A stretch of DNA of 64,000 nt from Longimicrobiales bacterium (GTDB lineage: Bacteria; Gemmatimonadota; Gemmatimonadetes; Longimicrobiales; Gaopeijiaceae): the NCBI GenBank assembly GCA_965116905.1, contig OZ220732.1:512001-576000 (forward strand), given 5' to 3'. Under the pieces are notes generated by a model that did not search any database, was not told where the DNA came from, and worked only from the letters and a program-made list of their open reading frames with translations. Positions 1 through 64,000 of the stretch are shown in pieces. The position numbers and the translations under genes are program-made. Each line of letters starts with the position of its first letter. The stretch's first letter is position 1.

Positions 1-122
1 GCCGACCCACAGCTCGTCAGACCGGTCGTGATTCCGTGCAAGCCAGCTCCGCAGGTCGGCCGGGGTGGCGAAGAAGCGGGGACTGTCGGCGGTGGCGCCG
101 GGCGCGGGTGCGTCCGCCACCC

Positions 123-2675
123 TCAGCTGTCCGGCGTCAGCATCGTGCGCTCGGCCGCAACCGATTCCACGCGCTCGCGCGAATAGAAGACCGGGAAGAA
201 GCGGTCGTTGGCCCAGAGTTCGAACAGGTTGTCGTAGAAGGGCGAATCGGGATCGCCGGACTGGCCCGGCGTGTTGCTCCCGACGGCCAGGTCCCAGTCG
301 CCCGTGTCCACGATGATCCGGAACGATGCGCCCGACGTCTGGTTGTCCCCGCCGCCCGTGTTGTTGAGGGTGAAGCTGTTGCCGCCCCGCGGCAGCGGTC
401 CGACGGTGAAGCGCGTGGCCAGATCCGCCGGGACCGCGCGCGACAGCGGGTGGAAGAGCGTGGCGTGCTTGTAGTCCGGCTGGCCGTACTGCCAGCGGTC
501 CATTCCGCCGCCGAGCCGGGAGCGCAGATCGCCCACCGCCTCTTCCAGGCTGCGCAGCAGCACCGCGTCCCGCCCGGCGACCGGATCGTCGCCGAACTCC
601 CCGCCGGGCGCGGTCAGGTGGCCGATCACCTTCACCATCGCCATGCCGCGCACGTGGGCGCGCGCGGAGGCAGGCACGAGCACGTCGTGGACGTTCCCGC
701 GCAGCCGTCGTTCGAAGGCGTTGTAGATCCCCGCGGCGACCGATTCGGGGGCCAGCACGAAGTCCCAGTCCAGGAGCATCCGACGCGCCCGCTCGACATC
801 GCCGCCGCCGGGCGCCACGTCCCGCAGCATCGGCACCAGGGTCCGCGCGGGGATCGAGAGGTAGTCCGTCTGCAGGGCCATCATGTCGGCCATGGAATGG
901 AGGCGTCCCGAGCCGAGGACCTCGGCGGCCCGCGCCCAGCGATAGGGGTCGGACCACTCGAACCCGATCGCGTCCATGTGCGGGTAGTCGGCGGGGGTGA
1001 GGTGGTTGTTGGCGGTGGCGAAGTACCCCTCCGCCGGGTTGTAGACGCTCGGCTTGGCCGTGATGGGGAGGTAGCCGTCCCACTCGAAGCGCCCGTCGCC
1101 GGGAACCGGTACCAGGCCGGACCAGTTGCGGCGGATGGGCGCGATCCCCACGGCCTGCCAGCCGATGTTCCCGTCCCGGTCCGCCCAGACCATGTTCTCG
1201 CCCGGGATGTTGGAGTAGTTGCACGCCTCGACGAACTCCTCCCAGGTGCGCGCCTGGTCCATGCGCAGACTCGCCAGATAGGGGGCGCCGCCGGGCTCGA
1301 GCCACGCCGCCCGCACCGCGTAGGCCACGTTGTTGGCCGGATCCTCGAAGACGACGGGGCCGTGCCGGGTGTACTTGAACTCCGCCGTGTGGGGAGCGCG
1401 CCCCTTCACGGGGATCTCCTCGGTGATCACCGTCATCGTCTCCCAGCCGTCGCGGTACCGGTAGCGGTCGGGGTCCGCGGGGTCGGTCTCGTAGACGTAC
1501 AGGTCTTCGCCGTCGGTGCGGAAGACCGTCAGCCCCCAGGCACCGTACTCGTTGTGGCCGATGCTGACGCCGGGGATCTCGGGCTCGCCGCCGCCGATCA
1601 CGTTCCACCCCGGCGCGACCAGGTGCACCCAGTAGCGCAGCGAAGGGGCGGACTGGGCGCGGTGGGGGTCGTTGGCCATGAGAGGGAAGCCGCTCTCGCT
1701 CAGACGCCCGCTCACGACCCAGTTGTTGGATCCGAGGCTCTCGTAGTCGGGCCAGGCGAGGGGATCCTGCCAGCCAGGGGCGTCTGCATGTCTCACCGGG
1801 CCAGCCGCGGCGGTGCCTCCCGCGCCTGGATCTTCCGTCGCGCCGGTCAGGTGCAGCGCCGCCTCCAGCCTCGCAAACGCCTCCTCGTTCCCCCGATACT
1901 CCGGCACCAGGTGCTCGGGCCGGAAGCGCACCGACCCGCGGAAGGCGTTGTACAGCCCCAGGATGTCCTGGCTCAGAAGCGCCCCGTCGATCGCGGGATC
2001 CAGCGCGATGTCGGGGTCCCCCGGGTGAAAGTTGGCGACCCGCTTGACCATTGCATCGCCCACGGCCGCGACCGCCCGCCCGTAGTTCAGCTCGGCACCG
2101 ATGTTCCCCAGCAGCCCCTGGTGCCGCGAGATCACCACCTCCGGCGTCCACCGCTTCGGACGAATCCCCAGCAGCTCGAACTCGACCGGCAGCAGCGACG
2201 GGTCCGCCTCCGTCTCGGCGATATGCGCGTTCACGCCGTCCACGTACGCCGGGATGATCCGGTCGCCGCGGTCGTGGTAGTGGTTCATCTCCACCGTCAT
2301 GTCGCCCCGGTACCGGAACAGCCGGAACCCGATGTCGCGCTCCAGCTCGCTCTCGCCGAGCATCTCCGCCACAGTGCCCGTCGCCTGCGCCCGCCAAACC
2401 TCGAACTGAAAGAGCCGGTCACGCGCGGCCGCGTACCCCTGCGCAAAGAACAGGTCGTACTCGGTCTCGGCGTAGATGTGGTTGATCCCCCAGCGGTCGC
2501 GAATGATCTCGACGGGGGCATTGAGCCCCGGCAGCGTGCTGGTGGTGGATGAGAGGGCGGCGTGGGCCGTGGCGGCTGACGCGGCAGGCGCGACCTGCGT
2601 GGAGGCGGCCGACGGGGCGCCTGCGAGAAGGACGATGGCGGCGAGCACGGTGGGGAAATCGCGAATGGCTGGCAT
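123..2675 (-). CDS. Penicillin acylase family (peptidase S45, Ntn hydrolase), secreted
   Basis: Signal peptide from MPAIRDF (ATG 2675); IIRDRWGINHIYA, FFAQGYAAARDRLFQ, beta-chain start GSNNWVVSG, ANDPH, C-terminal PGQSGDPDSPFY. Confidence 0.93.
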   Translation of the reverse strand: MPAIRDFPTVLAAIVLLAGAPSAASTQVAPAASAATAHAALSSTTSTLPGLNAPVEIIRDRWGINHIYAETEYDLFFAQGYAAARDRLFQFEVWRAQATGTVAEMLGESELERDIGFRLFRYRGDMTVEMNHYHDRGDRIIPAYVDGVNAHIAETEADPSLLPVEFELLGIRPKRWTPEVVISRHQGLLGNIGAELNYGRAVAAVGDAMVKRVANFHPGDPDIALDPAIDGALLSQDILGLYNAFRGSVRFRPEHLVPEYRGNEEAFARLEAALHLTGATEDPGAGGTAAAGPVRHADAPGWQDPLAWPDYESLGSNNWVVSGRLSESGFPLMANDPHRAQSAPSLRYWVHLVAPGWNVIGGGEPEIPGVSIGHNEYGAWGLTVFRTDGEDLYVYETDPADPDRYRYRDGWETMTVITEEIPVKGRAPHTAEFKYTRHGPVVFEDPANNVAYAVRAAWLEPGGAPYLASLRMDQARTWEEFVEACNYSNIPGENMVWADRDGNIGWQAVGIAPIRRNWSGLVPVPGDGRFEWDGYLPITAKPSVYNPAEGYFATANNHLTPADYPHMDAIGFEWSDPYRWARAAEVLGSGRLHSMADMMALQTDYLSIPARTLVPMLRDVAPGGGDVERARRMLLDWDFVLAPESVAAGIYNAFERRLRGNVHDVLVPASARAHVRGMAMVKVIGHLTAPGGEFGDDPVAGRDAVLLRSLEEAVGDLRSRLGGGMDRWQYGQPDYKHATLFHPLSRAVPADLATRFTVGPLPRGGNSFTLNNTGGGDNQTSGASFRIIVDTGDWDLAVGSNTPGQSGDPDSPFYDNLFELWANDRFFPVFYSRERVESVAAERTMLTPDS

Positions 2676-2816
2676 GGCGAACCGGGTCGGAGGGATGCAC
2701 GGTGAGCGCCCACAAGGTAGCGCCCGACCGATGGTACGCACGATGTTGCCCGGGACGCCATGGCCAACCACGACACCCGATCGCCGAATCCGCCCCGTAC
2801 CGAAGGAGCCATACCC

Positions 2817-3272
2817 ATGAAGACCCCCGGACCGATCGCACCCCTCCTGGCCCTCCTGCTCGCCGCCTGCGGCCCACCCGCCGACCAGGCCGGCGAACAG
2901 CCCGTCGAACAGTCCGGCGAGCAGTCCGCCGAGGCTGCGGACGCCCAGGCCGGCGCGGCGGACGAGCCGGCACTCACCACCGGCCGCACGCCGCAGTTCG
3001 AGAACGAGCACGTCACCGTGTGGAAGAGCGTGATCGTCCCGAACCAGCCCCTCGAGATGCACCGGCACGACAACCCCCGCGCCATCATCGCGCTGAAGGG
3101 CGGCACGCTCACGGTCGTCAACGACTCCGGCGAGCGCCACGACATGACCTGGGAGACCGGCAACGCCTACTGGCTGGAGGCGGACCCGCCCGGTGAACTG
3201 CACGGCGACGTCAACGAGGGGCCCGAGCCCGTTGAAGTGATCGTGGTTCAGCTGAAAGGAGCAGGTGAATGA
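2817..3272 (+). CDS. Cupin-domain lipoprotein
   Basis: SD GAAGGAG; lipobox LLAAC; cupin motifs MHRHDNPRA and LHGDVN...VIVVQLK. Confidence 0.75.
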   Translation: MKTPGPIAPLLALLLAACGPPADQAGEQPVEQSGEQSAEAADAQAGAADEPALTTGRTPQFENEHVTVWKSVIVPNQPLEMHRHDNPRAIIALKGGTLTVVNDSGERHDMTWETGNAYWLEADPPGELHGDVNEGPEPVEVIVVQLKGAGE

Positions 3273-4720
3273 GACAGCTCTTCAAACAGGGACATCGCCC
3301 GGGAGCCCGTGGACAGAATCCCCCCGGCATTCGGGTGGCCAAGCATCCGGGCCGGACGGTCCTTCCCGTTCTCGCCCTGCTGTCCGCGACCGTCGGCGGC
3401 CTGGCAGCCCAGAGGCCCGTGAACGTCCCCGAGGACATACCGGCGCGGATCCAGCCGCTGCCGACGCTGCGCGAACAGGCGGAGGAGCAGCAGGAGTGGC
3501 TGGAGCTGCGGGTCGGAAGAGTCCTGCCGAAGCTGATGGCGGAGTACGACGTGCGCATGTGGATCCTGTCGATGCGCGAATACGCGGAAGATCCCGTCTT
3601 CTGGTCCATCACCTCGCCGACGACTTTCGCCGCCCGCCGCCGCTCCATCTACGTCTTCACGCGGCAGGACGACGGGACGGTCGAGCGCCTGGCGCTGGGC
3701 GGCACGAGCCAGGGGGGCGTCTTCGAGGCGTACCGCTCCACCCGGCCCGCGCCCACACAGCCAACCGCGGAACTGGTCGGCGACGAGCAGTGGCGGCTCC
3801 TGCGCGAACTCGTGGAGGACCGCGATCCCGAGAACATCGTCCTCAATATCGATCCCGTCTGGGCGTTCTCGGACGGCCTCCACGCGGGTGAGCGCGAGGC
3901 CCTGGAAGATGCGCTGGGTCCCGACCTGCTCAGCCGGGTGAAGCGCGAGCCGCGCCTGGCCATGAACTACATCGCGCTGCGCCTCCCCGAGATGATGCCG
4001 CGCTACCGGAAGATCCAGGAGACCGTCCACGCGGTCATCTCGCATGCGTTCTCGAATGCGGTGATCACGCCGGGCGAGACCACCATCGAGGACGTGGAGT
4101 GGTGGATGCGCCAGCGCGTGCGCGACCTGGGCTACACGGTCTGGTTCCAGTCCAACGTGGATGTCCAGCGCGCGGGCGAGGTGCCTTCGTCCGGCCCCAC
4201 GGTGATCGAGCGCGGCGACCTGCTCTGGACCGACTTCGGTGTGGTGGCGCAGAATCTGCACACCGACACGCAGCACCTGGGCTACGTGCTGAGGGAAGGT
4301 GAAGCCGGCCCGCCGGCCGGGCTTTGGCAGTGTCTTGCCAACTCGAACCGGCTGCAGGACATACTCATGGAACACATGGAGCCGGGGCTCAGCGGCAACA
4401 CGATCCTGGCCAACACGCTGGCGCAGATGCGGGCCGAGGGGATCAACGGCACCGTCTACACGCACCCGATCGGGGACCACGGGCACGGCGCGGGGCCACT
4501 CATCGGCCGGTGGGATGGGCAAGAGGGGGTGCCGGTTCGCGGTGACGCGATCCTGTTGCCGTCGACCTGGCATTCGATCGAGCTGCAGGCGACGACGCCG
4601 ATCCCGGAGTGGGGCGACAAACCCGCCAGTTGCCGACAGGAGGAAGAGGCCTACCTCGACACCGAAGGCGAGCGGCACTGGGTCTTCCGGCGCCAGAGCC
4701 GCTTCCACCTGGTCTGGTAG
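3269..4720 (+). CDS. M24 (Xaa-Pro aminopeptidase-like) metallopeptidase, probably exported
   Basis: Ligand pattern TDFG, TDTQH, HPIGDHGH, SIE, QEEE; ATGA overlap with the upstream gene; true start may be slightly downstream. Confidence 0.82.
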   Translation: MRQLFKQGHRPGARGQNPPGIRVAKHPGRTVLPVLALLSATVGGLAAQRPVNVPEDIPARIQPLPTLREQAEEQQEWLELRVGRVLPKLMAEYDVRMWILSMREYAEDPVFWSITSPTTFAARRRSIYVFTRQDDGTVERLALGGTSQGGVFEAYRSTRPAPTQPTAELVGDEQWRLLRELVEDRDPENIVLNIDPVWAFSDGLHAGEREALEDALGPDLLSRVKREPRLAMNYIALRLPEMMPRYRKIQETVHAVISHAFSNAVITPGETTIEDVEWWMRQRVRDLGYTVWFQSNVDVQRAGEVPSSGPTVIERGDLLWTDFGVVAQNLHTDTQHLGYVLREGEAGPPAGLWQCLANSNRLQDILMEHMEPGLSGNTILANTLAQMRAEGINGTVYTHPIGDHGHGAGPLIGRWDGQEGVPVRGDAILLPSTWHSIELQATTPIPEWGDKPASCRQEEEAYLDTEGERHWVFRRQSRFHLVW

Positions 4721-4795
4721 CGCTTCGACTGCCGTCGTGCCACGATGGAGTCGAAGCCAGCCTTGCAACAGGGCCACAGCGAAGGAGAGAAGACC

Positions 4796-5998
4796 ATGAG
4801 CGTGAACCGACCACACCTCATCGGCGGAGTAAGCGCCGTCCTTGCCATCGCGCTCGCGTGCGGACAGGAAGCGATCGATGAAGCCACCTCCACCGGCGCC
4901 GGGGCCGGGGCCGAAGCGCCCAGGTTCGAGGTGGATCCGTTCTGGCCGAAGCCGCTGCCGGAGCACTGGCTGCTCGGCTCCACGATCGGTGTGGGCGTGG
5001 ACTCCCGCGACCACGTCTTCATCATTCACCGCCGCGCCTCCATAGACGCGCGCACGGAGCTGGGCGCGGAAGCGGATCCGCCCACCGCCGAATGCTGCCG
5101 CGCGGCGCCCGAGGTCCTCGAATTCGACACGGAAGGGAACCTCGTCAATTCATGGGGAGGCCCCTCAGACGAGTACGTGTGGCCCGAGTCAAACCACGGA
5201 ATCACGGTCGACCACATGGACAACGTGTGGATCGGCGGCAACGGGGCGACCGACTCGCACATCCTCAAGTTCTCGCGCGACGGCCGGTTTCTGGCCTCCT
5301 TCGGGCAACCGGAGCTGGGACAGGAACCCGACAGCCACAGCGAGACGCGCTTTAACCGGGTCGCCGAGGTGGCGTTCGACGCCGAGGCCAACGAAGCCTA
5401 CGTCGCGGACGGCTACGGCGGGCGCCGCGTGGCGGTGCTCGATGCGTCGACAGGCGCGTTCAAGCGCTACTGGGGCGCCTACGGCAACGCGCCCGACGAC
5501 ACGCCCACCCCGCCGTACGATCCCGATGCGCCGCCCCTGCAGCAGTTCCGCACGCCGGTGCACTGCGCCGAGCCTTCGCTGGACGGCCTGGTGTACGTAT
5601 GCGACCGTCCGAACAACCGGATCCAGGTCTTCCGAACGGACGGCACCTTCGTGGACGAGGTGATGATCGCACCTCGCACGCTCGGCGGCGGCTCGACCTG
5701 GGACCTCGCCTTCTCCCGCGATCCCGGGCAGCGCTACATGTATGTCGCCGACGGCAGCAATCACAGGGTCCACGTGATGGACCGCGCGTCACTCCAGGTG
5801 CTGACGACGTTCGGCGACGGAGGCCGGCAGGCGGGCCAGTTCATCGGCGTCCACAGCATCGCCACCGACTCACGCGGCAACGTCTACACGACCGAGACGT
5901 ACGAGGGCAAACGGATACAGAAGTTCGTGTACATGGGCCTGGGTCCGGTGTCGGCGGAACACCAGGGTACACCGTGGCCGAGTGGCGGCGGGGGGTGA
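4796..5998 (+). CDS. NHL-repeat beta-propeller lipoprotein (PAL-like family)
   Basis: SD GAAGGAG, lipobox ALAC, FEVDPFWPKPLP and repeated YVADG/YVCDR/IATDSRGNVY blades. Confidence 0.82.
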   Translation: MSVNRPHLIGGVSAVLAIALACGQEAIDEATSTGAGAGAEAPRFEVDPFWPKPLPEHWLLGSTIGVGVDSRDHVFIIHRRASIDARTELGAEADPPTAECCRAAPEVLEFDTEGNLVNSWGGPSDEYVWPESNHGITVDHMDNVWIGGNGATDSHILKFSRDGRFLASFGQPELGQEPDSHSETRFNRVAEVAFDAEANEAYVADGYGGRRVAVLDASTGAFKRYWGAYGNAPDDTPTPPYDPDAPPLQQFRTPVHCAEPSLDGLVYVCDRPNNRIQVFRTDGTFVDEVMIAPRTLGGGSTWDLAFSRDPGQRYMYVADGSNHRVHVMDRASLQVLTTFGDGGRQAGQFIGVHSIATDSRGNVYTTETYEGKRIQKFVYMGLGPVSAEHQGTPWPSGGGG

Positions 5999-6021
5999 GG
6001 GAGGGCGGATTCGGCGTCGGG

Positions 6022-6092
6022 TTATCGCTGCTGGACGACCCGGATCGGTCCCGGATACTGCCGCATGGAAGGGCGTCATCCGTAGCAACCAC
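6022..6092 (-). pseudogene. 3' relic of a VapC/PIN toxin gene (frameshifted)
   Basis: Reads VVATDDAL/(+2 nt)/MRQYPGPIRVVQQR*, aligning with LWTMDEVVGRYPGPIQVVE* of the VapC at 7782; 27/31 nt identity between 6035-6065 and 7789-7819. Confidence 0.65.
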
Positions 6093-6102
6093 GCACGCAA
6101 AG

Positions 6103-6522
6103 CTACTCTCTCGGCGGAGGGACTGACTGAGCCGCGCTCGCCAGACTTTGGGCGAGGGCGACCTGCTGGTCCCGTTCTCTCGGCCAACCAACCACATTGG
6201 CGTGTCTTGGTGGCGGTTCGTCGAGTTCTGTTCGGAGAGGTCGTGTAGCAGATACTGCACCCACTGTCAGGTCCGCCCGGCCGTGGATGTTCCTGCCACG
6301 AGGAAGCGCGTGCAGACGAGCGTGCTCCCATATGGCTGGTTCGCTCATAGCATCCATATGAAAGACAGAGACCTCAAGCGGACGTCCATGTGCCGATCTG
6401 GGCATGAAGGCGTGGTATTTGAGCCTGAACCCACCGTCGGCCTTCGAAATCCACCTCCGCGTAAACGTGAAGCGCGAGAGTGGTGTCGTGTCCGATAGTC
6501 GGGAGTTGCGCCGGCTACTCAA
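6103..6522 (-). CDS. Small hypothetical protein, putative ADP-ribosyltransferase-fold toxin
   Basis: TTG start overlaps the upstream stop by 8 nt; motif order LSR...AFMP...EVSV...PPPRHANV resembles small ART-like toxins (recognised by eye). Confidence 0.55.
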   Translation of the reverse strand: MSSRRNSRLSDTTPLSRFTFTRRWISKADGGFRLKYHAFMPRSAHGRPLEVSVFHMDAMSEPAIWEHARLHALPRGRNIHGRADLTVGAVSATRPLRTELDEPPPRHANVVGWPRERDQQVALAQSLASAAQSVPPPRE

Positions 6523-7012
6523 CTAGCTCCAGGGCCGTTTCGACCAAGCGTTTGGGCAACCCGTCGGCGAACATCTCAGTACCAATGACCCGGACAGCAT
6601 TCAGCCTAGCGGCATAACGAAGCTCCCCGTTTCGCCCAATGCTGACAGAAAGAACTCGATCCGGTCCCAGCCACCATTCAAGTCCGGCGTCACCGTCCGG
6701 CTCGAACGCGATGTCCGGAACACCCAGTGTACTGGGGAAAGCCGCGAGGACTTGTCTCGCCCACTCCATAGACAATTCGCTAGCCGGCGCCGCACCGTAC
6801 CCGTCCCAGTCGGGCTGGGAACAGTCGTAGAAGGCCTCGTCGAGGGCCTGCTGACGCTGGCGGCGAAGGCGGCTCTGTTCCGTGCGCAAAGCGCTCATCT
6901 CCACTGCCGCGACGCGTTGACGGACCGTGCGGGCTTCGTTCGAGATCCCCCGGTCCGTACTCCACTGAAGAAACCCTGACCGAGGCAGGACTACGCTCGC
7001 TACGCTAGCCAT
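6515..7012 (-). CDS. Hypothetical protein with WDGYGAxP motif (165 aa)
   Basis: ATG at 7012 overlaps the upstream TAA (TAATG); DWDGYGAAP, PDGDAGLEW, LSVSI motifs. Confidence 0.75.
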   Translation of the reverse strand: MASVASVVLPRSGFLQWSTDRGISNEARTVRQRVAAVEMSALRTEQSRLRRQRQQALDEAFYDCSQPDWDGYGAAPASELSMEWARQVLAAFPSTLGVPDIAFEPDGDAGLEWWLGPDRVLSVSIGRNGELRYAARLNAVRVIGTEMFADGLPKRLVETALELVE

Positions 7013-7731
7013 TATTGGAATCTCCTTATCGCCTCCGGCGTAAGACTCTCGAAGAAGATCCGGTTCTTCGCATCCCGAACCCTGGTAAGGTGACGGTGGA
7101 GAGTCGTGGTATCTGTCGGGAATGAATTCCGGACGAAGCAATCGATGTCCAGTACAATAGACGGTTCAGCCGATTCCTCGGTTGCAAGAGACACAATCGC
7201 GGTCACGCCATCCATCGGCGCGAGATGGTAGCGGAAAAGAAAGCTCTCCATCGTACCCGCAGATACACCCAGTGGTACTCGCAAGATCTCCGCGAGTTGC
7301 CCAGACGGTGGGAGATTGACCCGATTGATGAAACGCGTCGCAATCCTCTCCACGCCAAGTGGTCTCGCTTGATCCAAGTAGCGATCCCAAACGACCCAGG
7401 CGTTGGCCAGCATTCGATCCCACGACTCGTACGGGGCCAACCGACTGAAGGTGAATCCGTCGATCCGGACCTGCGCAACATGGAGTCCGTCGACGCTATC
7501 AATCCGATAGCCAAGTAACTGTGGAGCCCTCTGGACTGAAGTAGGCCCCTCGTCACCGAAGTGAATCTGCCCCTGGAATTGGTGAATCGGGCCGACCTTG
7601 GGGTATTGGGCCGCGAGTCCATCGACCAATGAATGCAGGGTCTCTTGAGTCGTATCTGCCGCGAGTCGCACGCGGAAGTCAATCAGAGCCTCACTAATGG
7701 GCGCTTTGGCAAGGTGCGGATAGTCGGGCAT
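7012..7731 (-). CDS. TIGR04255-like protein
   Basis: APISEALIDFR, PYESW, RIATRFINR, LDID and KNRIFFESLT pattern. Confidence 0.8.
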   Translation of the reverse strand: MPDYPHLAKAPISEALIDFRVRLAADTTQETLHSLVDGLAAQYPKVGPIHQFQGQIHFGDEGPTSVQRAPQLLGYRIDSVDGLHVAQVRIDGFTFSRLAPYESWDRMLANAWVVWDRYLDQARPLGVERIATRFINRVNLPPSGQLAEILRVPLGVSAGTMESFLFRYHLAPMDGVTAIVSLATEESAEPSIVLDIDCFVRNSFPTDTTTLHRHLTRVRDAKNRIFFESLTPEAIRRFQ

Positions 7732-7781
7732 GGCAACCTAAGATAAGAGTACCGTCATCAGCGCAACCGCCGGCACCATCA

Positions 7782-8171
7782 TCATTCTACCACCTGGATC
7801 GGTCCCGGATACCGCCCCACAACTTCATCCATGGTCCACAGCGTGATCCCCTCCACTTGCGCCTGCGCGACGAGCATTCGGTCGAACCGGTCCCGGTGGA
7901 TCTCGGGGAGCAAGTCCACGGCAGCCACGTGAGCCCCGGTTACCGGCAACTCGGAGTAGCCGTTATCGAGCAGCCCGCGGCGGAGCAGCCGGGGGTCCGC
8001 CGTGAAATCGGTGCGCCCAAGCCCGCTCTTGATGGCAACCTCCCAGAGGGACGCAGCGCTGTACACCGGTTCTGACGCAGAATCGTCCAGGAACTCGCGC
8101 ACCGCGGGCGGCAACCGGTCGGGGAGCCCCGCAGCCCACAGCAGAAGGTGCGTGTCGAGGAGAACAGTCAC
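7782..8171 (-). CDS. vapC: VapC family PIN-domain toxin
   Basis: LLDTHLLLW, SAASLWEVAIKSGLGR, HRDRFDRMLVAQA; GTGA overlap with the antitoxin. Confidence 0.92.
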   Translation of the reverse strand: MTVLLDTHLLLWAAGLPDRLPPAVREFLDDSASEPVYSAASLWEVAIKSGLGRTDFTADPRLLRRGLLDNGYSELPVTGAHVAAVDLLPEIHRDRFDRMLVAQAQVEGITLWTMDEVVGRYPGPIQVVE

Positions 8172-8413
8172 TCTCCGTCCTTGAAAGTCGCCAGGATTTC
8201 CTGGGCTCCCATCGTGCCAAAGTCGTCGGGCACCGAGATCCGGCCTCGCATGAATCCCGTGCGCCGGACCGCCTCCGGCTCGGGAGCCTCGACCGACACC
8301 ACCTTCACCAGTGGCTTTCCCGATCGCGCGATGATGAAGGGATCACCGGCCACGGCCTCGCGGATCAGCCTGGAGAGGTGGGTCTTGGCTTCATGCATGT
8401 TGTAGGTGCGCAT
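8168..8413 (-). CDS. Phd/YefM family antitoxin
   Basis: NMHEAKTHLSRL...IIARSGKPLVKV...ISVPDDF. Confidence 0.92.
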   Translation of the reverse strand: MRTYNMHEAKTHLSRLIREAVAGDPFIIARSGKPLVKVVSVEAPEPEAVRRTGFMRGRISVPDDFGTMGAQEILATFKDGE

Positions 8414-8434
8414 AGACGGCCCCACGTCAGGATT

Positions 8435-8452
8435 AGTTTAGTTCAATAAACT
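8435..8452. promoter_or_regulatory. Putative antitoxin operator (AGTTTA-N6-TAAACT)
   Basis: 6-bp inverted repeat in the AT-rich gap upstream of the Phd gene. Confidence 0.45.
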
Positions 8453-8859
8453 TAGTCCACATTTCGCGCCTGCGCCACCCGAGGCGATCCGCCGACAGCC
8501 GCGAGGTGGTCGAAGTCCGAATCGGCCGACTCCAGATCCGCACCGTGGTGGAGGGCGCAGGCGGCGACCAGGACATCGGTTGCCGGGGCGGTCACTCCCC
8601 GCGCGCGTGCCTGGGTCGTCAGCTCGTACGCCTTGCTCCAGACCTCACTGTCGATCGCCAGCTCGGGGAGGACGCGAGCGAACTCCCGCAGCACACTTCG
8701 TTCGTGCGCTCCCCGGGCGCCGTTCCAGAGTTCGAGCTGGACCAGCGGGCACCAGCAGGCTTCGCCGCTTTCGAGCGCGGCCTCAACGCGCGCATGAACT
8801 CCGGGATCGCCATCTGGCCGAAGGAAGTGGATCCAGGACGAAGTATCGACGAGAAGCAA
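8452..8859 (-). CDS. vapC: VapC family PIN-domain toxin
   Basis: LVDTSSWI, VQLELWNGAR, TDVLVAACA, SADSDFDHL. Confidence 0.92.
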   Translation of the reverse strand: MLLVDTSSWIHFLRPDGDPGVHARVEAALESGEACWCPLVQLELWNGARGAHERSVLREFARVLPELAIDSEVWSKAYELTTQARARGVTAPATDVLVAACALHHGADLESADSDFDHLAAVGGSPRVAQARNVD

Positions 8860-8863
8860 TGCC

Positions 8864-9067
8864 TCAGCTCCGCCGCCGGGCGGCTCGGATCTCTTCCGCC
8901 GTGGCCAGGTCGGAGCACGTCCCGCCGAACCTGGTCAGTTCCGCCATCCGCATGCGCCGGTTGAAGTACACGATGGCTCCCACGATGGCTTCGCGCTTGG
9001 TCTTCGCGTTTGTGAAGCGGATCGCATCCGCCAGTTCCTGATCTGGAATATCAACAGTGGTTTTCAT
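8864..9067 (-). CDS. vapB: VapB family (ribbon-helix-helix) antitoxin
   Basis: MKTTVDIPD...AKTKREAI; ends 4 nt before the PIN gene. Confidence 0.88.
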   Translation of the reverse strand: MKTTVDIPDQELADAIRFTNAKTKREAIVGAIVYFNRRMRMAELTRFGGTCSDLATAEEIRAARRRS

Positions 9068-9076
9068 TATTCCACG

Positions 9077-9087
9077 ATAGTAACTAT
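9077..9087. promoter_or_regulatory. Putative vapBC operator / -10 region
   Basis: Palindrome ATAGT-A-ACTAT containing a minus-strand TACTAT 9 nt before the ATG. Confidence 0.45.
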
Positions 9088-9211
9088 TAGAATATCAATC
9101 AATCGCGCGGATAATCCAATGAGTCTGTTGGCTTGCATCCTTCTCTTGGTGTCAGGCAGGTCCTCAATACCTCTCCTGGGCACCCTGTCTTTGAGCCCCA
9201 GGAGGTCGATG

Positions 9212-9499
9212 TCACGCCGCCACGAAGCGCTCAACCGCGATTTCCCCGGCGCTCTCGCGGGCCTGCCACAGATCGTATGCCATCTGCATTCCCAGCCAGG
9301 TCTCCGGCGTCGATCCGAACGCCTTCGACAACCGGATGGCCATCTCGACCGAGATCCCCGTGTGACCGTTTAACAATTCGGACAACGCCTGCCGGGTGAC
9401 ACCCAACCCCTCGGCCGCCCGAGTCACGGTCAACCCCAGCGGTTCGAGGCACTGCCGCCTCACGATGCCCCCGGGATGCGGCGGGTCGTGCATGGCCAT
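9212..9499 (-). CDS. higA: HigA family addiction-module antitoxin
   Basis: PPHPG...LGVTRQALSELLNG...SVEMAIRLSKAFGSTPETWLGMQMAYDLWQ; SD GAGGAGG. Confidence 0.95.
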   Translation of the reverse strand: MAMHDPPHPGGIVRRQCLEPLGLTVTRAAEGLGVTRQALSELLNGHTGISVEMAIRLSKAFGSTPETWLGMQMAYDLWQARESAGEIAVERFVAA

Positions 9500-9510
9500 G
9501 ATTGGCCTCC

Positions 9511-9597
9511 TCAGTGATAGTCCACGTAATCCACATCGACCGCAGCGCCGTCTTCGAAGCGGAAGGTTACGCGCCAGTTGCCGGAAACCGACACCGC
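9511..9597 (-). pseudogene. higB: Truncated HigB (RelE/ParE-type) toxin, C-terminal 28 aa only
   Basis: AVSVSGNWRVTFRFEDGAAVDVDYVDYH*; in-frame stop at 9616-9618 upstream and no room for the N-terminus. Confidence 0.85.
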
Positions 9598-9669
9598 GTC
9601 TACGCCTGTCGCCTGTCAAGTGACAACCTGCGAAGACGGCCACCCACGCGACCCCGCGCCCGAAGCTAC

Positions 9670-11367
9670 TCACCCCTCCCAGGTCACCCGTCCCCCCGCC
9701 ACCGTCCGCAGCACCGGGATCTCCTTGATCGCGTCCGGGTCCGCGTCGTGCGGGTCCGCAGCCAATACCACGAAGTCCGCCAGCTTGCCGGCCGTCACCG
9801 ATCCCTTGATGTCCTCTTCGAACGACGCGTACGCGCCGCCCATCGTGCAGATCCGCATCGCCTCGGGCACGGTGATCCGCTGTCTCGGTCCCCACACGCG
9901 CCCGTCGAAGTCCTTTCGAGTGACCATGCTCTGGATCGCCATCAGCGGCTCGTAGGGCCCGGGCGTGTAGTCCGACGCCGGCGCCACCGGAATCTCGTAG
10001 TCCAGGAACGACCGGTGGGCGAACATCCACTCCATCTTCTCCGGCCCGTACTCGACCCACTTGTTCCCATGGTAGTGGGCGTAGGTATAGAAGGGCGTCG
10101 GCACCGCCCCGGCGGCCTTGATCCGCGCGAGAAGGTCGGGATTCACAAGCGAGCAGTGTTCAATACGATGCCTCGGGTCCGGCCTCGGCCACAGCTCCTG
10201 GACACGCTCGTACGCGTCCAGCACCATGCCGATCGTGACGTCGCCGTTGGCGTGGATGCCGACCTGCCACCCCGAGCGGTGCGCCACCTCGACGACGTCG
10301 TGGATGGAGTCCGGCGTCATGGTGAGAATGCCGTAGTCGTCGGGACGCCCGACGTACGGCGTGCTCATGCGCATGGTGCGTTCCGACGCCGAGCCGTCCG
10401 CCCCGTACTTGACCCCGCCGACGCGCAGCCACTCGTCGCCCAATCCGGTCGAGACGCCGGCCTGGCGCATGTCCTCGTAGGCGCCGCGCATCATCATGTA
10501 CACGCGGCAGCTCAGCTCGCCGTTGCGGTAGGCGGCACTGTACGCCCGCACGCTGTTGGACGACGTGCCCGCGTCGTGGAACGACGTCAGCCCCGCCTGC
10601 GCCATCAGCTCGGTGATGAGCTTGACGCCGGCGCGGCGGTCGTCGTCCGTGTGCGTGCTGGGGATCAGCGACGAGAAGACGTAGTTGGCGCGCTCCGCGA
10701 CCAGGCCGGTCAGCTCCCCATCCTCGCGGTCGAACCTGCCGCCGAACGGGTCAGGCGTCTCGGCCGTGATGCCCGCCGCCGCGAATGCCCGCGAGTTGTA
10801 GACGCTGGTGTGCCCGCCCCGGTGCCCCACCACCGCCGGGTGGTCCGGCACGGCGTCGTCCAGGTCCAGACGGTTGAGCGGCCGTCCCTCTGCCAACTTG
10901 GTGTCGTCGTACTTGAAGCCCTGGATCCATTCGCCGGGCGGCGTCTCGCGGGCCCGCGCGGCCATGCGGTCCTTGATCTCGGCGATGCTGCGCACGTCGA
11001 CGTTCACGTCCTTGAGCTCCCGCACGCCCGCACCCGCTGGGTGGGTGTGCGCGTCGATGAAGCCCGGCGTGATCACCGCGGACCCGTGGTCGAAGACCTG
11101 CGTGCCGGCCCCGCGGAGTGCCTCGATGTCGCCACGCGAGCCGACCGCCATGAAGCGGCCGTCCTTCACCGCGAACGACTCGGCCACGGGATTGTCGTCG
11201 TCCATCGTGTGGATGACGCGCCCGTGGACGATCAGGTCGGCCGTGGTCGCCGCGGACCCGTCGGTGCGAAGGACGACACCCGGGCCATCTCCGCAACCGG
11301 CCAGGAATCCGGCGCCGACGGTGCCCGTGGCCGCCCCCAGGAATTGGCCCCTCGTCAGTGACTTCAT
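9670..11367 (-). CDS. Amidohydrolase family 3 (YtcJ-like), exported lipoprotein
   Basis: PGFIDAHTH, DGSASERT, IHANGD, RHRIEHCS, GKLADFVVL; lipobox LAGC. Confidence 0.92.
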   Translation of the reverse strand: MKSLTRGQFLGAATGTVGAGFLAGCGDGPGVVLRTDGSAATTADLIVHGRVIHTMDDDNPVAESFAVKDGRFMAVGSRGDIEALRGAGTQVFDHGSAVITPGFIDAHTHPAGAGVRELKDVNVDVRSIAEIKDRMAARARETPPGEWIQGFKYDDTKLAEGRPLNRLDLDDAVPDHPAVVGHRGGHTSVYNSRAFAAAGITAETPDPFGGRFDREDGELTGLVAERANYVFSSLIPSTHTDDDRRAGVKLITELMAQAGLTSFHDAGTSSNSVRAYSAAYRNGELSCRVYMMMRGAYEDMRQAGVSTGLGDEWLRVGGVKYGADGSASERTMRMSTPYVGRPDDYGILTMTPDSIHDVVEVAHRSGWQVGIHANGDVTIGMVLDAYERVQELWPRPDPRHRIEHCSLVNPDLLARIKAAGAVPTPFYTYAHYHGNKWVEYGPEKMEWMFAHRSFLDYEIPVAPASDYTPGPYEPLMAIQSMVTRKDFDGRVWGPRQRITVPEAMRICTMGGAYASFEEDIKGSVTAGKLADFVVLAADPHDADPDAIKEIPVLRTVAGGRVTWEG

Positions 11368-11403
11368 GCGTTCCTCCTGCCTCCCCGCCCGCCATCGACG
11401 GGC

Positions 11404-11456
11404 GCTCTCGGTCCTGCCTGACTCAGCTCTCGGTCCTGCCAGACTCAGCTCTCGGT
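11404..11456. repeat. 22-bp tandem repeat, about 2.4 copies
   Basis: gctctcggtcctgcc(t/a)gactca twice, then gctctcggt. Confidence 0.85.
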
Positions 11457-11461
11457 TCCGA

Positions 11462-12274
11462 CTACCTCACCCGATCCCCGATGCGGCTTCCCCGCACCTC
11501 GGTGATCCACGGAAAGGGCCGGAACGAATCCCGGTCGTAGGAGAAGTAAATAAACGCCACCCGGCCCTTGAACCGCCAGCCTTCGAGCAGTCCCCAGCTC
11601 CGCGAGTCCAGGCTGTCGTCGCGGTTGTCGCCGAGCATGAAGTAGTGGTCCGGCGGGACCGCGAGGGGGCCCCAGTCGTCCCAGGTCGGCCGGTAGTCCT
11701 CCGTGGACCCGCCAACCAGATGGGCGTGCTGCCACGACATGTCCGGGTGTTGGTCGTCGCGGGGGCCAGCCGTGACCACGTAGGGCTCCTCCTGCGCCTC
11801 TCCGTTCAGGTACAGCACCTTGTCGCGCATCTCGAGCGTGTCGCCTGGCACGCCGACGACCCGCTTCACCAGGGTCATGTTCTCTTCGTGATGCGGGTCG
11901 AAGACCAGGATGTCCCGCCGCCGCGGCTCCGAGTAGCCGGGAATGCGGACGTCCGTGAAGGGAATCCGGGGACCGATCGCGAGCTTGTTGACGGCCAGAA
12001 AGTCGCCCACGAGCAGGGTGTTCTCCATGGACCCCGAGTCGATCACGTAGTTGCCCATCAGGAAGACCCGGATGAACAGGACGATGGCGGCCAGCGTGGC
12101 TACGTAACGGACCGATCCGAACAGTCCGCCGCGTCGTCCCGTCTCACGCGGCGCGCCCGCGCCCTTCTTCGCGCCCGCGACATTCTTCGCGCTGTCCCTC
12201 GTGGCGCTTCCCCGCTTCGCACGCGTGCCTTTCCCGGCGCTCCCCCGCTTCGCCCTGCGTCCCCTGCGGCCCAT
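11462..12274 (-). CDS. lepB: Signal peptidase I
   Basis: SGSMENTLLVGD, LVKRVVGVPGD, YFMLGDNRDDSLDSR; start uncertain. Confidence 0.92.
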   Translation of the reverse strand: MGRRGRRAKRGSAGKGTRAKRGSATRDSAKNVAGAKKGAGAPRETGRRGGLFGSVRYVATLAAIVLFIRVFLMGNYVIDSGSMENTLLVGDFLAVNKLAIGPRIPFTDVRIPGYSEPRRRDILVFDPHHEENMTLVKRVVGVPGDTLEMRDKVLYLNGEAQEEPYVVTAGPRDDQHPDMSWQHAHLVGGSTEDYRPTWDDWGPLAVPPDHYFMLGDNRDDSLDSRSWGLLEGWRFKGRVAFIYFSYDRDSFRPFPWITEVRGSRIGDRVR

Positions 12275-12284
12275 CCCGCGCCCG

Positions 12285-13796
12285 TCAGCCTCCGCGTGCC
12301 GCCCGCGTGAACGGGCCACCCACCACGCGCTTCACATCGTCCATTTCGGCCCCCGCTCCGGGCGGCGGCTGCGTCACGAGGCTCACGGCAATCGTTACGG
12401 CGAACCCGACCGCAAACCCCGGGATCATCTCGTACAGGTCGTAGACGTGCTCCTTCACCAGCAGCACCCAGAGCACCGCCGTAGCGAAACCCGCGATCAT
12501 GCCCGCGAGCGCGCCCGCGCGGGTCGTCCCCCGCCAGAAGAGCGAGCACAGCACGACCGGGGTAAACGCCGACGCCAGCCCCGACCACGCGAACAACACG
12601 AACCAGAAGATCATGCGGCTTTCGGGCAGCGCCACCGCCAGTCCCCCGAGCCCGATCACCACCGTCAGCCCGCGGCCGATCAGCGCCAGGCGTCGGTCCG
12701 AAAAGTCCGGCCGGAACACCTTCTGCACCGTGTCCCGGACCACCGCCGACGAGGCCAGGATCAGCAGCGAGTCCACCGTCGACATGATCGCCGCCAGCAC
12801 GACCACCAGGATCACGCCCGCGACGATCGCCGGGAACAGCTCCGTCGACATCACCGGCAGCACCGTCTCGGGGTCGCCCAGCCCCGGAAACAGGACGCGC
12901 CCGGCCACGCCGGTTAGCACGGCCCCGATGTCGAAGACGATGATGCAGGCCACCGCGATCACTCCGCCCTCCGAAATCTGCCCCCGGTCTCGCGCCGACA
13001 TGAACCGGGTCAGCAACTGCGGCGCCCCCAGGAACGCGAGGCCGATCCCCACGAAGCTTATCGCGCTCATCACGCCCATCACCGACATCCCGTGCTCGCC
13101 CATGGGCCTGAGTAGCGCCGGATCCGCCGCGCCGATCGCCGCCATGGTCTCGCTCCATCCGCCGGCCTGCCAGATCCCCACGATCGGCAGCACGAGCAGG
13201 CACAGGAACATGAGCACGCCCTGCAGGACGTCGCTGTACGCCACCGCCTTGAAGCCGCCGATGCTCGTGTAGACGAAGATCACGGCAGCGCCGATCAGCA
13301 CGCCCCCCTCGTAGCTCGTGCCCAGAAACGACGAGAACGCCTTCCCCGAGGCGGTGAGCTGCGCGGCGGTATACGCCCACACCATGCTGAAGATGATCAG
13401 CGCGCTCACGATCCGGATCGCGTGCGCGGGGTCCCTGAAGCGGTCGGAGAGGTAGTCGGGCACCGTGATCGCGTCGTAGCGGTCGGTGTACTCCTTGAAC
13501 GGCCGCGCGACCAGCGTCCACGCGAGCGCCACCCCGATCACCTCGCCGAGGACGACCCACAGGGCATGGAACCCCACGAGATAGCCCATGCCCGTCAGCC
13601 CCAGCAGCAGCCACCCGCTCTCGCCGGTCGTGTTCGACGAAAACGCGATCACCCACGACGGCAGCTTCTTCCCCGCCAGGTAGAACCCAGACACGGAACG
13701 GCTCTCGCGACTCGCCCACCATCCGATCCCGATGAGGATCGCGAAGTAGAAGACGAGGACGCCGACAATCGCCCCGCTGGCGCCTGCGTCACCCAC
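12285..13796 (-). CDS. Sodium:solute symporter (PutP-like)
   Basis: ESGWLLLGLTG, GGFKAVAYSD, AAIMSTVDS, LYEMIPGF; many TM segments. Confidence 0.92.
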   Translation of the reverse strand: MGDAGASGAIVGVLVFYFAILIGIGWWASRESRSVSGFYLAGKKLPSWVIAFSSNTTGESGWLLLGLTGMGYLVGFHALWVVLGEVIGVALAWTLVARPFKEYTDRYDAITVPDYLSDRFRDPAHAIRIVSALIIFSMVWAYTAAQLTASGKAFSSFLGTSYEGGVLIGAAVIFVYTSIGGFKAVAYSDVLQGVLMFLCLLVLPIVGIWQAGGWSETMAAIGAADPALLRPMGEHGMSVMGVMSAISFVGIGLAFLGAPQLLTRFMSARDRGQISEGGVIAVACIIVFDIGAVLTGVAGRVLFPGLGDPETVLPVMSTELFPAIVAGVILVVVLAAIMSTVDSLLILASSAVVRDTVQKVFRPDFSDRRLALIGRGLTVVIGLGGLAVALPESRMIFWFVLFAWSGLASAFTPVVLCSLFWRGTTRAGALAGMIAGFATAVLWVLLVKEHVYDLYEMIPGFAVGFAVTIAVSLVTQPPPGAGAEMDDVKRVVGGPFTRAARGG

Positions 13797-13926
13797 GGCT
13801 GTCGCCGCTTTGCTGTCCGCGATCCGCGCCGGCGTGCACCTTGTACGCCGCCACGACCAGCACCAGACCCGGCAGCGTGCTCACCACCATCAGGAGCCAG
13901 ATGCCGAGGGGGAGGCCGGCGATCAT
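13789..13926 (-). CDS. Small single-TM protein upstream of the symporter (45 aa)
   Basis: MIAGLPLGIWLLMVVSTLPGLVLVVAAYK; stop overlaps the symporter start by 8 nt. Confidence 0.6.
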   Translation of the reverse strand: MIAGLPLGIWLLMVVSTLPGLVLVVAAYKVHAGADRGQQSGDSRG

Positions 13927-13945
13927 CGCGGTGCCGATCCGGCGA

Positions 13946-15259
13946 TCACCGGGCCGCCTCGACCGACGCACAGGCCCGGCCCAGGCGCCCGATCACCTCG
14001 TCGACCTCGCCCTTCGAGATCAGCAGCGAAGGCCCCAGCCGGATCACGTGGCCGTGCAGTCCCCCGATCCCGATCAGGAGGCCCTCATCCCTGGCGGCGT
14101 TCAGCAGCATGCCCGCCAGGCGCGGCGCCGGCTCCTTCGTGACCGGGTCCTCGACGAGTTCCAGCGCCTGCATGAGCCCCAACCCGCGCACCTCGCCGAT
14201 CCAGTGGTGCGTGGCCGCCAGGCCGTCGAGGGCGGCGCGGAACTGCTCGCCGCGCTTGCTGGCCCGGGTCCGCACGTCTTCCGCGCGCATGACGTCCAGC
14301 GCGGCCACCATGGCGGCCATGCACACCGGGTTGCCCCCGAAGGTGGACAGCGTCTTCCCGCGCCAGTTGCCCGCGATCTCGTCGGTGGTGATGGTGGCGC
14401 CCACGGGCATGCCCCCCGCGATCCCCTTGGCCATGACCATGATGTCGGGCACGACGTCCCAGTGCTCGATCCCGAACCAGCGGCCACCCGTGCGTCCGAA
14501 CCCGGCCTGCACCTCGTCCGAGATGAAGACGCCGCCGTACGAACGAATGATCTCCGCCATTCGCTGGAAGTAGCCCTTCGGCGGCACGATATAGCCGCCG
14601 ACACCCTGGATCGTCTCGGCGATGAAGGCGGCGGGACGCCCGTTCGTCGTCGTCTCGATCACTTCGATCAGGTCGCGCGCGTAGATCTCGACCAGTTCCT
14701 CGTCGCTGCAGGCCCCGAATGGAGCGCGGTACGGGTACGGCGAGAGCGCATGCGTGATCCCGGTCACCGTGCTGGGAAGGACGCGCCACGGGGCGTGCGC
14801 GGTGGCCGAGATGGCCGAGCTGGTGCGGCCGTGGTACGCCTGGCGCAGCGCGATGATCTCGGTGCGGCCCGTGTGCAGCCGCGCGGCCTGCAGCGCGGTC
14901 TCGATCGCCTCCGCGCCGCTGTTCAGAAAGAAGGTCCGGGTAAGGCCGCCCGGCGCGATCCCGGCCAGGGACCGCGCCGCCTCGACCTGACGTTCGTTGA
15001 CGTACAGCGTCGAAGTGTGCCCCAGGCGGGCCGCCTGTTCCTGCACGGCCCCGACCACCGCGGGATGGCAGTGGCCCAGCGAGGTGGTCAGGATCCCCGC
15101 GAAGGCATCCAGGTACTCCCGCCCGTCGGCATCCTCCACCCAGCACCCCTTGCCCTCGGCGATCGCCACCGGCTCCGCGTACAGAGGCGTCACGCAGTCG
15201 AAGATGTACTTCCGCTGCTCTGCGAAGATCCCGGCCCCTCGGCTTGCCACTGCTTCCAT
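13946..15259 (-). CDS. Class III PLP aminotransferase (omega-amino acid / AGXT2-like)
   Basis: YLDAFAG, NSGAEA, AETIQGVGG, DEVQAGFGRTG, MAKGIAGG, STFGGNP. Confidence 0.92.
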   Translation of the reverse strand: MEAVASRGAGIFAEQRKYIFDCVTPLYAEPVAIAEGKGCWVEDADGREYLDAFAGILTTSLGHCHPAVVGAVQEQAARLGHTSTLYVNERQVEAARSLAGIAPGGLTRTFFLNSGAEAIETALQAARLHTGRTEIIALRQAYHGRTSSAISATAHAPWRVLPSTVTGITHALSPYPYRAPFGACSDEELVEIYARDLIEVIETTTNGRPAAFIAETIQGVGGYIVPPKGYFQRMAEIIRSYGGVFISDEVQAGFGRTGGRWFGIEHWDVVPDIMVMAKGIAGGMPVGATITTDEIAGNWRGKTLSTFGGNPVCMAAMVAALDVMRAEDVRTRASKRGEQFRAALDGLAATHHWIGEVRGLGLMQALELVEDPVTKEPAPRLAGMLLNAARDEGLLIGIGGLHGHVIRLGPSLLISKGEVDEVIGRLGRACASVEAAR

Positions 15260-15279
15260 GTGCTCTGTCCCGTGTTGGT

Positions 15280-16740
15280 CTACCACCTCGAAATCACCAC
15301 CCGCTGGTCGGTGAAGAACGAAACCGCGTCGCGGCCCTGTGCCTTGAGGTCGCCGTAGAACGAGTTGCGGGTGCCGCCGAAGGGGAAGAACGCCATCGGT
15401 GCGGCGACCCCGATGTTGATCCCGATCATCGAGATCCCCGCACGGTAGCGGAACTCCCGCGCGGCGCGGCCAGAGTTGGTGAAGATCGACGCGGCGTTGC
15501 CGTAGCGGCTGCCGGCCAGCATCTCCAGCGCGGCCTCCAGGCTCGGCGTCCGCGCCAGCCCGGCGACCGGGCCGAACACCTCTTCGCGGCCAATCGGCAT
15601 CGCGGGCGTGACGTCCTCGAAGACGGTGGGGCCGACCCAGTGGCCGCGCGGGTACCCGGGCACCTTCGCGCCGCGGCCGTCCATGAGCAGTCGCGCGCCG
15701 TCGCGCTCGCCCTCGTCGATGAACGACGTGACCCGGTCGCGGTGCGCTCCGGATATCACCGGGCCCATGTCCACGCCGTCGTCCAGACCCCGCCCCACCT
15801 TGAGCGACGCGGCCCCGTCGAGGATGCCCTCGCGCATCGGCCCGTACGCGTCCCCCACCCCCACCACCACCGACCCAGCCAGGCAACGCTGCCCCGCGGA
15901 CCCGAACACCGAGCCCACGACCGCTTCGGCCACCATCTCCGGATCGGCGTCGGGCAGCACGATCATGTGGTTCTTGGCACCGCCCAGCGCCTGCACCCGC
16001 TTCCCGGCGAGCGCGGCCCGCTCGTAGATGACCTTCGCCACCTGGCTTGACCCCACGAACGACACGCCCGCCACGTCGGGGTGGTCGATCAGCGCCTCCA
16101 CCGTCCCCTTGCGGCCGTGCACCACGTTGAGCACGCCCGGCGGCAGCCCCGCCTGCTCGGCAAGTTCGACCACGCGCTGGTGCGTGAGCGGGTCCTGTTC
16201 GCTCGGCTTGAGCACCACCGTGTTCCCCGCGGCGACCGCGTAGGGCCAGAACCACAGCGGAATCATGACGGGGAAGTTGTACGGGGTGATCACCGCGAAC
16301 ACCCCGATCGGCTGCCGCCATGTCGCGCAGTCCACGCCGCGGGCCACATCCTCCAGGGCATCGCCCATCATCAGGGTGGGCATGCCGGCGGCGTGCTCGA
16401 CGTTCTCGATGCCGCGCTGCACCTCGCCCCACGTCTCCGCCACGTTCTTGCCGTGCTCGCGCGAGAGGCGCACCGCGAGGTCGTCGTGGTGCTCGTTCAA
16501 CAGCGCCTTGAGGCGGAACAGCACGCGCGCACGCTCCACGACGGGGGTGCGCCGCCAGGACGGGAAGGCCGCAACGGCTGCCGCGACCGCGCGGTCCACG
16601 TCGGCCCGGCCCGAGAGGGGCACGGCGCCAAGCGTCTCTCCGGTCGCCGGGTCCGTGACCGCGAACTTCTCGCAGGCGTCCCCTGGCAGCCACTCTCCGG
16701 CTACGTAATTGGCGGCGAGGCCGCGTGAGGTGGTCGGCAT
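15280..16740 (-). CDS. mmsA: CoA-acylating (methyl)malonate-semialdehyde dehydrogenase
   Basis: PYNFPVMIPLW, GKRVQALGGAKNH, GSAGQRCLA, GINIGVAAP, SFYGDL. Confidence 0.93.
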   Translation of the reverse strand: MPTTSRGLAANYVAGEWLPGDACEKFAVTDPATGETLGAVPLSGRADVDRAVAAAVAAFPSWRRTPVVERARVLFRLKALLNEHHDDLAVRLSREHGKNVAETWGEVQRGIENVEHAAGMPTLMMGDALEDVARGVDCATWRQPIGVFAVITPYNFPVMIPLWFWPYAVAAGNTVVLKPSEQDPLTHQRVVELAEQAGLPPGVLNVVHGRKGTVEALIDHPDVAGVSFVGSSQVAKVIYERAALAGKRVQALGGAKNHMIVLPDADPEMVAEAVVGSVFGSAGQRCLAGSVVVGVGDAYGPMREGILDGAASLKVGRGLDDGVDMGPVISGAHRDRVTSFIDEGERDGARLLMDGRGAKVPGYPRGHWVGPTVFEDVTPAMPIGREEVFGPVAGLARTPSLEAALEMLAGSRYGNAASIFTNSGRAAREFRYRAGISMIGINIGVAAPMAFFPFGGTRNSFYGDLKAQGRDAVSFFTDQRVVISRW

Positions 16741-16744
16741 TCTC

Positions 16745-17221
16745 CTACACCTCCTCGGAAGTCGCAGCGGCCATGCCGACGATGCGCTCGTATTCCGCCT
16801 CGGTCACCGGCTGTACGGAAAGGCGGCTGCGGTTCACCAGGACCATCTCGGCGAGCTCGGGCGTGGCGCGAATCTGCGGAAGGCTCACCTCGCGCGCGAA
16901 CTTCTCGACGAAGCGGACGTCGACCATGAACCAGCGGGGGTTCTCGTCGGTCGCCTTGGGGTCGAAGTACTTGCTGTCCGGGTCGAACTGCGTGTGGTCG
17001 GGGTAGGACTCGCGGCAGACTTCGGCGATCCCGGCGACGCCGGGGGGCTTGGCGTTGGAGTGGTAATAGAGGACGCGGTCGCCGATGCGCATCCTGTCAC
17101 GCATGAGGTTGCGGGCGGCGTAGTTGCGGACGCCGTCCCAGTAGGTCGTGCCGTCGCGCTCGAGATCGTCGATCGAGTAGACGTAGGGTTCGCTCTTCAT
17201 GAGCCAGTACTGGCGGGCCAT
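16745..17221 (-). CDS. EVE domain protein (THYN1-like)
   Basis: YWLMKSEP, WDGVRNYAARN, YYHSN, NPRWFMVDV, SRLSVQPVT. Confidence 0.95.
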   Translation of the reverse strand: MARQYWLMKSEPYVYSIDDLERDGTTYWDGVRNYAARNLMRDRMRIGDRVLYYHSNAKPPGVAGIAEVCRESYPDHTQFDPDSKYFDPKATDENPRWFMVDVRFVEKFAREVSLPQIRATPELAEMVLVNRSRLSVQPVTEAEYERIVGMAAATSEEV

Positions 17222-17358
17222 CGGAGTCCTCTGAGGCGTGGGCGGGGGCGTGGGCCCGGTGTGCGGGCCGAGTGTGGGGGCCGGGTTCGGGGGCTTGTGG
17301 ACGCCCCAAGATACAACGCGGCGGGGCGGCGCGCCGGGTGGGTGGTCGATATTGAGAC

Positions 17359-17387
17359 TTGCGATATAAAGATTATCTATATATCAT
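17359..17387 (+). promoter_or_regulatory. Sigma70-type promoter with overlapping 23-bp palindromic operator
   Basis: TTGCGA-N17-TATCAT; GATATAAAGAT-T-ATCTATATATC at 17363-17385 (11-bp arms, 1 mismatch). Confidence 0.7.
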
Positions 17388-17394
17388 GATCGTC

Positions 17395-17724
17395 ATGACG
17401 CAGATCACACTGTCCAAGCGGATCAACGAGCTCCTTGTGCTGGCGGTACTGGATTCCGGTCCCGCGCACGGCTACCAGATCGCCCTGTCGGTGGAGGAGC
17501 GGACCGCCAGCGCCTTCTCCTTCCAGCATGGCACGCTCTATCCCATCCTGCATCGGATCGAGGCGGAAGGCCGGGTGCGCGGCGAATGGCACGGTGTGGG
17601 GCGGCGTCGCAAGACCTACGAGATCACCGACGCCGGGCGCGCCGATCTGGCTTCCGGCGCCGCTGAACTGGAGCGGCAGTTCCGCGCCCTGCTGGGCCTG
17701 CTAAGGGGGACACATGCCGCGTGA
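17395..17724 (+). CDS. PadR family transcriptional regulator
   Basis: PAHGYQI, GTLYPILHRIE, RRRKTYEITDAGR; start 17395 or 17386. Confidence 0.93.
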   Translation: MTQITLSKRINELLVLAVLDSGPAHGYQIALSVEERTASAFSFQHGTLYPILHRIEAEGRVRGEWHGVGRRRKTYEITDAGRADLASGAAELERQFRALLGLLRGTHAA

Positions 17725-18511
17725 GCACCCCCTGGCCCGTGTCGAGCGCGAAATGGGGCTGGCACCGCGGCATCGACTCGACCTGGTCGAAGAGGTGGAC
17801 GCCGACGTGCGGGCCATGCAGGCGGAAATGGAGCGGCGTGGTTGCAGTCCGGCCGAGGCCCGGCGGAGAGCGATTCGACGGCTGGTGCCCGCTGGCGAAG
17901 CGATGCAGCGGCTTGAGGAGCGGCACGCTCCGCTCCTGCGCCGCTGGCTACGCGCGGACGGCAGGGGAGATCGGGTGACCAGGCTCGGAATCGGCGCGGC
18001 GGCCGTGCTTGGGGGCGCGGTGGGGTTGGTCGCAACCATCCGGCCCGGATGGTCCGGCACGGCCATGGTCCTGTCCTGGGCGCTTGTGATTGTCTTCGCG
18101 CTGCTGGTCGCCAACCTGGCGCGAGTGGCGAGCCGGCTCTGGCTGCACGGGGATTTGCGAGCCCGGCAGCGGCGGCGGCTATGGGCGCGACAGGCCGGCT
18201 TGATCGTCACGGCCGTTGCCCTGGGAGCGCTGGGCGCCGCGTGGGAAGGCTACCTGGTGTTGACCAACACCGAACAGGTGGACAGCTCGGCGCTGCTGGC
18301 GTGGGAAACCGCCGGAACCATGGCGCATTTCGCGGCTAACGGTCTCGCCGCGGCGATCTTCGGCTTGTTCGGGTGGCTCTCCATCTCGCCCCGACTGATC
18401 TCCGACGAAGAGATCGAGCGCCGGATCGCCGACTTCTTCGCGCGCCCCGGGCCGAACCGACACTGGACGCCCGGGACCCGAGAGTTCCACGAATCCAAAG
18501 GAGAACCCTGA
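17714..18511 (+). CDS. Membrane protein with helical HAAS-like N-terminus and about 4 TM helices
   Basis: Overlaps padR; LVEEVDADV...EARRRAI N-terminus followed by hydrophobic segments. Confidence 0.7.
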   Translation: MPREHPLARVEREMGLAPRHRLDLVEEVDADVRAMQAEMERRGCSPAEARRRAIRRLVPAGEAMQRLEERHAPLLRRWLRADGRGDRVTRLGIGAAAVLGGAVGLVATIRPGWSGTAMVLSWALVIVFALLVANLARVASRLWLHGDLRARQRRRLWARQAGLIVTAVALGALGAAWEGYLVLTNTEQVDSSALLAWETAGTMAHFAANGLAAAIFGLFGWLSISPRLISDEEIERRIADFFARPGPNRHWTPGTREFHESKGEP

Positions 18512-18888
18512 TGTCGTTCATCCAATCGTTCATCCAATCGCTGGGTATCATCCAGTATCCGCTGTGGATCGTCCTGATCCTCACCCTGGTCCAGACCGTG
18601 CGCTGTACCGCCGCCCTGGTTCGCCGGGAAGATCCGGGAAGTCCGCTTAGCAGCCACTCGGTCCTCGTCCTCGGGGCACTGGGAGCCTGTCTGGGGATCC
18701 TCGGGAGCCTCATGGGCGTGCACGTCACAGCCGGCGCCATCGTCGGTGCCGGACAGGTCAGCGCCGCGGTCGCCTGGGGAGCGGTGGGCCTCGCCGTCGG
18801 CCCGTCCATCTTCGGGTTCTTCGTGCTGGGCCTGGCCTCGGTCGGCTGGCTCGCCCTGCAATACGCCGCCGGCCGGGTGTCCCGCTAG
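18511..18888 (+). CDS. Small 3-TM protein, minimal MotA/TolQ/ExbB-like
   Basis: TGATG coupling; LGILGSLMGV...AGAI...AVGLAVGPSIFG resembles the ExbB TM2-TM3 pattern. Confidence 0.65.
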   Translation: MSFIQSFIQSLGIIQYPLWIVLILTLVQTVRCTAALVRREDPGSPLSSHSVLVLGALGACLGILGSLMGVHVTAGAIVGAGQVSAAVAWGAVGLAVGPSIFGFFVLGLASVGWLALQYAAGRVSR

Positions 18889-20078
18889 CGCCCCCCGGCG
18901 TCGGCAGCAACTGCGGCGTTGTCGCTCGCGGCCTCCATGAGTCGCGCAGCCACGTAGCCGTTCGTACCGTCGGGCAGCCGAACCCGGAACCATTCGCCGG
19001 CGGCACCCGTCACACGAAGCGGCGTGGTGCGGTTCAGTTCCTGCAGGATGCTTCCACGGCGCCCGGGAGCGGCACGCAGCCGGATCCCGTCGTTGGCGGG
19101 CACGACCCGATCACCGAGCAGCGTCAGATCGGCCGTGACCTCCGGGAGCGCGCCGACGGGCGGATCGATGAACGGGTACGGGTCGATCGGTCCGCGCCGG
19201 TAGAGGCCGAAATGAAGGTGCGGCGGCGTGGTCCGCGCGTTGCCCGTGTTCCCCACGAATCCGACCGTGTCTCCGCGTTCCACGCGCTGGCCGTCCCGGA
19301 CGTACTGGCTGTCCAGATGCGCGTAGTAGATGCTCGCGTCGTGGACCGGGTCGCGCACCCAGACCACCCTTCCGCCCCGGTTGGTGACCCTCACGCGACG
19401 CACCGTTCCCGCCGTGGCCGCCAGCACCGGGGTGCCGCGGGGCGCGAAGATGTCCACGCCGTGATGCTGGCGTCTTCCCCCGTCGCGCGCGTCGCCGAAG
19501 AGGCTCTGCACGGCGCGCATGCCGTACCCCTCCACCGGGAATCCCAGCTGCGCCTCCTCGGACACGTCGACCTGATAGCGGCCGCCGCGGAGCAGCTCGG
19601 GCTGCACGCGGAGGATGAACTCGCCGCCCCTCCAGGGCTCGTGCACGAAGGTGTGTGACAGCGAGTCGGACGAGATCACGGGCCTGAGCGGATCTTCCTC
19701 GTCCTGCGGCACCCGGAACAGGTCGATGAACAGCTGCGTGCCCTCTTCCGAAGCCAGCGACACGTGGAAGGTCAGTCTGCGCCCTCTTGGTATGCTCAGC
19801 CTGTAGGCAACCGCGGCGGGGACTTCCGGGGAGATGTGTCCGCTTTCCTGGAATGGCAGTGCAACGGTGGTCGGGCTGTCCAGTGCGCCGCGCCCCGCCT
19901 CGGTCCAGTCGCGTCCCAACGCGGTCTCCGCCAACCCGGCATCGGCGAGCCGGGCCAGATACGCCTCGTGGGGCGTCAGGTCGCGGAACCGGTCCTGCAA
20001 TTGTTCCGCCTGCTCGCAAGCCGAGAAAACGACAACGGCCGCGAGCGCCGCCAGCCGGCACCAACGTCGTTGCACCAT
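18885..20078 (-). CDS. M23 peptidase lipoprotein with C-terminal SH3b domain
   Basis: HHGVDIFA, YYAHLD, PPHLHFG; IRLRAAPG...WFRVRLPDGTNGYVAA. Confidence 0.9.
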   Translation of the reverse strand: MVQRRWCRLAALAAVVVFSACEQAEQLQDRFRDLTPHEAYLARLADAGLAETALGRDWTEAGRGALDSPTTVALPFQESGHISPEVPAAVAYRLSIPRGRRLTFHVSLASEEGTQLFIDLFRVPQDEEDPLRPVISSDSLSHTFVHEPWRGGEFILRVQPELLRGGRYQVDVSEEAQLGFPVEGYGMRAVQSLFGDARDGGRRQHHGVDIFAPRGTPVLAATAGTVRRVRVTNRGGRVVWVRDPVHDASIYYAHLDSQYVRDGQRVERGDTVGFVGNTGNARTTPPHLHFGLYRRGPIDPYPFIDPPVGALPEVTADLTLLGDRVVPANDGIRLRAAPGRRGSILQELNRTTPLRVTGAAGEWFRVRLPDGTNGYVAARLMEAASDNAAVAADAGGR

Positions 20079-20100
20079 CAACCTCCCAGGCAGCTTGTCG

Positions 20101-21669
20101 CTACGCGGGCCCGGCCCCCCTCACGCCACGGGACACCTGGCCCGCAAACTGCTCGAAGTTCGCTTTGAACATAGCGGCAAGCTCGGCCGCCGCATCATCA
20201 TACTGATTTCCGTCGTCCCAGGTTTCCCTGGGCAGTAGCACCTCGGGCGGAACATCGGGGACGCACACGGGGACCCGAAGCCCGAACGCGGCGTCGACTC
20301 TCTCCGGCACACCGTCGAGCGCGCCGTTCACCGCCGCGGCAACCATGGCACGCGTGTACGAGAGCTCCATTCGGGAACCCACGCCGTAGGGGCCGCCCGT
20401 CCAGCCGGTGTTCACCAGCCAGGCCCGGGCTCCATGGGTACGCAGCTTCTCCCCGAGCAGGTCGGCATAGACCGCCGGGTGCTGAGGCAGGAACGGCGCC
20501 CCGAAACAGGCGCTGAACGCGGCCTTCGGCTCGGTTACCCCGCGCTCGGTTCCGGCGACCTTGGCCGTGTACCCCGAGAGGAAGTGGTACATGGCCTGCG
20601 CGGGATCGAGGCGTGCGATCGGGGGCAGTACGCCGAACGCGTCCGCGGTCAGAAAGACCACGTTTTCGGGGTGTCCTCCCTTCCCCGACGGCACCGCATT
20701 CGAAATGAAGTGGATCGGATACGACGCGCGGGTGTTCTCGGTGATCGCGCCCGAGTCGTAGTCGATCTCGCGCGTGCTCTCGTCCAGAATCACGTTCTCG
20801 AGGATCGTCCCGAACCGCCGCGTGGCATGATAGATGTCCGGCTCGCTCTCCGGCGAGAGTCGGATCGTCTTGGCGTAGCAGCCACCCTCGAAATTGAAGA
20901 TCCCGTCGTCGCTCCAGCCGTGCTCGTCGTCGCCGATCAGCCGGCGCTCGGGGTTGGCCGACAGGGTCGTCTTGCCGGTGCCGGAAAGGCCGAAGAAAAG
21001 CGCGGTGTCGCCCGCATCGCCGATGTTGGCCGAGCAGTGCATGGGGAGCACGCCCCGCGCCGGCAGGAGGAAGTTGAGCGACGCGAAGATCGATTTCTTG
21101 ATCTCGCCGGCGTAGGCGGTGCCGCCGACCAGCACGACGCGCTCCGTGAAGTTGACGACGATGAACGCGCCCGAATTGGTGCCGTGGCGCTCGGGGTCGG
21201 CTTGCAGGGAGGGGGCGTGATAGACGACGAAATCGGGCTCGAAGGCGTCCCGCTGCGCCTCGTCGATCCGCAGGAACATGTTGTACGCGAAGAGGTCGTG
21301 CCACGGACTTTCCGAAATGACGCGCACGCTGATTCCGTATCGGGCATCGGCGCCCGCCCTGGCGTCCCGTACATAGAGATCGACGTTGTTCAGGTGCGCG
21401 ATCAGGTCTCCCTTGAGCCGGCCGTAGTGACGCCGGGAAATCGGCACGTTCACCGGGCCCCAGTCGATCATGTCCTCGGTCTGCGGTTCCTGTACTACGA
21501 AGCGGTCGTTGGGCGAGCGACCGGTGTGCGGAGATGTCAACGTGACGAGACCGCCCCCCTGAGCGATTCTTCCAGTGCCGAGGCGCAGCGTCTCTTCGTA
21601 GAGCTCGGCAGGAGAAAGATTGCGCCGAATGCACCCCGTGGGGGTCAGTCCCATTGCTGTAAGGTCCAC
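20101..21669 (-). CDS. pckA: Phosphoenolpyruvate carboxykinase (ATP)
   Basis: TGRSPNDRF, FFGLSGTGKTTLS, LIGDDEHGW, EGGCYAK, TENTRASYP. Confidence 0.97.
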   Translation of the reverse strand: MDLTAMGLTPTGCIRRNLSPAELYEETLRLGTGRIAQGGGLVTLTSPHTGRSPNDRFVVQEPQTEDMIDWGPVNVPISRRHYGRLKGDLIAHLNNVDLYVRDARAGADARYGISVRVISESPWHDLFAYNMFLRIDEAQRDAFEPDFVVYHAPSLQADPERHGTNSGAFIVVNFTERVVLVGGTAYAGEIKKSIFASLNFLLPARGVLPMHCSANIGDAGDTALFFGLSGTGKTTLSANPERRLIGDDEHGWSDDGIFNFEGGCYAKTIRLSPESEPDIYHATRRFGTILENVILDESTREIDYDSGAITENTRASYPIHFISNAVPSGKGGHPENVVFLTADAFGVLPPIARLDPAQAMYHFLSGYTAKVAGTERGVTEPKAAFSACFGAPFLPQHPAVYADLLGEKLRTHGARAWLVNTGWTGGPYGVGSRMELSYTRAMVAAAVNGALDGVPERVDAAFGLRVPVCVPDVPPEVLLPRETWDDGNQYDDAAAELAAMFKANFEQFAGQVSRGVRGAGPA

Positions 21670-21727
21670 CTGTTATGCCTCCAGGATTCTGCCTGAGTGT
21701 GTTGCGTTCCGGGTCGGCGTCGGCCCG

Positions 21728-24019
21728 TCAGTCCGGGTCGCGCGACAACGCGATAATGTGACGGCCTCGGGTCCGGGCGTCTACCGATGCGATGCCGATA
21801 AGGTGAACGACATCAAGAACGCTGCAGCCCCGCTGGAGAATGTGGACCGGCTTCTTCATCCCCAGGAGAATCGGGCCGATCACCTCCGCGTTGCCCAGCT
21901 GCGCCAGGAGTTTGTAGCAGGCGTTCGAAGCGCTGAGCGTCGGAAATACCAGCACGTTGGCGGGTCCCGTGAGGTCGCTGAAGGGGTACTTCCTGGGAAT
22001 GATGTCAGGGTCGACGGCGACGTCGGCCTGCATCTCGCCGTCCACCAGCAGGTCGGGGGCCAGCCGCTTGATCCAGGCGACGGCCTGGCGCACCCTGGTC
22101 GCCTCGGGGTGGCGCACCGACCCGAAATTGGAGAACGACAGCATCCCGATACGGGGCTCGATCCCCAGATCCTTGACGAAGCGCGCGGCGGAGATGGCGA
22201 TTTCCGCGAGCGTCTCCGGATCAGGGTCGATGTTGACCGTCGTGTCCGCAAAGAAGAGCGGGTCGCGGTCTCGGAAGGTGACCATGTGGAGCCCCGAAAT
22301 CCGGCGCACCGAATCGGCCGTTCCGATCACCTCCAGAGCGGGCCTGAGGATCTGGGGATAGTTGGAATCGATGCCCGCGACCATCGCGTCGGCGTCACCG
22401 GCGCCAACCATCATCGCCGCGAAGTAGACGGGCTGGTAGGCGCGGGCGCGCGCTTCGGCCAGGGTCAGTCCCTTGCGCTCGCGGCGCCGATGGAACGCCT
22501 CCGCGTACGCGTAGCGCGTATCCTCGACGGCTGGCGGATGAATGCACTCGACGCCCTGCAGGTCGATCCCCAGGTCCGCCGCGAAACGATGGATCTTGTC
22601 GGTCTTCCCGATCAGCACGATGCGCGCCATCCCCTCTTCCACCGCCTGTGCGGCCGCCCTGAGCACACGCTCGTTGTACCCGTCGGCGAGAACGACGCGG
22701 GCAGGCTCCAGCCGCGCCCGCCCCAGGATTCGCTGCATTGCCTCGCGCCCGGGACCCAGACTGGCCTCGAGGCGGCCCCGATATTCCTCCAGATCGAGAT
22801 CGATCCGCGCCACGCCCGATTCCATGGCCGCGCCCGCCACCGCGGGGGACACGTGCAGGAGCACGCGAGGGTCGAAGGGTTTCGGGATCAGGTATTCCGG
22901 GCCGAATTCGAATCCGTCGTCCCCATACGCCTTGACCACCGATTCCGGCACCTCGTGCCGCGCGAGTTCGGCCAGCGCCCGCGTGGCGGCCAGCATCATT
23001 CCCTGGTTGATCCGGCGCGCGCGTACATCCAGCGCGCCACGGAACAGGAAGGGGAAGCCGAGGACATTGTTGACCTGGTTCGGGTAGTCGGACCGTCCGG
23101 TCGCCATGATCGCGTCGTCGCGGATCTCGGCCACCTCCTCCGGGGTGACCTCCGGGTCGGGGTTGGCCAGCGCGAAGATGATCGGATTCGGCGCCATCGA
23201 AGCCACCATTTCCGGCGTGATCACGCCCTTGGCCGCGAGCCCGACAACCACATCCGCCCCCTCCATGGCCTCGGCCAGAGTCCGCACCGGCCGGTGGGTG
23301 GCGAACGGCGCCTTGTACTCGTTCATCCCCTCTTCGCGCCCCTCATGGATCACGCCGGCGCGGTCCGTCATCACGAGGTTTTCCGGGCTGGCGCCCAGGC
23401 GCTGACAGTGGCGCGCCGTGGCCACGGCGGACGCGCCCGCCCCCACGAACACGATGTAGGCATCGCCGATGGCACGACCCGTGATCTCCAGCGCATTGAC
23501 GAGCGCTGCTCCGGCGATGATCGCGGTCCCATGCTGGTCGTCGTGGAAAACGGGGATCCGCAGCGTATCGCGGAGCGTCTCCTCGATCAGGAAGCACTCG
23601 GGCGCGCGAATGTCCTCCAGGTTGATGCCGCCGACCGTCGGCTCCAGCATCTGGCAGAAGCGGATCACCTCGTGGGGGTCCTCGGTGCCGACTTCGATGT
23701 CGAAGACGTCGATCCCGGCAAACTTCTTGAAGAGCACGCCCTTCCCCTCCATGACCGGTTTCGCGGCCAGGGCCCCGATGTTCCCGAGCCCCAGGACCGC
23801 GGTTCCATTGGACACCACCGCGACCAGGTTCCCGCGCGCGGTGTAGCGGAACGCCTCCTCGGGATCGCCGTGTATGGCCATGCACGGCTCTGCCACGCCG
23901 GGACTGTACGCCAGCGTGAGGTCTCGCTGAGTCGCGACCGCCTTCGTGGGGACGACTTCGATCTTTCCGGGACGTCCCTCCGCGTGATACTCGAGCGCGT
24001 CGCTTTCACGTGCCGACAA
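21728..24019 (-). CDS. maeB: NADP-dependent malic enzyme with PTA domain
   Basis: [46 protein letters not shown] start inferred. Confidence 0.95.
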
Positions 24020-24270
24020 TGGTTTCTCCCTCTTTCGCCGTGGCCGTTCGCGGACTGTTGCCCGGCCCTCTGCCGGCAGTGATCCTACCGGGAAGCACGG
24101 AGTTCCGTCAATTGGCCGCCGCGGAACCGTCACCGCGCCCGGGCTCGTTGCGGCGTCCGTGAATCTCACGCGCTCCGGCAACCCCTTTGACCATCACCGA
24201 GGTCTACACATCTTGACTGGTCGTGACGCTCCTGCCCTCCGGGGCGGCCCCTCCCCACTCCCATGAGACG

Positions 24271-26157
24271 ATGATACGCGCCAACGCCCGGTGGGCGATT
24301 GCCACGGTGCTCCTCTGCGCCGCCTCCGCCGACCCGCGGGCAACATCGGCACAGCAGGAATCGCCCGAGGTGTTCGAGCCCGGGTGCGGCACCGCGCGGA
24401 TCGCCAATGTCTTCGTGGACAACCACACCATCTACGAACTGGACCGCGGGCCTTCGGGCGAGGGCGATGGCTGGGCCGCCTTTGTCGACAAGGCGCGTGC
24501 GATCGCCAATCGCCTGCATTGGCGTACCCGGCGGGGCTTCATCGAAAACGAACTTCTCTTCGAGCCCGGCGACTGTCTCGATCCCCTGCTCCTGGACGAA
24601 TCGGGGCGCCTGCTCCGCGCTCTGCCGTTCCTCGCGGATGCGGACGTCTATGCCGTGCCCGTGGCAGCAGACGAAGTGCACGTCGTCGTCGACACCCAGG
24701 ACGACTGGACGCTCAAGCTGGACGTGCGCGCCGAGTTCGACCAGGGCCTGAGATTCACGTACGCCGGCTTCACCGAGGAGAACCTGTTCGGGACGGGAAC
24801 GCTGCTCGGCTTCTACCTGCGGGAGCGCGACGAGACGCGTGATGTCGGACTGGAGTTGAGCACTCACCAGTTGGCCGGCACGCGTCTTGACGGCCGCATC
24901 GGCGGCGGCCGCACGCGCACAGGCGTCTTCTTTCATGAGTCGCTCACCTATCCGTTCGTCGGCGAGGTGGGACGCTGGGCCTTCATCGAATCGTACTCCT
25001 ACCGCGAGGACCTCTTCCGGTACGCCGCCCCAGTCGGGTCGCCGTTCACCAACGTCAGTCTGCCGATCCAGACCCGTCGTGCCGCAACCACACTGGGCCT
25101 GCGGCTCGGGACACCGGGTGATCTCACGGTCCTCGGCGCGGGCGTATCGTGGGAGGATGTCGCGTTCTCCGGGTTTCCGGGCGACGTCACGGTCGTGCGG
25201 GATTTCGACTTCTCCAACCCCTCCCCGGCGGACTCCGCCACCGTCGAGATGGTCCGCTCCCAGGTCAATCCCCGACGCGCTGCGCATGTGAACCTCGTGG
25301 CGGGAAAGAGGAACATCCGCTACATCCGGCGCAACGGCCTGGACGCGATCCAGGGACACCAGGACATCAGGCTGGGCACGCAGGCGCTGATCTCGGTCGG
25401 CTCCACGCTGGGTGCCTTCGAGACCTCCCCGGGCAACGAGTCCCATGAACTTCGCGGCCGACTGCTGCTCTTCGGCGGGGCGGCCGGCGACAGCTGGGTG
25501 TTCAACACCGAGCTCACCGTCGAGGGCGCTCGCCTCGTCGCCGGCAGCCGCTCCGACGGTGGGTTTCGGGATGTCCTGGCGGAATTCGGCGCCTACCTCT
25601 ACTGGCAACCCGGCCGGGGTCCGACCGGTACGGATGACGCCTCGACTCCGACCACCGCGGTTCCGCGCCACACACTGGTGCTGGGCTTGAAGGGCGCGGG
25701 GGGCTGGAACAGCTATCTCCCGTTCCAGCTCAACCTGGGCGGTCCGAACGGAATAAGAGGATATGACCGCGCGGAATTCCCGGCCGCGCAAAAGCTCGTG
25801 GCTCACGTGGAGGACCGCATCACACTCGACGGGCCTTTCAGCGATCTCTTCGACCTCGGCCTCACTCTATTTGCTGACGCAGGCGCCGGATGGCAGGGCA
25901 CCGTACCCTTTGCCGCGGACTCGGAGCTCCAGGGTGCCGTAGGCATGGGCCTGCGTCTCGTCTTTCCGGCCGGCGCACGCAACGTCACCCGGCTCGACCT
26001 GGCCGTGCCACTGGAGCAGGGAGGGCTCCGCAGCCTGCAGTTCCGGGTGGGCTACAACGCCGTCAGCCTGCTGGCGGGGTTCGGCGACGAGCAGGTCCGG
26101 CGGAGCCGTAGCGGCAGCCAGGCCGCCACCGTGCTCGGCGGACGGCCCAACCGCTGA
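24271..26157 (+). CDS. Omp85/BamA-TamA-like outer-membrane protein
   Basis: Signal peptide; POTRA-like ELLFEPGD...ESGRLLRAL; EENLFGTG; LGGPNGIRGY. Confidence 0.75.
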   Translation: MIRANARWAIATVLLCAASADPRATSAQQESPEVFEPGCGTARIANVFVDNHTIYELDRGPSGEGDGWAAFVDKARAIANRLHWRTRRGFIENELLFEPGDCLDPLLLDESGRLLRALPFLADADVYAVPVAADEVHVVVDTQDDWTLKLDVRAEFDQGLRFTYAGFTEENLFGTGTLLGFYLRERDETRDVGLELSTHQLAGTRLDGRIGGGRTRTGVFFHESLTYPFVGEVGRWAFIESYSYREDLFRYAAPVGSPFTNVSLPIQTRRAATTLGLRLGTPGDLTVLGAGVSWEDVAFSGFPGDVTVVRDFDFSNPSPADSATVEMVRSQVNPRRAAHVNLVAGKRNIRYIRRNGLDAIQGHQDIRLGTQALISVGSTLGAFETSPGNESHELRGRLLLFGGAAGDSWVFNTELTVEGARLVAGSRSDGGFRDVLAEFGAYLYWQPGRGPTGTDDASTPTTAVPRHTLVLGLKGAGGWNSYLPFQLNLGGPNGIRGYDRAEFPAAQKLVAHVEDRITLDGPFSDLFDLGLTLFADAGAGWQGTVPFAADSELQGAVGMGLRLVFPAGARNVTRLDLAVPLEQGGLRSLQFRVGYNAVSLLAGFGDEQVRRSRSGSQAATVLGGRPNR

Positions 26158-26240
26158 CGCCAGCCAGGATTGCGACTGCCGTGGGTACGGACGACGCCGA
26201 CCCCAACCGCCGTTTTTGGAGCCGCGCCAGCCACAAACAT

Positions 26241-26269
26241 TTGACTTCAAGCGGTTTCGGCGATAAAAT
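26241..26269 (+). promoter_or_regulatory. Sigma70-type promoter
   Basis: TTGACT-N17-TAAAAT. Confidence 0.75.
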
Positions 26270-26391
26270 GATCGCACTTTCTCCACAATTCGGGGGCCAG
26301 CGCGAAGAGATCCCGCCGCGCTTCGCGACCATTCCGGCCCCGGGATTCGGGGGAGGCAAGGGATGGGCTAACCCTACACAGGAGGACGGCA

Positions 26392-27252
26392 TTGTTCGCA
26401 GCCTCGCGCGGTCTCGATTCCTTTGATCAGTATCTCCAGGATGTGGAACGTTATCCCCTAATCTCGGACCCCGAAGAAGAAAGGGCGTTGGCGCGAAGAG
26501 CTCGCACAGGCGACAAGGAGGCGGCGGAGCGCCTCGTTACCGCCAACCTCCGGTTCGTCATTTCCTATGTGAAGAAGTACCAGGGACGCGGACTGGGACT
26601 CGCCGAACTGGTGTGCATCGGGAACGAGGGGTTGCTGAAGGCGGTCAAGAAGTTCGATCCCGAGAAGGGCGTGAAGTTCATCTCCTACGCGGTATGGTGG
26701 ATCCGACAGACCGTACTGCAGGCCCTCGCCGAGCAGACCCGCTCCGTGCGCATTCCCCTGAACCAGAATTCCAATCTTGCCCGCCTGGCGCGAACCAATA
26801 CGATGCTGACCCAGCAACTCGGCCGTACACCAACGGACCAGGAACTCGCCCGCGAGATGGGCGAGCCGGTCGATACGGTTCGCGCACTGCGCAGAGTCGC
26901 CGCAGCCGAACTCAGCCTGGACGCGCCTCTGGACCGCGGCGACCGTGACAGCGCCAGCTTCGGCGAGCGCTTCGCCGGTGCCGACGCCTCCGAGATCGAG
27001 GAGGATGTCGAGGCCCTCGCCCGCCGCGACTACCTCGAGAGCATGTTCGACTGCTACCTCACGGAGAGGGAGCGGAAGATTCTCTACCTCTACTACGGTC
27101 TCGACGACGGCGAGGAGCGCACTCTCGAAGAAATCGGCTCGCTTCTCGGCGTCACCCGGGAGCGCATCCGCCAGATCCGCAACCGCGCCTTCGAGAAACT
27201 CCGCGACAGCCCGCACGGCGACTCCCTCCAGGGGTTCTGGAAAGCGAACTGA
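26392..27252 (+). CDS. RpoD/SigA-family sigma factor lacking region 1.1
   Basis: ANLRFVISY, KFISYAVWWIRQ, TLEEIG...TRERIRQI; SD GGAGG then TTG. Confidence 0.93.
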   Translation: MFAASRGLDSFDQYLQDVERYPLISDPEEERALARRARTGDKEAAERLVTANLRFVISYVKKYQGRGLGLAELVCIGNEGLLKAVKKFDPEKGVKFISYAVWWIRQTVLQALAEQTRSVRIPLNQNSNLARLARTNTMLTQQLGRTPTDQELAREMGEPVDTVRALRRVAAAELSLDAPLDRGDRDSASFGERFAGADASEIEEDVEALARRDYLESMFDCYLTERERKILYLYYGLDDGEERTLEEIGSLLGVTRERIRQIRNRAFEKLRDSPHGDSLQGFWKAN

Positions 27253-27257
27253 GGATC

Positions 27258-27286
27258 GGGGCCGCCCCGCCCGAGGCTGCGGCCCC
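27258..27286. terminator. GC-rich hairpin between convergent genes
   Basis: GGGGCCGC / GCGGCCCC stem; no U-tract. Confidence 0.4.
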
Positions 27287-27288
27287 CG

Positions 27289-27624
27289 CTAGCTTTCCGC
27301 TCTCGGCGACAGCATGACCATCTCGCGGGCCCTGATTTCGGCCGTGGGTATGGTGACACCGTCCCGCTCGTAGGAGTCGTACTGCAGGTACCCCTCCACA
27401 AACAGCTTGTCGCCCTTGGAGACGTAGTCCTCCGCCACCTGCGCGAGCCGGCCCCACAGGTTCACTCGATGCCAGTCGGTCCGCTCTTCAGGCTGCTCTC
27501 CCCCGGTGCGCCAGTTCGTGGCCAGGGAAATGCGGGCGATTTTCACACCGGCGCTCGTGACGCGTACGTCGGGGTCGCTCCCCACATTCCCCACCAGGAT
27601 GATCTTGTTGACAGATCGGCTCAC
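27289..27624 (-). CDS. ssb: Single-stranded DNA-binding protein (short, no acidic tail)
   Basis: SVNKIILVGNVGSDP, TDWHRV, KGDKLFVEG; GTG start. Confidence 0.93.
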   Translation of the reverse strand: MSRSVNKIILVGNVGSDPDVRVTSAGVKIARISLATNWRTGGEQPEERTDWHRVNLWGRLAQVAEDYVSKGDKLFVEGYLQYDSYERDGVTIPTAEIRAREMVMLSPRAES

Positions 27625-27843
27625 AGTCCGTTCCCTCCGTTGTTGTCGGCTCGACCGACGATCAGGCCTTCCTGACGGGCCCGGTCCGCCGTCATGCCAG
27701 TGACCGTTGCGCACGGAAGATGGGCCCGCCCAATGGGCGCCTACATAGCAGGATGGGACTGATTTCCGCCCGATTCTCGCGCGCGGCGCCGGGAGGACGC
27801 ATCGGTGCCCGCATGACCGCGATGTTCCGGGACCCGAGGTCAG

Positions 27844-30639
27844 CTACCCCTTACAGTCGTACCAGGTCTGCCCCGTGCCCACGTCCACCTGCAGCGGCAC
27901 ATTGAGATCCATGGCGGACTCCATCACCTCCACAACGGTGTCCGTCAATTCGGCCACCCGGTCTTCAGCGACCTCGAACACCAGCTCGTCGTGGACCTGG
28001 AGGAGCATGCGAACCCCGGGCGTCCCGCGCAGAGCATCGCGCAGCCGAATCATCGCCACCTTGATCAGGTCCGCGGCCGTGCCCTGAATCGGGGTGTTCT
28101 GTGCCACCCGCTCACCGAACTGGCGTACGTTCCAGGCACGGGCGCGGAGTTCCGGCACGAATCGGCGCCGTCCCATGAGGGTGGCCACGTACCCCAGGTC
28201 CTTCGCCCGGGCCACCTGTTCATCAAGGAAGGTTCGCACCCCCGCGAACCGTTCGAAGTACTGCGCGATGAAGCGCTTCGCCTCCTCCATCGGAATCCCC
28301 AGTTGACGGGCGAGCGAGAACGGGCCCTGTCCATAGAGCGTGGCAAAGTTCACCGTCTTGGCCTGGTCGCGCATCCGCCCGGTCACCTCCTCCACGGGCA
28401 CCTCGAAGATCACCGCCGCGGTCTCGCGATGGACGTCCTTTCCGTCGCGAAACGCCGTGACAAAGACCTCGTCCCCGGAAAAATGCGCCAGGATGCGCAG
28501 TTCGATCTGAGAGTAGTCCGCGGTCATGAGCAGGGATCCCCCAGGAGCCACGAATCCCCGGCGAATCTCCCGTCCGACCGCGGTACGGATGGGGATGTTC
28601 TGGAGGTTGGGATCGGAGGACGAGAGGCGGCCGGTCGCGGCTACAGTCTGGTTGAAGGTTGTGTGAATGCGCCGCGTCTCGGGGTTGACCAGCGCCGGAA
28701 GCGCGTCCACGTAGGTATTCCTGAGCTTCTCGAGTTGTCGGTAGTCCAGGAGCAGCCGTGGCAGCTGATGGTCGCGAAGGGCCAGCTCCTCGAGCACCGA
28801 TGAATCCGTGGAGGGACCCGTCTTGGTCCGCTTCAGGACCGGCAGTTCAAGGCGCTCGAAGAGGACTTCGCGCAGCTGCGGCGTCGAGTTGATGTTGAAT
28901 TCCGTGCCCGCCACGCGGTGAATGTCGTCCCGGATCAGGCGCAGTTCATCGCCCAGCTTGCGGCTCATCTCCGCAAAGAAGGCGGAATCGATGCCGACGC
29001 CGTTCATCTCCATGTCCGCCAGGACCGGGATCAGCGGGATCTCCAACTCCCGGAAGAGCGTCTCCAGCGAGCTGTCGTCCGAGCCCGACGGCGGGTCCGC
29101 AAGCCGTTCACGGAACAGGGACCAGAGCCGTAGCGGCAGCTCGACCTGCTCGCACGCGAACTCATGGGCCTCCTCGGCGGAAACCTCGCCCAGGGTGCGC
29201 CGCTTTTTGCCCGTTCCGAGCACCTTGGCGGGCGGCGTGGCCGTGGCGCCGAGAAAGTCCGTGGCGAGGGCGGCGAGATCCTGACGGCGGCGCCCCGGGT
29301 CCAGCACGTAGGATGCCACCATGACGTCCCGGAAGGGTCCGTCCAGCTTCAGCCCGGCACGCCGGCACGCGATCAGCGAAGCCTTGATGTCGTGACCGAT
29401 CTTGACGATTGCAGGGTCGTCCAGAACGGCCCGTATCGGAGCGAAGGCCTCGTGATCCAGCGGTGGGAGATTGGCCGGGTGCGCATCGTCCTCCTCCCCG
29501 AGTGCCAGCGCCATCGTGGCCTCGTGCCCGACGGGCAGGTAGTACGACGTGTCCGCGTCGGCGGCGACAGCCACGCCGGCAACACCACCCCGCGTGGGCT
29601 GCAGGCTGCGGTTCAACACGGCCACGGCCATCCGCCCCTGCTCCCGGCAGGCCCGGGCGACCTCTTGCAACTGGCCTGGATCCGTGACGAGCACTCGCCT
29701 GGATTGCGCCACCGGAGGACCGCTCCCGGCCGTACCGCCACCGGTCTCGGCATCCAGCCTGTCGAGCAGAGTCCGGAACTCCAGATCAACGAACAGGGTC
29801 CGAAGGCGCTGGTTGTCGGGGTCCGAAGTGCGCAGGTCCTCGAGGTCCGTGTCGAGCGCGAGGTCGGTGCGAATCGTGACCAGCTCCCTGGACAGCAGGA
29901 TCTGCTCACGGTGCTCCAGCAGCGACTCGCGCGGGCGTTTGGCCTTCACCTCCCCGGCCCGGGAAAGCACTTCGTCCAGGGTCCCGTATTGCTCCAGGAG
30001 CTTCACCGCCGTCTTGGGTCCGATGCCCGGAGCCCCGGGCACGTTGTCCGAGCTGTCACCGACGAGCGCCAGGTAGTCTACGACCTGGCGGGGCGCGACC
30101 CCCAGCTTCGTTGTCGCCGCCTGCTCGTCGACCCAGTTGGCCGCCACCCCGTGCGGCCCGCCGCGTCCCGGATTCAGCAGCTGCACGCCCGGACCGACCA
30201 GCTGAAAGAAGTCCTTGTCGCCCGAGACGATCACGACCTCCAGCCCCTCCGCCACCGCCCGTGCAGCGAGGGTCCCGATCACGTCGTCCGCCTCCCATCC
30301 CTCCACCGCCACCACCTGGTCGCGGAAGGCTTCGACCATCTCCCGGATGCGGGGCAGACTGTCGCGCAGCTCCTCGGGCATCTTCTCGCGAGTGGCCTTG
30401 TATTCGGGATACAGCTCTTCCCGGTGACTCCGTCCCGCATCGAAGACGACCGCAATGTAGTCGGGCTCGTAGTCGTCCCGGATGCCGTAGAGGAAGTTGG
30501 CGAAGCCGAAGGGCGCCGACGTGTTCTCGCCGCGGGCGTTCGTGAGCGGACGGCTCAGGAACGCGAAGAAGGAACGATAAATCAGCGCGTATGCATCGAT
30601 CAGGAAGATGCGCGGCGCGGTTTTGGGTGGGATTTCCAT
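27844..30639 (-). CDS. polA: DNA polymerase I
   Basis: 5'-3' exonuclease EADDVIGTL, GDSSDNVPG; polymerase TGRLSSSDPNLQNIP, DYSQIELR, QVHDELVFE. Confidence 0.97.
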   Translation of the reverse strand: MEIPPKTAPRIFLIDAYALIYRSFFAFLSRPLTNARGENTSAPFGFANFLYGIRDDYEPDYIAVVFDAGRSHREELYPEYKATREKMPEELRDSLPRIREMVEAFRDQVVAVEGWEADDVIGTLAARAVAEGLEVVIVSGDKDFFQLVGPGVQLLNPGRGGPHGVAANWVDEQAATTKLGVAPRQVVDYLALVGDSSDNVPGAPGIGPKTAVKLLEQYGTLDEVLSRAGEVKAKRPRESLLEHREQILLSRELVTIRTDLALDTDLEDLRTSDPDNQRLRTLFVDLEFRTLLDRLDAETGGGTAGSGPPVAQSRRVLVTDPGQLQEVARACREQGRMAVAVLNRSLQPTRGGVAGVAVAADADTSYYLPVGHEATMALALGEEDDAHPANLPPLDHEAFAPIRAVLDDPAIVKIGHDIKASLIACRRAGLKLDGPFRDVMVASYVLDPGRRRQDLAALATDFLGATATPPAKVLGTGKKRRTLGEVSAEEAHEFACEQVELPLRLWSLFRERLADPPSGSDDSSLETLFRELEIPLIPVLADMEMNGVGIDSAFFAEMSRKLGDELRLIRDDIHRVAGTEFNINSTPQLREVLFERLELPVLKRTKTGPSTDSSVLEELALRDHQLPRLLLDYRQLEKLRNTYVDALPALVNPETRRIHTTFNQTVAATGRLSSSDPNLQNIPIRTAVGREIRRGFVAPGGSLLMTADYSQIELRILAHFSGDEVFVTAFRDGKDVHRETAAVIFEVPVEEVTGRMRDQAKTVNFATLYGQGPFSLARQLGIPMEEAKRFIAQYFERFAGVRTFLDEQVARAKDLGYVATLMGRRRFVPELRARAWNVRQFGERVAQNTPIQGTAADLIKVAMIRLRDALRGTPGVRMLLQVHDELVFEVAEDRVAELTDTVVEVMESAMDLNVPLQVDVGTGQTWYDCKG

Positions 30640-30719
30640 AGGTCGGCCGAACTCGGTCCGGCCCGCGGCCCCTGGCGAAGGTGGGCTGCGGTTGGGCCGG
30701 TCCGGGGCCCCGGAGTAAC

Positions 30720-30748
30720 TTGCACGTGGACCAGCACGGCAATATAAC
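30720..30748 (+). promoter_or_regulatory. Sigma70-type promoter upstream of the MscS gene
   Basis: TTGCAC-N17-TATAAC. Confidence 0.6.
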
Positions 30749-30896
30749 GAGTTCGCGGCGGATGCATCGGTGCACGAAACGCCGCGATGCATTCGGATCA
30801 GGACACCAGACGAGAGCTGCCAAACATGCGACATCCCGCGGCAGATTGATTGCAATGCGATTTCGGCCACGCCACCCCGCCCGGCGCCGGGAGTTC

Positions 30897-32105
30897 GTGA
30901 AACCCCTCCTGCCGCTCCTGATTCTGGCGGGCTGCGTTGAAAGGGAGGGTCCGGCGGGCAGCGGGGACGACGCCGGGGAGGCACCCGCGGTGGAGGCACC
31001 CGCAACGGAAGTGCCCCCGGTGGAGGTGCCCGCAGCCGAAGTGCCCCCGGTGGAGGCACCCGCGGCCGAGCAGGCCGGTGTCGCCGACAGCGCGCAGACG
31101 CCTGTGGCGGATACCGTTTCAGCGGACTCCCTGTCGGCGAGGCTCAACGAGATCATGGCCGCACAGGAGCGCATTCTCGGCCGACTCGAGCTGATGGAGA
31201 CCACAGGAACGCAGGACACGGCGTCGGCCACCGATGTCGCAGCGGCCGAACCCCAGGGACTCGACCTGGAGGAGGCGCGGGATGAAGTCCAGAGCCTCGG
31301 GGTCGGCATCTTCTGGTCGCTCGTGGTGCTCGTGGTGTTCCACTTCCTCATCCGCGCCCTCATCTGGATTCTGGAGACCCTCGCCGAACGCAGCGTCAGG
31401 CGCCGGCTCACGTTCAAGTGGCTGATTCCCATCACGCGCATGCTGCTCTGGGGGGTCGCGGGCTACCTGATCGTGCGCACGATCTTCCGGGTCGACGCGC
31501 AGGGACTGCTTGCGGCCAGCGCCGCGCTCGGGGTCGCCCTCGGCTTCGCGGCGCAGGATCTGCTGAAGAACGTCTTCGGCGGCCTGATCGTCGTGTTCGA
31601 CCAGCCGTTCCAGGTCGGCGACAAGATCTCGGTTGGCGGAACGTACGGGGAAGTGGTTTCGATCGGCCTTCGTTCGACGCGAATCGTGACCGCGGACGAC
31701 AACCTGGTCACCGTGCCGAACTCGCAGGTCGTGCAGGAACAGGTGGCCAACGCCAACGCCGGCAAGCTCAACTGCCAGGTGGTCACGGATCTCTACCTTC
31801 CCGGCCGGGTCGACGAGAAGAGGGCAAAGGACATCGCCTTCGACGCTGCCGTGACCTCGCAGTACGTCTTCCTGGAAAGGCCGATCGAGGTCTTCGTCAC
31901 GGATCAGTTCCGCACCACTTTCGTGACCCACCTGCGGGTGCGTGCCTACGTGCTCGATCCGCGCTTCGAGTTTCTTCTGCGAAGCGACATCACCGAGCGC
32001 GCGCGTGAGGGATTCAGGGCCGAGGGCCTGGCGGCCACACAGGACTGGTACGCGCCCGCCGATCCCGAAGACGCGGCCGAACTCGCCGGTCCGACAGCGC
32101 CGTGA
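30897..32105 (+). CDS. MscS family mechanosensitive channel with lipoprotein-like N-terminal extension
   Basis: LGFAAQDLLKNVFGG, PFQVGDKI, IGLRST, VPNS; lipobox LAGC; Pro/Ala/Glu/Val repeats. Confidence 0.88.
   Translation: MKPLLPLLILAGCVEREGPAGSGDDAGEAPAVEAPATEVPPVEVPAAEVPPVEAPAAEQAGVADSAQTPVADTVSADSLSARLNEIMAAQERILGRLELMETTGTQDTASATDVAAAEPQGLDLEEARDEVQSLGVGIFWSLVVLVVFHFLIRALIWILETLAERSVRRRLTFKWLIPITRMLLWGVAGYLIVRTIFRVDAQGLLAASAALGVALGFAAQDLLKNVFGGLIVVFDQPFQVGDKISVGGTYGEVVSIGLRSTRIVTADDNLVTVPNSQVVQEQVANANAGKLNCQVVTDLYLPGRVDEKRAKDIAFDAAVTSQYVFLERPIEVFVTDQFRTTFVTHLRVRAYVLDPRFEFLLRSDITERAREGFRAEGLAATQDWYAPADPEDAAELAGPTAP
30978..31070 (+). repeat. Coding 15-nt-unit tandem repeat (E[A/V]P[A/P]x)
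   Basis: EAPAV EAPAT EVPPV EVPAA EVPPV EAPAA. Confidence 0.8.
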
Positions 32106-35100
32106 GCCCATCCGCCTCACCGCGCACCGTCGATCGCGCACCGCCCGGCATGACCGACGACGAAATCGTCGCCGCGATCGCCACCGCCGTTCACGACCCC
32201 TTCCGCGCCCTGTGGCGGGACCAGGACGAACGGGCCTGGCAACCCATTCGCCACGTCCTAGCACACGCAACGGCCGCGCATGCGGACGCTGTCGAACAGC
32301 TCGCGGCTACCGACGGCCCGCCTGAGGAATACCGCCGCCGCGCGGCGCGTGACGTACTCAAGCCCATCCGTCTCGCCCTGCTTCGGGCCGACCTCGCCAC
32401 GCGGCTCCACGGCCACCTGGAGGCGACGACGGGGGATGTGCGCGCCGCCCTGGAGGAACTGCCCGTGCGGGTGCGCACTCCACTGGCGCCCACCGCGCTT
32501 CAGCATCGTCGCGGACTGGGAGCCGCAGAACGACTCCGACGGTTCACCGCGCGGGCGTTGCGCCCCATCGTTTGGCGGCGCAAGGACCACGATGTCGAGG
32601 TGGCCCGCCTCGCGCGTCAACATCTCGAGTCGCATGTAATTCCGGCCCAGGCCCGAGCCTTCCGCGCCAGTCAGCGCGCCCGGGCCGAATGGCTGGGACG
32701 CATGGAGCGCGCATGGTCCGTGTGGACTGTCACCGGCGCGGGCCGTGCCGCAGATGGAGTGCCGGGGGTCCAGGCGGTGCCGGAGGCCGATGGAGTGCCG
32801 GCGGCCGCGGAGAAGCTCCAGAGCGAGTTGAGCGCACTGTTCGACGGCATTTCGGAGGCGTCGGGGCACGCGAAAGGCCGGGATTTCGAGGGCCTGACCC
32901 ATCGCCTGAACGCGACCGTGGCCGTGGCCGGGACGTTTGTCGCCAGCGGGGATTCCGGGACTTCCGGGGTCCGCAAGACCCGGGATCTGGCGCGCCAGTG
33001 GGACGAATGGGCCGTGCAGGCGGCAAGGCGCCTGGAGCTTCTTCACCGCCTGCTGGGGGCAACGACAGGCACCCGCGCGATCAGCCGGCGCATGGTCGAG
33101 AGCTGGGGACGCACTGTCCAGGAGGCGGATGGCGTGTTGGAGACGTTGGAGAGTGAGCTGCGCGCCGCAATCGCGCGCGCTTCGCGATCGATGTCGGTCG
33201 CAGCGGAGCTGTCGGAGGCGTTGCGCCGGGAGCAGACCAGAACGGTAGATCGGCTGAGCAAGTCGGCCGGGGCGCTGGATGCACCGTCCCGTTTTGCACG
33301 CAAGCTGACCGCCGGGGCGGAAGAGGCCGTCGCCGACATTGAGGCACTCTGCCTGCAATTGCCCGAATCGCTGGCCGTCCACGACCTTCCCGATGCCGGT
33401 GAGCCCATCCGTGCTCCGGGGCGGGACGTGCGGGAGGTCGAAGTGCGGGACGCTGCCGTCCAGGCATTCGATACGCTCAGAATGGAGCGCATTCACACGG
33501 CGCCGCAGGCGGTGGCTCGCGCGCTGGAGGACGCCGGCGGGCAGGTCACGGAACTCATTGAAGTGTCCTCCTACGGATACGAGGCGGCGATCGCCGAAAT
33601 CTCGGACACGGGCAACGCCGAGCCCGGGCAGGCGATCGCCCTCGTCTCCAACGGGCTCGAGAGAGCAGGCGACAAGGCCAATCGGGCGCGCGAAGAACTG
33701 GACAGCGGGTTCCGGGCCGCGGTGCAACGCGCCCTTGCCGAGGTCGACGAGGGCACGGACCGGCTCACGCGGCGGGTCACGGCGGACCGCCTGACCGCAG
33801 GCTACCTGGATGCGCGATCCTACGTGGCGACCGAAGTGGTGCAGGATTGGCGGCGTTGGCGGAGCCGCCTCGCGGATCTGGGCCGCCGCGTCGCCGTGGG
33901 AATCGGGAGCCTGGGCAGGTTGCTCCGCCCCCTGGCCAGCACCCTGGGCATCCGTCCCCCGCCACCGGGCACGACCGACCTCCGCGCACACACGCTGGCC
34001 TCGGCCGCCGAGTTCGTCCGCACGCTGCCGATTGTCTACCGCCGCCTGTTCGCTTTTGAGCCGCTGACAGACCCGGGCCTGCTCGCCGGAAGGGAAGATG
34101 CGCTTGCCGAGCTCGCGGCCGACTGGGAACGCTGGCAGGCCGGCGGGCCGGGATGCCAGGTCGTGGTGACCCCGCCGGGCGCGGGCATCACGAGCTTTCT
34201 GAACGTCGTGGCCGGACGCTTCGCCGACGACGAGCCGAACGCCGTGAGGAAGATCCTGCGTGAACGAATCCGTGACGAAGCCGTGCTCGCGGCGACCCTT
34301 GCCGACTGGCTGGGACTTGAAGAGACCGCCGACCTCGACCTCCTGGCCGAACGCGTTCTCGAGACACCGGCCGGTACGATCCCCCGCGTCGTAATCCTTG
34401 AAAGCGCCGAGCACCTGCACCTCCGCGTTCGCGGCGGAAGCCGTCTCTTCGAGCGCCTTCTCGGCCTCATGGCCAGGACCGAGGCCCGGATCTTCTGGGT
34501 CGTTTCGCTGACTTCATCGGCCTGGCAACTGGTCCGCAAACGTGCGCCGGGCTACGTCACCGACGTCAAGCGCATCCCTCTCTCGCCCCTTACCCCGGAT
34601 CAGCTGCGAGACGCGATCCTCGCACGCCACCTGCGCAGCGGCCTCCCCCTGCAGTACGCCCAGCCGACTCGTGGACGCGAGGCGATCCGCACCCGGGCGC
34701 AGCAGATGCGCCGAAGCGACAAGCAACAGCACCTGATCGAGAAGAGCTACTTCGAGCGGCTGCACAGGGCTGCCCACGGCTCCATCCGTCTGGCGCTCTT
34801 CCACTGGCTGCGGTCAGCCGACTTCCAGACCCTGGAGGGAAGCCTGCTCGTTCAGCCGCTGGAGCCGCTCAGTCCACAGCTGGACATGCTCGACCTGACC
34901 CAGAGCTTTGCGCTCAAGGCGATCCTCGACCACGGCACGCTGACCGTCGACGAATACCGTGAGGTGGCCCGTGCGCCCGCGCCCCAGGCTCCGCACACCT
35001 TCCGGTCCCTCATGGACCAGCATGTGATCGAGCTCCCCGGCGGCGCCGACGGATCGAACGGCCCGGATCACGCACAGACGGACCGCTATCGGGTCAGGCC

Positions 35101-35155
35101 CTTCATGAGCGGAGCGGTGATCGCCCACCTGCGATCCCGCAATATCCTGCACTAG
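32102..35155 (+). CDS. Large helical protein with C-terminal degenerate P-loop (AAA/STAND-like) domain
   Basis: LLAGREDAL, PPGAGITSFLN (Walker A-like), VVILESAEHL (Walker B-like), GSIRLAL; alternative start 32150. Confidence 0.72.
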   Translation: MSPSASPRTVDRAPPGMTDDEIVAAIATAVHDPFRALWRDQDERAWQPIRHVLAHATAAHADAVEQLAATDGPPEEYRRRAARDVLKPIRLALLRADLATRLHGHLEATTGDVRAALEELPVRVRTPLAPTALQHRRGLGAAERLRRFTARALRPIVWRRKDHDVEVARLARQHLESHVIPAQARAFRASQRARAEWLGRMERAWSVWTVTGAGRAADGVPGVQAVPEADGVPAAAEKLQSELSALFDGISEASGHAKGRDFEGLTHRLNATVAVAGTFVASGDSGTSGVRKTRDLARQWDEWAVQAARRLELLHRLLGATTGTRAISRRMVESWGRTVQEADGVLETLESELRAAIARASRSMSVAAELSEALRREQTRTVDRLSKSAGALDAPSRFARKLTAGAEEAVADIEALCLQLPESLAVHDLPDAGEPIRAPGRDVREVEVRDAAVQAFDTLRMERIHTAPQAVARALEDAGGQVTELIEVSSYGYEAAIAEISDTGNAEPGQAIALVSNGLERAGDKANRAREELDSGFRAAVQRALAEVDEGTDRLTRRVTADRLTAGYLDARSYVATEVVQDWRRWRSRLADLGRRVAVGIGSLGRLLRPLASTLGIRPPPPGTTDLRAHTLASAAEFVRTLPIVYRRLFAFEPLTDPGLLAGREDALAELAADWERWQAGGPGCQVVVTPPGAGITSFLNVVAGRFADDEPNAVRKILRERIRDEAVLAATLADWLGLEETADLDLLAERVLETPAGTIPRVVILESAEHLHLRVRGGSRLFERLLGLMARTEARIFWVVSLTSSAWQLVRKRAPGYVTDVKRIPLSPLTPDQLRDAILARHLRSGLPLQYAQPTRGREAIRTRAQQMRRSDKQQHLIEKSYFERLHRAAHGSIRLALFHWLRSADFQTLEGSLLVQPLEPLSPQLDMLDLTQSFALKAILDHGTLTVDEYREVARAPAPQAPHTFRSLMDQHVIELPGGADGSNGPDHAQTDRYRVRPFMSGAVIAHLRSRNILH

Positions 35156-35202
35156 CCGGCGGCGGCGTCCGGTGCCACCCGCCGGCGGAACGGTCCGGAC
35201 GG

Positions 35203-35403
35203 TCAGGCTCGAATCACATTCGCCGCCTGCAGGCCCCGTTCCGTTTCCCGGAGTTCAAACTCCACCTCTTCTCCCTCGGCGAGGGTTCGAAAGCCCTCGC
35301 CCTGAATCGAGGTGAAGTGAACGAAGACGTCCTCGCCCGCAGACCGGGAGATGAATCCGTAGCCCTTTGCATCGTTGAACCACTTGACCGTCCCTCTCGC
35401 CAT
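35203..35403 (-). CDS. Cold-shock protein
   Basis: [28 protein letters not shown]. Confidence 0.96.
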
Positions 35404-35477
35404 TCCTGCCATCCTTCGAAGATTTGGTTGTGCGTTCGGACGCTTCCAGGGAGGAACGCGCCCGCGATAACGGCTGC

Positions 35478-35507
35478 ATGATGGGGATGCGCGGCCAAGG
35501 GCGTCAA
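35478..35507 (-). promoter_or_regulatory. Putative promoter of the cold-shock gene
   Basis: TTGACG-N18-CATCAT on the minus strand. Confidence 0.4.
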
Positions 35508-35533
35508 GCGACTGGCCGCGGGCAATCGAACGG

Positions 35534-37171
35534 CTATCCGGTGAACTCCAGCGTCCCGATCCGGTCGCGCACCCTGTGCGTCACGAACCGGGGCATCAGC
35601 AGGGCCGCTACCGTGAGCACGGCGATCACCGCCACGGTGTTCAGCGGATGCGCATACGCCACCCAGAGCAACAGCGGCAACAGCCCCACGCCGACCGCTC
35701 CGAAGAGCATGACCCCCATCACCGGACCGATCTTTGTCCCGGTGCGGGGCGGCGCCGCGAAGGGAAGACGTGGCGCGGCGATCAGCACCGCGTGGACCAG
35801 AATGTGGCCCATGAGGCCGAGCACCAGCACGTGTGCGACCGCATGCCAAAAATTGCCAAACGCCCAGGCCAGGACCCCGGCGAGCATGACGAGATACGGG
35901 ATCAGGAAGAAGACGGTCACGCAGTTGCCGGAGTTGCTGACCAGCCTTGCCCGGTCGACAGGGGCCGCGAAGAACACCCAGGCCGCCTTGTAGGATTCGC
36001 TCCGGAAGAGGTTCTCCATCAACATCAGCGGCATGCCCAGCACGGCGAAGTGAATGAGAAACAGGTTGCTGGCTCCGAAGCCCAGCTCCACGAAGGGATC
36101 GGGGAGCGGTCCTTCCCGGAGTCCCATGAAGACGTACAGCACCGTGACCGGCAGAATGGCCAGGACACCGAGCCTGAAGTTCATGTCGTCCCGGAACTGT
36201 CCGCGCACCAGCGTCGCAACGGCGCGCAGTTCGGGAGACATCCGGACTCGCGCCGATCCGCCAGTCCCCCGCGACCCCCGCGACCGCCGCGGCCGCCGCG
36301 GACCCGTGCTTCTCGACGCCATGGCACCCAGGCGTTCGGCGTAGGACAACGACAGTCGGCCCCCGACGTAGCGAACGAGGACGAAGATGCTACCGAACGC
36401 GACGGCCGCGGACACCAGGATCGACGCGCTCCAATTCCCCTCGGCCAGGGGAAGCAGGCTCGCGAACCATGTCGAAGGCAGCACCAGGAGCTGGATCGGT
36501 GGATCGACCGCGTTGGTCGGAAGCCAGTCCGTCATCGTGACCAGGGCCAGCGGAGCGAACACCGCGAATCCCGCCACGAGCTGCAGGTAGGACAGCACGC
36601 GCCGCAGGCGTCGCTGCGGGATCAGGTGTATCATCGCGGCGTACATGTACAGCATCGCCAGCGTGGTCCAGATGATGACCCCGGCCAACGCCGCAATCCA
36701 CGCCGCCGCCACCAGCGGACCGTAGACCACCAGAAACGCGATCGTCGCGAATCCCCCCATGAGGCTGCCGGTTATTCCGGTGTACAGCAGGACACTGGTC
36801 ACCTTCACGACGAAGTAGGTACGCGAGGAGATGGGCTGATGGCCCAGGATCTCGTAGTCGTTCGCCGAAACGACCACCGACTGGAAATCGACCAGAATCG
36901 ATGTCGCGATCATGATGCAGATCATGAGAAGCACAAGCGTGCCCGACATGAAGGCACCCGGCACTTCCACGGCGATGAAGCTGTTGTAGAGGCCGAACAG
37001 ACCATACATCACGAGCGTGCCCCAGGGGATCTTGCGGCCGCGCTTTTCCTTGCCGGTTGTCGACTGAAGGGCCTTGGCCGTGCGCAGCTGGCTCTTCAGC
37101 ATCGTCCGGGTGAGTACGCGCCACTGGGAGTAGTCGGCTCCCGTCGCTTCGACCACCCACCGTCCGAGCAT
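35534..37171 (-). CDS. ABC-2-type exporter permease (two-repeat)
   Basis: Two blocks of TM helices; [16 protein letters not shown]; coupled to the ATPase stop. Confidence 0.8.
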
Positions 37172-38004
37172 CAGGTCGTATCGCTATCCGTGGGGCCGGA
37201 GCGGGGTCCTGGGTCGGTCGGCAGCGCAGCTACCGGGGCGCCCGAATCCAGCGCGGTCAGGAGCCCGCGCGTAACCTCGGCCGCGTCACGCTTGCCGGTC
37301 AGTCGGGCGAACGCCTGCTCAAGGCTGGTGGCACCCGCCTCGGCTGCGATCGTCGCGGCGGTGCCTTCGGTGACCTTCCGTGCCTCGTCGATGATCACGA
37401 TCCGGGTGCAGATTCGCTCCACCACTTCGAGAATGTGCGAGCAGAAAAGGATCGTCCGCCCCTGCGAGGCCAGCTCGCGCAGCAGTTCCTTGACCACCAG
37501 GGCGGCGTTGGCGTCAAGGCCGTTCAGGGGTTCGTCCAGAAAGAGCACCTCCGGGTTGCCGATCAGCGCCGAGGTGATCAGCACCTTCTGCTTCATCCCC
37601 TTGGAGTGTTCCGAAAGCAGCTGATCCAGCGAGTCGAGCATTCCGAAGAGATCCAGCAACTCGTCGATCCTCCTGCCGGCGGCTTCGGCCTCGATGCCCC
37701 GCAAGCTCGAGACCATCATGAGGTACTCTCGCGCAGTCAGTGCCTCGTACATCGCCCCGGCTTCCGGCACGTACCCCAGACGCCTCTTGACCTCCATGGG
37801 GTCCTGCACCACATCGAACCCCGCCACCCGGGCCGACCCCCGCGATGGCCTGATCATGCAGGTGAGGATTTTCACCGTGGTGGTCTTGCCCGCTCCGTTC
37901 GGCCCCAGAAAGCCGAGGATCTCGCCCGGCTCCACCCGCATGTCGAGTTCCTTGACGGCTGCCTTGCGGTCGAAGTAGCGGGTCAGCTGCAGCGTCTCGA
38001 TCAT
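37171..38004 (-). CDS. ABC transporter ATP-binding protein
   Basis: GPNGAGKTT, HSKGMKQK, LFLDEP, CSH. Confidence 0.95.
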   Translation of the reverse strand: MIETLQLTRYFDRKAAVKELDMRVEPGEILGFLGPNGAGKTTTVKILTCMIRPSRGSARVAGFDVVQDPMEVKRRLGYVPEAGAMYEALTAREYLMMVSSLRGIEAEAAGRRIDELLDLFGMLDSLDQLLSEHSKGMKQKVLITSALIGNPEVLFLDEPLNGLDANAALVVKELLRELASQGRTILFCSHILEVVERICTRIVIIDEARKVTEGTAATIAAEAGATSLEQAFARLTGKRDAAEVTRGLLTALDSGAPVAALPTDPGPRSGPTDSDTT

Positions 38005-40469
38005 GGGGCCGGTCTCGGCGCCGCGGCCTCGCCGTACAGCCACCGGTACAGGGCCCGATTCCGCACCACGCTCTTCACGTAGCCGCGTGTCTCGGCGAAG
38101 GGGATGCGCTCGGTGAAGCGGTGGGGGTCCTCCGCTTCCGGAAAACGCCGCCAACGGTTGGCGCGGCTCGGTCCCGCGTTGTAGGCCGACAGCACCAGCG
38201 GGATGTCGCCCTCGTAGCGGCGCATGAGGTCGGCCAGGAATCGGGCGCCGAGGTGCACGTTCAGCTCCGGTGTCTCGAGCGTTTCGGTGCGAAAGCCGCG
38301 GGGCCCGATCCGGCCGGCCAGCTGCCGGCCGGTCGCGGGCATCACCTGCATGAGACCGATCGCGCCCGCCGGCGACACGATGTCCGGGACGAAGGCGCTC
38401 TCCTGGCGGATGATCCCGGCGACGAGATAGGGGTCGAGCCCCAGGTCCCGCGCACGGGATTCCACGAGTTCGCGGTGGGGGAAGGGGTACACGACCTGAA
38501 GCAGTGTCCGGTCCCACGGCCTGCCCTCGCCTCGAAGCTGCAGTCCCACGCGAATCCCTTCGAGCACGTGCCCGTTGGCGTGGAGGGCCAGCCCGAGACC
38601 GAGCAGGGCGTCGTCGGAACCGTCGGCCATGGTTTTCATCGAGGCGATCCGGGAAGCGACCGCCTCTTCCAGCCCGGCGTCGTCCAGCAACGCCAGGATG
38701 TCCAGCTCGGGCGCAAGCCATTCGGGTTCGGCGGGAACGGTCGCCTCCGCGGCGCCCACGGCCGCCCCCTCGGCGCCGACAGCCGCCTCCGCGATCCGTG
38801 CGACTGCGTCTTCGGCCGGAGCCCCCGTGTCGGTCAGGACCGGGCGGAACACCGAGTCGGCCGACGGATCGGCGAGGAACGCGTAGTAGGATGTCGGACT
38901 CTCCTCGCGGATCCGCGCCCGCAGCGCCTCGGCATCCGCCGAATCACCGGTCTGGTCGGCCAGGTGCGCACCCCAGTAGCTCGCCTCCTCCCAGCGACGC
39001 CCGGCCGGGAAGTCCTCCAGGTAGCCCAGGAAGACCTGGCGGGCGGCCTCGGTCTCGTTGCGGGCCAGGTGGATCTGCCCCCAGCGCATCCGCGCCAGGC
39101 CGGCCCGATCCGCCGAGGGAGACATGGAAACGACCTGCCGGTAGTGCTCGACAGCCTGGCCGAGCCGCCCCGCGTCCTGGTGGTCGTCGCCCCGGAAAAA
39201 GATGACATCCAGCGCCGCCGGACTGGACGGATACCGTTCCACGAGACGGTCCTGCAGCGTGCGAGCGTCGCCGTAGCGTCCCTGCCGGGACCGGATGGCC
39301 GCCCACGCCTGCAGTGCGGCCGCCGCGATCCCCGGGTCCTCGGCGCCCGAAAGCTCGCGGTAGACCTCCACTGCCCGCGTGCGGTCCGCGCTGCCGTTGT
39401 AGGCACGTGCCAGCGCGAGGCGCTCGCGGTCGGTGAGGACGCCTCCCCGCGTGGCCACGAGCCGCCAGGCACGCACCGCGAAGCCGAACTCGCCGCCGCT
39501 TCCCATGGCCGCCGCGACGAGGCGGAGTATCTCCGGGCCGGACCCGGTAGCCACGCGCCAGTGCGCCATCGCGGCCTGGGTCGCCGCTCTGCCGCGGGTC
39601 GTGCGTTGCAGAAGGTTCTCCATCGCGGCGACCGACCCGGCCGTGTCTCCCAGCGCCAGCCTGAAACGCCATTCGCGGTCGAGGAGCCCGGTGCGCGCCG
39701 CCGCTGCGGCCTCCCCGCCCCCGGACGCAATGGCCACGAGGGACGCAAGCGCGCGTGTGGTATCCCCCGCGACGGCCCACGCATCCATCTCCAGCGCCCA
39801 ACCCAACTCCCGGACGGCCGGGTCCCCGATCAGGCCAAGCAGGTTGCGCACCGCCCCGGCCTCACCCGCGGCGGAATGCACACGCGCAGCGGCGAGTGCC
39901 GTCCAGTCGGCCAGCGCAGGGGCCCCATCGCGAATCGCGCCCACATGCTCGGCCGCGAGGTCCGCCGCGCCCCTCGCCGCCTCGGAGCGCGCCAGACGGG
40001 AATGCGCGATGAGCGTCTCGCGGGCGCCGGGGACGGCCGTGTCGACGAAGCGGGAAAACGCGGACACGGCACCCCCGGCGTCACCCGCGGCCTGGCGCGC
40101 GGTGCCCAGCACGAACCAGGCCCGGGGCGGCACGGGCCCCGCGTCACCCGCTCCCGGAGCGAGCGCGGACACGGCTCCGTCCCAGTTCTTCCACCCGGCC
40201 TCGGCCTCCGCCAGCACCAGACGGTCGGCCCAGGAAGCCGACTCGACCGGCGCCAGGTTAGTACGCAGCGCACGGCTGGCCTTCCAGTGACGACCGTCGG
40301 CCAGATCCCGACGGATCGAATCGGGTATGGACGCGCCTACGGCGGCCCCGGGCTGCTCCTGGCCCGAAAGGGAGGTCGCGGCACACGCGGCAGAGACCGC
40401 CGCCACCGCAAAAAGACCCCGGGCAGCCCGCGGCGCGATTCCCGCTTCAACAAGGCGGGAATGTCGCAC
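38001..40469 (-). CDS. Soluble lytic transglycosylase with TPR-like helical region
   Basis: IIRQESAF, GAIGLMQVMPAT, AYNAGP, IPFAETRGYV. Confidence 0.9.
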   Translation of the reverse strand: MRHSRLVEAGIAPRAARGLFAVAAVSAACAATSLSGQEQPGAAVGASIPDSIRRDLADGRHWKASRALRTNLAPVESASWADRLVLAEAEAGWKNWDGAVSALAPGAGDAGPVPPRAWFVLGTARQAAGDAGGAVSAFSRFVDTAVPGARETLIAHSRLARSEAARGAADLAAEHVGAIRDGAPALADWTALAAARVHSAAGEAGAVRNLLGLIGDPAVRELGWALEMDAWAVAGDTTRALASLVAIASGGGEAAAAARTGLLDREWRFRLALGDTAGSVAAMENLLQRTTRGRAATQAAMAHWRVATGSGPEILRLVAAAMGSGGEFGFAVRAWRLVATRGGVLTDRERLALARAYNGSADRTRAVEVYRELSGAEDPGIAAAALQAWAAIRSRQGRYGDARTLQDRLVERYPSSPAALDVIFFRGDDHQDAGRLGQAVEHYRQVVSMSPSADRAGLARMRWGQIHLARNETEAARQVFLGYLEDFPAGRRWEEASYWGAHLADQTGDSADAEALRARIREESPTSYYAFLADPSADSVFRPVLTDTGAPAEDAVARIAEAAVGAEGAAVGAAEATVPAEPEWLAPELDILALLDDAGLEEAVASRIASMKTMADGSDDALLGLGLALHANGHVLEGIRVGLQLRGEGRPWDRTLLQVVYPFPHRELVESRARDLGLDPYLVAGIIRQESAFVPDIVSPAGAIGLMQVMPATGRQLAGRIGPRGFRTETLETPELNVHLGARFLADLMRRYEGDIPLVLSAYNAGPSRANRWRRFPEAEDPHRFTERIPFAETRGYVKSVVRNRALYRWLYGEAAAPRPAP

Positions 40470-40498
40470 GCGGACTGCCCGGGGCGGGGGATCTCTGC

Positions 40499-41206
40499 TT
40501 AGTCGCCGGCCGACCGGCCCGCCTGCATCGCGAAGAGGGCGTCGATCATTTTCTGCGCCGACTCCTCCATGTCGATGACAAGATGGTCAATCCGTGACAC
40601 GAAGAAGTTGTGGGCGATGCTCACGGGTATCGCGATTGCGAGCCCGGCTGCCGTAGTCGTCAGGGCAATCTTGATGCCTGAAGCAACCGTGGTGGCGTCC
40701 ACTTCACCTGCCAACTCGATCGCCTGGAAGGCCGCGATCATCCCCATGACCGTCCCCAGGAAGCCGAGCAGCGGCGCGACGTTGGTGAGCGTCGCAAGTA
40801 CCACGAGCCCGCTCTCCAACTTGGACAGCTCGATGAGGCCCTGGTTTTCGATGGCCTTCATCACGCGATCCGTTCCTTCGTCCTGCCGCTCCAGCCCCGC
40901 GTGGAGGATGTTTGCGGCAGGGGAATCGGACTCGCGCGTAAGCTCGAGCGCTTCCTTGATCTGGTGCTGCGCCAGGAGCTCGTCGACCGCCCGAAGCACC
41001 TTCCGGGTGGAACTGCTCTTCCGGAAGATGTCGAAGAACTTCCAGATGATCACGATGATGCCCACCACCACACAGGCACCGAGAGGCCACCGCATGTCAC
41101 CGGCGTCCTCCCAGGACTGCGCCATCTGCTCGGTGAAGGTGAGATCTGGAGCTTCCATTCCGGGAAGCTGAAGCAGTGCGTCGAAAACGGTCATCAAGCT
41201 GGCCAA
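40499..41206 (-). CDS. MotA/TolQ/ExbB proton channel family protein
   Basis: APLLGFLGTVMGMI, GIKIALTTTAAGL; SD AGGAGG before TTG. Confidence 0.92.
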   Translation of the reverse strand: MASLMTVFDALLQLPGMEAPDLTFTEQMAQSWEDAGDMRWPLGACVVVGIIVIIWKFFDIFRKSSSTRKVLRAVDELLAQHQIKEALELTRESDSPAANILHAGLERQDEGTDRVMKAIENQGLIELSKLESGLVVLATLTNVAPLLGFLGTVMGMIAAFQAIELAGEVDATTVASGIKIALTTTAAGLAIAIPVSIAHNFFVSRIDHLVIDMEESAQKMIDALFAMQAGRSAGD

Positions 41207-41311
41207 GGGAACCTCCTGCTTTCGGTCCTGTGCTGATGGTTGAAGTCGGCCGCGCCCAGCGCGCGACCCATGGAGTCTCGGACTTCCGGACCCATTTCGC
41301 AACGGCTTGCC

Positions 41312-41340
41312 ATAATGAGTATCGCTCGGGGGACTGTCAA
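41312..41340 (-). promoter_or_regulatory. Sigma70-type promoter
   Basis: TTGACA-N17-CATTAT. Confidence 0.6.
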
Positions 41341-41405
41341 GGACGCGAGAGTGCAAACCGGCGATGCCCCGGCGCCAACCAGCGGCGGGACAAACGCGGG
41401 GCCGC

Positions 41406-42329
41406 TCATCGGCGCCATGTCCACTGGGGGGAACCGTACTTCGTTTCCAACCTCGCCGCCATGGCGATCTCCTCCCGCGTCATCTCACCGCGCGCCCACA
41501 GTCCCCCGAATTCCTCGGCAAATCCCCGCCGAAACGCGTCCACCATGCTCTCCCACGGCGGAACCTCGCCGAGAATCTCGGAAAGCGTGATCGGACGGCC
41601 GACCGTGGCGGCCGCGGACACGACTCCCGTGAGGCGCCCGGAGTCCCCCCCATCGCCATCAGCCTCGCGGGCACCGGCCCCGTCGCCACCAACCCCGCGG
41701 GCTCCGGCTCCGCGGGCATCGGCCCCGGCGAAAAGCGCGCTCTGGTTCGCGACAAGGAGCATCGACCCGTGCTGGAGGATTGCGCCCCCGATGCGCGCCT
41801 GTGCGCTCCCCACAAGCTTCCGCCCCCGCACCACCACCTCCCCTTCGGCCGCCTCGAAGAAGCACGGACCCGAATCAGGCGCCGCTGCCCGTCCCGGGGC
41901 ACCCCCGGCGTCGACCCCCAGACGACGCAGCCCTCGCAGGAGGCCCCCGTTGATCTTGCGGTACGCGGCCCGCAGTCCACCGAATGCCCGCACCGGCAGG
42001 ACGACGCAGTATGTGAGCTCGCGGTCATGGATCACCGCGCGGCCGCCGGTGGGACGGCGCACCGCCTCCATGCCGGGACTCTGGCGGAGCAGTTCCCGGT
42101 ACCCGACGGTGACGGGCTCGTTGCGTCCAAACGAGAGCGTGGCGGATGCCCAACGGTAGAAGCGCACGGTGCCCTCGCCGGGACGTGCGAGTGCGGCGAG
42201 CGCATGATCGCGCGCCATGTTGGTCCTTCCCGGCAACTCCCCGTCCAGGAGGACCCGCCAGTCCAGGCCGCCGGATCCATTGGCCGCCGCGGACGGGCGG
42301 CTGCGGGTCGCGTCAGGGAACGTAGACAT
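41406..42329 (-). CDS. Lipoate-protein ligase / octanoyltransferase (LplA/LipM family)
   Basis: NMARD, RRPTGGRAVIH, RKLVGSAQ, ILQHGS. Confidence 0.9.
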   Translation of the reverse strand: MSTFPDATRSRPSAAANGSGGLDWRVLLDGELPGRTNMARDHALAALARPGEGTVRFYRWASATLSFGRNEPVTVGYRELLRQSPGMEAVRRPTGGRAVIHDRELTYCVVLPVRAFGGLRAAYRKINGGLLRGLRRLGVDAGGAPGRAAAPDSGPCFFEAAEGEVVVRGRKLVGSAQARIGGAILQHGSMLLVANQSALFAGADARGAGARGVGGDGAGAREADGDGGDSGRLTGVVSAAATVGRPITLSEILGEVPPWESMVDAFRRGFAEEFGGLWARGEMTREEIAMAARLETKYGSPQWTWRR

Positions 42330-42999
42330 CTCCTGGATTCATGACCTGCACGGCCGCGCGGTCCCCCACGAGAGCGCGGAAACGCTCCGGGTCCTGGGCG
42401 ATGAGGGGCCAGGTGTTGTAGTGGACCGGAATCACGACATCGGGCTCGATGAATCCGACAGCCTCGGCGGCGTCCTCCGGACCCATGGTGAAGTTGTCGC
42501 CGATGGGCAGAATGGCGACGTCCACCTTGCCGCGGAGCAGCTGCATGTCCATGAGCAGCGCCGTGTCGCCCGCGTGGTAGACCCGCGTCCCGTCGAGGTG
42601 CATCAGGAAGCCGCCGGGCACGGTGGTGAACTGCCCCGTCGTGTCTCCGTGAACCTGGCCCCCGTGCAGCGCGGCGGTCATCTTGACGCGGCCGAAGGGG
42701 AAGTCGAAGCCGCCGCCGATGTGCAGGGGATGGCCGTTCGTGACTCCCTGGGTCTCGGCGAACGAGACGATCTCGAAGGTGGACACCAGGGTGGCACCGG
42801 TTTCCTTCGCCAGCGGCAAGGCGTCGGCAAAGTGGTCGAAGTGGCCGTGCGTGCAGAGGATGTAGTCCACCGCTCCCACCTCGGCGCGCTTGATGTCCGA
42901 GACCGGACTGTCGTCGAAGAACGGATCGATCACCAGCCGCGTGCCGTCGTCGGTCTCGATGCTGAAGGTGGACTGGCCGTGAAAAGTCAGCTTGGGCAC
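42313..42999 (-). CDS. Metallo-beta-lactamase-fold hydrolase (UPF0173-like)
   Basis: THGHFDH, YHAGDT, PIGDNFTMGP, IPVHYNTW. Confidence 0.92.
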   Translation of the reverse strand: MPKLTFHGQSTFSIETDDGTRLVIDPFFDDSPVSDIKRAEVGAVDYILCTHGHFDHFADALPLAKETGATLVSTFEIVSFAETQGVTNGHPLHIGGGFDFPFGRVKMTAALHGGQVHGDTTGQFTTVPGGFLMHLDGTRVYHAGDTALLMDMQLLRGKVDVAILPIGDNFTMGPEDAAEAVGFIEPDVVIPVHYNTWPLIAQDPERFRALVGDRAAVQVMNPGDVYVP

Positions 43000-43072
43000 G
43001 GGGTCATCTCCATCTCGGAAGGCGCGGTTGAAGGGAAGCGGACGGCACCGGCGCCCACAGCGTGCACACCGC

Positions 43073-45955
43073 TCAAGAGCCGACCGCTTCCTGCGTTTCG
43101 TACTGTTCCACCGGTGGACACGAGCAAACCAGGTTTCGGTCCCCCCAGGCGTTGTTCACGCGTCCCACGTGCGGCCAGAACTTGTGCTCCAGCAGCCACG
43201 GGGCCGGAAAGGCGGCCTGCGCGCGCGTATACGCGTGATCCCACTCGTCGGCGGTGACGGTCCTCACCGTATGCGGCGCGTTCTTGAGCGCGTTGTCGAG
43301 GCGGTCCTGCAGTCCCAGTTCGACCTGTTGAATCTCGGCCCGAATGGATATCAGCGCCTGGCAGAAGCGGTCCAACTCCGCCCTGGACTCGCTCTCCGTG
43401 GGCTCGATCATGATCGTGCCGGGCACCGGAAACGCCATCGTGGGCGCGTGGAAACCGTAGTCCATGAGGCGTTTGGCCACGTCCTCCTCGGTGATTCCCG
43501 TGGCCTTCTTGAGCGGCCGCAGATCCACGATGAACTCGTGAGCCACGCGGCCGCTGCCGCTGCCCCACCAGTAGAGGATGTCGAAGTGGTCCTCCAGCCG
43601 CATTGCCATGTAGTTGGCGCTGAGGATCGCGGTTCTCGTGGCCTCCGTGACTCCGTCGCGGCCGAGCAGGGCGATGTAGGCCCACGAGATCAGCAGGATG
43701 CTCGCGCTCCCCCAGGGCGCCGCGGCTACCGGCCCGATCGCCCGCTCGCCTCCAATCGGCACGACGGGATGGCCGGGCAGGTACGGGGCCAGTTCCCCGG
43801 TGGCGCATATCGGGCCCATTCCCGGACCGCCGCCGCCGTGCGGGATCGCGAAGGTCTTGTGCAGATTGATGTGGATCACGTCCGCGCCGTAGTCGCCGGG
43901 GCGGCAAAGTCCCACCTGAGCGTTCAGGTTGGCGCCGTCCAGGTAGACGTACCCGCCGTGCCTGTGAACGATGTCGCAGATGGTCCGGATCTCTTCTTCG
44001 AAGACCCCGTGCGTCGACGGATACGTGACCATGACGGCCGCGAGGCGGTCCGCGTGACGGGCGGCCTTCGCCGCCAGATCCTCCACGTCGACGTTGCCGC
44101 GGTCGTCGCAGCGAACGACGACGACCTTCATGCCCGCCAACACCGCGCTCGCCGGGTTGGTTCCGTGGGCCGACGAGGGGATCAGGCAGATGTCGCGGTC
44201 CTGCCCCAGGTCGCGATGACGCGCGCTGATCACCAGCAGGCCCGTGTACTCCCCCTGAGCGCCGGAATTCGGTTGCAGCGACACCGCAGGCAGGCCGCTG
44301 ATCTCCGCGAGCCACTCCTGCAAATCCGAAATGATGCGGTCGTAGCCCCGCGCCTGTTCCCGTGGCGCGAAAGGATGCAGGGCCCCGAATTCGGGCCACG
44401 TCACCGGGGTCATCTGGGTCGTGGCGTTCAGCTTCATCGTGCACGAACCCAGGGGAATCATGCTCGTGTTGAGTGAAAGGTCCCGCGACTCCAGCCGGTG
44501 GATGTAGCGCAGCATCTCCGTCTCGGAGTGGTACGAGTTGAACACGGGGTGGGTCAGGAACGGGCTGGAGCGCCGGAGCGCTGTCGGATACGGATCCGGA
44601 TCGAAGGACGCCGCCAGTTCGGTCGAAGAGCGGGCGGCGCCGAAAATGGCCAGCAGATCGTCCAGATCCGCGGGAGTCACGGTCTCGTCCAGGGCGACTC
44701 CGATCGTGCCATCGCCGAAGTCCCTGAGGTTGATGCGTACCTCGCGCGCGGCGGCGAGCACCGCCTTCGATCCGGCAGAAGGCCTGACGCGCAGCGTATC
44801 GAAGTAAAGCTCGTGAACGATCTCGTTCCCGGCCGCCTCCAACCCGCGTGCGAGCGTAGCCGTCTGCTTGCGAACGCGGGCCGCGATTCCTCGAATTCCC
44901 TCGGGTCCGTGATAGGCCGCATACATCCCGGCCATCACCGCAAGCAGAACCTGCGCGGTGCAGATGTTCGAGGTCGCCCTCTCGCGGCGTATGTGCTGTT
45001 CCCGGGTCTGAAGCGCCATCCGGAGGGCGGGGTCCCCGTGGGCGTCGACGGCCACCCCGATGATGCGCCCCGGGAGCTTCCGCTTGAACTTCTCGCGCGA
45101 CGCGATGTACGCGGCATGAGGACCACCGTAGCCCATCGGCACGCCCAACCGCTGGCTGCTGCCCACGGCCACGTCCGCCCCGAACTCGGCGGGCGGCGTA
45201 AGGAGTGCGAGCGATAGAAGATCGGCGGCCACGACGACGCTGGCCCCCACTTCGTGAGCCTCCCGGCACATGGCTCTGTAATCGTGCACGCCCCCGTCCG
45301 TGGCCGGATATTGCACGAGCGCGCCGAACACCGATTCGTCAAAGGCGAAGTCCTTGTAGGCCCCCACTCGAACCTTGATCCCCAGCGGCTCCGCGCGGGT
45401 TCTGACGACGCCGATCGTCTGGGGGTGGCAGTCGTCGGCCACGAGAAAGACGGACCCCCGACGCCTGCGGCCCTGGCCGTAGAGCATGAACATCGCCTCG
45501 GCCGCGGCGGTGGCCTCGTCAAGCAGGGATGCGTTGGCGATCTCCATTCCCGTGAGGTCCATGACCGCCGTCTGGAAGTTGAGCAGGGCCTCGAGCCGGC
45601 CCTGGGCGATCTCCGCCTGGTACGGCGTGTACTGCGTGTACCACCCGGGATTCTCCAGGATGTTGCGCTGAATGACCCCCGGCGTGATGGTGCCGGAGTA
45701 CCCCATTCCCAGGTAGCTCCGCCAGACTTCGTTGCTCGAGGCAATGTCGCGCATCCGCGCCAGCAGTTCCGCTTCCGGTACGCCCTCGGGGATTCGCAAC
45801 GGGCCCCGGAACCGGATCGCGGCCGGGACGGTCTCCTCCATCAGCTGATCGAGGCTGTCACACCCCACCACCTCGAGCATCTCGCGGACATCGTCGGCGC
45901 TTGGGCCCAGGTGGCGGGCGAGGAAATCGGGTCGGTGTCTGATTGGCTGTGGCAT
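43073..45955 (-). CDS. gcvP: Glycine dehydrogenase (decarboxylating), single-chain P protein
   Basis: [46 protein letters not shown]. Confidence 0.97.
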
Positions 45956-45983
45956 CAGGGGCAGTTGCGGCCGGACCGCGGGG

Positions 45984-46373
45984 CTAGTCGCCGATGTGGG
46001 CTCCGTAGCTCGCGGCGTCCATCAGGGTTTCCACCTCGCCGGGATCGTCGAGGCGCAGCTGGATCATCCACCCTTCCCCGTAGGGATCGCTGTTGACCAG
46101 TTCGGGGTCGTCGTCCAGGGCCGCGTTCACGTCCACGACCTCGCCCGCGACCGGGCAGTACAGGTCGCTGACGGCCTTCACGGCCTCGATGGTGCCGAAA
46201 ACGTCCATGGGGGCGAAGGTGTCGCCGGGCTCGGGCAGCTCCACGTACACCACATCCCCGAGTTCGCCCTGGGCATAGTCGGTGATGCCGACGTAGTAGA
46301 TGTCAGGCTCGTCAGATTCTCTCAGGTACTCGTGTTCGGCCGTATACCTGAGTCCTTCGGGGATCAAGGACAT
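45984..46373 (-). CDS. gcvH: Glycine cleavage H protein
   Basis: [20 protein letters not shown] lipoyl lysine, NSDPYGEGW. Confidence 0.96.
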
Positions 46374-46392
46374 GGTGGTCTCGCTTGAGGTG

Positions 46393-46432
46393 CTGGATGT
46401 CGCGGATCTGGTAACTGGATGTCTCGGATCTG
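46393..46432. repeat. 18-bp direct repeat, 22-bp period, upstream of gcvH
   Basis: ctggatgtcgcggatctg and ctggatgtctcggatctg. Confidence 0.8.
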
Positions 46433-46587
46433 AAAGCGACAGAAAAAAAGCCGCGCGACCGAAGGGCGTCAAGCCGCCGCGCCGAATCCAATGCGGAACC
46501 AAAGTGCGTAGGTTAGATTATCACCCCTTGGAAAACACGCCCGGGACAGGCGTCAAGTCACGGTTTTGCCCGCCTCAGGAGGGGATC

Positions 46588-47751
46588 ATGCCGACGATGG
46601 TCCATGCGCCGCCGCTTACGGTTCTCGGCGACGATGAGGCCATGTTCCGCGAGGCTGTGCGCGACTTCGCGGAGTCGGAACTCGCGCCACGCGTGCCGCG
46701 GATGGACGCCGCTCAGCAGATGGATTCCGAACTCATTTCGATGCTGTTCGAGCTCGGATTCATGGGAATCGAGATCCCCGAGCACTACGGCGGCATCGGG
46801 AGCACGTTCTTCACGGCCACGATCGTGGTCGAGGAGCTGTCGCGCGTGGATCCGTCGGTGGGCGTGCTGGTCGATGTGCAGAACACGCTCGTCAACAACG
46901 CGGTCCTGAAGTGGGGATCCGAGGAACAGTTGAGCCGCTACCTCCCGGAGCTGGCAACGGGAACGGTCGGCGCGTACGCCCTTTCAGAGGCGGGAAGCGG
47001 CTCGGACGCCTTCGCTCTGGACCTGCGCGCCATCCGCGACGGAGACGACTGGGTGCTCAACGGCCGGAAGATGTGGATTACCAACGGGGCGGAGGCCGGA
47101 CTGTTCATCGTCTTCGCCAACGTGCAACCCGAGCTCGGCTACAAGGGCATCACCGCCTTTCTGGTCGAACGGGGGATGCCCGGCTTCGCGGTGGGGAAGA
47201 AGGAGGACAAGCTCGGAATTCGCGCCTCCTCCACAACGGAACTCGTGCTCGACGACGTGCCCGTTCCCGCCGGGAACGTGCTGGGGGAGCCGGGCCAGGG
47301 CTACAAGGTCGCGATAGAGACGCTCAACGAGGGCCGGATCGGAATCGGCGCCCAGATGGTGGGCCTGGCGCAGGGTGCCTTCGATCACACCCTCCGGTAC
47401 GTGCAGGAGCGTGAGCAGTTCGGCCGTCCCGTCGCCGACTTCCAGGGCGTCCAGTTCCAGTTGGCGGAAATGGCCACCGACATCGAGGCATCGCGCCTGT
47501 TGGTCTACAACGCCGCCCGCCTGAAGGACCAGGGCACCCGGTTCCTTCGCGAGGGCGCGATGGCCAAGATGTTCGCGTCCAGGACCGCGCAGGCGGTATC
47601 TTCCCGCTGCATCGATCTTCACGGCGGGTACGGGTTCACTCGCGAGTATCCCGTGGAGAAACTCTACCGCGACTCGAAAATCGGCACCATCTACGAGGGA
47701 ACCGACAACATGCAGCTGCAAACCATCGCAAAGGACCTCTTGCGTGGCTAG
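46588..47751 (+). CDS. Acyl-CoA dehydrogenase (short/branched-chain-like)
   Basis: ALSEAGSGSDA, KMWITNG, KLGIRASST, REQFGRP, IYEGT. Confidence 0.94.
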   Translation: MPTMVHAPPLTVLGDDEAMFREAVRDFAESELAPRVPRMDAAQQMDSELISMLFELGFMGIEIPEHYGGIGSTFFTATIVVEELSRVDPSVGVLVDVQNTLVNNAVLKWGSEEQLSRYLPELATGTVGAYALSEAGSGSDAFALDLRAIRDGDDWVLNGRKMWITNGAEAGLFIVFANVQPELGYKGITAFLVERGMPGFAVGKKEDKLGIRASSTTELVLDDVPVPAGNVLGEPGQGYKVAIETLNEGRIGIGAQMVGLAQGAFDHTLRYVQEREQFGRPVADFQGVQFQLAEMATDIEASRLLVYNAARLKDQGTRFLREGAMAKMFASRTAQAVSSRCIDLHGGYGFTREYPVEKLYRDSKIGTIYEGTDNMQLQTIAKDLLRG

Positions 47752-47769
47752 CCTGCCGAAGGAGGAATC

Positions 47770-47949
47770 GTGCCTCAAATAGGCCTGGCGGAAATCCTGT
47801 TCCTTCTGGGGGTCCTGGCACTCATTTTCGGCGCCAAGCGCATCCCCCAGATCGCGCGCGGCCTCGGCTCCGGCATCCGCAACTTCAAGGGGGCTCTCCA
47901 GGCCGGCAGGAAGGCGGACCCCCAGGACATCGACGACCGGGACGCATAG
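47770..47949 (+). CDS. tatA: Twin-arginine translocase TatA/E subunit (59 aa, absent from the ORF track)
   Basis: SD GGAGG then GTG; MPQIGLAEILFLLGVLALIFGAKRIPQIARGLGSGIRNFK. Confidence 0.92.
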   Translation: MPQIGLAEILFLLGVLALIFGAKRIPQIARGLGSGIRNFKGALQAGRKADPQDIDDRDA

Positions 47950-47955
47950 CAGGCT

Positions 47956-49134
47956 GTGGCACAACCCCGCGGGCGTCTCGGCCTGCTCTTCCTGGCGGTT
48001 CTGGTCGATCTCGTGGGCTTCGGGATCGTCCTGCCGATCCTTCCGTTCTACGCCCGGGACCTGGGCGCGGGGGGGCTGCAGGTCGGCCTTCTGGTCACGG
48101 TGTACTCGGCGGTCCAGCTGGTCATGGCCCCGTTGTGGGGACGGATTTCCGACCGCTTCGGACGTCGCCGCGTCCTCATTCTCGGACTGCTGGGAAGCGC
48201 GGCTGCCTATATCATCTTCGCCCGCGCCGACTCCCTGGCTCTTTTGTTCCTGTCGCGCATCGTCGGCGGGATCGGCGGCTCCACCATCCCCGTGGCCCAA
48301 GCATACATCGCCGATGTGACGCCCCCCACGCGCCGAGCCGGCAACATGGGCCTGATCGGGGCCGCATTCGGCCTCGGGTTCGTGATCGGTCCCGCGCTGG
48401 GCGGCATCCTGTATGGCGTCTCGCCGGATTCGCCCGCCGCACCGGGCTACGTCGCAGCCGGACTCTGTTTCGCCAACGCGCTGGTGGCAGGACTGTGGCT
48501 TCCCGAGTCGAGGCAGTCGCGGGATCGCGCGACCTCGAGGTTCAATCTCGGTGCGGCCCTCACGGAAGTGCGCGGATCCAGCCAGATCAAGATCATCCTC
48601 GCGGGCTACCTGTTCATCACGATGGCCTTCTCCACCCTGCAGCCCACGCTGTCGCTGCTCGCGTCCGAGCGGTTCACCCTGGGAGCGCGCCAGGCGGGAT
48701 ATCTGTTCGCCATGCTGGGCTTCGTCTCGGCCGTGTACCAGGGAGGCATTGTTCGCGCGCTGGTCCCGCGGATGGGAGAGCGTCGGCTCTTCCGCTACAG
48801 CGCACTGCCCTTCGCGACCGGCCTTCTGGTGATCGGACTGGCGACGGACCTGCGGCTGCTGCTCGCGGGCCTGGTCCTGCTGGGCATCGGCTATGGCGGC
48901 GCGGTGCCGGCGGTGCTGGGTCTCCTGTCGCGGGCGGCGAGCCCCGACCGCCAGGGGGGAGTCCTCGGCGTCGGTCAGAGCGTCGGGTCACTGGCTCGGG
49001 TGCTTGGCCCTTCCATGGCCGGCGCCCTCTTCGACGTCAGACTCGCCTTCCCCTATCTGGCCGGAGCACTCCTCATTCTGCTGGCGCTGCTCGTGTCCGG
49101 CGGAATCACCCAGCCCGAGGAGGCGACCCGATGA
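47956..49134 (+). CDS. MFS transporter (DHA1/TetA-like)
   Basis: GRISDRFGRRRV, AQAYIADVT, GLGFVIGPALGG. Confidence 0.92.
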   Translation: MAQPRGRLGLLFLAVLVDLVGFGIVLPILPFYARDLGAGGLQVGLLVTVYSAVQLVMAPLWGRISDRFGRRRVLILGLLGSAAAYIIFARADSLALLFLSRIVGGIGGSTIPVAQAYIADVTPPTRRAGNMGLIGAAFGLGFVIGPALGGILYGVSPDSPAAPGYVAAGLCFANALVAGLWLPESRQSRDRATSRFNLGAALTEVRGSSQIKIILAGYLFITMAFSTLQPTLSLLASERFTLGARQAGYLFAMLGFVSAVYQGGIVRALVPRMGERRLFRYSALPFATGLLVIGLATDLRLLLAGLVLLGIGYGGAVPAVLGLLSRAASPDRQGGVLGVGQSVGSLARVLGPSMAGALFDVRLAFPYLAGALLILLALLVSGGITQPEEATR

Positions 49135-49877
49135 ACCTGACCGTCGTCCTTCACGAGCCCCAGGACCTGGTCAACATCGCCGCAGCGGTACGCGCGATGG
49201 CCAACATGGGCCTCGGCCGCCTCGCCGTCGTGAATCCGCGGGAGTTCGACGCCTGGCGGATCACGGGCATCGCCCACCGCACCGACCACATCGTCGACGC
49301 CATCGCCCGCGTGGACTCGCTCGAGGAAGCGCTGGCGGACGCCACGTTCGTGGTCGGCACGTCGGCCCGCGCGCGGACGGCTCAGCGCAACTACTCCCGG
49401 CCGCGGGAACTGGCACCGAGCATCCTCCGGCACGCGCGCGACGGAGCCGTCGCGATCGTCTTCGGGCGTGAGGACCGCGGCCTTTCGAATGAGGCCCTCG
49501 ACCGCTGCCACGAGGTGATGGTCATCCCGACCACACCGGAGTATTCCTCGCTGAACCTGGGGCAGGCGGTGCTGCTCGTCGCCTACGAGCTTTTCCTGGC
49601 CGGGGTCGGCGAGACCGGGTCCCTGCCGGTGGGCAAGCGATCGCTCGGACCCGCCACCGCGGACGAGCTGGAGGAGATGTACGCGGCGCTCGAAGCCGGT
49701 CTGGAACGGATCGATTTCTTCAAGGCCCGCAAGGCGGAAAGCGTCATGCGCACCCTGCGCACGGCATTCGGCAGGACGACCCTGGACGCACACGAAGCGC
49801 GCCTCCTGGCCTCCATCGGCTACCAGGTGCGCAACCGGTTCGACCGCATCACAAGAAAAGGGAGTTCACCTTCATGA
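49131..49877 (+). CDS. SPOUT tRNA methyltransferase, TrmJ/LasT family
   Basis: NIAAAVRAMANMG, VVGTSAR, FGREDRGLSNE, SSLNLGQAV. Confidence 0.9.
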   Translation: MNLTVVLHEPQDLVNIAAAVRAMANMGLGRLAVVNPREFDAWRITGIAHRTDHIVDAIARVDSLEEALADATFVVGTSARARTAQRNYSRPRELAPSILRHARDGAVAIVFGREDRGLSNEALDRCHEVMVIPTTPEYSSLNLGQAVLLVAYELFLAGVGETGSLPVGKRSLGPATADELEEMYAALEAGLERIDFFKARKAESVMRTLRTAFGRTTLDAHEARLLASIGYQVRNRFDRITRKGSSPS

Positions 49878-51133
49878 CCCGCCGGCCCGGCAGTCCCCTG
49901 ACCCTCCTGTCGGCAGGCGCCCTCGCTACCTGCCTGGCAGTCGCCGCCTGCGCATACGACGAGGACCGCGCAACGCCACCTCCCGCCAACCAGACCGCGG
50001 GGCCCGGCGCCGCGGGGTCCGGCGCCGAATGGCCCGGCGACGAGTGGCCCGTCTCCACGCCGGCCGCCGAGGGCGTTGACCCGGCAGCGATAGACGCGCT
50101 GGTGTCCGACATCGACGCGGGACGCTACGGGCTCATCGACCACTTCCTCCTCATCCGCAACGGCCGCGTCATCGCCGACCATCACTGGGACCACCACGAC
50201 ACCTACCTCCAGATCCTCGCGGCACAGGACGACACGGCCGGGCACCAGTACAACTACGACCATCCCGCGTGGCATCCGTTCTACCGCGACACGCGTCTGC
50301 ACAGCCTCCAGTCGGTCACCAAGAGCGTGATGTCGGTTGCCTTCGGGATCGCGGTCGACACCGGAGACCTCCCGCCGGTAGACGCGGAGGCGTGGCCGTA
50401 CTTCACCGAATACGGCGTGGATCCGTCGGAGCCCGACCGCGTTGACGCATCGCTCGAGGACTTCCTGACCATGCGCAGCGGGATCACCTGGGCGGCCCCG
50501 GGCCAGACCTACGAAGACGGGACGCACCCCACCACCGCCATGGAGTTGAGCGACGCCTGGATCGACTATGTCGTGAACCGTCCCGTGGGGGTCGAGCCGG
50601 GCACCCGCTTCGACTACAACGACGGCGTGAGCGTGATGCTGGGCAAGATCGTGCGCGAAGCGACCGGCCTGCGGATCGACGAGTGGGCCGAAGAGCGCCT
50701 TTTCGAACCGATCGGCGTCGACGAGTACTACTGGAAGATCACCCCGGGAGGAGAGGTGGATTCGGAGGGTGGCCTCTATCTAACGGCGCACGACCTCGCG
50801 CGCGTCGGCTACCTCATGCTTCGCCAGGGCGAATGGGATGGCCGCCAGGTGGTCTCGGCGGACTGGGTGCACGTGTCCACCTCGGCCGTCGTGCCCGACG
50901 TCAATCCGGCCAACGACCGCCCGGACAGCGGATACGGCTACCAGTGGTGGGTGCCCATGCACGAAGACGGCGAGACGCGCATCTTCGCGGCCAACGGATA
51001 CGGCGGCCAGTTCATGCACGTGGTCCCCGAGCACGATCTGATCTCCGTCTTCAACGGCTGGACGCTGCACGAACGTCCCGAGTTCTCCAGCTGGCTGGCC
51101 ATGCAGGACCGGATTCTGCCTGCAGTTGACTAA
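49874..51133 (+). CDS. Serine hydrolase, beta-lactamase-related family, lipoprotein
   Basis: SVTK, FDYN, YGYQWW, ANGYGGQ; lipobox VAAC. Confidence 0.88.
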   Translation: MTRRPGSPLTLLSAGALATCLAVAACAYDEDRATPPPANQTAGPGAAGSGAEWPGDEWPVSTPAAEGVDPAAIDALVSDIDAGRYGLIDHFLLIRNGRVIADHHWDHHDTYLQILAAQDDTAGHQYNYDHPAWHPFYRDTRLHSLQSVTKSVMSVAFGIAVDTGDLPPVDAEAWPYFTEYGVDPSEPDRVDASLEDFLTMRSGITWAAPGQTYEDGTHPTTAMELSDAWIDYVVNRPVGVEPGTRFDYNDGVSVMLGKIVREATGLRIDEWAEERLFEPIGVDEYYWKITPGGEVDSEGGLYLTAHDLARVGYLMLRQGEWDGRQVVSADWVHVSTSAVVPDVNPANDRPDSGYGYQWWVPMHEDGETRIFAANGYGGQFMHVVPEHDLISVFNGWTLHERPEFSSWLAMQDRILPAVD

Positions 51134-51194
51134 GGGGTGGACCAAGCCGTGAACCGGGGGTGAAGCACCGCTGGACCAGGCTGTGGGCCGCGGT

Positions 51195-52493
51195 CTAGCC
51201 CTCGGCTTCGAGGGGCTCCGGATCCACCTCCGGCTGCCACATCTGCACCGCCGGGAACGTGGCGAGGAACCAGCGCACCGCCATCAGGAACAGGCCCAGG
51301 AACATGAGGCCGATCAGCGGCGTGGCCACCGAGAACACGGGGTCGCCCTCGTGGTGCAGCGAGGGAAAGATCAGCATGTAGTGCCACAGCCACAGCCCCG
51401 CCAGCACCACCGTCGCGAACATCTGCAGGATGATCGGGGTCTTCTTCGGCCGCGCCCCGATCAACCCCGCGAACGGCGCCACGAAGCACAGCACGATCAC
51501 CGTGGCCGAGAGGCCGCCCCACGGATCTCCCGCCCGCGTGTTGATCCACGCCTGCTCCCACTGGAGCTTGCCGTACCAGATCACGATGTACTGCGAGAAG
51601 AACAGGTAGGTCCAGAAGACCGCGAAGGCGAAGGTCAGCTTCCCCAGATCCCACAACGCGGACGTGCCCACGTGCTCTCCGAAGACCGCGTCGCGCCGCC
51701 TGAGCAGCACGGCCGCGACAGCCGTGGCCGCGAATCCGCCCCACAGCGCGCCCATGAAGAACCAGCCGCCGAAGAGCGTCGAGAACCAGTGCGGCTCGAG
51801 CGACATCGCCCAGTCGAATGCCAGCACCGTCATCACGGTCGCGTAGACGAGCACGAGCACCGGGGCCATGGTCGTCATGACCTGATAGCTGCGCGCCTCC
51901 TCGGCGGCCAGACCCCTCCAGCCCCTCGTGAAACGCGCGTGCCACCATGAACGCACGCGGGAATCGCCCCCCGCCGGATTGCGAGTAGCGCCGACCCGCC
52001 CGAGGTCCGGCCTGAGGGCCAGGTACACGAACCCGCACGCCATCGTGAACAGCGCCAGCACCCCGACGAGATTCCTGCTGACCAGGAAGGGCACGTTGAG
52101 GTACGCCGCCTTCTTCTGGACGATGGGGTCGTCGGCCATCATCTCGATCCACGGGAAGTAGTCCTCCCGCAGGTTGAGCAGCATCGGGATGAAGAGCACG
52201 AACGCGATGGGCAGGTACGCGGCAAACGAGTGGTGGAGCCGGCGCACGGACCAGTTCCACTTCGCCTTCACGATCCAGGTCACGGCCGCGACGATCACCC
52301 CGCCCATGGCGATGGACGCGAAGTAGTTCCAGTTGACCACGTACGACTGCCAGGCCAGCGACGAATCCCGCGACAGGGTGACGAAGAACGACACGATGCC
52401 GACGAAGACCATCAGCCGCACGATCATGGTGGCCGTGGTGCCGCGGTCCAGGTAGCGGAGGGGGACTTCGGACGGGATCGAGTGGTGAGCCAT
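51195..52493 (-). CDS. actF: Alternative complex III subunit ActF
   Basis: Polytopic; FDWAMSLEPHWFSTLFG, DLGKL, FWTYLFFSQYIVIWYG. Confidence 0.88.
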   Translation of the reverse strand: MAHHSIPSEVPLRYLDRGTTATMIVRLMVFVGIVSFFVTLSRDSSLAWQSYVVNWNYFASIAMGGVIVAAVTWIVKAKWNWSVRRLHHSFAAYLPIAFVLFIPMLLNLREDYFPWIEMMADDPIVQKKAAYLNVPFLVSRNLVGVLALFTMACGFVYLALRPDLGRVGATRNPAGGDSRVRSWWHARFTRGWRGLAAEEARSYQVMTTMAPVLVLVYATVMTVLAFDWAMSLEPHWFSTLFGGWFFMGALWGGFAATAVAAVLLRRRDAVFGEHVGTSALWDLGKLTFAFAVFWTYLFFSQYIVIWYGKLQWEQAWINTRAGDPWGGLSATVIVLCFVAPFAGLIGARPKKTPIILQMFATVVLAGLWLWHYMLIFPSLHHEGDPVFSVATPLIGLMFLGLFLMAVRWFLATFPAVQMWQPEVDPEPLEAEG

Positions 52494-52496
52494 GGG

Positions 52497-53195
52497 TCAG
52501 TTCCCCGCGCCCCCGACAGGCGTCGTCTCGCCGTCACTGCCGTCACCGGCCTCACTGCCGTCCCCGCCCTCGTCGGCCTCGCCCGAGCCGGGCCCGAGCC
52601 CCTGCATCTGGCGCACATAGTTGACAATGTGCCACCGGTCGTAGTGGCTGATCTGGTGACCATAGGCCGGCATCAGCGCCCGGCCGACGCGGATCATCCC
52701 GTAGAGGTAGCCGTCGCTCCTGGCCATCGCCACCTCGCCGGTCAACGGGTAGGCGGCCAGGGCAGGATGAACCTCGAAGATGTACGCAGTCGTGCCGGCG
52801 CCGTCGGGTCCGTGGCAGACGATGCAGACGCGCTCGTAGAGCTGTTCCCCGCGGGCAAGCGACTCCGCCGTCGCCGGGACCGGATTGGTGAGGCTGTCCA
52901 CGACGTCGGGACGGTTGCCCATGTCGAGTTGGGTAAACGGCGGGGGCACGTCCGAGCTGCCCTCGGGCTGCCCGACATTCGTGTCGAAGTGGCCCGCCGG
53001 ATAGTTCCCCGCGGCCATGGGCACCGTCCCCTCGGGAGGCAGCAGCGTGTGCTCGTAGGGATCGAACGACCGCTGGTCGCGCATGCTGCGGCCGAAGACG
53101 TCGCCCATGAAGTCGTCGAGCGGCACACAGGCCCCGGAAGCGAGGAGCGCCAGCCCCAGGCCGAAAACGACACGCCCGCGGACCCGGTCAGACAT
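52497..53195 (-). CDS. actE: Alternative complex III ActE, monoheme cytochrome c lipoprotein
   Basis: Lipobox-like SGAC; CIVCH; MPAY; RWHIVNYVR. Confidence 0.88.
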   Translation of the reverse strand: MSDRVRGRVVFGLGLALLASGACVPLDDFMGDVFGRSMRDQRSFDPYEHTLLPPEGTVPMAAGNYPAGHFDTNVGQPEGSSDVPPPFTQLDMGNRPDVVDSLTNPVPATAESLARGEQLYERVCIVCHGPDGAGTTAYIFEVHPALAAYPLTGEVAMARSDGYLYGMIRVGRALMPAYGHQISHYDRWHIVNYVRQMQGLGPGSGEADEGGDGSEAGDGSDGETTPVGGAGN

Positions 53196-53729
53196 CGAAG
53201 CCCTCCGGGTCGTCCCGCAACTCGTCCGGATCGAAGCCGGCCAGGATGTTGCGGACCTCCTCGATTCTGGCGGGCGGGGCGGTCACGTAGACGCCGAACG
53301 AGCCGTTGGAGCACTCCGGGTGATAGGCCACCAGCGGCCGCAGATTGGGCAGGCCGGCGTTGATGAAGAGGCCGATCACGGTCGAGAGCGCGCCGAACAG
53401 GATCGCGCACTCGAAGGCGATGATCACGTACGCGGGTATCGAGAGGATGGGCTTGCCACCGGTCACCAGCGGCCAGTCCATCGACGTCCACGAAGTGAAC
53501 GCGAAACCCGTCGCCGCGCCGGTCAGCCCGCCCGCAAGGGTGAACACCCTGACGGGACTGTGGGTCAGGGCCAGCCCCTCCTCCAGCAACTCGTGCTCCG
53601 GGAGCGGCGCATAGGCCCGGAACCCCTTGTGTCCCGCGGCGCGCAACGCCTTGCAGGCTTCCACCGTCGAGTCGAGGTGCGTGAAGAGGGCGAAAACCCC
53701 CTGGTGCCCGCGCCGGAACCTGGCTCCGA

Positions 53730-53733
<4 letters not shown>
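53188..53733 (-). CDS. actD: Alternative complex III ActD (DUF3341)
   Basis: DWPLVTGGKP, PAYVIIAFE; ATGA overlap with actC. Confidence 0.9.
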
Positions 53734-55103
<1,370 letters not shown>

Positions 55104-55106
55104 CGG

Positions 55107-58100
55107 CTAGTGCCCGCCATCGTCCACATCGTGGTGGGTGACCTTCTTGAGGTAGTGGACCGCCGGCTGGGTGTTGATGAACGCGTCCAGTACGCGGTAG
55201 ACGCGCTCGTCGACCGCGGCCGACGCCACCTGCGATTCGTGATCGCGGATGTTGCCGAAGCTGATCACCTCGGCCGGGCAGACGCTCTGGCACGCGGTCC
55301 GAACCTCGCCGTCACGGATGTCGCGTCCCTCGACCGCCGCGCGGTTCCCCGCTTCCCGGATCCGCTGGACGCAGAACGTGCACTTCTCCATGACGCCGTT
55401 GTCCCGCACCGTCACGTCCGGATTGAACTGCCAGTTCATGGGCTCGGGAATGTTCTCCCGGGTGTACCGATACCAGTTGAAGACCCGGACCTTGTACGGG
55501 CAGTTGTTGGCGCAGTACCGCGTACCCACGCAGCGGTTGTACGCCTGGGCGTTCAGCCCGTCGGGCGTGTGATAGGCCGCGAACACCGGGCAGACGGGTT
55601 CGCAGGGGGCGTTGTTGCAGTGCTGGCAGAGCATCGGCAGGAAGCGGATGTCCACCGGCCCCGAGTGCGACGCGTCGACCGTCTCGTAGTAACGCTCGAG
55701 CCGCATCCAGTGCATCTCGCGGCCCATGGTGGCCTGCGTCTCGCCAACCCACGGGATGTTGTTCTCGGCCTGGCAGGCGGTGATGCAGGCCCCGCACCCC
55801 GTGCACTTGTCGAGGTCGATGGCCATCGCCCAGCGGGGCCCCTCGTGATCGTACTCGCCGAAGTCCGACCCGGGCAGCGGGAAATCCTCCGCCAGCCCCT
55901 CGGTTGCGACCGGACGGAAGCCGCCTCCTTCCTGCAGCTCCCGGATCTGGTCATGTGCGTCGCCGGCGCCGTGTTCGTCCTCGGCCGCGTGTCCAAGGGC
56001 GGAGAGCGCCACGGCGGGCGTGACGTTGCGGTCGTCCTGGTCGCTTGAGCCCTCGGTCGAGGTCAGGCGCCGCCAGGCGCCCGTGGGGGTCACGGTGACA
56101 CGGGTCGAAATCAGCGCAAGCGTCCCGGACACGGCGTCGGTGGCCTCCGGGAGAAGTTCCATGGGATTGACGCCGTTGCCGTTGGCGAACTGCCCGTAGT
56201 CGGTATGGCCGCCGCCCATGGCCAGGGCCACCACGTCTTCCCGTATCCCCGGGTAGACCCACACCGGGACTTCCACAGTGCCGTTCGCCGAGGCAATGCT
56301 CACGACATCGCCCGACCTCAGGCCGAGACGCTCGGCTGTGGCCGGGTTCAACTCGGCCCACGAGTGCCACATCACCTTCGAGACCGGATCGGGCAGCTCC
56401 AGCAGCCACGGGCGATTTGCGTGGGTACCGTCGCCGAAACGCGGGGACGGGTGGACCAGCAGCGTCAGGTCGCCATCGCCGCTGAGCCCGGGCAGACGAA
56501 AGTCGACCGCGGTCGTCGGAGCCTGCAACGCGCCGACCTTGGGCGTGAGGTCCGTGTACGACACCGAACCCGTTCGCAGCAGTTCCCGCCACAGAGCGCC
56601 CGGATCGCCGACCAGTCCTGCCGCCTCACCGTTTTGCGCGAGCCACGCGTCGTGCGCGCCGCGCAGGTAGTCGTGGAAGTTCGCCGCGCCAAAGTCGTGG
56701 CCCAGTCGGCGGCCCGTTTCCAGGAGGACATCGCTCATCGGGCGGGAGTCGTATGCGGGAACGGGACGCATGGCCGGTTGCCTGACCGAATACGTGCCCG
56801 GCGCGGGAATGGCATCGCCCCAGGATTCGAGCACGTGGGCATCCGGCAGCACCAGGTCGGCCAGCGCCGATGTCTCGTCCAGCGCAGTCGCGAAAGCGAC
56901 CTTGAAGGGAACCAGCGCGAAAGCGTCGCGGAATCCGGATGCGGACGGCAGGGAGTAGGCGGGGTTGGTCCCGGCCACAACCGCCACGCCGTAGACGCCG
57001 CCGCTCATTCCGCGGATCGCGTCCGCCACGTCGGCGTACGACGAAGCCTCGGCGTCGGGCGCGTCGTCGATGTGCATGGTGCGGCCCAGGCTGCCCGCCG
57101 CCGCGTTGAGGATGAGGACGGCGAGGTTCGCCGCCGTCGCGGTCTGATGGTGCCCCGCTGCTCCCGGTCCCAGCGCCAGTCCCACGCCCGCCTCGAACTG
57201 ATCCGCGAGCGCCGCGAGGGCCTCGGCCTCCACGCCCGCAACCTCGGCGGCGTCCTCCAGTCTCTGTCCCGCGACAAGCTCGGTGTACGGTCCGGCGTCG
57301 CCACCGCGCCGCACGAGTTCGCCGGCAACCGCCAGCGCGATCTGAGTCTCCGAACCCGCCCGGGCCGGAATCCACTCGTCCGCGTTCTGGCCGGTCAGCG
57401 AAAGGCGTGGCCCCACGAATACGAACTTGCCCTTGACGCCGTGATCCACCCCGTGCATGGCGGCGAAGTCCGCACCGAAGGAGACCGGGGACAGCCATGT
57501 TTCGAGGAAGTCGGCCCCGAACGACACGAGAAAGTCGGCCGCCGCGATGTCGTACCGGGGCAGCGCATTGACGCCGAACGCGATCTCGGTGGCTCTCCTC
57601 AGCGCGGGGTCATCCAACGCGTCATGGATGGCCCGCTGACCGCCGACCGCATCGACGAAGCTGTTGAGCAGAAGGCCCTCGGTCGGTCCCTTCTTCCCGG
57701 TCAGGAAGAGCGACCGCCCGCCGGTGCCCATGCGCTCCACCAGCATCTCGAGCGCTTCGTCCCAGGTAATCTCCTCGAACCCGTCCGGGCCCGCGCGCAT
57801 CGGCGCGGCGACGCGATCCGGGTTGTAGAGCCCCTGCAACGCGGAGACCCCGCGCGAGCAGACCCCTCCGCGGGAAACGGGATGCTCGGGATTCCCCTCG
57901 ATCATCACCGCGCGCCCCTCGCGGGTCCGCACCCTGATCCCGCAACCGCTCGAGCATTCGCCGCACGTCGACGCGTACCAGGTAGCGACCCCGGGTGTAA
58001 TCTCCTCCGGAGGCGTCACGTAGGGGATCAGTCGCTCGACGCTGTCGGTCGAACATCCGGCGACGGCAGCCCCGGCGCTTCCGGCACCGACCACCTTCAG

Positions 58101-58130
58101 AAAGTCACGCCGTCCGAATCCGTCGCTCAT
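55107..58130 (-). CDS. actB: Alternative complex III ActB (molybdopterin-oxidoreductase-like plus Fe-S domain)
   Basis: Tat motif GRRDFLK; CTGCGACITAC, CQHCNNAPCEPVCP, CVGTRYCANNCPY, EKCTFC. Confidence 0.92.
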   Translation of the reverse strand: MSDGFGRRDFLKVVGAGSAGAAVAGCSTDSVERLIPYVTPPEEITPGVATWYASTCGECSSGCGIRVRTREGRAVMIEGNPEHPVSRGGVCSRGVSALQGLYNPDRVAAPMRAGPDGFEEITWDEALEMLVERMGTGGRSLFLTGKKGPTEGLLLNSFVDAVGGQRAIHDALDDPALRRATEIAFGVNALPRYDIAAADFLVSFGADFLETWLSPVSFGADFAAMHGVDHGVKGKFVFVGPRLSLTGQNADEWIPARAGSETQIALAVAGELVRRGGDAGPYTELVAGQRLEDAAEVAGVEAEALAALADQFEAGVGLALGPGAAGHHQTATAANLAVLILNAAAGSLGRTMHIDDAPDAEASSYADVADAIRGMSGGVYGVAVVAGTNPAYSLPSASGFRDAFALVPFKVAFATALDETSALADLVLPDAHVLESWGDAIPAPGTYSVRQPAMRPVPAYDSRPMSDVLLETGRRLGHDFGAANFHDYLRGAHDAWLAQNGEAAGLVGDPGALWRELLRTGSVSYTDLTPKVGALQAPTTAVDFRLPGLSGDGDLTLLVHPSPRFGDGTHANRPWLLELPDPVSKVMWHSWAELNPATAERLGLRSGDVVSIASANGTVEVPVWVYPGIREDVVALAMGGGHTDYGQFANGNGVNPMELLPEATDAVSGTLALISTRVTVTPTGAWRRLTSTEGSSDQDDRNVTPAVALSALGHAAEDEHGAGDAHDQIRELQEGGGFRPVATEGLAEDFPLPGSDFGEYDHEGPRWAMAIDLDKCTGCGACITACQAENNIPWVGETQATMGREMHWMRLERYYETVDASHSGPVDIRFLPMLCQHCNNAPCEPVCPVFAAYHTPDGLNAQAYNRCVGTRYCANNCPYKVRVFNWYRYTRENIPEPMNWQFNPDVTVRDNGVMEKCTFCVQRIREAGNRAAVEGRDIRDGEVRTACQSVCPAEVISFGNIRDHESQVASAAVDERVYRVLDAFINTQPAVHYLKKVTHHDVDDGGH

Positions 58131-58699
58131 CAGTAGTGACACACCGTGCAATCGCGCGACGCACCGCGCTCCAGGTGGCATGAGACGCACCAGCCCATGC
58201 GCAAATCACCTGCTTCGGGCGCCATCTCTTCGAGCACTCCCATGGCCTGCACCTCTCCGTGGCAGGTCTGGCAGGTGACCCCCGCGGCAACGTGCCGCAT
58301 ATGCGGGAACTTCACGTGGTCCGCGACCTTGTAGATGCGCTTCCACGGAATGGGCGTCCCCGAATTGCCGTATTCGAGAACCCTGGCGACCTCGGCGGGG
58401 TTGTTCCGCCCCGGAATCGCCTGGTGACAGCCCACGCACGTCGCCACCGGCGGAATCCCGGCATCGACCGAACGCTCCGCCGAGAAATGGCAGTACTGAC
58501 AGTCGATCAGGAACTGTCCCGCGTGGGTGTCGTGCGGGAACTGGATCGGCTGGAACTGCTCCGAGTCCTCGGCGACCTCATCGATCGCGCCGCCGTCGGG
58601 AGCCTGTCGGCCGGCCACCAGGGCGACCGTAAAGAGAACCGGCGCTACTGCGACACCGGTCCCGAGCCACAACCTTTTCATTCGAGCAGTAGGCATCAC
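58130..58699 (-). CDS. actA: Alternative complex III ActA, pentaheme cytochrome c
   Basis: Five CxxCH motifs: CQYCH, CVGCH, CQTCH, CVSCH, CTVCH. Confidence 0.92.
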   Translation of the reverse strand: MMPTARMKRLWLGTGVAVAPVLFTVALVAGRQAPDGGAIDEVAEDSEQFQPIQFPHDTHAGQFLIDCQYCHFSAERSVDAGIPPVATCVGCHQAIPGRNNPAEVARVLEYGNSGTPIPWKRIYKVADHVKFPHMRHVAAGVTCQTCHGEVQAMGVLEEMAPEAGDLRMGWCVSCHLERGASRDCTVCHY

Positions 58700-58765
58700 G
58701 GACCCGTCGCCGGGCCGACGTTGAGAGTTGAAGGGATTCCATCAGGGGTACGGAGAAGCCGAAGG

Positions 58766-58795
58766 AAGGTAGGGAATCGTCCACGACGATGTCAA
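58766..58795 (-). promoter_or_regulatory. Putative act operon promoter with a palindrome in the spacer
   Basis: TTGACA-N18-TACCTT; ATCGTC-CAC-GACGAT at 58776-58790. Confidence 0.55.
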
Positions 58796-58952
58796 CGAAG
58801 CCGGGTCGCCGAGGTCGGCGAGCGGCATCCCGCGGGGCACCCCCCGCCGGCCCGGTGGCCGGTGCCCGCGCTTCCCGCCGGGGCGACGACGGAGTCGTCC
58901 CGATCCCGAACCGCCTTTTGCGGCGACAGCCTCGTGCACTAGACTAGAATCC

Positions 58953-59279
58953 ATGGAACCTTCGTCTGTGCCCCCCGACCCGCCGGTTCCGTCGATCCCG
59001 ACCGACGATGCGGACAACGGTACCGCGCACGCCATGCACATCACCACCTTCACGCACGAAGGGAGGTTCTGGGATGTGCACCTGGAGTTCGTGGACGAAG
59101 GCCAGGCCACGGAATCCTGCCGGGGGCGGCTCTGCTACATCCCCACGGACCAGGCCGACCACGAGGAGCCGATACGGACGGCCGTGATCTTCATCGAGCC
59201 GAGCTATGAAGAGGTCAGGCAGGCCGCCCTGGATCTGGACCGCTACAACCTGGCGGCCTTGCTCCGCTCCGTCAGCTGA
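58953..59279 (+). CDS. Hypothetical protein
   Basis: Host-like codon usage; fills the gap before the amidotransferase gene. Confidence 0.7.
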   Translation: MEPSSVPPDPPVPSIPTDDADNGTAHAMHITTFTHEGRFWDVHLEFVDEGQATESCRGRLCYIPTDQADHEEPIRTAVIFIEPSYEEVRQAALDLDRYNLAALLRSVS

Positions 59280-59293
59280 ATCCGCCGGGGCAC

Positions 59294-60043
59294 GTGCCGC
59301 AATCCCTTTCGCCGCTCCGGTGCCTGCTGCTCCAGGTCCGGGACCCGGGCGACCCGATGATGTCGCACGAGGTCTCTTCCTTCGAGCGCGCCCTCGCGCC
59401 GATGCCGGCGGAGATCGGGGTTTTCGACCTCCTCGGCGGAAGGCTGCGAAGCGCGGATCTCGCCGGCATCGATCTCTTGCTGCTCGGCGGGAGCGGGGCC
59501 TATTCCGCCGCGATCGGAGGCCCGTGGTTCGCCACCGCCATGGATTCGTTGCGCACCGTGCATGGCTCCGGTGTTCCCGCGTTCGCCTCGTGCTGGGGAT
59601 TCCAGGCCATGGCGGCCGCGATGGGTGGCCGGGTCGTTCAGGACCGGAGCCGCGCCGAAGTGGGGACCCATCGGGTGTTTCTCACCGCCGAGGCTCGCCG
59701 GGATCCGGTCTTCGGCAGCCTTCCGCTTTCGTTCGCCGCGCAAATGGGGCACGAGGACCTTGTGGAGGAACTGCCGCCCCGAACGACACTGCTTGCTTCG
59801 TCGAACGCGGTCGTCAATCAGGCGTACCGCTTCGAGGACGCGCCCGTCTACTGCACCCAGTTCCACCCCGAGCTGGATTCGGCGGGACTGCTGGCCCGCT
59901 TGTCCACCTATCCGAGGTACGCCGCCGAAGTTGCCGGCGCGTCGTTCCAGGAGATCGTGGACCGGACGGAGGAAACCCCGGCAGCCAATCGACTGGTCCG
60001 CCTTTTCGCCGAGCACGCCGTGCGCAGGGCTAGGCCTGCTTGA
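59294..60043 (+). CDS. Type 1 glutamine amidotransferase-like protein
   Basis: GGSG, SCWGFQ, GHED, TQFHPE. Confidence 0.9.
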   Translation: MPQSLSPLRCLLLQVRDPGDPMMSHEVSSFERALAPMPAEIGVFDLLGGRLRSADLAGIDLLLLGGSGAYSAAIGGPWFATAMDSLRTVHGSGVPAFASCWGFQAMAAAMGGRVVQDRSRAEVGTHRVFLTAEARRDPVFGSLPLSFAAQMGHEDLVEELPPRTTLLASSNAVVNQAYRFEDAPVYCTQFHPELDSAGLLARLSTYPRYAAEVAGASFQEIVDRTEETPAANRLVRLFAEHAVRRARPA

Positions 60044-61277
60044 TCCAGCGCACGAGTTCTCGAAGCGTGGGGCGTTTCCCCTGCATGAGGATGCCTACAC
60101 GGTAGATCCGGCCCGCCACCCATGCCGTCCCGATCAGGGCCGCCACCATCAGCACCAGCGACGCGCCCACCATCCACCACGGCACCGCGCCCACCACGGC
60201 CCTCGGATACATCATGATCGGCGAGAAGAACGGGAAGAGGGCCGCCCAATCCATCCACGGAAGCCTGCTGCCCTCGATCGATGTCATCTGCAGGATGAAG
60301 GGAACGATCAGAAGCATCATGACCGGGAACTGCGCCTGCTGGGCCTCTTCCTCCGTACTGCACATTGCGCCCACGGCGGCAAAGAGCGACGAGTAGAGGA
60401 AGTACCCCAGTAGGAAGAACACCAACAGGAGGCCAAGGGCACCGACCCCCGGCATCAGCTGCCCCAGTTCCGCGACATCCACCTGGGGCCAGTTCGCCGC
60501 GATCATCGGGATCCCCAGCAGTCCGATCAGTGCGGCGCACGCCACCCAGATCCCCACCTGGGTAAGTCCCATCGAACCCACCCCCAAGATCTTCCCGAGC
60601 ATGAGGCGCCACGGGCTGATCGACGACACCACCACCTCGACGACGCGGTTGCGCTTTTCGTCCAGAACGGAACGCAGCACATAGGCTCCGTAGAAGAGCA
60701 TCGTGAAGTAAAGAAGGAACGCCCCCGCGAAGCCGGTCGCCATCCCCGACACGCGTTCCAGCTCCGACTGCTCCTCGCCCAGCGACTCGAAGGACAGTCG
60801 CCCGCCTGCGAGCAGCTCCCGCAGCCCCGCGGTATTCTCCGCAAACGAGAGCCGCAGTTCCAGCACGTTCTCCACCACGACGTTCTCGAACACCGCAGCG
60901 CGCAGCCGTCCTGGCGCCTCGGTGCCCCGATAGGCGAAGACCCCCTCCTGCATGGTCAGGTCGTCGAGGACGACGTAGGCCTCGATCTCGTCCTCGTTCA
61001 CGCGCCGGTCCATCTCCTGCAGGTCGACACCGCGGTCAACCAGTTCAACGTCGTAGCCCACCGCCTCCATGCCCGCGGCCACCGCCTCGCCGAGCTGCCC
61101 CGTGAGGTCGACCAGCGCGAGGTCGCGCTCGCTACGCTCCGCCTGGATGCCGAGGAACACACTCAGGCCGATCAGACCGATCATGAGCACCGGCATCGCG
61201 ATCGTCGCGATGATGAAGCCCTTGGTTCTGACCCGCTCGACGTACTCGCGCCGCAGGACTACCCAGACCTGTCTCAT
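60030..61277 (-). CDS. ABC-2 permease (NatB/YhaP-like)
   Basis: RREYVERVRTKGF, DEKRNRVVEV, LMLGKILG, EEAQQ. Confidence 0.9.
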   Translation of the reverse strand: MRQVWVVLRREYVERVRTKGFIIATIAMPVLMIGLIGLSVFLGIQAERSERDLALVDLTGQLGEAVAAGMEAVGYDVELVDRGVDLQEMDRRVNEDEIEAYVVLDDLTMQEGVFAYRGTEAPGRLRAAVFENVVVENVLELRLSFAENTAGLRELLAGGRLSFESLGEEQSELERVSGMATGFAGAFLLYFTMLFYGAYVLRSVLDEKRNRVVEVVVSSISPWRLMLGKILGVGSMGLTQVGIWVACAALIGLLGIPMIAANWPQVDVAELGQLMPGVGALGLLLVFFLLGYFLYSSLFAAVGAMCSTEEEAQQAQFPVMMLLIVPFILQMTSIEGSRLPWMDWAALFPFFSPIMMYPRAVVGAVPWWMVGASLVLMVAALIGTAWVAGRIYRVGILMQGKRPTLRELVRWIKQA

Positions 61278-62215
61278 CGCGCACCTCCCGCCACCCCAAG
61301 CGCCGGTTCCGGGTCCGGTTGTCCCGCATGCCTCACGAAGATCTCGTGCAGACTGGGCTCCAGCAGTTCGAAGCGGCGCAACATCACCCGTTCGGCCACT
61401 GCGGCCGCCAGAAGCCGGTCGGGCTCGACCCCGAGATCCGCACCGATGTGATACGTGTCGTCCACCTTCTTCGGGTTGGTGATGCCCTGCCGGACCAGCC
61501 AACCGTCGTCGCCCTCGAACTCGATGGCGATGGCACCCGTTCGTTCGCGTCGCTTCAACTGCTTGAGGTTGCCATCGAGCACCTTGCAGGACCGGGAGAT
61601 GAGACAAACCCTTTCGCAGAGGCGCTCCGCCTGGTCCATGAGGTGCGTTGAGAAGAGGATGGTGGTGCCCTGCTCGTGCTGTTCCCGGACGATGGACTCC
61701 AGCACGTCCTGATTGATGGGGTCCAGGCCGCTGAAGGGTTCGTCGAGGATCAGAAGGTCCGGATCGTGCAGGACGGTGCCGATGAACTGCACCTTCTGCT
61801 GCATGCCCTTCGAGAGTTGCTGCACCTTCTTGTTCGCCCACTCCTCGAGGCCCAGCCGCTCCAGCCACTCCATGGCGCGCCGGCGCACGATCTGACGGGT
61901 CATGCCACGCAATTCACCGAGGAAGACGAGCTGCTCGAGCACCTTCATCTTCTCGTAGACCCCGCGTTCCTCGGGGAGGTACCCCACCCGATTCCGCCGC
62001 GTGAAGTCCGGGAATCCGCCGAGCAGTTCGACGGTGCCCCGGTCGGGGAGGAGGATGGCCATGATCATCCGGATCGTGGTCGTCTTGCCCGATCCGTTGG
62101 GCCCGAGGAGGCCGAGGATTGTCCCACGGGGGATGTCGAGGTCGAAATCCGAAACCGCCGTGTGTGCGCCGAAGCGCTTGGTGATGCCCGAAAGGCGAAC
62201 CGCGTAATCCGTCAC
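61274..62215 (-). CDS. ABC ATP-binding protein (NatA/YhaQ-like)
   Basis: GPNGSGKTT, GYLPEERG, LSKGMQQK, DEPFSGLDP; GTG start inferred. Confidence 0.93.
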   Translation of the reverse strand: MTDYAVRLSGITKRFGAHTAVSDFDLDIPRGTILGLLGPNGSGKTTTIRMIMAILLPDRGTVELLGGFPDFTRRNRVGYLPEERGVYEKMKVLEQLVFLGELRGMTRQIVRRRAMEWLERLGLEEWANKKVQQLSKGMQQKVQFIGTVLHDPDLLILDEPFSGLDPINQDVLESIVREQHEQGTTILFSTHLMDQAERLCERVCLISRSCKVLDGNLKQLKRRERTGAIAIEFEGDDGWLVRQGITNPKKVDDTYHIGADLGVEPDRLLAAAVAERVMLRRFELLEPSLHEIFVRHAGQPDPEPALGVAGGAR

Positions 62216-62509
62216 GAGACTGTACCCGAGTGGAAGTGGAGGACTGTTGCGCGCTGCTGCGCGTCGCGTGCATGCCTGAGCGTGGCGTGCATGCCGTCCG
62301 GTCACCGGACCCGCCGGCACGCGAACCATTCGTCAGGATGCCAACACAGGGTACGCCAAGCCTGTCGGAAGCCTTCAATTGGACTGCAGTTACCGCCCTG
62401 ATTGCGGCCATCGCCGTGACGCCGATCCGGGATGACGTCACGCGGCCGGACCTCCAGGGGAGATTTTGGTTATTCTAAGAGTGCGCTACCAGTACACGAA
62501 GGAGTTCGA

Positions 62510-62701
62510 GTGGCTATCTACCGTACCATTTTCTACGGCGACATTACAGTGGGCACGGGGGGCAGAATGACGATCCCCCTGTCGATGCGGGACCGATGCG
62601 GCATCCAGGAGGGGGACACCTTGACGGTCCGGGTGGAGGAGAATCCGAAGGGGATTCGCCAACTGGTCATGTGGAGAAGGGTTACCGACCCGGAGGACTG
62701 A
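62510..62701 (+). CDS. AbrB/MazE/SpoVT-like DNA-binding protein
   Basis: SD GAAGGAG then GTG; VGTGGRMTIPLSMRDRCGIQEGDTL. Confidence 0.8.
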   Translation: MAIYRTIFYGDITVGTGGRMTIPLSMRDRCGIQEGDTLTVRVEENPKGIRQLVMWRRVTDPED

Positions 62702-62710
62702 CCGCAATCA

Positions 62711-62748
62711 ACCGGATCACGCCGGGGCACGGACCCCGGGTGGCCGGT
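62711..62748. terminator. Hairpin between convergent genes
   Basis: CCGGGG/CCCCGG core with ACCGG/CCGGT outer stem. Confidence 0.4.
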
Positions 62749-63992
62749 CACCGCAGTTCGGCCCAGCGAACGAGTTCCAGGAGCGGACGGCTTCCGTCGT
62801 GGAGCCAGTCCGGATCGGGGAAGGGGACCTGATCGAGCGGCACGATCCTCGTCGCCCCAATGGCAGCGAGCGCCTCACCGAACTCGTGGCGGCGAGAGCC
62901 CATGCCGGCCAGCCCCACGGTCTGCAGGACACGGGCAAGGGGCGTCAGGACCTCGACGCACCCGGCCAGGTCCGGGACCGGTACGACCCAGGCGGTGCGG
63001 CCGCCCACCGGCTCGAAGAGCTCGGGCGGCGCGAGGGCGACGGTCCAGGCTCCCGCGTCGCCGGTCCACAGCCGGACGTCGTCTGAAGCCGCGCGTTGCA
63101 GCGCAAGCCGCCCCCGCAACTGGTGCCGGGCGGACCAGTCGCCGGCAGCTGAAGCCGCCGGAGGCAGCGTGTTCGCCAGCGCCTGCAAACGGGCCGCGAA
63201 GCGGGCGGACCAGTCGCGAGCATCGCCGTGGCTGCCGAGAACCAGGATCAGGTGGGTGCTGACACACCCCTTCTGGTCGAACAGCGCGACGGCCTGGGCC
63301 GCTTGACCATCGGCATCGGGAGCCGCGCAGGGATCGACGATCGCGACGCCGAGGCGGTGGGGATGCTCGATCACCCGGGTGGCAGCGGGGGTTCTGGCGC
63401 GGATAGACTCGATCGCGTTGTCGCCGCCGTATACGACGACCTGGCCGGCTCGTGTGAGGACCTCCCGCTCCCATGCCTCCCAGTCCGGGTCGCCGCCGGG
63501 CCAGTACTGAACCGCCAACGCACCGCGCAGCCGGTCGTCGGCGCGTCCCAGTTCCCGGGCGAACAGGGTGGTCAGGGCGATGTCCCCCGCGCCGGGCTTG
63601 GCCAGCACCGGCGACTTGACCAGCAGGGCCCGAATGATGGATGTAACCGTCACTCCGGGCACGGACCCCGCTCCGACGTGCACCGTGACGCCCGGCGCGG
63701 CCGCCCGGATCTCCCTGCCGGAATCTGCGACGAACCCGTCCAGCACCGCGGGATCGGCGAATTCGGAGCGCAGCAGGCGATCCAGCGCCTCGGTGGTCCA
63801 GGAGTCGGCCATGCCGTGGACCACCACCCGCGCCATGGCCGGTGTGAGGCCCGCGTTGCCCGCCACTTCGGCCACGGTGCGGTCGTCGAGCCGTTGGGCC
63901 AGGCGCTCCCCGGCGGCGCCGAGGACATTCACAAGGTCGTTGGCGCACATGGCCGCAAGACGCTCTCGCGACTCGGCCAGGCACGACATCAC
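62748..63992 (-). CDS. LuxC-like acyl-CoA reductase (probably 5'-truncated by the window edge)
   Basis: HVGAGSVPG, ALLVKS, VVVYGG, FDQKGCVS, HDG; frame is open to position 64000. Confidence 0.82.
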   Translation of the reverse strand: MMSCLAESRERLAAMCANDLVNVLGAAGERLAQRLDDRTVAEVAGNAGLTPAMARVVVHGMADSWTTEALDRLLRSEFADPAVLDGFVADSGREIRAAAPGVTVHVGAGSVPGVTVTSIIRALLVKSPVLAKPGAGDIALTTLFARELGRADDRLRGALAVQYWPGGDPDWEAWEREVLTRAGQVVVYGGDNAIESIRARTPAATRVIEHPHRLGVAIVDPCAAPDADGQAAQAVALFDQKGCVSTHLILVLGSHGDARDWSARFAARLQALANTLPPAASAAGDWSARHQLRGRLALQRAASDDVRLWTGDAGAWTVALAPPELFEPVGGRTAWVVPVPDLAGCVEVLTPLARVLQTVGLAGMGSRRHEFGEALAAIGATRIVPLDQVPFPDPDWLHDGSRPLLELVRWAELR

Positions 63993-64000
63993 CGTACTAG

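Follow-up and report, generated by a model that had tools for sequence, protein, structure and literature searches.

Three genes on the minus strand of the window (the whole 64,000-nucleotide stretch analysed), at positions 6103-7731, form a conserved and mobile cassette that may be a three-part anti-phage toxin-antitoxin system, with gene 3 as an NAD-using toxin, gene 2 as its antitoxin and gene 1 as the holder of the antitoxin arm; we put the chances for and against this full reading at about equal. Its parts differ in strength: genes 2 and 3 are very probably an antitoxin and a toxin, a role of the trio in phage defence is likely, and that gene 1 acts as an arm-binding switch is a claim on which we are evenly divided. 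In the mechanism that we propose, gene 3 would be an ADP-ribosyltransferase toxin that uses NAD, as its predicted fold suggests, and would be blocked by the WDGYG domain of gene 2, while gene 1 would hold the N-terminal arm of gene 2 in the way that SecB-like chaperones do in TAC systems, the arm making the antitoxin dependent on gene 1. A phage product would displace the arm from gene 1, and the toxin so released would halt the infected cell. All of the steps that go beyond the genomic evidence are ones that we infer.

Gene 1 (7012-7731, minus strand) encodes a protein of 239 amino acids, gene 2 (6515-7012, minus strand) one of 165 amino acids counted from the ATG at 7012, and gene 3 (6103-6522, minus strand) one of 139 amino acids from a TTG start; close homologues have the identical start point and length. 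The preliminary description had called these three minus-strand genes translationally coupled, and both overlaps are present in the sequence, TAATG at 7012 between genes 1 and 2 and 8 nt (6515-6522) between genes 2 and 3. Its spot GC counts were reproduced exactly on recounting (33/60 at 7021-7080, 33/60 at 7501-7560 and 44/60 at 541-600); over whole genes the GC content is 56, 62 and 61% for genes 1, 2 and 3 against 67.7% for the genome, and the trio has a GC3 of 0.61-0.68 against 0.92 in the single control gene used for comparison. Its placement of the operon in a stack of toxin-antitoxin modules also holds, with phd-vapC, vapB-vapC and higA (7782-9496, minus strand) lying upstream, outside the trio, as the insertion site. 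The higA antitoxin at window 9212-9496 falls in a low-GC patch. Gene 1 belongs to the TIGR04255 family, as had been suspected, scoring 109.6 bits against an NCBIfam cut-off of 30 over positions 2-251 of 252; it matches no Pfam family, and for genes 2 and 3 neither Pfam nor NCBIfam gave a significant match. Each of the three genes is present once in this genome. Searches at the trio found neither a sigma-70 promoter nor a minus-strand terminator, and the sole RNA run (run X1, share 0.06) gives zero cover on the trio, which is uninformative either way.

The genes are real and evolve under purifying selection. Comparison with five close relatives gave dN/dS values of 0.08-0.15 for all three, two of the gene-2 values being saturated. 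Presence was scored at domain E<0.01 by profiles iterated on the collected loci. By this measure 46 of 61 gene-2-anchored loci from a species-genome collection have the complete trio, 16 of the 61 being close kin of this genome; according to the preliminary description, a lack of conserved co-occurrence would have told against it. The trio is complete also at 7/10 gene-3-anchored loci and at 6/34 viral loci. The gene order is kept across many phyla, record titles including Gemmatimonadota, Planctomycetota, Verrucomicrobia, Gammaproteobacteria, Desulfobacteraceae, Nitrospiraceae, Bacteroidetes, Pyrinomonadaceae and Spirochaetes. Pairwise distances of genes 1, 2 and 3 are correlated among 71 distinct trios (Mantel r 0.64-0.75), for which shared descent alone would suffice.

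The trio is also a mobile cassette that was inserted as a unit. It occupies a 1.75-kb insert between two copies of a 31-nt direct repeat that are 87% identical and mark the boundaries of the cassette: the upstream copy (7789-7819) is the 3' end of an intact vapC, and the downstream copy (6035-6065) is what remains of a vapC 3' end and translates as the VapC C-terminus in one frame. An empty site is seen in one contig of run X1, from a related strain, which lacks the trio and runs from the left flank straight into 7789; it is ∼94% like the window over vapC and makes the junction via 38 letters resembling 5995-6034. The empty-site reading rests on this one related-strain contig, yet it agrees exactly with the repeat. 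In run X3 a single contig covers 6019-7854 with zero differences.

Gene 3 is predicted to carry an ADP-ribosyltransferase (ART) fold. Its AF2 model (pLDDT 94.3) gave no Foldseek match at E≤0.001; in a wide fold search (VIA), Tse2 (Z 6.8), KptA (Z 6.8) and AvrPphF (Z 6.1) lead the matches, and every chain in the first 38 rows has an ART fold or belongs to an NAD-using toxin. The superposition on Tse2 (PDB 5ako) has Z 6.8 and an rmsd of 3.3 over 106 aligned residues with 18% identity, which is a middling score, and the fold call thus rests on the uniformity of the list and not on the scores themselves. The family comprises 2567 clusters at 50% identity, and in 136 aligned members R17 (99%), S52 and H107 (both 100%) are near-invariant, with P41 also kept. 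Both the ART fold and the R...S...H arrangement proposed in the preliminary description are upheld by these results. There is no conserved Tyr or late Glu in the same alignment, and since no conserved catalytic Glu is seen the target of the toxin is most likely nucleic acid, with NAD hydrolysis as the alternative. An ESM Atlas search with gene 3 returned unnamed clusters only, plus a weak DUF6098 lead, and PDB sequence searches with profiles of all three genes gave nothing credible. The gene-3 domain is found embedded in longer open frames, possibly fusions, at locus L157 (a 642-aa frame) and in protein P0111 (403 aa), and four loci (L014, L174, L068 and L029) have genes 1 and 2 whole and gene 3 split, short or missing.

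Tse2 is the top fold match of gene 3, and nine Tse2-family genes, drawn from 11 matches, have invariant R, S and H residues that come in the same order along the sequence as in gene 3. Robb 2016 reportedly proposed R-S-H as the Tse2 triad; in the literature searched we found nothing relevant on this triad and nothing tying Tse2-like proteins to anti-phage action. At the sequence level, in contrast, the two are unmatched, in that no Pfam family, and so not PF18648 of Tse2, was hit by any of the 136 gene-3 family members, and hhalign of gene 3 against a Tse2-family profile gave a probability of 1.6%, which is not significant. They differ also in setting, Tse2 being described in the available text of PMC6099711 as a secreted type VI effector paired with Tsi2, whereas gene 3 is an operon-bound member of a cytoplasmic cassette.

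In gene 2 a variable N-terminal arm (approximately residues 1-52; alignment conservation 0.29) precedes the WDGYG domain (0.51). The antitoxin role first assigned to it is supported by the polarity of gene loss. Whole gene 2 accompanies 75 of 76 distinct whole gene-3 copies, upstream of them, the exception having a diverged gene 2, whereas 14 of 76 whole gene-2 copies in genomes are without an intact gene 3, a polarity that is favoured by the sampling, as the loci were mostly found via genes 1 or 2. Gene 2 thus often outlasts gene 3, the behaviour expected of an antitoxin. Where gene 1 is present, 82/87 gene-2 copies have an arm of at least 50 aa; where it is absent, 21/31 have a shorter one. 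Arm-less copies mostly lack gene 3 as well, and at three loci (L051, L077 and L151) gene 1 is undetected while gene 3 and a long arm are both kept; the arm may therefore serve the toxin.

Genes 2 and 3 have a distant counterpart among the PADLOC candidates. The C-terminal part of PDC-M32A is weakly matched by 36 of 46 gene-2 relatives (best E 1.9e-6), gene 2 covering model positions 272-328 only of a protein of about 375 aa, and PDC-M32B is matched by 8/136 gene-3 relatives (best E 1.8e-4). Gene 1 does not match PDC-M32A. The PADLOC check envisaged in the preliminary description left gene 3 itself without a hit, and the distant relationship of genes 2 and 3 to PDC-M32 had been missed there. 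By hhalign, gene 3 aligns with a true PDC-M32B member with E 0.009 over 106 columns and a probability of 4%. Locus L128 carries a true PDC-M32 (E 2e-49 and 1.9e-31): an unrelated domain is fused ahead of the gene-2-like domain, an R-S-H protein follows, and gene 1 is absent. We take the PDC-M32A C-terminal domain and PDC-M32B, with its R, S and H, as distant relatives of genes 2 and 3; the matches are weak, and PDC-M32 differs in having two genes, with an unrelated fused domain of 250 aa where the trio has gene 1 and the arm. From these matches and this layout, the gene-2/gene-3 core has a listed distant cousin with another input module. The PDC-M32A N-terminal domain occurs also without a gene-2-like domain, followed by a PIN-like gene (L129:1387-2816), an arrangement in which it looks like a swappable input module. 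The available text of 10.1101/2024.01.29.577857 presents PDCs as candidates, still untested, that lie within BREX, DISARM or type I RM systems, and PDC-M32 is unnamed in the main text; the part of PMC12429752 available to us merely lists PDC-M32, in a prophage.

Gene 1 is the constant member of a wider set of cassettes, heading at least eight kinds with swapped toxin-like third genes, which agrees with its original designation as the third component. Among 80 TIGR04255-anchored loci, 71 could be typed, the other 9 being broken, truncated or unassigned and dropped. Genes 2 and 3 were recognised by profile at 25 of them and, in diverged form and partly by eye, at another 15. Two QxCD groups account for 13 and 9, and the remainder are 3 that are papain-like by eye, 2 with DUF7689, 2 with PemK, 1 HEPN-like and 1 with DUF3800. 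A quick tree of gene 1 requires the cassette type to change 17 times, where the minimum is 8 and shuffling gives a mean of 40.7, and well-supported clades hold mixed types, the deep branches being weak. Judged by eye, the second genes commonly begin with a long low-complexity arm. A role for TIGR04255 at the head of toxin-like cassettes is absent from the literature searched; the family is mentioned neither in the openly accessible part of that literature nor in one supplement of PMC13069673, and bioRxiv supplements (PDC tables) may list the trio.

Several of the other third genes are unnamed. The two QxCD groups (one at L005, L007, L163, L167, L172, L175, L177, L178, L206 and L207, the other at L001, L002, L009-L011, L017, L166, L176 and L180) have a Q-G-D...S-x-x-C-D pattern and no Pfam or PADLOC family; one follows a short peptide and one an HTH protein, and several second-gene arms there carry a hydrophobic signal-like stretch. 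Their comparison with PemK by hhalign was negative, and a MazF-like nature is only a tentative suggestion. The papain-like reading of the unnamed third genes at L159, L160 and L162 rests on H and C motifs, the DUF7689 genes lie at L021 and L191, and in two plasmid records TIGR04255 stands ahead of a hypothetical gene plus a zeta-family gene or ahead of two further hypotheticals (L127:158-2105 and L126:4001-5831).

Gene 1, for which we propose a chaperone or sensor role, has a predicted fold (AF2 pLDDT 94.8) that is a guanidino-kinase/TBP-like saddle, an alpha/beta sheet. As in ATP:guanido phosphotransferases and TBP, the sheet is curved and antiparallel and has helices packed behind it, and the similarity spans the entire protein. 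The best matches, with Z 8.1-9.3 and an rmsd of about 4 over 175-190 aligned residues, are to the ATP:guanido phosphotransferase domain of taurocyamine and arginine kinases and McsB, at 4-11% identity, followed by TBP (Z about 7) and RepDE (Z 6.6-7.3). That the top folds are enzymes and DNA-binding saddles counts against our reading of gene 1 as a switch. The conserved residues are E14, R129, R133, N/D136, D195 and D197, and the charged ones lie on strands, which suits a binding groove and a ligand site equally. An ESM Atlas search gave nothing above 0.77 among named clusters.

The defence context inferred at the outset is supported by the neighbours of the trio. At 28 trio loci outside close kin there were 155 neighbouring ORFs, at most three on each side, of which 150 entered the scan and five distant ones were dropped; the controls were 106 ORFs in 20 stretches from other genomes, and we used PADLOC at E≤1e-15 and rough-rule ORF calls. 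Restriction genes lie within three ORFs at 11/28 trio loci and at 0/20 controls (p 0.0012), hsdS and hsdR flanking the trio at L094. Any defence or candidate gene was found at 16/28 and 1/20, housekeeping homologues being excluded by judgement, and raw PADLOC matches number 37/150 and 10/106 ORFs; at 12 of the 28 trio loci defence neighbours are absent. A Sir2-HerA defence pair (L277:294-3351) lies in one of the control stretches, whose genome belongs to the same genus.

This enrichment bears on the strongest competing explanation, which we nevertheless consider unlikely, that genes 2 and 3 form an ordinary toxin-antitoxin pair serving addiction or stress, with gene 1 as a TBP- or Rep-like nucleic acid-binding saddle that regulates the cassette or helps to move it, and that no phage is sensed. 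Against our reading, the neighbours of the trio in this genome are ordinary toxin-antitoxin modules, which fits addiction too, and the bounding repeat and the empty site are in keeping with this alternative. The TBP and RepDE matches would fit such a saddle, and a separate regulator would be useful since gene 2 has no HTH. However, in at least 10 gene-1 cassettes the second gene already carries an HTH, the restriction-island enrichment also speaks against this alternative, and plasmid records are few, two matching gene 1 and none matching gene 3.

Somewhat less probable still is an enzymatic switch, in which gene 1, with a guanidino-kinase/glutamine-synthetase fold, would control the pair through modification of either the antitoxin or the toxin, or through nucleotide turnover. 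The best whole-domain matches are of this kind, the conserved polar residues E14, R133, D195 and D197 would be compatible with it, and a G-L-R-x6-L-P register is common to gene 1 and one McsB sequence. Despite the similarity of fold, the catalytic motifs that distinguish these enzymes, NEEDH and the first-strand arginines that bind ATP, are absent from gene 1 and from the family consensus, the rmsd is high and the identity low, and hhalign against 28 McsB sequences gave no profile signal, the score falling within shuffles.

We regard as improbable a third alternative, that of a true TAC in reversed order with a fused and distantly related double SecB as gene 1. In the model, the C-terminal half of gene 1 has four strands and then helices, a pattern reminiscent of SecB. 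The cassette architecture also mirrors the modularity of TAC systems as described in the available text of PMC11618068 and 10.1101/2024.02.24.581848. On the other side, gene 1 has no hit to PF02556 (SecB), and its halves did not align by hhalign with 39 SecB or SecB-like sequences (10.4, inside the shuffled range of 7.5-15.8) or with each other. SecB is absent from the best 50 rows of three fold searches with the whole chain, an absence that excludes nothing.

With CmdTAC and its relatives the trio shares three components, an ART-fold toxin (here predicted), an antitoxin with a variable extension and a third protein common to different toxin-antitoxin units. The kinship with CmdTAC that the preliminary description had suggested is not sustained: the trio departs from TAC systems on three tested features, SecB sequence homology, the H-Y-[EDQ] triad and a C-terminal tail with degron. 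Gene 3 is not CmdT, because it has R-S-H where CmdT has H-Y-[EDQ] (available text of PMC11618068). The extension of gene 2 is N-terminal with no C-terminal Ala-Ala, unlike the C-terminal chaperone-addiction tail of TAC with its ClpXP degron; gene 1 lacks a sequence link to SecB; and the order of the trio is partner, antitoxin, toxin. The best reading is that the trio works like a TAC without being one, by analogy with systems in which a phage protein competes for the SecB-like chaperone and frees the toxin (available text of PMC11618068 and 10.1101/2024.02.24.581848). A last reading, that the three are chance neighbours or spurious ORFs in a region rich in toxin-antitoxin genes, could draw on the lack of a Pfam family for any gene and on the TTG start of gene 3, but it has almost no probability left and is refuted by the order conserved across phyla and purifying selection, with the confident models and the insertion as one unit also against it.

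Should gene 1 prove to be a switch, chaperone addiction would have had a second origin, built on another fold, and gene 1 would be a marker for new toxins, several of the third genes being without a Pfam family. In any event the orphan TIGR04255 family, found in 24/201, 29/301 and 18/201 genomes of three phyla, gains a testable job, and the R-S-H toxin family, with more than 2500 clusters and an unusual site, could open up the chemistry of Tse2-like toxins. More tentatively, and on balance rather doubtfully, TIGR04255 may constitute a second, SecB-independent chaperone-addiction defence platform, carried by roughly one genome in ten in the three phyla, that grips the N-terminal arms of unrelated antitoxins, senses phage proteins and works with interchangeable toxins, chiefly a large undescribed family of R-S-H ADP-ribosyltransferases, and that phages counter with arm-less copies of the antitoxin. 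The arm-less gene-2 copies of viruses are possible phage antitoxin mimics.

On viral contigs, genes 1 and 3 both went undetected at 27 of 34 loci that carry a gene-2 homologue (L031-L050, L052, L054 and L058-L064). The arm is shorter than 30 aa in 13 of 18 distinct viral gene-2 copies without gene 1, and the four viral gene-2 neighbourhoods inspected resemble ordinary phage genes.
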